DNA from: Ramazzottius varieornatus
Taxonomy: Eukaryota; Animalia; Tardigrada
DNA: 64,000 nt
Direction of reading: 5' to 3'
Assembly (NCBI GenBank): GCA_001949185.1
Contig: BDGG01000002.1
Span: 496,001 to 560,000, forward strand
Shown here: piece by piece, positions 1-64,000 of the stretch
How positions within the stretch are numbered: the stretch's first letter is position 1
How the letters are laid out: each line of letters opens with the position of its first letter
The notes under the pieces: model-generated
What the model saw: only the letters and a program-made list of their open reading frames with translations
Database searches by the model: none
Told to the model about the DNA's origin: nothing
Position numbers and translations under genes: made by a program

Positions 1-263
1 AATGTTCGCCGTACTTGCTAATTACAATTAAATGCCCGACAAGAGGCTTTTTTCCAGGTGGCGCACTCCTCCAGTCTTAGCAACTAGTGGTGTGCGCCAC
101 TTGGAACAATGGTCTTGTCCATTTTTGTCCATCTCCCCAAGTGGCGCACGTTCTCAGTTCCACTGACTGGAAGCATGCGCCACTGGGGAAATAATGGGGA
201 AGTTTGTCAGCCAGGCTTGCCGAATGAATTGGGACTGGCAGAAATACAAATTTCGTTTTGCAG

Positions 264-802
264 ATTCAGATATGGACATTTCGGCGGCACTAGACTTGGA
301 TGACACAGCAAAGAAGACGAGAAATGGAGGCGAAAGTCCGCAAGGAGATTTCGAGCCGATGTCTGTGGTTGAAGAGGGCGAACTGTCGGACGACGACGCA
401 AGTCCCGCTCTACGCATCGACTTGGAACCCATCTCAGATGCCGAAGAAGTCCACGAAGCTCCGCAGGAAAGTGCCGTTGCAGCACAAGGTGAAGAGGTGG
501 CCATCACCGGAGAAGCTGCAACAGAAGCAATCGGACAGCCAAGTCAACAAGGCGAGACTGTAAAGCAAGTTGAAAGATGCTGGTTGCCTTTTGAGTACAG
601 CTGTGACGAGCCTGTGGCCAAGCTGCTAGAAGTGGTGTGTGCGATAGAAGATGGTCGGTTTATGATTCAGTTAGAAGGCTGTTGGAAGAGGACACTTATA
701 ACCATGGCAGATATGCAAAAGTATTACTTTGAGCACTTGATAGCCTACCTGCAGCGCTTCCGGAAGGAACCTGTACCCAAAAACTTTGCCTTGAAAAGCT
801 GA
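264..802 (+). CDS. Last exon of a gene entering from upstream; acidic disordered region followed by a possible chromo-shadow-like domain
   Basis: Acceptor ttttgcag at 263, then an open frame DSDMDISAALDLDD...PKNFALKS*. The C-terminal segment EPVAKLLEVVCAIEDGRFMIQLEGCWKRTLITMADMQKYYFEHLIAYLQRF has an HP1 chromo-shadow-like hydrophobic pattern (judged by eye). Confidence 0.55.
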
Positions 803-971
803 CCGTATTATGTGTGACAGGAACACTTCTGTGATATTCCATGGCCTCTCTCTCTCTCTTTTCCATTTTTCTCTTCCTGGACTAGAAGTTTCATTTGGAT
901 GTTTCTTTGGAGAAAGCTGCTTTCCATTTATTCTTGTTTTAATGAAATCATAGCTCTGGTTCTTGTTTTGG

Positions 972-1930
972 TCAGATTGAAATTTCGACTCTTCTTCCCT
1001 TGTTGTGGTTGCGTAAGAGGTTTTTGTCTTGGATGTCGTACGAGAGTTTAGTGCCGAATAAACCTGATGGAGTTTCTGCGTTATTGCCGAGGACGATGCT
1101 ATTGTCAAGCAGTGAGTATGAAGCTTTAAATGTTAATAGAGAGCAGGTATATGAAACTTCGTACCCGCCGTGGAAGGGAAGGGCCTTGTGCCAAGGTACA
1201 ATCACGTAATCGTTTAGTCCGGCCATTTTCCCCCTACATACATCAGCACTTTCTACCAGGAAGTACAGACCAAATAAGCAGGCGATCTGCAAGCAAAGAG
1301 GTTTCGTCTGTCGGATTTTTAAGGTTTTGTCGCGGGAAAGTCGTTGTGACAACAGGTGCTTCGTTTGTGTTACTTGCTGTCGGAACAACCTCCTTATCGT
1401 GTCCTTCTCCTTCATCTCCACTGAAATACACCGTAGGCGTGCGGCTCTTTCTCGGAGTTAGAAATGTATCGTCATTGGTAACACGGATAACCGTTGATAT
1501 CAGAAATCGAACACAGAATCCAGAAGCGAGGAATCCTCTCTTCCGTGGAAGGCTACTCACTGTGCAGATTCCAAGGTCAAGAGCTGTTTCCGCAGAAATA
1601 TCATTTTTGAATGTCGCTGTATCAACGCGAATGCGCCACCCAAAAATCAGGTTTGTCTTTCGGTGTAAGTTCTGCGATCAGTCACTATTCTTACCAGCAG
1701 GAAGACCTAACGTTCTTCTATGAGAAATCAACCAAATATCGTATCTCTGACAAGAGCATCCGGAGTTCCAAGCCAAAACCTCAACGGCTCAGCGCAAAAT
1801 ATTACCCCGAACTGCTTGTTTTCGTTATTCCACAAAACGCTTTTGAATTTGGAAAATCAGTCTTTGGCAATTAAACCAAACCGCACATGCAGAAATTTGG
1901 GAGATCGAAGGTACCGTCGCAAAAACCATA
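972..1930 (-). CDS. Possible multi-exon gene of unknown function
   Basis: A chain of small GT-AG-bounded segments joins with consistent phases (MVFAT|TDFPNSKAFCGITKTSSSG|RTLGLPA|ATFKNDISAETALDLGICT) into ORF 1243-1560 and then ...GKMAGLNDYVIVPW...VEISI*. The last intron would be only 37 nt. No recognisable domain. Confidence 0.25.
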
Positions 1931-3427
1931 GCACGGCTACGGCCAAGATCAGTCAACCTGAACTTAATCAGAACTAAATGCTCCGAAAAAGTTGCGATTT
2001 GCCCCGATCACTACCCGCATATATATATATACAAAAGTCCCCCGCGGCAGACGACCATTTTAACTAGGAAACTTTTGGAGAAATTTTGTTGCTTGGAAAA
2101 TGGGCTGTTTTTTTTGGATAGAGAGCTAGGCAGAGCCAATTGTATGTGGTCTTTCGGATACAGTTGAGGAAAACCGGAGGGACAAGGGTTGCTTGGCCGC
2201 ACTGTGCATGCAGGTGGCCAGGCCGAACGATCCCGGCATATACCCTGAGAACAGCAACTGTCGCTGGACGGCCACACCGTGGCACACGAAAGTTGTGTCG
2301 TAGTCTTCACTCTTGTACGGCAGCGACTTAATTCAATGAAAGGAGCCACGATGAGTATTGCCGCCTGCCGAAGACAGAGCACCATCGAACGAGATGAGAC
2401 GTACAAGGCTCAGGACGGAATCTCCTGAAGATGGGTTTCTCGCACTCCCCTCCTTGTAAGGCGTTCAGACAAGTGTGCCCGGATTTAAGACTGTCGGACG
2501 GCCACAACCATCTTTTCCAATCGGCGTCGAGTCCCACTGGCCTGCTCAGAACTTTGTTCTACAACTGTAATCATGGCCGTGTGTGCATACTGTAATGCTT
2601 CATGAACTTCGCGAAACACGTATTATACACGTGCAGTTGAGCCCCGGTCCGAAAATTTGGCCCTACCAATGCCCTAAGGGATGTTTCGCGCGTATAATGA
2701 CGTAGTTCGCAAAGTTCATGGAGCATTACAGTAGGCAGTGGTATAATACATACTTCTAGGCCGAAAGACTTGAGTAGCATTAACCTGAACTTTCAGTTGT
2801 TTCTGTCAGCTAGTTTGTGTTGATAGTACGGTACTGTACATCTATCTGAACTCAGTCAGTTTTCAAGTATAGTACCATAGTTAAACAGTAGGTTTTTGAT
2901 ACGAAAGGAAAGGGCGTCAAGCGAAGGTAGTCGTCTGTCAATGCTTATGGAGCGAAGAAGTGCGGGCCAAATAAGAACATCTACGCGGCACTCATTTCCA
3001 CGTAGAAAAAGCTAAAAGATAAAATGGTTCATTTGCTTGTGATGGTCATGCCCAGACGAGGTCTGCGACTTTGATTTGTCAAGATCGACGGCGGAGACTG
3101 GCAGGAAGACGGGTAAATAGGCCTCTTGGAGTGGCTTCAATGGCAGTTACGTAGGCTTTTCTCTTGGAGATATTGATAGTACCGGTGGGCCGATCGATTT
3201 TCGCCTTTACTTTACAGTGGGGATTAACCATTGACCGTAGAGTACGAATGTACGATGGCAGGTAAAGGGAAGGGAAAGGGGAAGAGTTGGTGGCTAATTC
3301 ACAAGGGGACTGTGCCTGTCCCGATGTCCCGGTATAGCCAAAGGCGCAAACCGCTGCGGCAAAACGATAGAAGAGAATCTATGACATGATATGGGCTAGG
3401 GAGTTAAATCCCCCGACCGGAGTGGGC

Positions 3428-3781
3428 CCCGACGATCCTGGAACAGACTACAGGACTCCGGACTCGGAAGTGACGGACCTAACTTACAGTACTGCAGTGA
3501 CGTAAGCTCTTCGATTGGCAGTTTAAATTGAAGAGATATTGCAACTCAGACGGACAGCTGTTCCCTCAGAATCGGACTGCATAGTGTGCTATTATAGCAC
3601 ATCTTCAGCCAGTTTTGGCACGCTGCTCGCTTAGTCCCCACCTTTTGATCAGTTTGAGTAGCTTGTTTGTAATGTCTTCAATCAACACTTGCAATCAAAG
3701 AGCTTCACAGCATCGCGGTATACTGGAGCCGACAAAGGACTTTCATTTCCGAGTCTTGTAGTTTATTCCAGGATCGTCGGG
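3428..3781. mobile_element. MITE-like element of about 354 bp with imperfect terminal inverted repeats of about 30 bp
   Basis: Left end cccgacgatcctggaacagactacaggactc; reverse complement of right end cccgacgatcctggaataaactacaagactc. No clear TSD and no ORF. Confidence 0.65.
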
Positions 3782-4483
3782 TTATTTAGCTACACGGCTC
3801 AGATCACAGAAAAGACTCTCTTCTGTCGTTTTGCCGGGACGTCGTCGCGACACCCGTAATGGCCTTGTCATTATGTTCGTTGCTGTATGATCGTTATATA
3901 TGATAGATGGAGCAAGGCCAGTCTGGTGTTGGTCATATGTTGTGATTGAGTCACGACATTCGTGCGCCGCGTAATCGACCGTATTTACCTTACACATCTC
4001 CTTTTTCCTCCTGCTCTTCAGCCCCTCTTTCCAGCCAGCTCATGAGTTAATTTCCATCAGTGATCCTCCAAGAATCATCTCTGCGTCTTTTTCCTACAAC
4101 CAAAAATAATTTTCCGTGCTTTTCCGGCCGGAGCTTCTTGGATGAACACGAGCAGTACTCGTCCTTGTAATCCCACCGTAATCGAGTCGATTTGGTTGAC
4201 TGGATTTTGCATACCCGATACACCCTCTTCTAAATTTTGTCGACGATGCATTTCTTTATCGAGAGGTATCGTAAAACACACCGATTGCTCAAATTCCACA
4301 TTCACATTACCCTTATCTTCTTTTGATGCTACGATTGTTGTTTTTTTCCCGGTTACTGCAGGTGAATCTCAGCGACTCGGTTGAGTATTTGTCCCAACTT
4401 TGGGATATCCGCGAGGTTATTTCGAAATTGTCACCGTCTGAGGTCTACCGGGAAATTTGGCTGTTCATGGAAAAAAGAGTGTC

Positions 4484-6356
4484 ATGGGTAACTCCGTTGT
4501 CGTCCGCCGTTCTTTGCCATACTGTTGCTGTCCCGCGGTCAAGATCTCTCCGGCTGCCCTGGTCGACGAGATGGTCGTCATCAAGACTGTCCAAAATGGT
4601 CAGCAAAACCATGATGGACTAACACGGCCACCCTCAGTTGCAGCCAACACCGCAGTGTCCATAAACAGTATTATCCCCTTGACGGCTGCTGCTGCTGCCA
4701 CTGCCAGTCAGGTGAAGCTTCCGCTTTCTGATAGGAATGGGGTTTCGGTCAAACCAGCGGAGGCTGTTTCGACGGCTCCTTCCGCCGCGTACCTCAACCG
4801 TGCCTCGCTTTCCTCCCCTCTTCTCGACAGGTACTCGCGCGACAACTGCCCCATATGCTTGTTACTAATTGGGCTGGATAACAGCGGGAAGACCAGCTTC
4901 CTGCAGAGCATGGCGCAACGTTACCCCAATAAAGCTCAAGGTCGGACGCCGCCTGCCCTCGACTTGAGTGACCCCAAACCCACCATGGGCTTCTCCAAAG
5001 ACGAAGTGCAGTACAAGAAACACCTGCTGCTTCTGCACGACCTGGGCGGTGCGAAAAATATCCGGCCTATCTGGAAAAATTACTTTTCGGAGGCGCACGG
5101 TATTGTCCTCGTCGTTGACGGCTCTCTGCCAATAGACAGTCCCCGCTGGGACGAGCTGAATAAGATTTTCGAGGATCTGACGGCCAGCGAGGATTCCGGT
5201 CTTCAGTCCCGCCCTTTGCTCATTTTTCTCAATAAAAAGGTGGATACTTGTATCCTAAGTGGCATCTCAGCAAACAAACTCGACAAAACCAATTTCCCAA
5301 GCGACGCATTCTTACACTAGCATTGGCATGAAGCGTGCGCCACTTTGAACGAAGATCCTGTCGAGTTGTCAAGTTTTTTACAAAAAGATCTTGTCGAGTT
5401 TTCTTTGACCAACTCTTGTCGCAGTTCAACTTTTGACCTTGGTCGAAAAAAGAGGGAAGAAAGAAAGAAATGGATTAATAATCAAATAGACTGCTGACAG
5501 TAGTTTCTTAACAGTAGTTTCTTAACATTCCGATATCTGTCATTTTTCTACGAGATTTTGTGCCTGTCAATATAATTGTTTTCTTCGTTCTCTTCAGGAT
5601 GTCAAACCCAGTATTGATTTGGACCAGTTTCGGACAAAGATGGATCAATTGCCGAATTTCATGGAGGAATATTCCATATCCTCACGGACATTTCCGGTAT
5701 GCCTGCGGGAGAAGCAGCACATTGCCGGCATGAGTGGGCGCTCTCAGCTCTGCCACAAAAACATCGAAGAAGGTCTTCTCTGGCTGGTTCGCCACATCGA
5801 AGATCACTTTCCTTCACTGCACATGAAGGTCCAAGCTGACACACGTCAACAGATGCAGCGTGATGAATACCTACGCAAAGAGCGCGCTGCCAGGATGAAA
5901 GCTCTTCGTGAGGCTCAAGACGCCGAGGACGCCTTGGCTGCAGAAGGCTCCAGCAGCAACGTCCTGGGTTCGTCGCCCTTTATCCCCTTGGAGAAGCACC
6001 TGCAACGCGTGGAACGCAGAAGGTCAAGCCTGCTCTCCTCCACAATGCCCACAGAAATGCCAAACAGCAAAAAGCGACATTCAGTGTCCATACCGTTACG
6101 CAGCTCAAGCATGCCCAGGGATCTGCATGCCCCAGCCGTGAGCAACCTTTCCGATGAATATCCGTCCTCTCAAGTCTTTCTGGATGAAGCTGTTGATGGC
6201 AAGCTCTTCCACAACCAGAGAAAGAATGGGAGTGTTAACGGTCAGAAAGTTGATGGTGATTTGATTTCTGACGATGGAAGAACTCCCCAGCCACAGCGGA
6301 AACTGTCCCGTCCGCCCATTTACAGAAGAATGTCCCTACCATCGTCCAAGTTTTAG
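4484..6356 (+). CDS. ARL13B: ADP-ribosylation factor-like 13B (ciliary GTPase), 2 exons
   Basis: Exons 4484-5239 and 5598-6356; splicing creates NKKD (G4). Also GLDNSGKT (G1), PTMGF, ARL13-type DLGG lacking the catalytic Gln, IRPIWKNYFSEAHG, coiled coil LRKERAARMKALRE, and an N-terminal CCC. Confidence 0.9.
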
Positions 6357-6648
6357 CAGACGTAAAGCTTAACTATTTTTATAATCAAATTGCGTGTTAC
6401 CCAAACGACGGTATTTTTCAGATCAATTTTATTCAGATTTTGCTGGTTGGCTTCTGGTTACTGGCTCCAGATTGCAGCGCGGAGGTCAAATCAAAAAATT
6501 TGCGATCAATCAAATTTTTCTGCCACATTTGTACAAAATGGATTTTTTCTCAAAAATGTTCGTTATGAGAATTCATTCGTGAAATACCGAATGCGATACA
6601 TCGAATTGGGAAGCTAGTACTCCATAGCCAGCGCATGCGGCGCCATCT

Positions 6649-9600
6649 ATGGAAGGGTGTTCGCCCGAATGTAATGAGTACGTACTCGGACTCTCAAGTT
6701 GCAAGTACGACTTCTCGTATGGATTCGTGGGCCGGGACTTTCTACCTCGTGGTTCGGGTATTGTCACCAGAGTTCCGTTGGTTCTTCAACTTGTCCATAC
6801 TCCGAAGAAGAGCAAAGGTAAACCTCGTTCTTGTTGACTGAAGAACTGGACATGCGTCTTGCCAACGCGCGGTGGGCCCAAGTTAAGTACTTTCTGCATT
6901 TATGTGGATGCAGATGGTGTGGAGGAATGGGGTCAATTTCTGCACAACCCCGGACAGAAGTTCACGGATTTTGACGAAATTCGAGGGGAGATCGACGCCC
7001 AAACGGCCGAGTTAGCTGGAAGTTCCGAGGTGAGACATGATTACAAATCGGAGCTCGGTAAACCAACTCCGTATGATGGTTTACGCAAGTGGCGCATCTT
7101 GTCGATGTTCTTGGCCGAAATCGTGCACCCCCTGGGAAAAGCGAACGTTGGCAGTCTGTTTTCCCAAGTGGCGCACGTTTATAGTGTCACTGGCCGAAAG
7201 GATGGGCCACTTGGGCAACCACTTGGGCAACTTTGTGGAGTTTGTTTGGCCAGGTCCAGAATGTTCTTGCGCTCATGCGATGCTCTGCTTTGCTAATGGA
7301 GTAGAATGACATGGAAGTCAGTCACCTTCTTTTACTTCTATCGACAGGATAAAGGTGTGGTGGACAAGCCCATCAATCTGACAATCTATTCTCCGACCGT
7401 GGTCAACATCACGCTGGTCGACCTTCCCGGAGTGGTGACGGTAAGATGGCCTTCCCAACGATGATAACCTCAAGGGGAATAGTCACCCTTGTTCGGAGGT
7501 AGCGTTGGCAGTCGAGTCACTGTACTTGTCCTTCTTACAAAGGTTCCGCTGCCGACACAGCCCAAAGATATTGAAGCGCAGGTTCGCAGTATGATCTTGG
7601 ATTATATCAGGCCGGAAAACGTCATCATTCTGGCAGTCACTCCCATCAACGCGGACATGGCTACGTCCGAAGCACTCAAATTAGCCAAAATCGTCGATCC
7701 CGAAGGTTAATTAAGTAGCAATATTCAACCAAGTTTGCTGTACGTGTACCTGACTTCAACTTGCCAGTTAAACTGGCCCTTTTTCTACGAGAACGTCTAA
7801 CAAGGCCGTGGACGGCATCAGTGTCTTCGATGTTTGTGTAGAAATATCGTAGAAAAGAAGGCTGTGCAAGTGTTTGGTACCAGTTTCGAATGGTCAAAAC
7901 TAGGGGGCGTTTTTGTTGTAGGCAAACGAACTTTGGCTGTTCTGACTAAGCTGGACCTCATGGATCCAGGGACGGACGCCAACGAGGCTATGGCAGGCCA
8001 TGTCATTCCTGTCAAGCTGGGCATCATCGGGGTGGTTAACCGATCTCAGCAAGACATCAAAGACAAGAAGGTTTGTCTGGTCGCAGCACCACCTTCTTCA
8101 GATCCGTCGTAATGTAATGCAAACTGTATGACTTGTTCGTGTAGTCAATCGAAGACTGCCTCAAGCAGGAAAAGAAGTTCTTCCTCGAGAAGTATCCTAA
8201 CTTTGCAGCAAGAAGCGGGACGCCCTTCCTAGCTTGTAAACTGAATACAGTACGCGATGTTACATATTCCTGATAGGTCTCGTCAAGAACTCGACAAGAT
8301 CGCTTTCCCAACTGGCGCACGTTTTTAGTCTTATTGGCTAGACGAATGCGCCACTTTGCCTGTAGCATTTCAGTTCAGTCAGTGGAAGACTGCGTCACTT
8401 GGAAGTCTTGTCGATTTTAGTTGTATTTCCAAGTGGCGCATGTTGTTATTGTTATTGGCTGAGCGGATGCGCCACTTTGGCAAAGTTGGACTGTTCTCCC
8501 GAGTGGCGTACGTTTACAGTGTTGTTGGTCGAGAGCGTGCGCCGAATGCAAAAACAAGGTGATGTTAACTGCCGCTTTTCCTCGTGCTCCTAGCTGTTGA
8601 TGGGGCATCTGAAGGCCCACCTGCCCAAGTACAAGGTGTTAATCAACAAGAAGATTGCCGAGCAGGAGGAACTCTTGACGGCGCTTGGCGAAGAAATCCT
8701 TCCTGAAAACAAGCATAAGATGCTACGGGAGCTCATCAACAAGGTCGTCAAGGAGTTCTGCGGACGCATTGACGGCCAAGCAATGCCCGATTTCGCTGAA
8801 GGCACTGCGGGCGATATGAAGCTGTCTGGTGGGGCCAAGATCAACCGGGACATATTCTACGGCTCCTTCAAAGAAGACCTTGATGAGATCATTCCGTTAG
8901 CTGACGTGACGCAGTTTCACATTATCCAGATGCTGCGCTCAACCGCCGTAAGTTGCCTCTTCCTCTCAAGTCAGTCCCGCGGCCACTTTTCCCTGATACA
9001 GCATAGACGAATATGCTTTGCTTGTTGCAGGGTTTACAACCGCATGTATTTGTGTCGGACGAGGTCTTCATGAAACTGGCCAGGAAGGAGGTTGGGCGTT
9101 TGAGTAAACCCAGCGAGCGCTGCGTTGAGCGCGTCCATGATGAGCTGCGGACTTTGATCGAAAAGTACGGACCGGAATGCAAGGTACGAGTATCGGTATG
9201 TTTTTGGAACAGCAACTGCTAAACTGCCAATAAGGGAACTCTTCCTTTTAGCGCGATTTCGACCGTTTTCCGCGGTGTCGTGACAAGATCATCGGCATCA
9301 CGCAAGAGTTTGTGAGCAGGACGAAGAAGGACGCACTTCTGCTCGTGAAGGACCTAGTTAACGTAAGCTTTACTTTGGCCCAAGTTCTACCCACAGAAAG
9401 TCCAACTGTGTTTCTACGTCTGACTAATCTGGTGTTCGTTCAGATTCAGACGGGGTTCATCAACACTCGCCATAAAGACTTTCAAGAAGAAGCTGCCGTC
9501 TTGTTGAGCACACAGCAACGTCGTCGACTGGAACAGGAGGAGGCCAAGAAGGAAGCCGAACACGCCAAGAAAGACTGGGTCGATGATGGCTATCATCCTA

Positions 9601-10224
9601 AGAGCTTTCATGCCATAGCGGCTATAAAAGCTCTGGGGGAAAAGCAGAAGAATCGGGGAGAAGGCAGCGGTGATGCTGACCGCTGGTTGGCAGAGGAACG
9701 CGAAATGGAAGATGGCGATATGATGCGCGAGCTGGCCCAGAAGTACTTCGGCATCGCCAGGGATGCTATCGAGGACGGCGTGCCCAAAGCCATTTTTCAG
9801 AAGCTGATTCAACCCGTCAAGGTACACGTACAGTAAGAACCGGACAAAAATTAATTCGCATCTTGAACTTCGTCAGTTGGCGCACAATGACAGTGATATT
9901 AGCTGCGAGAATGCGCCACTGGGAAACACCATCTAGCCGATCTTGGCTGTTTTCCCAAGTGACGCACGTTTCCAAGACGAGTATCGATAAAGGGTTTCCG
10001 GCCATCTTTGATCAAAATCGCAAGTGACTGCAGATCTCATCCGTTTGTTGTAGAATGGCTTGCAGACAGAACTGTACGAGGAGCTAGTTGTTTCCGGACT
10101 TGGGACGGACTTGCTGGAGGAGACTGGCGACGCGGAAGCCTCTCGCAAGGAGGCCAAGCATACGTTGGAAGGCTTGTTGCAGGCTTTTGATATCATCCAC
10201 GAAGTGCGCGAGTTCAACGTCTGA
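6649..10224 (+). CDS. DNM1L-like: Dynamin-1-like (Drp1/Vps1-type) protein, 11 exons, divergent, canonical P-loop absent
   Basis: Exons 6649-6817, 6914-7029, 7348-7440, 7543-7705, 7922-8070, 8145-8249, 8594-8947, 9031-9183, 9252-9362, 9444-9821, 10054-10224, all phases consistent. Motifs: [49 protein letters not shown], and GED DGVPKAI. No PH domain or PRD. Confidence 0.85.
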
Positions 10225-12121
10225 GGTTGCCGCTTTCTTATTCTTTTTGGTCGTTTCCAAGATAGATGCTGTATGTTTTTCGTCTTACGGAATAGTCGGT
10301 CGTCGACTTTCCAGAAGCCTGGCTAGCCAGGCAAGCTTTCTTGTACTTTGGGTATTGAACTATGGGGAAGCGGAGTAATAGCGTGTGATCACAACACACA
10401 TAGTGCGACGAACATTGGAAGAACGAAAATTCGCATTTTTGATAAACGTGTAATTTGATCATGGTTGGAAGGGATCGCATAATCTGCTGCAGAGTGTATT
10501 GACACAGTTCTCCACTTTTCATCATGTTAGACAAAGCTCGCATGGCGCAAGTGCGCAAATCACGGCGAGGAGTATTGAGTTGGAGCGGGACCTTGTATCG
10601 GCATTACCATAACCTTATCATGGCTGGTCTCAACATCTGCCGGCATTGATACGCCATACGAGCCTCGTAAATGTCCAAACACTGCGAAACAGCAATGGCC
10701 AAACAGGCAGAAAATCATTCTCATAGTGCAGAAGCTTAATCTGTGCGGAAATATGTCAATGAGAAAATGATCCTGTGCCTGGATGGCCTATTAGAAAGCC
10801 ACGACTAACTTCTGTCTTCGGTTTAGAGTATATATCTGCCAGTCGGCGACGGTCATGCCAAATTAGCTTTCCTCACGTTCGCCACCTTCAGCTTCATGAA
10901 TTCACGTGCCTGAGCGACGTACATGCTCTATTGTCTTCGTCACCGAAGAATTTTCCGTCGTATGCTTTGCCATGACGCATGGCGTGGGAAAACCTCGAAC
11001 GCATACACAATCCAGATGGATTTTGCTGTGAGAGCTCGAAAAGTAAACGCGACAAGATTGCTGTCGCAAGTGGCGCACGCTCCACAGTAGTTAGTGCTAG
11101 AAGGTGCGCCACTTGAACAGACGATCTTGTCGAGTTTGCTTGTTTTCCCAGGTGGCGCACGTTTTCGGTGTTGCTAGCTGGCAGAGTGCGCTACTCAGGA
11201 GCACCCGTGTTTCATTTGAACGGCGATCCAGCCTTATCTAGCAGATAGGCAAAAGAATAGCAGAAACCACCGGCGAAACAAGATCTCTCTCGTTTTTGAA
11301 GCAAAAGCTTAGTATAGATATTCAACGTGGTAATACTGCCTCTGTTCTCGGGACCTTATCTAGTCAAAGATGTTCGGAGATCTATTCTATTGTCGATGTC
11401 AATAACCGAGATTTTTAGCTGATTTGAATTGTTTTATTGTTTTGGGGTCTGGTTCTACTGGGCCTCTTTATGCTTTTGCAAATTGGCTTGCGTTTTGTGC
11501 ATGGCTGTAATTTAAATACTGAATACCTTTAAGAAGTTCGTGATTGGTACTGAGCAAGGAAGCGCAACTGGCTCGATGACGCCATGAGTGCAAACGCTGA
11601 TTATTACGCAGAAACGGCTGGTCGGTTCAGTTCCGCGATGACGTCATGTGCTGGGATTTACAGTGGTGCAGTGCAAAGATGCATCTGTAGACAGCTTATG
11701 GTGATTGAACTGCAGTCTCCACCCTCTCACTCACGTACCATTCAGAACGATCTGCAAGTCAAGCCTCCCCATGGACTTGCTACCACGGATATCCTGTCGG
11801 GCGTTCACGATGGAACAGTGGTTTAACTTTATAGGCCATTTGTACAGGAGAGCTGTCTCTCTGCGACGTTGTACAAAAGTAAAAGTGCGGTAAAGCCTGG
11901 CCATGAGATATATCTGATGGGTTTCCTGGCTATCTCTGACGCAAAAGTAGTTTGCCTCCATGCTGCACCAGTCAAAGTCGCGCGCGCAAGCAAAGTTTAC
12001 AGTTTGATGAAGTGTTGGTTTGTGTACGTAGCTGCCATCGACGGAGCCCACCAGCTTCGCACACACTTTCTGCCAACGTCGGCCCAATTCGGAGCTGAAC
12101 CGAGCTGAGGAGGCTTTTCTG

Positions 12122-12150
12122 GCAACGCAACGCAACGCAACGCAACGCAA
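12122..12150. repeat. (GCAAC)n microsatellite
   Basis: gcaacgcaacgcaacgcaacgcaacgcaa. Confidence 0.9.
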
Positions 12151-12877
12151 GCTTTTCCCTCGTTCTTGAGAAGAGGCATGCTTTGATGCCGAAAACCCTC
12201 AACTGGCGCAAAACATCCTTCTGCCCAGCTTTGCTTATTCGGTGAATATTAAATTCCCCCCAATAGATTCCCCGCCATGTTTATTTGAATCAACCCACTT
12301 TCTAATCCAACTTTTCCGACCCGGGAAACCTCCACTTCAGTGATAGGTTTCTTTCCCGCAAGCCGAAAACCCATCCACCGAAATATCTTCATCCATCCAT
12401 CCATGCGGATAGCTCTTTGAGGAACTCTGATCTGCCGATATCTTTCCATCGGGAATCTTTTAATGCGTGGGATTGTTTTCAGCGGTGTAAAAGGAGCTGA
12501 TATGGGCGGGTAATTGGCCAGCTGTCTTGCCCGAAATAATCATTGCGTTACGCGTACTGCGGACTAGTCCATTTCACTGTAATCTGCTGCCGGGAGCAAT
12601 GGTGTCGAATTGCCTTTGCCCTGGTTCGATAATCGCCCGTGGAACCTGTGCTGATTACCTAGCTTCGTGGCGAGGACATTACTGTTGTTGCTGCTCAGGT
12701 ACGGGTACGAGTACTACCAGGGACTTTGCAGCTCATCCTAATCGATTATGCCACGGCGAGGACGATTATTGCCAGCTTTAACTGTCCTTTCTCCTCCTTT
12801 GCATTCTTCACTTTTGTGGCGGCACTCCCCAGGGAAGCCGCTACCGGAAGTCCCTTTGCACAAAGGCCGGGCTTTGT

Positions 12878-15800
12878 ATGGACCAACAAGAGCTGCGGAC
12901 TTATGCATACGGCAATCTCTCCCTTTCCTCCACCACTGCTGCCGTCCCACCTTTGAATTATGATGACGACAGTGCAGCCGCTGTGAATCAATCAATTGCC
13001 GCCCAGATTGTCATTGCCTTCTTATTGACCGTCTTTATCCTGGTTGCCATAACCGGAAACATCCTCGTCTGTATTGCCATCTACACTGACCGCAACCTCC
13101 GCCATATCGGCAACACTTTCACCGCCTCACTAGCTGTGGCCGATCTCCTCGTCGGTCTAATCGGTAAATGACTTCATTGGCGGCAACACATTGATTTTCG
13201 TTACGCCCTTATAGCTCTTGTACAACATCCTCTCAATTCCCTAAATGGTCACATGACAGAGCCACCTCAAAACACACAAAACCGCATACTCATGCCGAAA
13301 CTTATGCGTCCTGGGCAGACTCTCCAAGTTCAATTTCCCAAGCAGCGCACGCTTCCAGCTAACAACCCTGAGAAAGTGCGCCACTGCGGAAAGCATCAGA
13401 CTCGTCAAGATCGTTCTTCCAAGTTGCGCAAGTTTCCATCCAATAACACTGATGACCAGCGCCACTTGAGCAAACACTCAAATAATCCGAGATGTGTTCC
13501 TAAGTCGCGCACCCATTCCACCAGTAACTCTGAGAATGTGCGTCACTTGGAAAAGTAAAACCGAACGATGGGCTCAGGGACGACGAAATCTTCGGTGAAT
13601 TAAGTACGAGATATCATACGATTGAGCCTAATGACATTATTAATTTTCCTTTCCCTGTTCTTGAGTTAGAAAATACGTCAGTGAAGAAAAGACATTGGAA
13701 AGTGTGGCATGTTTGACAAGCAATTTATCGGCGACAGCGAGTGAGACGACTGATATGTCAACACACGCTGCGGAGATCTTTCCGTGTTGGATTATTAATA
13801 GTCCCTCTCAATATTGGAGGCCACAATTCCCGTTCGTTAAGCGCCTAATGGTAAATGGCTCTCAAGAGAAAAGGCGCATTTACCCCCTTGAACATTACCC
13901 CTGACATGATAATCCGTCCGGAAGCTACTTCATCCACACTTTGACACGCTTTCCAATGATATTCTATCGTCTGCTCTGTCTTTTCTCGGTACTATGGACA
14001 GTGATGCCACTGGCTCTCGTCAACGATCTCTTGGGCTACTGGACGCTCCCACAGCTGCTCTGCGGAATTTGGATCTGTTTCGACATTATGGGCTCAACTG
14101 CTTCGGTAAGATACGCGGTCATGACAGCAGTTGTCCGAGCCTGTTTCTCCCAAACCGATCAACATGCAAATTGGTCCCTCAACTGCTGTTTGACAATTAA
14201 TGACCATCATGGAGAACTATTTGTCTATCCATCACCAAACTGTCAGTACCCTACTTTATCAACCGTGCTTGCTCGAGCGAGAAAAACGAGACGGGTGTCT
14301 TTTTCGTGCTCGAAAGCTGAGTTAGCTTCCTTGTCGTCACGTCCCACCGGCGAAGCTTTTGTGACTTCAAAAAGGACGGGCATTTTTTTGACAAAAGCAC
14401 CACATTAACTTGATTGTGTATCAACTACTGCACGTCACACATAGAACCTAAGCTAACAAACTGGCCAATTTTGATATTCCAAGCGGCGCATAACCTCAGT
14501 TCATAACAATGTCACCTTGCGCCACTTGGGAAATCAATCAAAGTTTTCAGATCGTTTTTCTAAGTGGCATTCCCCTTCGGCCAATAACACCAAAGACGTG
14601 CGCCACTTGAGAAAGCGATGAAACTCGGCAAGATCGAACCTGTAAGTGGCGCAGGCTTCCAGTCATTAACACCGTTAGCACGCGCCATTTAGGAAAACGG
14701 TCTTGTCGAGCTTATTTTCCGGGCTCTCAAATAGCAGGTGACGTCTGGGGAAATTCTTTTATTCGTCAAAAGATTCCCGAACGATTTATTGCATGGTTTT
14801 TCTCTGGGCGAAATGTAACAGCACAATAGATACAGGGTCTTTGATATCTTTGCCATGGTTCGCTGCGTCTATTCCAAGCCCGTGTTGACATGTGCGGTGT
14901 CTGTGAAAATTAAAAAACACCCTTGTGTGTTGTGCCCTTGTCAAAGAGAGAAGGAAAAAGTGCCGAGCTTGCAGAAGAAAGACAATTATCCAAACACAAG
15001 TGAATTATCAATTGCCACAAGAATTATTGCAAAAGCCACTAGAAAAGAAAGCCTAGGGCTAGCTGCATTTGATAAGGTTAAAGTCCTCCTTTTGTTACCA
15101 CAAAACAAGCCGCACACGCCGTTCATCTATGCCCGTTTCTTTTCCCAGGCAGTTACGTATGCACTGTACGTGAAGTGTATCCTTTCGGTCTTAAATTTGG
15201 TTCGCGAAACCAGACTTTTTCGAGGTTTGAGCGTTGTTTACAAAGCCTGGAGCCCTTCGGCGTTCGACAAAGCGCTACCGGGACTTTTCACATTATGCAT
15301 GATTAGTTTTCCACAGAAGACTGATGCCAGTCTACGTCATATCACATAATAGAGCGTAAAGATATGAGATGACAGAAGTAATAATTATGCCTGTACTAGT
15401 GATTGTCATATTCATTTCCTTCCGGCAATTAGCAAATCGAATTTTTGTTAGCTCCAGTTTCGAAGACCATATTGCAAAGAAGAGCCTTCATTATCTACAA
15501 TGGAATTATGGCCAGCACGAGCTTTCACCAAACCTTCGCGCCAGACGGGACCTGGACAGCCACACAAGATCATATTTCAAGTGGCGCCTTTTTCCAGCCG
15601 TTACCGCCGAAAACATGCGCCAGTGGGGAAAACATGCGAAACAGAAGAGGTCATTCAAGGTGGCGCAGGCTTTCAGTCAATAACAGTGGCAATATGCGCC
15701 ATCTGGAGAGGCAATCTTGTCGAGTTTATTTACCAAGCTTCGAGATGAGAAACGGCTTTTTACGACCAACCTTCCGAAAGCCGATCAAGCATTTAGTACC

Positions 15801-18555
15801 GTTCAGTACGTCGAATAGTTGCTTCTCGCACATATAGTCTTCGGGAAAAGCGGGGTTTAGGGCTGCATGGTCGTCCTTGGTGTGACCCAACTAATAGTCC
15901 CGACTTGCAAGAGGCTGCACGCGAATAAGCCTGTGGGTGTCGGCAACGGGGCTAGACTTGCCCACGTGTGGCGTACTCCGGAAGACGTTTGCCTACACTT
16001 AACGATCGGGTACGGGTTCAAGTTCGCTCAGCCGCGGGACATTAAACGATCGTTACGCTGTCCAACCACTCATAAATTGATCCAGCAAACAGAGAAAATC
16101 GAGTTAAGCAAAATGGCGATAAGCTCAACTTTTGGGAAACCACATTGATCGAAATTAGATGATTAGATCGGCTACAATGGCGACTGGGACTGGCTTTCCC
16201 CAGTCGACTTCGTTTTTCTTCCTAGGGAAAAGGAAACCAGGATTTTTAAGAGCAAAGCCTTATGATCAACCAACATAATTATCACCTCAAAACAAAGCAG
16301 AGTAGAACAGAATTGACAAGAGCGTTCCATCAAGTCGCACACCCTACCAGCTTATAACAACACAGATGTGCGCGACTTGACAAGCTATTTTTTTGTTCCA
16401 GGTGGCGCACTTTCTAGCCTATAGTATTATGACAGATTTTTCGATCATTTGATACTGCATTTATGTGCCGCGTTGAAATTCCTGTTTCAGATTCTGAACC
16501 TGTGCGCCATCAGTCTGGACCGGTACATGCACATCAAGGACCCGATGCACTACAACGAGACAATCACAGCCAAGGTGGTCATTCCCTCCGTCGTAGTATT
16601 GTGGATATTATCGGCGCTGATGTCCTTTGTCCCTCTAAACCTGGGCTGGCATCGGCCTGTGGAAAGCGACAGCGTCGACCTCCTGCAGTCCTCCACGCGA
16701 CCAACAACCACGGTGGCGATGCCATCGTCTTCATTTGCTCAAGCCGACCTTCCTCCCGCGCCCTTCAAATGTGCGCTGGAACTAAACCCCATCTACGCTC
16801 TAACCAGCTCCATCATCAGCTTCTACTTTCCCTGCATCATCATGCTGATCATCTATGCGCGACTGTACATGGAGGCCCGCCGGCATGTGCGCAGCCTCAA
16901 GGAAGTGACGTCGTCAGTGGTCAACTGCACTCACAGCGTCTCGTCCACCAACCTGCATACACCCTCATCAGGGACTGTCATGCGGAATGGCTCAGCGCCG
17001 GTTGAGTTCTACACGGCGACCGTCGATCGCAGCATGCAGACCCGCTTGAGATCCGAGCACAAAGCCGCGGTGACGTTAGGGATTATCGTGGGAGTATTTC
17101 TGGTGTGTTGCGCACCCTTCTTCATCATCAATATCGTCCATGCCAACTGCCGCTGCATCTCCACCGTGGCCTTCAAATCCCTCACGTGGCTTGGCTACTG
17201 TAAGTTTGACGTACATTTAGACTAACTTGACGCCCCCATTCTGAGAAGAAATAGAACTGCCATTAACATTCATACATTAAACCATGAATGGATGTACAGT
17301 TTGGGAGATGTTTTCTTACGTGACAGTAATAACCAGGGCGAAAGCGTGTTCGTGACTAATCGATCTGTTCTTTGCTGGTGCGAAAGCGATCATCTTTCTC
17401 GGCTTCGCCTTTCATATGTTCTTGCTCTATATATGGGGCCAAGGCAAACAAGTTCGCCAAGATCGCTTTTCCAAGTGGCGCACGCTTTTGGCCAGGAAAC
17501 CCGAGACTGTGCGCTACTTGGAAAAGCAATCAAACTGGCCAAGATTGCTTTTTCAAAGTGGCGCACGAGTTCAGCCAATGCCATCAACAAAGTGCGGTAC
17601 TTGGAAAGAGCAGCCTGTCGAGTTTGTTCATGCCTAGCGCAGAAATTTTTGCGGGCCAAAGCTCGAACAAATGTTTGGGGGTCTAAAGCGTAAAGGCAGT
17701 AATACGAGTGTTTAGTTTGAACTCGGACGAGCCGAGTACGGCACAAGGCGCATTATTCCCAGAAAGTTTGAATATTTCCGCTCTGCTTGTTTGATCAGAT
17801 GCCGAGTAAACTCAATGTTATTCACCGGGAAGATTGACGTACATTTCCATATCTTAACGATCAGTTGAGGGGCGTCTCAGTTTCATCCAGAAGTCAGAAG
17901 TGACCTCTTATCGCTCTTAGATAGCTGTGACCTGTCATCCATCATACTTTACGCCCATGTTCATCCGCCACTCACACCACCTTCAGGGCGACATTTCACT
18001 GCTCCTTTGTCACTCATACGCGTTATCCCATTTTCCAATCGCCATGCAAGCTTTAACTGCTCGAACAGAAGAAGCGTCTAAAAAAGTAATAAGAAAGCAG
18101 ATGAACAGAAAGTAAATAAAATAAAAACAAAATGCAAAAGTAAATTACAAAAATTAAAGACAACTGCTAGAGTAGGACATGTACTAAGAAACAGAAACCG
18201 CAAAGTTTGTCCGCTGTCGTCCTCATGATTCATTGACCGATGCAAATCCAACGAGGTACTTGCCGTCCTTTTAGGCAACTCGGCCTTCAACCCCATCATT
18301 TACAGCATCTTCAATCAAGACTTCCGCAAAGCGTTCCGGAAGTTGTTGCACGTCAGAGTCTGTTTGCCGCGTCGGCGGACGGAACGTGAACGAGCCGTGT
18401 CAGCCACGGAAACGACAGCCTTGAGGATAACGCCGACGATAACTCTACGCACGCCCTCGCCTCATTTGTACCACAACGGCAGGCGCTCGAGGTCCCGATC
18501 TCAGACGCCGCTTCCTACCTTTGACTTTGAGAGCCCTTCCGATGTCGCCTTATAG
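12878..18555 (+). CDS. Dop1R1-like: D1-like dopamine receptor (invertebrate Dop1R1/DOP1 type), 4 exons
   Basis: Exons 12878-13163, 14002-14105, 16491-17199, 18275-18555. Motifs: GNILVCIAIYTDRNLRHIGN, SLAVAD, VNDLLGYW, D3.32 in FDIMGSTAS, ILNLCAISLDRY, TM5 TSSIISFYFPC, EHKAAVTLG, NSAFNPIIY, DFRKAF. Confidence 0.88.
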
Positions 18556-19146
18556 CTACAAGCTTCCTCTTTTTTTCTTGCTGATTACTTTGTAGCCTTT
18601 GAATTTGTATTTGAATATGATGAGCCCGCCAAGAGTACCGAAGAACCACGGTTTCTAAAGCTGAAGGAGTCTGTTAGTAACGGCCATCCATAGAGAAAAC
18701 GTTTCAGAGCTTTGCATTTAACATCTTTACTGTAAAATTACTTCTTAGCCGACATAAAATTTCACACCACAGAAAGCGACATTTAGGACTCTTCGGCATC
18801 AAATGAGCTTCTTCGGCAGACCGGCAGATAAGACTTACAATATCGTTTTTCAAGCGGCGCACGTCGTCGTTGTTGTTGGTCAGGAGCGTGCGCTACTTGT
18901 AGAAACGATCTTCACCAGTTTGGTTGTATTCTCAAGCGGCGCAGGTTTCGAGCCAGCAGCAATGACAACAAGCGCCACTTGAGATAACGACCTTGTAATT
19001 TTCGTTTGCTAACTTTCCCATCTCCTGGTCGATTTAGAAAGAGCAAAGTACAAGATCGCAGGATAAGGCGGCGTTGTAAATGAATGGACAGACTATTGGA
19101 GACTCAATTGTTCGTGGTAAAGAAAGGTTAAATGGGCGCTAGGTTG

Positions 19147-19557
19147 TCACAACTGGGCGTTGAGTGGAGGTGGGGGAGCCAGCACCGCAGGATGATGGTC
19201 GGGAGGTCCGGAGTTTCCAAACGCCCTCTGGAACATTCTCTTCACGCCCGACCAGTGTCCTTCTTCGACCAGGTCTTCCGTCATTGCGGCATCCTCCAGT
19301 ATCTGGTAGTGAAGGACCACGAGGTAGATCCCAAAGGCAGCACAGACAAGCAGCAGGAGGAACTGGACGCTACAGAACCACGAGGTCCACATGGATGCTG
19401 GTTCGGTATGGCTGTGTTTCCTAATTCGAGTGTAACCAGACATCCGGGATAGGAGTCCTTCCGGTTTCGTCGGTGGAGCAGCATCGGAGACGTCAATCAC
19501 GAAAGAGTCATCGCCGATCGGCTGTGGTGAAGAGGGGGATCGGCGTATCAAAGACAT
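19147..19557 (-). CDS. Small single-pass membrane protein, unknown family (paralog A)
   Basis: Intronless 136-aa ORF with one hydrophobic segment (WFCSVQFLLLLVCAAFGIYLVVLHY); similar to the adjacent ORF at 20251-20610. Confidence 0.65.
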   Translation of the reverse strand: MSLIRRSPSSPQPIGDDSFVIDVSDAAPPTKPEGLLSRMSGYTRIRKHSHTEPASMWTSWFCSVQFLLLLVCAAFGIYLVVLHYQILEDAAMTEDLVEEGHWSGVKRMFQRAFGNSGPPDHHPAVLAPPPPLNAQL

Positions 19558-20250
19558 TGCGCACCTCACAATACAACTTTAACCAACGACTTTTTACCGT
19601 CAAAGAGACTGTTACGAAGTACAAACAGACCTCTGTCGATACGGTGGACTAGCTTTCGGTCCTGTATATATGGAAGTGGCCCGCGGTTCCGTGGACCATG
19701 TAACGTGCATTAAATATTCAACTGACTTTGAAGAGGTTCGAAGCGGAATACTTCGTCTTGCGAATTTATAGCAGCCAAGTTTTCCTGGTAGGAAAGCTCT
19801 GGCGAGAATATTATCTTCTAGCATAATCCTAGGCCAACACTTTCCTAATTCAGCTAAATATACGAACGGCAGGCACCAGCCCTGTGGTGTGAGTTTACCC
19901 GATTTCTCCACAAGTACCAGGCTGACCAATGACCAGGCAAAGTGCTCGCAGAAATATCGAACTTTCCTAGAACCGAAAAATTTTCGGAAGTCGACAACCA
20001 AACTCCACAAAATTGCTTTCCTGAGTGGCGCACTTATTTAGTGTTATTGCCTAGGAGCTTGCGTCACTTGGGGAAAACGACCTTGTCGAGTTCGCTTGTT
20101 TCCACCAAGTGGCGCGCATCCTCCGTGTTATGGAATGGAGGCGTGCGGCACTTGAGAAAACGATCTTGTCCAGTTTGATTGTTTATGTTCTATATACCAA
20201 TGTCGGCCCGATAGATGCTCAGTACATCAACAAGCAACAGCATGAAAACA

Positions 20251-20610
20251 TCACGGAGGCACAGCGGAAATGTTCTTCTGTGGCTTGGTTGTCTTGCGAT
20301 GACGAAGACGTGGCCCTGGGGCGATGACCGGAGGTTCCCGGCCAAAGATCTTCCACTGCAGCAGCTGGAAGAAAGTCAGGTTTTCTTCTTTCGCCATTGC
20401 CCGTTCTAGGTACTCTTCATGATCTTTATCCGGATCGCCTTGCACGGGATAGTGCCGCATCAGCAGCAGAATAACGGTGGAGGCACATATTGAGAGCAAC
20501 AGGAACTGGATACTGCAGAAAATCCGCTGCAGCCAGGTTGCCAACTTGAAATTACCAGATGAATCTTTGTGCATGGGGGTTTTCCGCATGTAACCTGACA
20601 AACGACCCAT
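20251..20610 (-). CDS. Small single-pass membrane protein, unknown family (paralog B)
   Basis: MGRLSGYMR...IFCSIQFLLLSICASTVILLLMRHY...; shares the R[ML]SGYxR and FCS[VI]QFLLLx[VI]CA...HY motifs with paralog A. Confidence 0.6.
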   Translation of the reverse strand: MGRLSGYMRKTPMHKDSSGNFKLATWLQRIFCSIQFLLLSICASTVILLLMRHYPVQGDPDKDHEEYLERAMAKEENLTFFQLLQWKIFGREPPVIAPGPRLRHRKTTKPQKNISAVPP

Positions 20611-21142
20611 GATAACATGGAACTTAATTATGTAGAGTCCCACTTGAACCAAATTGCAATGCCTTGAGAAGAAAACAGGAGGGTTCTGAAGCGGACTTCA
20701 AATTCCAAAGTGTCATGCCGAAGCCTAAAACAATCGTAGAAATATGGCGCCAGTTGATTAGTCGTTGATGCAGAGTGCGTCAGCGACTTCAAATGAGCAA
20801 ACGCTCCTTTTGATGGTCTGCTGCTGTGCTAGGAAGAAGATTTTCCACCAGTTTTCCATTTTGATTTTGCAAGTCAGCACTGAGTAGTCATACAGTAGAA
20901 GTCACCGGGAGTATCGGAGGCCAGGGCCGGAAAGAAAAACAAAAAGGCTAAAAGTAAAACCGGAAGATTCGTTTCCAGAGAGAGATCACAGCATCGGACA
21001 GATAGAGCGCAAAATTCCTGTCATGAGTCAGCAAAACCAGTACACGTTAAAACAGTTAAAATTGTAAAACGGGAAACAGTTAGAAGTTAAAACTGCAAAA
21101 CGAGAAACCCAACATCTTTATTTTCCATATTGTCGGTTTCCG

Positions 21143-22931
21143 TCATGCTCGGGAGTGGTTTTTTCCCGCGCACTGCGGAAAGATGTGGCAGGTGTCGTTC
21201 CAGTACTTGTAGAACTGGGAAGGTGGCATGTAGCGCACAGCGATAAGGTCCTTCTTCGGGCACTTGTAGGGTCGATTGCGGTCAAAAATGTAATCGTACT
21301 CATACCCTTCCATGTTATGCCTTCCTACACCTGTAACGGACAGCTTTGCTTGAGTTTTTCTGATAGCCAGGTGGTGGCTATTTTCTACGTAAACTCTTCC
21401 TCAAGAAGCAAGTTAAAAGTAAGCGGATGGGGAATCAAGCAATTCTAACACACCGGCATAATCAGCCACCATCCCTGTCCAGTAGATATCTTCCAGTGGA
21501 ATCCATTTCACTTCGGTAGATTTCCGTAAGAGAGTTTTGATGATATTCCTTGGTATAGCGTACATCATGCTAATCACATACTGCAACCAGAAAGAATTAC
21601 CATTGTCGTTAACAAAAACCCTTCCGCCTGGCGAAAAATCAGTGCAGAAGATCACGCTTTCAACATGTAGAAAAATGAGCAATAATAATTAATTATTCAT
21701 GTCGAAAAATGTTCAAGTCAGCATGCTCAATCCAAAAACAGTGTTCGGATACATTGTTCGACATTTCAATACAATGTGTGAAAGCATGACTTTTGTCGGG
21801 AATGTCCGACGGGGTTTTCGGTTTACCTCGGGATATGTTTCCTCGATGTAATCCTCACGCGCAACATAAAAGTAACTCTTTGGATCGCGAAAGACAACAG
21901 TGTTCTTATATACGCAATGACCGAAGATAGCTTCGGGCTGACTGTGGGAAACAATGTACTTTTCAAAGTCTTGTCGGTTTACATAAGTATGGTCTTCACC
22001 CTTTGCCAAGTACGGCACATCGGGGCATTCTCGGAGAAACCATTCAAAGGTGGCTTTGGTCTTGTTGGTCAGCGTACGGCTGCTATCCAGGATATGGCCG
22101 AACTGAAGAATGTCCTGGAAGTCGCTGGCTTCCTTGTCGACCTGCGCTTGCAGGCTCTCCATTTCCGCCTTGGTCTCACTGGTACCGTCGACCACGTTTA
22201 GAACGAAGATGACTCGGGATCCACATGGAGGCTTGGCTAGAGAGCCCCACGTTTCGCGGATAGCTTTCCTTCGTTCAACCTGGATAAACAAAATATAAGG
22301 AAATGTGATTCTATTGAGGACATGGATGAAAACTGCAAATCCGTCTTTGAGACATACACCTCCATACACAGACGACAGCTAAACTAGACCTATTTGCCGC
22401 ATGTCTCAAAAAGTGAAAAAATGAGTCTTTGAGACACACATACGTGCATACGCAAAGACAGTTAAACTTAACACATATACTATATGCATATGCGTGTCTC
22501 AACGTGTAAAAGCGTGAGTATTCAAGCCAACAACGTAAAATCATCTTAGGTTAGAATTGGAGGTTTGTAAGGATGTTTACCTGTTTCGCGACGGAGAAGA
22601 TGAAATAGACGAAAGACAAGTCAGGTTCAGCTTTACAGGAAGAAGGTTCGTGGTGGATTTTGTCGCTGGTTTTGGCGATGGAAGGCAGCGTGACATCGGG
22701 CGCAGAAAGATCGACGTAGAGTGCAGCTTCTTTGTCGATGGACGTTTCACTCTCCGTGATGGCTCCATCCTTGACTGCCACTCGTGAGAAGGAGCAGTAC
22801 TTGGTCATGTTCCCGAAGAGGAATCCGATGACGAAGATGATGGCAAATGCTGCGGCCAGCAGCAGCTTTGGCTGAGTCTGCGCTCCCATCCTCACTCCCA
22901 CCTTGGCTTTGTCCAGGCTATTGTACACCAT
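21143..22931 (-). CDS. GT31 beta-1,3-galactosyltransferase-like type II membrane protein, 4 exons
   Basis: Exons 22931-22581, 22279-21827, 21580-21454, 21330-21143. N-terminal TM, RRKAIRETWG, EASDFQDIL, LTNKT, YLAKGEDHTYVN, VFRDPKSYFYV, YP, EDIYWTG. Confidence 0.85.
22343..22503. repeat. Two tandem imperfect hairpin units (TTGAGAC...GTCTCAA) in GT31 intron 1
   Basis: gtctttgagacatacacc...acagctaaact...atgtctcaaa at 22343 and gtctttgagacacacat...acagttaaact...gtgtctcaa at 22425. Confidence 0.6.
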
Positions 22932-23075
22932 CGTACAGTTTCGTCACCAAAGTTGCAGTAAGTCTGCCGAGACAAGAAAAGGAACGGAGTATACCAACGT
23001 CACAACCGGAAACGAAGGACATCCAAAATGATTTTAGAATACGTACACGCAGGATGAGAAATTATGGTACGAGTA

Positions 23076-23630
23076 CAGTAAAAATAATGGTACAGGCCTT
23101 TTCGCTGCGGCGGTACGGAAGCACACACGTACGCGACCGATCCATAAAGTACAGTATAGTAATACATTAAGGGATTACAAAGATAGATTACACCGCTGGT
23201 GGAATTACAACACTGGTGTAATTGGCTCCACCCCCACCCTTACAATTGGCCTATTCATGCCACCAAACATTACACTTTCGGTGTAATTACGAGTCGCTCC
23301 GGAACGACTCGTAATTACACCAGACTTAACCAACATCCCGAGTGCGCTGTGCTCCCCTCCAAACTTCCAAATGTCATTCCTCCGACACCAAACATCTCAT
23401 AATCCTCCGATCGTACTTACCTGCAGTGCGGGGCTTTCAAAGCCAGCTGTTACACCGCTTTCCTAACTGGTCAAAAAACTTTTCCTGGGCGTTTCCACCA
23501 AAGTAGTTGGTGTAATTACACCACCAAGCCAGCTTAGTCTTTGTAAGCCCTTATTTTTCGACACTTTCTGATTTCTACGGTTGAATTTTTCATTTTGCCG
23601 TCCTTTCCGCCTGTCCCATAATTTTTACTG
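23076..23630. mobile_element. Tc1/pogo-type MITE (CAGT termini, TA flanks) containing a nested MITE
   Basis: TA|CAGTAAAAATAATGGTACAGGC ... GCCTGTCCCATAATTTTTACTG|TA. Confidence 0.7.
23170..23551. mobile_element. Nested MITE with TA flanks and an internal palindrome
   Basis: TA|AGGGATTACAAAGA ... TCTTTGTAAGCCCT|TA. Central palindrome ggtgtaattacgagtcg-ctccggaa-cgactcgtaattacacc (23280-23321) and repeated GTAATTACAC motifs. Confidence 0.65.
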
Positions 23631-23653
23631 TACCATAATTTGTCGTTTTGCAT

Positions 23654-23804
23654 GTACTGTAAAAAGCCGCTACGTCCGCGCAGCACGTCATAGTACGCGT
23701 GAAGTGTAGCATCGGTCCGGCTGTGCTGCCTGTCCAAGCCCCTGCGGGGTAGTCTCGTCACGTACTTATACGTAATGCGCGGATGCAGCGAATTTTTACA
23801 ATAC
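23654..23804. mobile_element. MITE-like foldback of about 150 bp
   Basis: gtactgtaaaaagccgctacgtccgcgca versus reverse complement of the right end gtattgtaaaaattcgctgcatccgcgca. Confidence 0.6.
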
Positions 23805-24257
23805 GAGGTAAACGTCACAATTCGGACGTAGTGATTTTCCCGTCACAATGCGGGCGGTCTACAATTTCGTACCTCGTGGCCCGATCCGTTTGTTTTCAAT
23901 GCTATCTTGTGGAGAAAGATCGTCCCTATCTAGCCAAACAGATTTGAGCACACACATAGCCTAGACCTTGAAGATACAACGCTCGGAAGAAATGAGAGTT
24001 GCTGTAATGCTAAAAATCCTGGAAAAGACTCAACAGCGAGGCCGAGAGAGGCGCTGTTGTCGCTTTTCGCGATAGCTGTGATCTACGTCATGGAGTCGGT
24101 CTCAATCATTTTGGGAATCCCATAAGTGAAGTAAGCCGTAGGATGTTTGCCATGACGAACTTCCGCCAGTGAGCAATGGCAGAGCACTGACGCAATACTG
24201 CATCGCCGTTTGTACAAACGATCCTTCGTTTGCGATATTACGAGAACTTCTGGCAAG

Positions 24258-25872
24258 ATGTCGCACTCTAAACTCCAGACTGCCTCTCAGGTGCATCAGG
24301 AGCTGACGTTGGAAGCAGCGATCCATGAAGTGAAGCACGGAATGAGCCTTACAGGAGCTGTGAAGGTGTTCGGTGCGAGTCGCACGACGATGACAAACCG
24401 CATCCAGAATCCATCTCCAAACCCGGTCGGGAGAAAGACCAAGCTTCCTCCGTATGAAGAAGGGAGCCTGACCGATTTCCTACTGCCAAACTTCAGAAGC
24501 TGTACACTGCAGGATTCCTCGAAAGACCAGGAACTTCGATGAAACTGCCTTGGATATCTCCGAAATGTACGATCGGGTTGTAGCCAGAAAGGGGGCCAAG
24601 CAGCTTCCCTCGCAGTTCGACGGAACTGAGAAGGAGTCCGTGACTATCCTTCCATGTGGAAACGCAGTCGGAATCCAGCTAAAGTTTATGGCTCTCTACT
24701 CTGGCAAGGTACACGTCCTGTCGCGTCTCCAAGATACCCATGGTCCTTGCTATCACGTGGTTAATTCTTCCGGGTACATGGGTCAAGTTCACTTCGCTAG
24801 TTACGTCAAGGAAGAAGTTTTTCCAGCCAGAACGGAACTAAAGGTAATTCAAACTATGACTGCGCGTGACGTCATTGTGTTTGGTATATGTATGTATGTG
24901 GTAAACCAAACGTAGGCTTAACTTATGACGTCACTACGTGAAGTTCAAATCTGGAGGATTCCTCGTTAATGTTGATTGCTTGATTTGTTGCAGACCGTCA
25001 TATTTGTTGATGGCCACTTCACGCATGTCAATAACCTCCGGTTGGTTCGTTACTGCAAGAAGTTCTTCGAAACAACAGGGAAACGGGTGGAGATATTCTG
25101 TCTTCCAGCCGGGCAGACCATTCATCTTCAACCGTTTGATGTTTCAGCATTCGGAGGTGTGAAGAAGAAGTGGAAGATGTACCTACGTGATCGTCGTCTT
25201 GTTAAAGGCGGAATCGTGAGGACTTTGATACACCCATTGTCATTTTTGAAGGAGTCCCTTAATTTTTATCTTCGTTCTAATTTTCAGGTCACTAAAGACA
25301 ATCTGCTCTCGCATGTGGTCAAACTGTGGTACCGGACTGAGGGATGTGTCGACAAGTACGCGTTCAATGTAGGAGAGTGCCTCAAGTCTGGATTCGCAAA
25401 GACAGGCATGTTTCCGTTTTCCCCAGATGTGATCAGGAAGACAGTTAAAGCTCATCATGATCCGAAGGCATTCACTCGCGGAATTCGCGGTCGCGTGGAG
25501 CAAGATTTCGGCCCTCTGTTCCCGCTGCTTAAGAGCCAGTTCAACCTGACAACGGAGAAAGATCTGGGAGACATCAAAGAGCTGATCATCCTCAAGCAGA
25601 AAGGTATCACTCCCGGTGCCGTTTTAGCCAACAGCGTTCAGAAGACATTGTTCGGTGAAGCTCCAGTAAAGCAGCGTCGAGAGAAAAACAAGCATCTATG
25701 TTTGGAGTCTGGCGCCCTGACCACTCAACCCAGCTTTGTTGCGGAACTGGAAAAAGGGGAAGCGGAAAAAGCGGCAAAGAAAGCCACGACAGCAGTCAGG
25801 CGGAAAACTTCAACTCAAGAGCCGGCAAAAGGAAAGTCTAAAGCCACCGCAGTCAAAAAGCCACGCAAATAA
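24258..25872 (+). mobile_element. Decayed pogo/Fot-type (DDE_1) transposase gene with introns
   Basis: HTH_psq-like N-terminus (LEAAIHEVKHGMSLTGAVKVFGASRTTM), then a frame change or deletion near 24485 that removes the CENP-B HTH. Then DET, VARKGAK, EKESVTILPCGNA, FVDGHFTH, LPAGQTIHLQPFDVSAFGGVKKKW, SGFAKTGMFPF. Introns 24844-24993 and probably 25216-25287. The right end is lost in the gap. Confidence 0.85.
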
Positions 25873-25989
25873 CTTTCCTTCGCGGATTCCACTAAGTTGG
25901 TAACTTCACATTGGGGATTCCCTTTCGTTCTGATCATATGTTTCTGTTTTACTTTTACTACTTGATGTTGTTGATGGAACTTTTGTCGT

Positions 25990-26039
25990 NNNNNNNNNNN
26001 NNNNNNNNNNNNNNNNNNNNNNNNNNNNNNNNNNNNNNN
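25990..26039. other. Assembly gap (50 N)
   Basis: Run of N. Confidence 1.
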
Positions 26040-26339
26040 AGACCTCGCTCCTCGCACTGGAATCAGAAACAACTGTAGGAGAAAACAGGGAATATACTCT
26101 TGTCTAGAACTCTCGTGCTACGTAGGGGGCTCAAAAATCTTCAAGGCACGGATTCATTAAGGTGACGTTGTTGCCCATCCACAATCCCACGATTCCTATC
26201 CAAGTAAAGTTTAGCAGGCGACGGATGCTGGACGAGTGCATGCGCGAAGGGAAAGTCTGGAGCAGTAAAGGGTTTGGCGCGGACGGAAAAGACGGCAGAC
26301 TCAAGCTTCAAGCGTAAAAAATTGCCAAAAAGTGCATTG

Positions 26340-27650
26340 GTGTTATTGTTGTTTATGGGTTTTGAGTCTAAGTCTATCTAGATAAAAATGTCCGCTAGCG
26401 ACTGCGACTATGCTACTTGGTAAACTCTCGGCAGACTACCGACACAAATCCAAAATATTCAGAGAACTAGAAGAATGCTACACGAATGACTGCTAAAAGG
26501 AAATACACACTATCAATGGTTCAAAGGAAGGAAAGCCGCATACGGGCCTAAAAGTTCTAGTACGTAAGGGACAGACCGCCAGTTTACACAATCAAGAGCT
26601 AGAGAAAGCTTAGTCGGCGACGTATAGGCTTCGGCGTTCAGGACTATGTGGTTCCATATCCGGCTGACGAGGTACGCGAAGGAGCTGTCCGAGGCTCCTA
26701 TGTTCCGTCCATCCAACGACGTGTTCAGCTGAAGAGGGAAGGGGTGAGCACGAATCATCCCGGTCTGCCGGGTGTTTCCTGCAACAGAGCTAGGGGCAGC
26801 AACTGATACAAACGGTTCAAAGAAGAAATCACCTACGAGGACATTGCGAGAGACCATCTTTTAAGCCAAGACAAGGGAGTCTTTGATCCTTTTCAGTATC
26901 AGAGGCTCCATGCTCAGCTGTTGCAGCTGACTGCAGTAGCGTTCGATGGACGAGTCTTCCATGGCAGAACCCAAGTTGATCGTTGGGAGGAACTTCCTTT
27001 GGCAGTCGTCAAGGTCATCAATGAGGCCTTTCTGCCGGGGACTGCACACCACACTGCAGTAAGTGAGAAGAGGAAGGACAAGGACTGGAAAAGCGTGATG
27101 CGGGCTCGTTGGCACTTTCGGTTGAACAGCGATGAGATGTACCGTACTCTCTTCTTGCTTTCACGGCGACAGAGGACACTTGGTCCTTCCAGCTCAGCCG
27201 GTGGTCCATCTGTACTCCGAGGTACTTCACGGTGTTACTGCGAGGAAGGGCATCCCAGCCAAGGTGGTATGCTGGTGGTTCAGGCACATTGCGCTTCTCA
27301 CTGAAACGAACAAACACACATTTAAGTGCATTAAAAGTAAGCTTCGTGTTTTTCGACCACTCGAAAGTGCTATCAAGATCCTTCTGGAATTTTGTCTCGT
27401 CGCTCAGCGCTTGTATGACCCGATACAGCACAATGTCGTCAGCAAACAGCTTCAGGAAAACTCGAGGAACGCGACACATGACGGCGAAGTTGACGAGGCA
27501 GAGGAAGAGAAGGGGACCGAGAATAGAGCCTTGAGGTACTCCGCTGGTCACTGTCAGAGCTTCGGAGTTCGATCCGTCCACCACTGTCACTTGCCGACGT
27601 CCACGCAGGTAGTCTGCAAAAAGATTCAGAAAAACAGATTCCACAAGTAC
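26340..27650 (-). mobile_element. 5'-truncated non-LTR retrotransposon (CR1/L2/Jockey-group RT), frameshifted
   Basis: YLRGRRQVTVVDG, SGVPQGSILGPLLF, FADD, VKYLGV, then a frameshift into VLPLLTYCSVV...CQRKF and SFAYLVSRIWN. A CAA-rich tract near 26340-26355 may be the 3' tail. Confidence 0.9.
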
Positions 27651-28617
27651 GTACGTATATCCCTGTCGCTGTTTCGGAATCGCCTGATCCAAACTTTTAA
27701 CTGCTCCAAACTTTCCCTTCGCGCGTGTACTGCGCCAGTGCCGAAGAACGTAAGTGCCCGTGTCACCAAAGTCCCCGATGACTACCTTGACGGGAGACTG
27801 AGTCTGATGCTCTTGGATAGTAGCGCACTGTCCCAGCCTCAAGGCTGAAAGTGTGCGCTACTTGAAAAAAGATCTTATTGCGTTCGATTGTTCTTCTTCC
27901 GGAGACCGGCCGACTGTCGCTTCCAGCCGATAACACCTTTCAGAAAAACAATCTGGTATGTTTCGTTTGCCGTCCTGCTATTCTCATTCATTTTTATCAG
28001 CATCAGGGAATTTTAATGTGCAGGTTCGAACCGCTGTTGTTCGGGAATGTTATGGGATTTAGACTGGAGACACTTTGCTGGTGCTCGCTCAGAACAACGA
28101 CGCTAAATTTCTACCTGTCGTCCAAAGATGTGTACACGCAGGAGCACCAGTCTCAGTTACTTCGGCATATCAGTTCTGCAAATGTTATTGAACTTGTTGA
28201 CTGACATCTTGTTGACTGACATCACTGCATTTCAGTCTTAACGTCGATCTGTTTAATCAGCTGCTAGTACAAAACGCAAGTGAAAACTTGGAAAAAGATT
28301 AGCGGATCTAGGTTCTTATTCAAAAAAACAAAAAAAACAGAGCTGACAAAAACAGGTAGACTTGGTGTTTCTTCCACCGATGCAACCGTTTGCCACCGAC
28401 GCCGGGATGAAATTATACAAAAATATCGTGGCGGCAAACCGTGTTTTTCTCCATTCTCAACTTTCAGCGTAAATCAACATGGTACAGAGAAACAAAAAAA
28501 GAGGTTTAATGTTAAAGCTTCTTAAAGGTCTTTGGAGAGAATAATAGCGCGGCAAAACGACATCATCTTCCGCCTTAACGAGGTACTTCGGTTCGTCAAG
28601 AGGTAGGTTCTCCGGAT

Positions 28618-40826
<12,209 letters not shown>

Positions 40827-43117
40827 CTTTCTTCTGAAATTAGCCAAAATATTCTGGCTAATTCCACAGCTATCTCACGCTACAGACAACTTACTTGAGG
40901 GTCTCAGGAAGTCCAAGCCAGTCGGCAGAGTTGAACAGACGCAACCACAGCTCGTGCGAGGGCTCTTCAGCAGCAATTGATGCAGACCTACTGAACGAGC
41001 GACTCGAGCTTCCAACCAACCTCACTCACACACACACGGCCTTCCTCCCACCAACGGCCGTCCAGGCGTCTGTAGTAAATACACTCTAGGTCAGGCTGCT
41101 CGACATGTCTTTGGTTGAAGTTGAACGGTCCACCGTAAGAGTGAAGGAACACCTGAAATACACAAAGCGGTTAAAATCAGTCAGTACCCCGTTTCATTCG
41201 CGCATTTTGGTCAGCAATCTAACCAGTAACTAGTACGCCGAATGACGTCACCGCGCCACTTGAACAGATAACGGCAAAATATGGAGTCCGAAACCTGCCG
41301 AATTACGGGCTTCGTACTGACGAGCGAGGGATCAAAACATACATAAATTCAGCGAGAAGTATTCCTGGATAAGGTCCTACTGAAAGTCCAGCGGTGATTG
41401 ATAGTCCCAGGGGTAATATCGCCAGTGATTTGAAGGCTGCCAAAATGTCAGTCTGTTATCGGACGTTCTGCTTATCCCGCTGATTGTACGACGATAGAAG
41501 TGCCTCGAGACTGCCAAACTGCTCGTCGTGCCGGGACCTACACTGAATGTCCAAAGCTTCGACTGAAAGTGCCACCTACAACTATATGGCATGAGATCGT
41601 GACGACCAAGAGAAGCGAGCTGAAGCTCTTTGGCGTTCGTGCCGAGGAAAAACGATTCAACGATGACTGCTTGACTTGAGCGAGTACGTGGGCCAAAAGT
41701 GTACCCTCTTGCCAACTATCAATCAAATAGGCAAACCGGTTTTAGGATGAGTACCACCGGAAACGCGCTTTTGGTTGGTCGACAGGAAACTACATGTGCG
41801 TTTTAGCTGGTTGCAGAAACGAAGCTCCGCCTTGGAACCGCCCTTTCACCACCAGTAACAGGAGTGACTCAACACACGGGAACCTGAAAAAATGCGCGGG
41901 CCCTAGGGGATAATTTTCGGTACCAGGCACTACTGTACTAGCTGTTTGACTTGTTTTGGTTTTCAATATATTTTCGATGATCATGATCTGATCTTCTTCA
42001 GGACTTCTTCCAGTCGTTATGTCTTTGGCTGTGCCTCTCTGGGCTCATGAGCTTGGAAGATTGAGGATTCCCGTAAGTTCGACTGTAACTCCCAATCTCT
42101 CATATTCAGGCGCGAGGCGAGGTTCTACTGTGACTTTACTGGGGTGTGGTTTTGCAGGAGCAGAGTTTGTGCAGAATCTTTTACGGCTGTGCCGCGGAAT
42201 GACCCGTCGGAAGCGCCATAACAAAGCTTTGATTCGGGGTCGTTCACCGGAAGAGATGGTAAACAAGTCCTGTTGTACGGGTATGGTGAAATGTATACGG
42301 GAGGAATGGACAGCTGGACAGGAAAACAGGCTAACAAGAACGAAGGGAGGCGAGAGTCCCATCAGTGACGTCGTCGTGTGAATATCGATCGACGGAATGT
42401 CAAGTCAAAGGTTCAGTGGACCACTGGCCAGTGAGTCCAGGGGAATTTGTCCCACTTTCCGGGATGAGGGGCAGCTGGCTTGGATCGACAGGGAAGGAAG
42501 CGTGTTTGTATGCCTTCTGTCCATAATTACGCTTGACTGGACGCGCTTTCAACCTTGCATGTTTTTCTCTCGTTTTAGCCCCAGGACTGCTCGTCTCGGA
42601 AGTGTGAAACATTCGCAAGGAAAACAAGAAGAGGAGGTCGCAGTCTCGTGGGGGGAATATGGGCAGGGGAAAAAGAATATGTGCACCGAAAGTAAGCTCA
42701 TGAGAAATTATGTGGAATATTAATTATGAATTCCAAGCAGCTGCAGCATCTGCACGGAATGACCTAGTAAACCAGAAACAACAACTGGTTTGTCCGATCG
42801 ATCTGCTCGTCCTCCGAACGGACATACGCTGTGGTGGACTCGCGGTACCATGCCCACAGGGAAGTAAGAGCAGGATCTCTTCAACACGAAAATGAGCAGA
42901 CCAGTATAATTATAGTAGGACTGGGAGTTCGGCAGGCAAACTCTCGACCAGTTCACTTTTCCAACTGGCGCACGCTTTCAGCGGTGCGCCGTCTAGGAAA
43001 CAGTCAAACTCGCGAAGATCGTTTTCCCAAGTGGCGCAGGCATCCGGCTGATAACAAAGCGAAGGTGCGCCACTTGGGAAGACAATCTCGGTCAAGATTC
43101 TTTCCCGATCGAGCTCC

Positions 43118-46100
43118 TTGTACGGATGGAGTACTCTTATCGATATTCGAACTCTGGCCTTACGAGTCTCTCTCCTTGGAACTTTGAAAGCCTTACCTGC
43201 GATTTTCAGAAAAAGAAGGTACACGATAAAGGCAAAATGGTCCGGGCATCGGATTGGCGTTTCATATGACCAAGTATTCCACCAGGAGATTTAGTCACGC
43301 TTGGGAAGATGAATCAAGTCCAGAAAATAGGAACGACAGTAAGTTCCGAGGTTTGCTCATGACAATCCCGTAAACTCCACTTGTTGTTCAGTATAAAACT
43401 CCGTGCTCCGTTCTCCGCAGAGAAAATATCGAGATGGATGCTGCGAGCAGGAAATGAACCTTCGCCTGAAATGCAGAGCTGCTGCAACTGCATGCTGCGC
43501 AAGTGACATTCAGCACTCACCAAGCAGCCAACGAGTCGATCGCGAAACAGCACATGGCGTATGTAAGTTTGTAATGCATGACTGCAGATAGTTTGCAGAG
43601 GCGGCGCCGCAGAGCCTGCGTCAGTGAACCTACGGAGCTGCTCGTTTCCAGTACGAAGTGCACCGAATGGCTTTTGCTCAAACTTTACCATACTTTAGCA
43701 CTTTAGTATAGCTGCATCGCATTTCGTCGAAATGATTTTGACTGCTGTTGTGCTCAAGGTATTTGCTTGTAAGTTGTAACACTGCAGGACAAGGATAGAC
43801 TGTAGCGACACCTGGTCGGGGAGGAACATGGGTGTGGGTCCCGGAGAACTCTGCAACGGAAACTGCAACCGTTAAAGTAGCCAGTACCAGCGCGGCGGGA
43901 CAAGAGGAAGTGAGCACCCTTTCACCCATTATAGTCACGCAAGCCTACGTACAAAAATTTTGTACAAGATCATTTATGAAATGGGAATTCGACCAGCGAA
44001 GCCGGCAAGATTGTTTTCCCAAGTGGCGCGCCCTTGCAGGTTTATTTACTGCAGACATGCACCTTCAGGAAGAACAAGATTTCGTACTGTATTTGTTTCC
44101 GTCGCATAATGTTGAACTTATATTTACTTATCATAGCGTACTTCTGAAATTGGTATTGTTTTCAACAGGCAAATAAGCTCCGACGAAGATATGGGTAGAT
44201 TGATGAAACGCTACTACATAGTGTTACATGGTCGACTAATCGTGACCGTGGCCGGCCAAGATCAACGGAATCCATAGCTTCATTCTCTCGCGTCGGTCCA
44301 GTGTGATTGATCGTCATCTTAATTGAGCAAAGTTCCAGCTGAAGGAGGACGAAGCTTGGTGAACCTCCCCGGCATGAACAGCGTCCAGAGTAGGTCACAT
44401 GCTAAAGTCACTTGAGGCTACATTATGTTCTTCGATGATAATCGGCATCAAGGCGAACAAAGTCCTCAAGATTGGATGTCCAAATGGCGCTGCTTGACGG
44501 TCAACAACGCTGGAAAAGTTTTTTTGCGGACCTGAGCTCCCAATTAACGATCTTAAGATGAGTTTTGTTTGCAGGGAAACGCTACTGCATCGAGCGGATC
44601 TTCGCGCTGTTGACCTGAACCTATGCAAAATGTGCGGCATTCTTGCGATTCCTTCCCCCGGCAAATCTGACAGGGATGTCGACCACGCTTTGATTGACAA
44701 GTCAGTCATGCTGACCACGTTGAATGTTCGGGCCAGGAAGTTCGCCGATGAGGAAGACGTTCAGATGGTTCACTTGTATCGTAAGACTCCAACGCAGTTG
44801 GCTGATTTTGCAACAGTGCTACATAGTATTATTCATTGATTAATGATATACGATTATATTCACCAATTTTGGAAATTTTCAGACTCGCTGCAGTCTCTCT
44901 AGTAAACTTTCTGACCGTAGATTTTCCGATCAGAAGTTACTTGAGATGGTTATCTTAACTGGCTCCTAGTCGCTCTCGGTATAGACAGCTAGTTCCTCGG
45001 AACGATCGAAAACCCGCAACTTCCGGTCGGTGGCACGGCCTTGATACGGGGTATCACTATAGCCAGGGCCGTGCCAGCGACAGGAAGTTGCTTGTTTTCG
45101 GCGGTTCCGAGAACGGGATGTGGAATCAAACCTGTCACTCATGGCAGTCTGTGCATATAAGTTTTGACCATATTTTAGACTTGTCAAGAAGTGGCGTAAA
45201 TGGCTCTGCAAGGTCCCATTGTTTGTCTGTGTCATGTCCTAACCCAAAGTGCCAGATGATAATCTTTTCTTCTTTTTTCACAGAAGACCGCAATCCCGAG
45301 GACGATAAAAGCAGTAAGGAAGCAGTTGCAGTTCTTGATTGATTCAGATGTTGATAAACTGGAAGCTCGACAAAGAGGTCCGACAAGGTTGTTTTCCCAA
45401 GTGGCGCACGTTTGCATTCATATCGCCTCAGAGCGTGTGTCGCAAGAGAACGATATTGCTGAGTTTTACAGTTGCTCAACCTATAATACAGTGCTTTTGT
45501 TGACCGGCAGGTTCCTTTGAGAGGACAGAGCAGCTGAACTTCAACTGGCTCCGACAGTCGGGTCACGAAGTGCCCACATTATCCGATTTAAGTAAGCAGC
45601 CGAAATAATCAGAAGAACTCTTTAAAGGGAACGGCAAAGACTGACTTTCACCTATCTCCCGCATACGTCCATTCTGTTATTTCCCATAGACCATTCTAGT
45701 AACGTGGCGTCGACCACCTGGGCCTGCGTCGACCACCTGGATAGCAGCAAGAGCCGCAACTTCTTCACTAGTTTGCCGTACGCCACCGGCCTGGGCTTTT
45801 TCGGCAACCACTGCGAGCTGGTTGGTTATCGAAGCTTCCTTTCATTCGTCGATTATTCACATCTTCTAGGGCCTGACGTTTTGCGGAGCGTCCGCCGAGT
45901 GGAAAAGGTTTTGGCCGAAGGCGCCGGCAAGTTTGGCGCTCTTTTCACGTCGCTAACGTCGATAAGCGACCGCAACTACGTGCCTGTGGCTGCCATGCAG
46001 TCTATCTTGAAACGATGTTCGATGTTTGGGCTAAGTTTCTTTTGACTGTATGACTGGACTGATCGGAGGAAAGCACGTCTCCTGAGGACCACAGTTGGAA

Positions 46101-46702
46101 AAGCAAGTGACCATCAAACAGTTCTCCGTCCATGATGGCCCTATGGCCCCACACGCGGCTACGATGGCTTCCCTCCAACCGTAGCAACTCCGACCACAAT
46201 GTTTACTTCAAAAAAGTAGAAACGAAATATTGAAGAATATTGCACAGAAGTATAAGCTCACCAAACAAAGCAGAGAAAAATCACTTGCTCAAGTGGCGCA
46301 CGGTTTCATGTTGTTAGCTGTAAGCCTGCGCCGCTTGAAGACATGAGCTTGTCCAGTTTGATCGTTTTCCCCAGTGGCGCACGTCCACAGTATCACTGAC
46401 CGAAGAAGTGCGTCACTTGGGCAAATCTTTTCGAGGTTGTCTGCCGGACTTACAAGTAACGGAAAAAATATGAAATGAGATGTAATTGCAAGAGTCGGCG
46501 TATGGTGGCATAGTGGTTGATGCTACGAAGAACCACGACAACTTGTGCCTGGGGGTCCACCGTAAAATGGACATGACTGATGAAAGTGAAGTCTCCGCTC
46601 GACGCTTTGTCGCCGCGAACCCATTACCCAACCGAAGACTTCATACTGAGCCCCAACGATATGATATACGGCGTCGAACAAGGCAGATTACGTTCCTCCT
46701 AA
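43118..46702 (+). pseudogene. Decayed tandem paralog of the Slo/BK-like channel
   Basis: Colinear remnants: pore LYGWSTLIDIRTLALRVSLLG (43118-43180); RADLRAVDLNLCKMC...LIDKSVMLTTLNVRA (from 44575, +1 frameshift at exon start); micro-exon EDRNPEDDKS (about 45284); RQSGHEVPTLSDL (about 45511); FTSLPYATG and EKVLAEGAG (45690-45930); QVTIKQFSVHDGPMAPHA (about 46095); ESAYGG...LCLGVHRKMD...RRFVAANP with a frameshift before EDFILSP. Damaged splice sites (gcaa acceptor, non-GT donors). Confidence 0.85.
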
Positions 46703-47398
46703 AGAAAACGCGCTGAGACAAGCTGTCCATGATGATGATAAGTTTGGAGACGAGTGCGCTGAGGAAAAAGAAAATCCGGAACATTGGCGGGAGTGACAGA
46801 GGACACCCATTACAGAAACCCGTGCGACCTCTTCTTTCACAGCTTTGTTGGCTAGCAAAAGACGATCGAGAAAATTTGCTCAATACCTCGGGTGAAATTA
46901 TCTAGAAGCTGGAGGCGTAAGAAGCCTAACACACGAAAACACGCAGTAACAATCATCAGACAGTGGTTAGCCTTCTGCTGGGTAGCGACATGGATAGCTT
47001 CGTAAACTACCACAGAGTCTTTCGATTAGGGTAAGCCAGGTCGTTCGATCGCTGTCAAGCTCAGTTGGCGAAGACCAGCCCTTTGTTCGTGAAGAACAAA
47101 AGGTACGTAATAGCCCAGCGGTGAAATAAAGTACAACCTCCGGCCATCAATAACTCCGAGTCCAACGTTACCGGCTTACCACCGTCAGCATCCTCCACCG
47201 AACATGGCTACACGAAAGAGTTTCCGTCTACCATACAAACGGTATAATTCCATCACGTTGTCTTTCATACACCTAACGCATCCATAGAGCACTTCGGTGA
47301 CTCTGGTTGGATGACGGCTAGAAGGTCAACGTTATCCCTGTATTGAAGTTATGTAGGAATATTCTTCAGTGTGTATCGGAATATTTGCGGACGGAAAA

Positions 47399-50300
47399 AT
47401 GAGTAACGCGGCAGCCTACGATAACCTACCAACACCACCTCCATCCGCTGATGGCGCTGCTACCGTTATCCCTGCCCAGAGTGTCATCACCGAGTTGTAC
47501 CAAGCGACGGTGGCCTTGCTGGAGACGAGTACACTACAGCCCAACGTGTTTGTCAACAAGTGGGGAGCTGTACCATGCCAGGCCGTAGGTCTCCGCTCCT
47601 ACGTCGTCTACTACTTCTTCGCCGCCTTGATCATCCCGGTGCTGGCCCTCCTCTTCGTCTTAGGCGCCTGGCTCAAGCGGAAGTTGACCAAGAACTGGCT
47701 GCGCTTGAGACAGCGGGGCGAGTACGAGAGTCTGGAGGACGCGGAAGATGTCCTGGGGACACACAATGTCCAGCCTCACCTGGACAAGATCAAGGCGCTG
47801 GTCATTGCAGCCGAGGAACGACACGCTATATGGAACTGGCTGGGCGCAGCTTCGACCTCGCATACAAAAATCGGTGAAAGGGTGATGATCGGCGGTATCC
47901 TGTGCGCCGCGGTATCCTTTCTCATCTACCTGGTGTCCACTTCGGGCGATATTGTTAGCGTAGAAATGTGCGGGACAATGCCCAATGCCGCACAGTTCGT
48001 TGATTGGCTAGCCAACTTTTACTTATTGTGTTACTTTGTCATTCGGCTGATTGGGACTGAGAAAAAGATGAAGGTGCTGGTCAGCGGCTACTCTATCGTT
48101 GACTATTTCTGTATTCCTGCCGTCTTGATTAGCGTCTTTCAAGACCGATACTTCACCGGTAATTTTGAACCGGACTGGTTTTCGAATTGTTGTCCCCCTT
48201 TAACCTTGGCAAACAAACTCGACCAGATCTTACTTCCGAGTGGCGCCACTTGAAAAATCTATCTGGTCGAGTCTGATTGTTCTGCCAAATGGCGCATGCT
48301 TCCAGTGTTATTGGCTGGAAGCGTGCGTCACTGAGAAAAGCGATCGGGTTGACTTCCTTCGGTTGGGCCCTCATAAACGTTTCGTTTATGTTTGACAGGT
48401 TTCACCTTCCTTCGGATCTACAACTTCATGTGGCTTGTCGAGGTCCTGTCCAAGCGCGGCGTCTTGCGAACACCCAACGCTGTCAAGTTGACCCATCTGT
48501 TGATCCTGGTCGTTGTGACGCTCTTTTCCGCCGCCGGTTTCCTCCATCTAGTGGAGAACAAGGGGGACTTCTATCCGCTGACCGCGGTGTACAATGGCCA
48601 GCATGTCAACTTTTGGCGTTGCTTCCTGTACCTGTACGGTAAAGTGACGCTGATCGACCTCAGTGGCATGGCGGTCCGTAGTGTCCTGGGCAAGTTCGTC
48701 ATCTACGGCTTCCAGCTGATGGCTTTGGTAAGGATGCCACCCCAAACTCAGACATACCTTCTGATTTCGGAGATTGATTTTTGGCCTTATAGGGTATTAT
48801 TGGTCGATCCATCCCTCAAATTATCGCCCTTTTGAGAATTACACCGGAATATGACAAAGATTACATCACGCCCGAGCGCTTCTTGTAAGTCACGGCGAAA
48901 ATCAAAGTTAAATTTGTGACGGACTCTTGAATCCTCGACAGGCACATCGTCATTTCCGGACACATCACCGAATCGTCCGTCAAAGCTTTCCTTCGAGAGT
49001 TTTATCATCCCGATCGCGATATCAGCCAGCATTTCAAAATCGTCATTCTCGGAGAGTAAGTCAGAGTCGTATGTAAAGGACCTTTTCCAAGTGGCGCACG
49101 GCTCCAGGCAACACTACCGTAAAAATGCGCCACCTGAGAAAACAACCAAGCTCGCCATGATCCTTTTCCCAACTGGCGCACGCTGTCACCCTATGCCACT
49201 GTCAATGTGCGCCACTTGGATGAAGTTATCTTGTCGAAAATCTTTGCCAAGCCCCAAATATCTCGATGGAACATTTGAACCTTGATTTTTGTTGTTGATT
49301 AGTAAGCCGCCCGACGAAGCCATCGATCGGATTCTGAAGCAGTACTTCAACCGAGCCGACTACCGGCGCGGCTCCATCATGAGCTTGCTGGATCTCAACC
49401 GCGTCAAGGTCTTTGAAGCAGCGGCCACCGTGCTGGTCGCGGACAAAGCGACAGCGGACTCTGATTCCGAAGACGCCGTCAATATCATGCGTGTCGTCTC
49501 CATCAAGAACTTCAAGCCCGACGCTCGAGTAATCGTGCAAATTCTGCAGTATCATAACAAGGTACTGCGCTAACTAGCGCTTCAATACTTCTTTTCGAGT
49601 CTCATTAGGCACCAACTAGACTTTCTATACCTGCAGGCATACCTCCAAAACATTCCATCGTGGAATATCCAAGCGGGAGACATTGTCATCTGTATTGCAG
49701 AACTGCGCTTGGGGCTGTTGGCTCAAAGCTGCTACGCTCCTGGCTTCTCCACGCTGATGGCCAACTTTTTCACTACCCGATCGTATAGCGACAAAATCCG
49801 AGTACGTCAAAACAAAAGCCCAGCCTTTTCAGTTTCAGATGAAACGAAAAAAAATATAGGGAGAAAAAATCGACGAGATCGGTTGCTCAAATGGCTCAAA
49901 TTTCGCTCGTCAGAATTGGGTTTTCCAGTTGACGCACGCTTGTAGCAGAAAACACTGTTAGCGTGCGTCACTTGGGAAAACCAGAAAACTTGAGTACGAG
50001 TAGCAATAGATCCTTTCGCCTAGTGGCACACTCTAGCGACTAATAATGCCGGAAAGGTGCACCGCGTGTGAGAATGATCTTCTCAAATTTATTCGCTGGA
50101 CTCTTCAGTTATTTTATTTTTTCCAGAACTGTCAGGTGAATTTTGCCTAATGTTTGTTTCAGTATGGCGAGGTGTGGCTGCAAGACTACGCGCGAGGTAC
50201 TTCTCTGGAAATGTACGCTCGAGCAATGTCGGACGCCTTTGCTGGCATGACTTTTACGCAGGCCTGCGAATTCTGCTACCTCCGTCTAAAGATTGTTCTT

Positions 50301-53300
50301 GTGGCCATCAAGACCGACGCCAACAATGTGGCCACTATGCCACAAGTCAACCCAAGCCACGCTATAATAGCCCCTGCCTCCATCGGTTATTTCATCGCCG
50401 ATTCCACCGAAGAAGTCGACCGAGCCAGCTTCTACTGCGCCGTCTGTCATCGCGATATCGACGACCCATCCCACATCAAACGCTGTGCTTGTAATGGTAA
50501 GACTCGCCACGAGGATGTGACCAACCAAACCCGGCTAAAAACTGCCACTTCCGGTCATGCTTTCACCATGTTTAATCAGTAATCAAACAGTGGTTTTGCT
50601 CTAAAGTATATAAACAGGGGCCAAACCCAAACACTTACCAAGTTTTTGCAACCTTGGTTCTAACAGGCAAGGTCAAGGAGGAGAGTGGTCTAATGCGGCT
50701 GTTTGTCACACCCAAAGAGGAGCTGACAGCGGCAGATCTTGGTGTGGCCGTCGACGCTTTCAACATGGAAAGCAAAATTTGGTCTTTCATCAAGCGATAT
50801 CCGGCATCGTAAGCACCGAACAATGGTTTGCGGCTTTCTGTCACGTGGTATTTCTGAATGCGGTTAAACTACCTTTCAGACCAGCACGCTCTGTGGTTGA
50901 GCGGTCCGGAGTCGATGACGTAGCGCAACGTGGTGGTCAAGACGGTGAAGAGGACCCCAATGGAGTACACAGACGGCGCCCCAGCTCTGACCAGGTCATT
51001 TACGACTCAACGGGTATGCTCAGTCCTCCTTTCCGATATACATAGTAGCAAGACAGAATCGGCGAAAAACAGGAAAACCGGAAAACTCGACAAGACGTGT
51101 GTTTGCCGCAGTGGCGCACTTTTAGTTCAGTGTTGAGAGGTGGAAAAAATGCGTCACTTTTGAAAAGTGGCCTGGTTCATGTGTGTTTATCCAGCTGTGA
51201 AAATGTTGCTTTTTACTGCAGGATGTTTGCTTTTTTGGATAATGTTGCTTTTTTTCTCTGCAGGTATGTTTTATTGGTGTCCGGGTCGGCCCATCGAGTC
51301 GGTGGTCAAGAGTCGTCAGGAGGCGGCCAAGGCGCAGTTTAGCGGTCATATCGTCATCTGCATCCTAGCTACTCCCGGCTCGCAGATCGTCGGCCTCCAC
51401 AGCTTCATCTTGCCACTTCGCGCCAGTTTCTTCAAAGAGGAATCCCTTCGTGAGATCGTTATTCTCAGCGACCACGCCTTCATGCGTAAAGAATGGTCAT
51501 ATATTATGAATTTGCCCAAGATAACCGTAGTGCGAGTAAGGACAATCATCTTCTTCTTATCCAATAAGTCTTTGCGGTTGTATTCGTTTGATTGTTTGAT
51601 TGGTCCTCGACAGGGAACGGCGCTCAATCGTGCCGACTTACGTGCAGTCATGCTCAACACGTGCAAGATGTGCGTCATCCTGGGTTCGCCGGCCACCGGC
51701 ACGCAGATGCAGAATGTCGATAATGCCTTGATTGACCGATCAGTTATCCTTGCCACCTTGAATGTCAGGGCCATGAGGTTCTCCGACGAGGTGGATCTGG
51801 AAATACACGATTCTGACGGTTTGTGCTTGGTCACTGTTCCTCTTATCTATCCCCAAGTGGCGCACTTCTCATTGCTCTTGGCTAGGTGCTTGCGCCACTT
51901 GGAAGTACGATCTGGTCCATTTTGATTGTCTTGTCAAGTGGCGCACTCTCTCCATGCTACAGTCTCTAAGTGTGCGCCACTTTGGAAGAGGATCTTGTTG
52001 AACCTGACATATGTGTTAGAACGAGTCCCATTGTGTTTGTATCTCTGCAGCGACGAGTGACACGGCTTCTATTTCCGAAACAAGCAGTAAGCTGATCGGG
52101 TCTGATCGTTGCACTTAATCTTCTGGTGAACAAGCATGTTGTCGGTTGAAGGTATGTATCGACAACGGAAGTCTCTGAAGACCCGCGCAAGGCAGACAGG
52201 TTACGAAGTGCCACTGGTGACGGATTTATGTAAGTTCTACGCGACATAGTTATCGGGATGGTTGGCGTTGACGTATTTAGTTGAACTCTTTTGTAGTGCG
52301 AGAGTCAAATGCCCAGTTCTTAGATCAGGATGATGACGATAAGCCGGGCACCGAGTTCTACATGACACAACCCTACACTTGTGGGCGAGCATTTTCGAGT
52401 ACCGTCCTCGACTTGCTCAGCATTACCTCCTTCTTCAACCCCGTCATTGTCAACGTCTTCCGCACCATGATCTTTGGTACACCCAAAAATGGCGTAGATA
52501 TCGTGACGAGAAACACTGATCGTGTCATAACAGATATGTTCCGTTATGGGACGGATTGGTTGACCATGCTGACTTGGTTAAATAGGGTACATATCAGTGT
52601 TTGCTGTCACGATTACAGTTGCGCGCCACCCTCGTTGTTTCTGGCTCTTGTCCTGCCCACGTTGCTGAAATTTTGTGGGTTTTTACATCAGGTGGGGCTT
52701 CTCTGGAGCTCGAAAAGATTCTTGCCGAAGGCGCAGGTAACTTTGTTTGCGGTCAAGTAAACGTCAAAGCAAATGAATTAGAACTCGAAAAGCTCAGATT
52801 TATAAGTGGCGCACACTGTCGGCCAAAAACGCTGCAAACATGCGCCACTGAGAAAACGAAACAAGCTCGACAAGGTCGCTTTCCCAGATGGCGCACGCAC
52901 CCGGTCGAAAATATCGACCACGTGCGTCTCTTGGGGAAACAATCTAGTCGAGTTTATTTGCCGAGCTCCTAATTTCCATGTGAAGAAGAGAAAATCAAAC
53001 CAGGTTGTTAACTTGTCCACTTGCACTGAATGCACTTTCAGGGTTGATTGGTGGGTCGAATATTTCTCAGCCCGCCCAGCTGAAAGGCCAAGTTATCGTC
53101 AATCAGTTCCCGATAGCGAACGGGCCACTGTCAGTTCACGCTGTAAGACGCATAATATCATTTTTGAATTTGGTCTTCGGTACTTAGACTGGAATGACGG
53201 GTTGATTTGCTTTGGTTGGCAGGAATCAACGTACGGCGGACTTTTTATCGATGCGCTAGTGAGCTTTGGCAAGTTATGTTTGGGCGTGTACCGGAAGATG

Positions 53301-53519
53301 GATCCGACAGATGATAAATTAAGAGCAGCCAAGCGTTTCGTAATCACAAACCCGCCAGAAGATTTCATTCTAGACCCAACAGACTGGATTTTCAGTTTGG
53401 ATAGGCCTGATGTCCTTGAAATGAGAGACCCGAATAAGGGCCTCGCCGCCTTTTTAAGTGGCAAATCCCCGACAGCGGCGAAAGATGACTTGGAAGACAA
53501 ACTATTCTTGGACGATTAA
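47399..53519 (+). CDS. slo-like: Divergent Slo1/BK (KCNMA1)-family channel subunit, 17 exons, intact frame, non-canonical pore
   Basis: Exons 47399-48158, 48399-48727, 48793-48884, 48942-49055, 49303-49561, 49637-49801, 50163-50496, 50667-50808, 50880-51013, 51264-51535, 51614-51818, 52051-52086, 52152-52229, 52297-52476, 52692-52756, 53071-53142, 53223-53519. Motifs: [92 protein letters not shown], Ca bowl [19 protein letters not shown]. Confidence 0.92.
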
Positions 53520-54747
53520 TCTCTGTCGACTGTAATGTGTTAGCATTAATTTTCATCCCTCACGTCCATTTGTATTCGCATTTTATTACCTCTCTGTTCT
53601 TTGGTGCATAATTTGTAAAAGTCAAAGTTGTTCGGGGCAAACTGAAATTTGGAACTCTAGCGTAAAAAATTCGACAAGATTCCTTCTCAATGTGACGCAT
53701 CTCTACAGCCAATAACACCGAGAAAGTGCGTTACTTGAGAAAATGGAACACCGACGTGATTTTTTACCAGGCGATGCACTCTGTCAGCCAAGAGCACTGT
53801 ATACATGCGCCACTTGAAGATCAATAATCGAGGTTGTCTGCCGAAGTCTCACGTGTCGGCAAATTTTGTCTGGTCGATCTGATGGAGTGGTGTCTCTGCG
53901 GCAAGAAATAGTGTAATTCATTGATCGAAACGATGGTGAAAATTGCGGCTTCTTTCGTCCTCGCCGTTTCTTTTGCGTCATTCTCTCCGTTGGATATCAG
54001 TCCCGTATGCACCAGCATATTGTACGTGATTGCACTGCGCATTTTTAATGTTTTCCTAAGTTAGCGAATGCCTCGCTTCGAGCTATGGATCAATCAAAGC
54101 ACGATCAAGTTCTTCCCGCTTACCAAAGTCCACAGTCACCTTCTAGAGGAAATCACGAAGCAAATATGATACACCGGAAGTTCGACCATAAATCCCTCTC
54201 CAGTACTTCACCTTCGGGAAAAATTTCCCCACAAGGGTCATACAATAAATATTGACCAACATCCATATCCGTTAAGGTATATTGACGCTGGCGGGCCACT
54301 GAGCTGTCAAGTGGCGCAGGCACGTCCAACAGTGCGTAGTCCTAGTCAAGACCTGTCTTTGTTCCATTATCCACTTGGGCCCTTTGGTGCAGGCTAAGCA
54401 CGAATATTAGGATACTAGACCCGAACAATATTCCGAGGCATTAGCTCAGTCCCAGCCCACTCCCTTCGGCCCCATCTCTTTCATCCGCGAGACGTGTTAT
54501 TAGCTAATCGAAAGTAGGGTCCCTGGCTGGCTTCCGCCGGCCCGATCAATCCCGATAAAAGACAGTTCTCTCACCTTTTCTTGACATACGCACGCACTGG
54601 CCTTTTCTCATACCCACGGGAACCACCCGGATTTGCATCCCTTCTTCTCCTAAATAAAATATTGGGTGCGGTGCGCGATACTGCGGGAGGGTTGGAGATT
54701 TTTCTGAACAGTCGTCGAACCGACTCGAACCGGCCTTCAGTATCAAC

Positions 54748-55314
54748 ATGTCGAGCTTCTTCCAAACCTCCGCCGTACTGGCCATCGTCCTGGTCGTCGT
54801 ATCAGTATTATCTTCGACAGCCGTTCGCGCGGAAAAAGATGCTGCATCTGCTGTGTCGCCACTGTTAGACACCACGGACCCGAGGTCATTTAACCCAATG
54901 GCCATGTGGATTCTTCGGAGGCTGGCGCAGGTAAGTTCACCAGTCTGCTGAACAACCGCCTCATCTACTATTGATATTTCACTATGGATATTTTAGTGTA
55001 CCGGATCAAATTTTTTGAGGAATAACCGCGATAAAATAAAACCACTAGCAATCTTTTTTCTGGAATGTGCGGTGAAAATCACAGTAAAGAATGGGTTGTG
55101 ACTTTTACCTGCTTGATTGCAGGAAAACGATTCTCAAGGCGTACGTCCTTCGCGACTTCTGGGAAACACGGATTTTATGCTGATGCCTCCGAACCTATCC
55201 GATTACGACACAGAGGACAGGCTGCTGCGGCAAGCTGATCGCATCGGACTAGCGGTAAAACGCGGACAGCAGCCTAGCGGTTTCTGGGGATTCCGTGGAA
55301 AGCGTCATGTCTGA
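54748..55314 (+). CDS. Tachykinin-related neuropeptide precursor (single peptide GQQPSGFWGFR-amide), 2 exons
   Basis: Exons 54748-54930 and 55123-55314. Signal peptide, then KR-GQQPSGFWGFR-G-KR, matching the protostome FxGxRamide motif. Confidence 0.85.
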
Positions 55315-56506
55315 CTTGCACAGTCCTAGTTTCAAAGCACTCCATCATCAGCATTATCAACATTTCCGGGGTGTTGTTTGAAAGTTGTTTAATTTGATGG
55401 CTGAGAAGTCATAGTTCTGTGAGAGAGGCACGAGGGGATTTTGCACTCTTTATTCAGGGTAGTACAATAATACTTCTTTGGCCACACAATACGGGTCTGC
55501 CTGGTATTCCAGATTTCTGCGTGGTATTCCATGGTATTCTATGAATGTCGCTTTCTGCCGGATCTGCGTTCGTATTTTCTGAATTTGTCAATGAATCAAA
55601 TTCGAAAATATACGCAATTTTTTGCGCTTATTACATTTGGGTTTAGCGTATTCAGTATCTTTCTGGACATCACATGCACTCCTGTCAACCTGATACCTAA
55701 GAAAAGCGGGAAGTCGGTTTCTGGGCAATAGCGTACTGTTGTCGTATTCATCTGCGCATCAGTGCTTGTAGATAAAAATCGGGGTCCGCGCCGGCATTTC
55801 ATAAGACGGCTGGCTTTCACCAAGAGAATACGTGGTTCACTGCTCATGAAAAAAGGAACATTAACGAAATGTGCAGTTAGCGTTTCTAGAGCGTGAAATA
55901 GGCAATAGTACAATGCGCCGAGCTCGCAGTGGAAGGGATGTGGATAACGGTACAGTGAAGGTAAAATCATAGCTTCTTCGGTACAGCGATTAACTGACGA
56001 AGGATGAGTGGAGATCAGGGAGAGCTGAGTAAGGCGATGATCATGAAGAAGCAGAACTTCAGGCCCTAATCGAAATCCAGGCCAATCCGGCGTGTTGACG
56101 TTTCGCGAGGGTTCGCCGAAATGGTGCTGGTAGGTGAAAAGGGACCCGATCGGACACTATGATACAAAATATGCGCCAGTGGAGTCGGTAATGTCATCCA
56201 GGCAAAAAATCGAGTACCTAAAACAATAAATCGGGTTTGGTATCAGTTTGAATATTGCTTTCAATTGAAACTCTGTATATAAAGTTCAACGTCCATCCTC
56301 CGAAGTTTCCAATGCATGGATCACAAAATTGTATGACCTCGTAAGGACTAAATGTTGAAATTAGCTAACGTGACGCGTCAGAAAATTCTCTGGGGAGCGT
56401 CGATTTTGATGTAAATGTTGAACTGTCGATACACTTATCCAATTACAACAAATTGCCCAAGCTTTACCTCAAAGAGGCCTGTCGATAATCAATAGGAATA
56501 GCGTCA

Positions 56507-57970
56507 TCATCGGCGGTCGCGAGGATACGCCAAGTTACGATTCGATGCGCCATGAGAGGAACCCAATGGGAGACTGCCCTGGGCCATGTGCAGCACAGAT
56601 GGCGCAGCCGAGCGCTTCTTCCCTCCCCACGCGAAGTAAGTGCGACCTCGCACTTCCGATCGCGGCGAGAACTGTGCATCTCGCTTTCCACCTACATCAG
56701 CATCAGAGTTAATTTCTTCCATCAAACTTGTTATGGAGCCTGTAATAAAGCATGCGAACATTCAAGGCCCCCTCATTTTCACACAAAAGGAACGTTTGCC
56801 AAAATTATATGTGGCGAATACAGCGGACCATAATGCGTACTAATTTTCTCTTTTCTACAGTGCGTGACAGCCAACTTGAGTTCCCTTTTTCGAAGATTTT
56901 TCTTGAAGCCCACAGGTCACAGATTGCTTTGGCCCTATTTCTTCCAGTTGTCCGTTCACTTCTACGTCTAACATAATTGTATTTGGATTTAAGTCACTCA
57001 CATCAGTTTACGCTAAGAAAGACCGTACCGACGTCAAGCCGAGGTAAGACCCTCTGACAGACACCAGCTTTCTGCATCTCAAAAACTAACGACGAATTTC
57101 CGGCTTAAATTTTGACCGCTGTTTGTAAAGTCAAAACAAAGCCCAAGAACCATTCTTTTGAACGCACTGAATCATAAAGCATGAAACGTTCCTCGCTGAC
57201 ATCACAGCTTTGAGAATTCCTCAGCCTTCGTAATCCAGGGAATACCATTCAAATTTCCCTTCACGCACATCTTGCGGTCCCTGCAATTCCTCCATCGACC
57301 GAAAAGTAGCCCACACATTCAGTAGCAAGACTCCAAGAAGAAATCCGAAGAGTCAGAACTGTCAGCAGGTCGTTCGGTACTGTGCTGCTTCATGACCGAA
57401 CCAATGAAAAATGAGCCGAATAAAAAAACCAAAACGGAATCTCCTATCCCGAGTAAAGTGGAAGGAGCGCAAGTTGGCTGCCACACACCGTATATTCCTG
57501 ATTAAATGGCACACGCTTTCACCAAATAACACAGAAATTATGCGCCACTAGAGAAAATAACCAAACTCGACTGGGTACGTTTTATCCAAGCGGCGCAAGC
57601 TTCCAGTCATCAACACCGAGAACTTGCTTCACTTGGGGAAAACTTTTCTACCAACCAGAGCTTTCGGACAACAAATCGAAATTAGGTTGAAAATGTAAGT
57701 GAGCTCACCGAAGGCATAAAATCCGACACCCTTGCGCTTCGAGGGATATGGGTAAATTCTGGACATGGAGTTGAAGGGGGCGAACAGTCTTGGTGGCCTG
57801 ACATATTCCTCATCCGGAACTTCGAGGCCTTGGGAAGGAAAATAGCTGGCTTGTCCCGATGCAGCGGCTAGTACCGGAAGGGGGACCACCGCCGAGACTA
57901 ATAATGTGGTGACCATGAGAAGGGCAAACCAGCTTCCGCAGCCCGACGGACTTATCCGAAGACCCGCCAT
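56507..57970 (-). CDS. Leucokinin (kinin)-like neuropeptide precursor, 2 exons
   Basis: Exons 57970-57709 and 56691-56507 (phase 1). Signal peptide, then KR-KGVGFYAFG-G-KR and ...GRTYFAWG-G-KKR, variants of the FxxWGamide motif. Confidence 0.78.
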
Positions 57971-60329
57971 CACTGACACGTCGAGAAAATGCGCGACTCT
58001 GTGAAAGATACAACAGAAACGCGGCTCAAATCACTTCAGATTAGTGCAAAGGAAAAAACTGTGCATGATATCGATAAGGGGCAGGTCTATTTCATTCATC
58101 AGAGACATTAAGCCCCAGTTAGTTCAGCTGGTCCCATAAATAGCAGAAAAAACATGGAGTGAACAGGTAAAGTAATGGTGATTAAACAGTAGCAGATGGG
58201 TCGCTATGATGACGCGGAAGTTTCAAGTGGAGTCTCGGCTCAGTTCGTTACAGAGTAGAGACCTTAACGATCACTTCAGGACTTTGATGATGTGTTTCCC
58301 GTAAAGTTGTTTTAGGAGGAGAGTTCACGGTACAACGCACGTCATCTGTTGAATCTCAGACGGGAAAAGTCCGCAGACTGAATTGCAGATCGACGCGGAT
58401 TTTTTGATGAGTTTACACAAGAAACACAAAATACTCTTCCCTTCGGCCGAACTGGATACTTTGTCGGCGTCCCGTCAACGCATAGTATTTAACAGTCAAA
58501 GCAAGACCAATGACGCTAGCGTCAGGATGATCGAAACCGGTCAAGTTGCAACCTCGGCGATATCGAACTTAGTTATCTTCCGAGTTCGATATACCACATC
58601 GAATATGTCATTCGAAAACTTGTCGCATTACCCTATAATAAAGATGCATTGATTTTAGGGCGTGCTTCAGCCGTGTTCCATCAGTAGCTTGACTCGACGG
58701 CAACCAGAAAGTACTACAGCTTTTTCCCATTACTAATTACCGGGCGATCAGGTTACCAGCTTGTTCAGTGGTCTTTGCTGTAAGATGATCCTGGCTTGCT
58801 TCCGTTAAGTTAACTTCCGTTGCAAAAGATCTCAGGTTTGACACACTCGGACAAGGTCGACGATTATATCGACGAGTTAGTTAACTAAAGCCACTGCACC
58901 CGTACACTGCGCAGTTTGGACATGGTCTGGGATAACAACAAAGTGCGCCTTCGCGCCGTCATTTGCAGTCAGCAATCAGGATAGGAATGAGAAGAAGACG
59001 GCTCAACTGAGTTCGATTCAAACCACCAATATTTTCACGTCGGTTCGTAGGAAATCCGATAAAAATATAGTAAAACGTTTTGGATTGAAAATCAAATTAA
59101 GTTAAGAAGTGCTATCCCACTCAGATGCATGTTAACATTGATCGTCAGTCTTCGTCCAAACAGTGCATGACGTGTGCGAACCATAATATAATTAATTTTA
59201 ATGTCCAAAACGCGGCAGAAACGAACTTTAATTTGTAAAGGCCCTACGAAATCAAGTCGGATAGAACTACGTAGAATCACATTCTAAAGAAAAGTCATGT
59301 TGGTGTCGGCTTCAGATTCCCCAGGGGAAACGACATCGAGACAAAAAAAGGACGAACGGGAAGATGCAGACTCTGCTCCCCTTTCCAACCCCTCACCCCC
59401 TCCTTGTAGCCTAGGCTCAGGATTAAACATGGATTACTCCCGAGTTCTCAAGCAAGGGAACGCTTGATATACTGTATGTAATGTAATTCGACAGCAATGA
59501 TCATTTTTCGGACGTTGAGACTTTCGCTTACCTTCGTTCTTCGCTTTGGCTTGCTCGCTATGACCTTCAGCCGAATAATCCTTGCAAGAAAAGGTCACTT
59601 CTGTTTCGCAGATGGTTCAGAAAGACATGAATGCCACGCTTAAGTTGGGGATCGTGCGAAGAAAACACAAAGATGTCCTCTGCACGTAGCTGGTCCAGAC
59701 TTCAGCTTTTCAACATCAATGAAAGTTCGAAGCAGATGCAGGTTTGGATTAAGTGAGCGAGAGTATTACGTTTACGGTAGCTAAAGGGCTGAAGATTTGA
59801 ATAAGTGCACGATCCTAGAAACACTTGGGACCCTGCTTGTGCCATACTCTACTTGGTCTGGAAAAGTCTGGGCAGTTTCTAACGATTTACGAAGAGGTCA
59901 TCCATAACTATGCGTGCGTCACAGAATAAGGCGACTTGCGTTGCGTCGATCATCGTATTGTCTTTGTCAATTGAGCAAAGTGTAATGGAGACAACCACTT
60001 TCTCCGCGTGGAGGATCGACAAAAGTATATACAGCTTTTAACACGCCACTTTCAATTGGGAGTAACCGATTCCAAGGAAGAACTTGCCTATTGAAGTGGG
60101 TGCAAGCTCTTTGCCGACTTCGCACAACTACACACTCATCAATCGTGTTGCATGGAATAGTATTCTGTCTTCTATGGTCGGTGACAGTTCAGATAGAGCA
60201 TCTCCTGTTTGGATGAGAAACGATCCCATCTTCCGACGGCGTAGAACGCGGCAAACGGAAATGACACGGAAGATCGTCAATCAAGTCACAATCAATGGTA
60301 TGAGCGTGCGTACCGTACAGTGCAGTTAC

Positions 60330-60815
60330 TAAGCTCTGTTTCATCTACCAATGGGTGGTACTTTTAGCCTCCTCGCCAACCCATCCAACATTTTTTATGG
60401 ATTCTTTTACGGCCATAGTTCTTAGTTCGCAAGGCGGGTCAACTTGGCCGTTTTAGAAAGTCAAGATCAGCTCTTGATCATCCCGCTACGGGGGAAGATC
60501 AACTGATAGGATCTCTGATCCTCAGTATGTACGATCCTCCACACAGTCGTACGCGTGAATCCGTCCCGGGTAGTGAGCACGCGGCAGACTGGCCAATCAN
60601 NNNNNNNNNNNNNNNNNNNNNNNNNNNNNNNNNNNNNNNNNNNNNNNNNTCCCCCGTAGCGGGATGATCGAAAGCTGATCTTAACTTTCTAAAACGGCCA
60701 AGTTGACCCGCCTTGCGAACTAAAAACTATGGCCGTAAAAGAATCCATAAAAAATGTTAGATGGGTTGGCCAGGAGGCTAAAAGTACCACCCATCGGTAG
60801 ATGAAACAGAGCTTA
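60330..60815. mobile_element. Foldback/TIR element with inverted repeats of about 165 bp spanning a 50-N gap
   Basis: 60330-60495 (taagctctgtttcatctacc...cccgctacggggga) is the near-identical reverse complement of 60650-60815. TA at both ends; gap at 60600-60649. Confidence 0.8.
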
Positions 60816-61952
60816 GGATGAAGCCGAAAGTATAAAAAAGAAAGTTGCCACAGCACGGTTCTTATCGATCCCAATGACGTACTCTGTCTGATTTTGTACT
60901 CCAGTCGGTAATGCAGCGATTCCACTTCCTCACGGAGAACCATTACGGAGCTCCTGACGGAGCTCCGTAATGAGTGATTCTACTCTCGATAGTTTCGAGT
61001 CGGTCATGAGAGGAGAAGTGGAATCACTCATTTCGGAGCTCTTGGCGGAAGTCCGTGATAGCTTCTCGTAATGACTTCTATATGACTTTACGTAAATTAA
61101 GAAAAGTGCGAAATGTACCGCGTCCGACATGAGCGATAACGCGACACAACATTCGGTTGATTGAAATATATGGTGGTTTGAACGGAAGACCCGGAAATAC
61201 AGTGCGAGAGTTATGAGGTATATTCTACTTCCTCGTTCCAGCCAGTAATCAGAAATACGTGATGGGTCCGGAGAATGCTCCTCTCCCGAGATGACTTTTT
61301 CCGTGATGGTTTTCCCAGTTATGGTGATGGAAAATTTTCGTAAAGGGCAAAACCGCGCCAGTTACGAGAAGTGAAATCGCTGCATAACCCCTCAACCCTC
61401 AAAACCCGCCGAAATGGTTTCGACTTCGAACATGAATTATGCTTGCAGCGTTGAATGGTTGGGCCAGCGGTAGAGTAGACCAGTAAGGCGTGGCTAATTT
61501 AGGATAGATAGATTTATCGAGCCTCGAAAATCTAGTCGACGGCTTCCACGATCGTCAGAGGATAACGAAACATAAAAATACAGTACTAACAGGTTTGGCA
61601 AGTGGAAGCGATCAAGACTAACTTCAGAGATTGACACATAGAGATTACCATCCGAGATCAGGCACCGGAAAGGAAGTGGAAAACTCTCACAACCATAGCA
61701 GGCAGAGCTAACTACCAAACAGGGAATGAGGGAGCGTTCTTTCCGCCTCAGTCCAGGTGCTCACTCGTCCATTTCCATGTCCGACTGGCTCCGTCGTTCC
61801 CGGTTTGATGCTCGGTCCATGTGTGTGGTTGGGTTTCTGCTGTCCGTCGCGAGGGTCTTCGCCGAATTGGGCTCGCCCGCCGAACCTGGTAGTACCGACG
61901 GGAATTGATCCGCCTGGCTCGGCGGGTCCAGGTTCTGGCGGCTTTTCGGGGG

Positions 61953-62606
61953 TCACCCTCCTCTGCAGTTCCGGGGGTAGTCTTCCCGTCGTCCGTTACT
62001 ATCACGTCCACTTCCCTGGTGGCCGCCACGTCCACTGCCACGTCCACCGCCCCGTCCAGCGCCATGGCCGCCCCCTCGACCAGCACCGCGTCCGTCAGAG
62101 CGGCCATAAGCACCGCCACGCCCACCGTAGCCCCGACCTCGGTTTCTGTTTGAGTTACAGTGGTAAGGCGGTTGATTGCCGAGGCGACGGTGATCGAAGG
62201 GCTTGCGCGGTGGGCCGATCGACCCCAAGTTGATCTTCACATCCGGTCGACCTGTACCGACGGGGCTGTTGATAACCGCTGATGCATGGTAGGAGCTGGC
62301 TTGAGAGACGCGAAGGCTGGACGGCTGGATGGCCGGAGCGCCAGGGTTGATGGATGGAGCAGCTGGTTGGGTCGCTGCAGTGGCTAGTTGGTTCGCTGTC
62401 ATCCCCTGTAGGATCAACCACTCATCGGCTGTGAATCTCGGTTGAGCGAGAGTTCCCAGCAGAGGCGTACCCGCTGAGGGACCGGGGGAAAAGCAAAACG
62501 GGGGTCCTAGCGGGAAACCCATAAGAAATCCCGTGGTCAGTCCGGGCATTTGGTAAGGAGCATAGGCTCCAGTCATTCCTCCAAATATGCTGAAGGGGAA
62601 ATTCAT
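61953..62606 (-). CDS. Pro/Gly-rich low-complexity ORF with RGG/GRG repeats, possibly decayed
   Basis: 217 aa including RGRGYGGRGGAYGRSDGRGAGRGGGHGAGRGGGRGSGRGG. Acceptor-like tattttcag just upstream. The frame stays open about 63 codons past the TGA. Confidence 0.4.
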   Translation of the reverse strand: MNFPFSIFGGMTGAYAPYQMPGLTTGFLMGFPLGPPFCFSPGPSAGTPLLGTLAQPRFTADEWLILQGMTANQLATAATQPAAPSINPGAPAIQPSSLRVSQASSYHASAVINSPVGTGRPDVKINLGSIGPPRKPFDHRRLGNQPPYHCNSNRNRGRGYGGRGGAYGRSDGRGAGRGGGHGAGRGGGRGSGRGGHQGSGRDSNGRREDYPRNCRGG

Positions 62607-63296
62607 AATCTGAAAATAGCATTTGGTTACTTCCTATGTCCGGTCATCTGGTCAGGAAGTATGGAACAGGAACAACGAGAGAACTATTCTTAATTGGGCA
62701 ATCAAGATTGTCAATGTCAGGAACTCTTCTTACCGATTGGTCACTTACAGATATTCTTTAACTTCAAGCCCGTTCCCTATGGCGTCATCTGGCCACGCCT
62801 CACTCTTCTACTCTGCCGCTAGGCCTGCTGGATATCAAGGTCAAATCTTTCAATCAATCAACCATTTGGCCTAGAAACCGAGATCCTTCTGTTGGTTCTT
62901 GATTGTCTAATCAGACAACCTGGTTCTCAAATTTTCATCTCTCCATTTTCCAACTCTGACTCGTAATCAATCATCATCCGTTTCATCTCGTCCCGGGACG
63001 GTCTCCTAACAGAAGTCAGGGTTATCCCACCTTGTTCTGCGTGTTTTAAGGAACTCAAGAATGGGCAAGGAGCCGTAGAAGAAGGTACACTGGAAGGCGT
63101 ACCTCGGTAAACTTGCGCAGCCTTGATAACCAACGGTTAATGTTGTTCCATGTTTGTCCATATTTCTCGCCAGTAAAAAGTTGTTTGGTTCTAGTTTTGA
63201 GGCTTTTTCGACGAGTAATGGATGAGTGAAGACTAGCCAGCACGAACTGATACCGTCTTCTTTATCCTGAATATTGTGGGGAATTTACTGCCAGAG

Positions 63297-63784
63297 ATGC
63301 CGTCTGTGATCCGTTTGTTGACATTCTTTCTCCTCCTTAATCTCTCCTGCGCCTATCACTACCCTTCAGCTCAAGGCAGCTACGAGTTTGAAGCTCCAAA
63401 GGCCGAAGACAGTCCTCCAGCCGGCGGTTACGGTAACCCCCACCGCGAAGAATGGGCCACGTCGGGGACGAAGCCCATCCAAGTGGAGGCGTCTCGCAGT
63501 AAAGCCCTCAAGACGTTCTGCTGGCCCGGCTTCCGGAAGGACATTCGACGGACATGGTACACCGCTTTCTTTCTCCTGAACATCACCGACGACAGCTTCC
63601 ACCTGTACAAAGGCACGACGACGGAAGAAGTGCAGTATCAGTTCAAAAGCTCGTCGCGCTTTTTCGCCCTGCCGTGGAGGGAGAAAGTAATCAAGCTCAA
63701 CGGCTTCTCCCCCACCTGCCTCGGTGTCTACACCAACAAAGCTTACAGTGTTACTTTGCAGCTGAAACATTTGGATTACGTCAG
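63297..63784 (+). CDS. NEMP1-like: Nuclear envelope integral membrane protein (NEMP/TMEM194), exon 1; gene continues beyond the window
   Basis: Signal peptide, FCWPG...W, EEV, LNGFSPTCLGVYT..YSVTL...LDYVR, then a GT donor; this matches the NEMP luminal domain pattern as I recall it. Confidence 0.7.
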
Positions 63785-64000
63785 GTAAAAACCGAAGGAA
63801 GACGAAAAGACGGAAGAAAAGTTGTAGATTTTCTGTATTTTTACGGTTTTTAGTATTTTCACCCATATGAGCCGATTACTACAAAAACCAGACGCCTGAC
63901 ATCATGAACCAATTCGGATGGGCTAGGGTTGACTTGTCGTCCGTGCAAGCCGCTCATGACGTCATTATTGCGTTTCGGCCACACGGGTGGTGTGGGTGTT

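Follow-up and report, generated by a model that had tools for sequence, protein, structure and literature searches.

A tardigrade clade of Slo1-derived genes in which the K+ channel signature is replaced by a conserved LIDLSG-type motif

The exon at 48399-48727 (+) of the window (the whole stretch of Ramazzottius varieornatus DNA analysed here, 64,000 nucleotides in length) is, as judged by alignment and phylogeny, the pore exon of an intact and selected gene encoding a Slo1-derived, RCK-gated channel subunit. The K+ signature T-V-G-Y-G-D is absent from the P-loop of this gene and L-I-D-L-S-G stands in its place, a replacement that recurs across a whole clade of relatives and that, by its pattern of conservation, is to be read as a real Slo1-family variant under selection.

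The replaced filter and the gene around it

The frame 48401-48727 (+) translates with zero stops into a 109-aa segment running from S4 to S6, and the exon as a whole (S4, S5, turret, pore helix, filter position and first half of S6) was aligned by phmmer against the PDB to residues 207-307 of human Slo1 (E 3.8e-12), gaplessly and with high posterior across the pore. Within this alignment, the Slo1 residues T287-V288-G289-Y290-G291-D292 correspond to L-I-D-L-S-G (posterior 9; 48650-48667, +). The result upholds the sequence-only reading, which had placed LIDLSG opposite TVGYGD at these very positions without gaps, and which had pointed out an Asp at the first filter Gly and a Lys in the pore helix; both are seen in the alignment, the Lys at the position of Slo1 T284. 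The splice borders at 48399 (AG) and 48727 (GT) score best and yield a collinear join with the annotated proteins of the orthologues, and Pfam assigned zero families to the pore exon up to E 1. A reading of the pore helix 'YG[KR]' as a shifted GYGD remnant was rejected, as it would require compensating indels, against both the Slo1-exact spacing of the flanking FWxC and LG[KR] anchors and the gapless HMMER alignment.

The gene model (all positions on the + strand) comprises 16 GT-AG coding exons between 47399 and 53519 and encodes 1142 aa, open in frame, with exon borders set by splice-site scoring and by collinearity with the annotated proteins of orthologues. The earlier description of 17 exons thus holds as regards the in-frame, stop-free splicing and fails as regards the count; the discrepancy is confined to poorly conserved linker exons and is immaterial. 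The spliced frame is 68.6% identical to P. metropolitanus P0067 and 74% identical to H. exemplaris P0068 (the spliced protein model was used for local pairwise alignment and for the tree, and the searches used single exons or database proteins). Coding exon 1 (47399..48158; N-terminus and S0 to S3), bounded by the first in-frame ATG and a GT donor, aligns with Slo1 structures in phmmer (E 5e-10 to 1e-7, hSlo1 residues 11-205) and retains the equivalents of D153, R167 and D186 in the residue table, and the countercharges of S2/S3 are preserved; together with exon 2 (phmmer, splice scores) it provides the S0 helix and the S1-S6 of Slo1 type. The second half of S6 and the C-linker are encoded by exon 3 (48793..48884; splice scores, orthologue alignment, residue table) and the start of RCK1 by exon 4 (48942..49055; splice scores, residue table). 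The tandem-RCK gating ring is present, with Slo-like_RCK (PF22614) matched in exon 5 (49303..49561, RCK1, E 5e-14) and exon 10 (51264..51535, RCK2, E 3e-11), and BK_channel_a (PF03493) in exon 7 (50163..50553, E 1e-10), the 3' border of which is less certain. Splice scores and orthologue alignment define exon 6 (49637..49801, RCK1 / BK_channel_a), exon 9 (50973..51013, linker with a YDSTG end), exon 11 (51614..51822, RCK2), exon 12 (52135..52229), exon 14 (52692..52736) and exon 15 (53042..53142). The borders of exon 8 (50730..50808, RCK1-RCK2 linker) are less certain, exon 13 (52297..52476) was recognised from the residue table as the Ca2+ bowl exon, and exon 16 (53223..53519) carries the Slowpoke_C end and the stop codon (53517-53519). 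In the orthologous protein P0067, PF22614 (two stretches), PF03493 and PF21014 were all found above their Pfam cut-offs.

The residues by which Slo1 senses Ca2+ are well represented: the 14-residue Ca2+ bowl (52314-52355) keeps the D895 and D897 equivalents, and the EFYHPD stretch of exon 4 (48997-49014) keeps H365 and the RCK1 Asp D367 (D362 is changed to E), in line with the earlier proposal of a Ca2+-sensing Slo-derived gene. The CxxCH motif is likewise retained (CAVCH in exon 7, 50436-50450; residue table). As for the voltage sensor, the S4 remnant FTFLRIYNF (48401..48427; alignment to Slo1, residue table) holds the R210 equivalent alone, with R207 replaced by T and R213 by N (at the latter position all clade members have Asn). 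The Mg2+ site has disappeared (N172 to Glu, E374 to Lys, E399 to Asp), as has the acidic ring of the BK inner mouth (E321 to Gln, E324 to Ala), and the S317 position is occupied by Arg in the gene and by a conserved Arg/Lys in the clade. Throughout the clade the pore helix has been recast as FW[RK]CFLYxYG[RK] and S6 as IIYxFQxLALGI..[KR]xIPQI. At E 0.01, neither Ion_trans (PF00520) nor Ion_trans_2 (PF07885) matched the clade members P0067 and P0060, whereas the canonical P0032 and the TIGSPD-type P0020 matched both models; since these domains are undetectable in clade members, their membrane domain is, by profile comparison, to be regarded as far from that of ordinary channels.

The odd-filter clade and selection on the motif

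The R. varieornatus genome was found to contain 12 Slo-like loci, 5 of them with an L[IL]DLS-type pore (five odd-filter genes in a 56-Mb genome), plus a decayed tandem paralogue located just upstream of the window gene (43115..46681, +), in which RCK2 and C-terminal remnants are interspersed with stops and frame changes and a pore remnant reads SLYGWSTLIDIRTLALRVSLLG (43115-43183, +). The 19-residue block formed by pore helix and replaced filter (48611..48667) is identical in the H. exemplaris and P. metropolitanus orthologues, and the clade consensus changes T-V-G-Y-G-D to L-[IL]-D-L-S-G. In a careful maximum-likelihood (ML) tree the odd-filter proteins form a single clade (100/100) of three orthogroups, each with Ramazzottius, Hypsibius and Paramacrobiotus members. 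The genome's true slowpoke orthologue is another locus (C6:425k), which groups with arthropod Slo1 (96/97); the window gene, which falls within the separate 100/100 clade, is thus not an orthologue of slowpoke / KCNMA1. The most divergent local lineage (C13:1549k) is nearer to Slo1 too and supplies no Slo2-type outgroup; in the tree, built from Slo1-type sequences, the clade may have branched inside bilaterian Slo1 or before it.

Among named relatives, the motif is present in Ramazzottius, Hypsibius and Paramacrobiotus only; it also occurs in the Logan/ENA fragments P0003, P0004, P0005, P0009, P0010 and P0018. Searched exhaustively with phmmer, 1.84 billion representatives yielded no non-tardigrade match devoid of GYG or GFG, and the ESM Atlas yielded ordinary Slo/K+-channel clusters only. 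We found no paper in the searchable literature that describes a Slo subfamily with this filter, in agreement with what the sequence-only reading had stated. Its view of a Slo-derived gene with a replaced K+ signature stands; the gene is, however, no isolated oddity but one member of an old, multi-paralogue clade in three tardigrade genera. This apparently tardigrade-only clade originated in the duplication of a Slo1-type gene; it had divided into at least three orthogroups by the time Ramazzottius/Hypsibius and Paramacrobiotus diverged, and all of these have retained the new motif ever since. The expansion of the channel family is mentioned in a single line by Yoshida et al. 2017 (PMC5531438), who cite a proposed role in anhydrobiosis signalling.

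Among all 20-mers of the clade the pore block ranks second in conservation (0.78 vs 0.48 overall), and the Asp, Leu and Ser of the filter are invariant. Over the 19 pore codons, paralogue pairs differ by 6-10 synonymous versus 2-7 non-synonymous codon differences (raw counts, used because dS in a Nei-Gojobori comparison of the paralogue pore exons was saturated and undefined for most pairs). These patterns indicate that purifying selection acts strongly on the new motif, and they contradict the relaxed selection that had been named earlier as a possible objection. An artefact or a dying gene (faulty assembly, a pseudogene, or an exon called wrongly where real transcripts use a GYG exon) is a very unlikely source of the motif. 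The decayed copy directly upstream speaks for it; against it, the 1142-aa frame is open over 16 GT-AG exons, the substitution pattern is that of purifying selection, and no exon with G[YFL]G in a K+-pore context was found in any frame between 46500 and 54000, which also disposes of the alternative GYG exon foreseen in the earlier reading. Chance and assembly error (the latter likewise foreseen there) are excluded because the motif recurs in four other loci of the genome and in annotated proteins of two other genera. The age of the three-genus clade and the purifying selection acting on it thus remove the objections of an alternative exon, relaxed selection and faulty assembly alike, and we consider this explanation already largely refuted.

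What the channels may carry

With Asp and Ser standing where the two filter glycines should be, we infer that the pore is unable to build the canonical four-site carbonyl filter and, on general knowledge of K+ channels, cannot be classically K+-selective. To judge by these substitutions, what the clade channels carry is probably not a K+-selective current. Our best guess, towards which we lean only slightly, is that this Slo1-derived gene of the tardigrade clade encodes a Ca2+-activated cation conductance without K+ selectivity: Ca2+ bound at the gating ring would open the tetramer, its voltage dependence would be weak, and ions would flow through a restructured pore in which the invariant Asp forms a four-carboxylate ring, with a conductance that is possibly Ca2+-permeable or blocked by divalents. 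More tentative is the broader proposal of an old tardigrade multi-gene class on the BK scaffold, with the filter swapped for T-L-[IL]-D-L-S-G as a new and fixed selectivity loop, that may conduct Na+/Ca2+ or other non-K+ species under Ca2+ control; if true, it would represent a natural filter replacement in a 6TM+RCK channel and might be tied to tardigrade-specific physiology. The loss of the acidic ring and the Arg/Lys at S317 run counter to the best guess, being unfavourable to cation flow if pore-facing, and the strong conservation of the motif would suit a structural, non-conducting role too. Structure prediction is of low confidence here: the AF2 monomer of the 109-aa exon (14-row alignment, pLDDT 69.7) draws the filter as a helix extension and Foldseek with this model ranked Slo1 first, yet at E 0.06 or worse and an rmsd of about 12 A, so that the model says little of how the filter is shaped; a tetramer prediction from four copies of P0067 residues 383-520 (S4-S6) scored 0.19 (mark 0.32), which speaks neither way on assembly.

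The absence of both filter glycines, the failure of generic ion-channel Pfam models and the good retention of gating ring and Ca2+ sites would also suit a non-conducting subunit, acting either as a modulatory, silent partner of GYG-bearing Slo (paralogues of this kind in the R. varieornatus genome being possible partners) or as a membrane-anchored Ca2+ sensor or scaffold, with the motif serving assembly. We regard this reading of the sequences as rather unlikely, given that few parts of the protein are as well conserved as the pore helix, the filter position and the S6 lining, that the pore parts changed jointly and clade-wide (which a dead pore does not need), and that five odd-filter genes face one true Slo1. 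Furthermore, the known silent Kv subunits retain GYG, and a single non-GYG subunit in a tetramer breaks K+ selectivity, both of which weigh against it. An inner mouth made electropositive by Arg/Lys at S317 and by the change of E321 to Gln, the basic residues on either side of the filter (Lys/Arg in place of T284, and an Arg that follows the motif) and the clade-wide conservation of the charge changes in S6 and near the motif could instead indicate a channel for another class of ions, anion-preferring or unlike any cation channel. This appears improbable to us, considering the invariant Asp at the filter position, and that we know of no anion channel with a K+-channel fold.

Significance and likeness to known systems

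Few motifs in biology vary as little as the GYG signature, and the BK channels, a textbook family, are encoded by a single gene in most animals. In the present case an entire BK-derived clade has given up GYG and settled on a new motif, with pore helix and S6 rewritten alongside it, and has kept the Ca2+-sensing gating ring; the clade would thereby offer a natural and directly testable case of a K+ pore converted to another function, for which the R. varieornatus gene and the annotated Hypsibius and Paramacrobiotus orthologues are ready constructs. In addition, genes for excitability or Ca2+ signalling are seen to have expanded within a single lineage, in animals of extreme stress tolerance. 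The automatic name 'calcium-activated potassium channel' borne by clade proteins is probably wrong on the ion.

By far the best PDB match is Slo1 / BK (KCNMA1, Drosophila slowpoke, C. elegans SLO-1), which P0067 matched at 1.6e-228, followed by Slo3 (3.5e-115) and Slo2 (about 1e-20); the weaker score, together with the presence of S0 and the Ca2+ bowl, sets the gene apart from Slo2 (KCNT1/2). With Slo1 it has in common S0 plus six transmembrane (TM) segments, two Slo-like_RCK domains, BK_channel_a and Slowpoke_C, the Ca2+ bowl, the RCK1 Asp367 equivalent and CxxCH; unlike Slo1, it has LIDLSG for TVGYGD and a rewritten pore helix and S6, and it lacks R207, R213, the Mg2+ site (E374 to Lys) and the E321/E324 ring. 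Slo3 (KCNU1), the second-best PDB family, is likewise a Slo1 duplicate confined to one lineage, with GFG as its altered filter and with reduced K+ selectivity, but it has both glycines, is still a K+ channel, and forms in the tree a vertebrate lineage inside canonical Slo1.

NaK (TVGDG) and CNG channels (TIGET) combine the K+-channel fold with a degenerate signature, an acidic filter side chain and non-selective cation/Ca2+ permeation, and may be the nearest model for the mode of action; in contrast to the clade, they retain no less than the first Gly, and outside the pore the proteins are unrelated. The T-L-x-acid-hydrophobic-S pattern of the clade's motif resembles the filters with an acidic ring in bacterial NaV and CaV-like channels. 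In weaver GIRK2 (G156S in GYG) and the Shaker signature mutants, K+ selectivity is gone once one filter Gly has been replaced, and Na+/Ca2+ can pass; those are deleterious single mutations, whereas in the tardigrade clade the whole motif was replaced and then conserved. Moreover, the same three tardigrade genera hold a second non-GYG Slo1-derived lineage, with T[LI]GS[AP]D (C2:279k, H. exemplaris P0015, P. metropolitanus P0020), which forms a clade separate from LIDLSG (100/100), retains the Thr, the first Gly and the final Asp, and is still matched by Ion_trans_2.

Gene structure and the filter position

The pore exon (48401-48727, forward strand) reads through 109 codons without a stop in the frame from 48401 and, when compared with all PDB chains (phmmer), significantly matched Slo1/BK channels only (human Slo1, hSlo1, E 3.8e-12; Aplysia 2.7e-11; Drosophila 1.4e-8). 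The gapless alignment to Slo1 claimed by the sequence-only reading was recovered across the pore with high posterior probabilities; when numbered from the alignment's anchor (query residue 3 = hSlo1 F208), T287-V288-G289-Y290-G291-D292 of hSlo1 correspond to L-I-D-L-S-G at 48650-48667, and the Lys noted in the pore helix occupies the T284 position. No Pfam family matched the pore exon, even at E 1, the AF2 monomer of the exon had low confidence with weak Foldseek matches, and the ESM Atlas returned ordinary Slo clusters.

The gene lies in eukaryotic DNA with short introns (GC ~48%). Exon 1 (ORF from 47369, first ATG 47399) matches Slo1 S0-S3, and exon 2 (48399-48727) begins in phase 1 and is bounded by an AG acceptor and a GT donor. 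Enumeration of all frame-preserving, stop-free GT/GC-AG pairs between conserved blocks, guided by tardigrade proteins, yielded a best set of 16 coding exons (all GT-AG) that runs from the ATG at 47399 to the stop at 53519, encodes 1142 aa with no internal stop, and is collinear with annotated orthologues at every well-conserved junction. The earlier claim of an intact multi-exon gene spliced in frame thus stands, while its count of 17 exons becomes 16 in our model (in which linker exons 7-9 and 11-12 have less secure borders). Database searches were queried with single exons or database proteins rather than with the joined spliced model. Every frame between 46500 and 54000 lacks a G[YFL]G with K+-pore surroundings, so this interval contains no alternative canonical pore exon.

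A tandem duplicate of this type of gene, now decayed, lies directly upstream (43115-46681, +) and is interrupted by stops and frame changes. What is left of its pore is SLYGWSTLIDIRTLALRVSLLG (43115-43183, +), RCK2 and C-terminal parts survive as fragments (44255-44767, 45740-46157 and 46492-46681, +), and its N-terminal exons were not found. Two assembly gaps (50-base N runs) are located at 25990-26039 and 60600-60649. Across the whole window, a short repeat with CCAAGTGGCGCA occurs 68 times at ≤1 mismatch (0.33 expected), mostly as inverted pairs ~39 bp apart and often in tandem (e.g. 93-187, 7164-7214, 29436-29568; in introns of the BK/Slo1-type gene at 48285, 49087-49219, 49964 and 51853-51984). 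This abundant element, MITE- or palindrome-like in form, gives rise to many spurious ORFs (‘FPKWR’, ‘FSQVAH’).

A tardigrade lineage derived from Slo1

Searching the R. varieornatus genome (55.8 Mb, 200 contigs), in which the window is C2:496001-560000, with the pore exon and Pfam BK_channel_a, we recovered 12 Slo-like loci, each with a BK_channel_a domain: one true slowpoke orthologue (C6:425k, canonical pore STVGYGD), five of L[IL]DLS type (the window gene, TLIDLSG; C6:1570k and C6:88k, TLLDLSG; C1:3698k, TLLDLSR; C1:5530k, SMLDLSY), one TLGSAD (C2:279k, ATLGSAD) and five divergent GYG or unresolved, among them several with divergent GYG pores. No Slo2 was clearly recognised among the 12, and one paralogous locus is identical to GAV00740.1 (Ramazzottius varieornatus). 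Intron positions differ among the paralogues, since loci L018, L019 and L020 have an extra intron within the S5-turret region (between FLHLV and EN.GD) that is missing from the window gene and from C6:1570k, the latter having instead an intron after the filter.

With the pore exon as query, phmmer run exhaustively against 1.84 billion representative proteins gave only 58 hits at E up to 1e-3. Among these, the odd motif was confined to tardigrade proteins and to Logan/ENA fragments almost identical to such proteins, and all hits from other phyla have GYG or GFG. Word searches restricted by region contributed further full-length members, all of them from Hypsibius exemplaris or Paramacrobiotus metropolitanus. 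The window gene has orthologues in both (P0068 in H. exemplaris, 74% identity over ~970 columns; P0067 in P. metropolitanus, 68.6% over ~1120), and a 19-residue pore block is identical in all three proteins. In both species the annotated orthologue of C6:1570k (P0065, 1872 aa, in P. metropolitanus; P0066, 1844 aa, in H. exemplaris) is joined to an upstream SURF1-domain (PF02104) protein; the fusion may be genuine, or annotators may have merged a conserved neighbouring gene into the model. A very divergent P. metropolitanus relative (P0054/P0061, 1745-1749 aa; pore FLYGKLVLLDVTST) has a long unrelated C-terminal extension and a long branch (4.6), and its placement is unsure.

In an unrooted tree built without Slo2 (IQ-TREE, LG+C20+F+G4 PMSF, ultrafast bootstrap/SH-aLRT, 26 rows, 976 columns; six long-branch rows omitted, i.e. 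P0054, Macrostomum P0053, C1:9329k, C1:6443k, C13:1549k and C1:3205k), the 12 L[IL]DLS proteins formed a single clade (100/100), which was also recovered (support 98) in an earlier quick tree that included the long-branch rows. Within it, besides a pair of Ramazzottius proteins and one divergent copy from Paramacrobiotus (P0002), are three orthogroups that each span Ramazzottius, Hypsibius and Paramacrobiotus (97/95, 98/97, 100/99), which places both the duplications and the change of filter before these genera diverged. C6:425k groups with arthropod Slo1 (96/97), and another tardigrade lineage derived from Slo1, whose filter T[LI]GS[AP]D also departs from GYG, forms a clade of its own (100/100) found in all three genera (L024, G000:C2:277600-279500, -; P0015, H. 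exemplaris; P0020, P. metropolitanus). The tree is unrooted, and the lineage of this genome that diverges most also lies nearer to Slo1 than to Slo2; the affinity of the odd-filter proteins, as judged from their sequences, is nevertheless clearly with Slo1, since P0067 scores 1.6e-228 against Slo1 (Slo3 3.5e-115, Slo2 ~1e-20), and S0 is present, as are the Ca2+ bowl and CxxCH.

A full-text literature search (tardigrade and BK/Slo1 channel, selectivity filter) found no paper on these proteins, and within it the filter replacement appears undescribed. One sentence in Yoshida et al. 2017 (PMC5531438) reports a calcium-activated potassium channel duplicated in both tardigrade genomes and cites its proposed role in anhydrobiosis signalling; as the pore is not mentioned there, the expansion is known as a count only.

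Conservation of the pore and gating parts

Mean pairwise identity per column within the L[IL]DLS clade is 0.48, and reaches 0.78 in the pore block (20-mer from FWRC), a level that only one block of the protein surpasses, the RCK1 motif around PGFSTLMAN (14 of 1005 19-residue windows score above it). Clade members show no variation at the filter-position Asp, Leu and Ser, nor at Y, Y, G and C in the pore helix. Among the five R. varieornatus paralogues synonymous divergence is saturated, and their 19 pore codons show 6-10 synonymous versus 2-7 non-synonymous codon differences (10 versus 2 between the window gene and C6:1570k). Relaxed constraint, which the sequence-only reading had named as a possible refutation, is incompatible with these counts and with the conservation; nor can an assembly error or a recent inactivating change explain them, and an artefact or pseudogene is essentially excluded.

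Across the clade, the S2/S3 countercharges (D153, R167, D186) and the E219 equivalent are kept, while S4 retains R210 alone (R207 lost, R213 Asn in all members). RCK1 has Glu for D362 and, in the window gene's orthogroup, H365 and D367; the Mg2+ site is lost (E374 to Lys or Arg), and every member retains CxxCH. In its Ca2+ bowl the window gene has counterparts of D895 and D897, unlike P0002 (P. metropolitanus, 1283 aa, TLIDLSG-type), which has lost the bowl (YLDLYDRSPRLVLE); clade members therefore differ in Ca2+ sensing. S6 is rewritten yet conserved (G310-G311 to Met/Leu-Ala, Arg or Lys at S317, Gln at E321, E324 variable). Pfam recognised the gating ring of clade members (Slo-like_RCK twice, BK_channel_a, Slowpoke_C) and matched neither Ion_trans nor Ion_trans_2 in them, whereas a canonical arthropod Slo1 and the TIGSPD-type protein match both. 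Taken together, at the level of sequence the window gene encodes a Slo1-derived subunit that is intact and conserved, retains Ca2+-binding residues, and has a pore motif that was replaced and frozen.

Possible permeation through the altered pore

In K+ filters, two glycines take backbone angles disfavoured by L-residues, and replacement of either one abolishes K+ selectivity (Shaker signature mutants, weaver GIRK2); we infer that, with Asp and Ser in their place, the filter here cannot be a canonical four-site K+ filter. We are inclined, with some reserve, towards a tetrameric channel opened by Ca2+ and weakly by voltage, with a pore that is not K+-selective and a ring of Asp carboxylates. The main alternative, a non-conducting modulatory or sensor subunit, seems to us rather unlikely, given that the pore helix, the filter position and the lining of S6 are conserved in concert, and that the genome has five such genes and a single true Slo1. 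Conduction of a different ion class is possible, since at the inner mouth the acidic ring is gone and a basic residue has appeared, and we regard it as quite improbable. Under the favoured reading of a Ca2+-opened channel, the tetramer would form with a restructured pore devoid of K+ selectivity, in which the invariant Asp may provide the carboxylate ring, with non-selective cation or Ca2+ permeation, or divalent block, as the expected outcome. NaK and CNG channels, which have acidic filter residues, offer a model for this putative ring.
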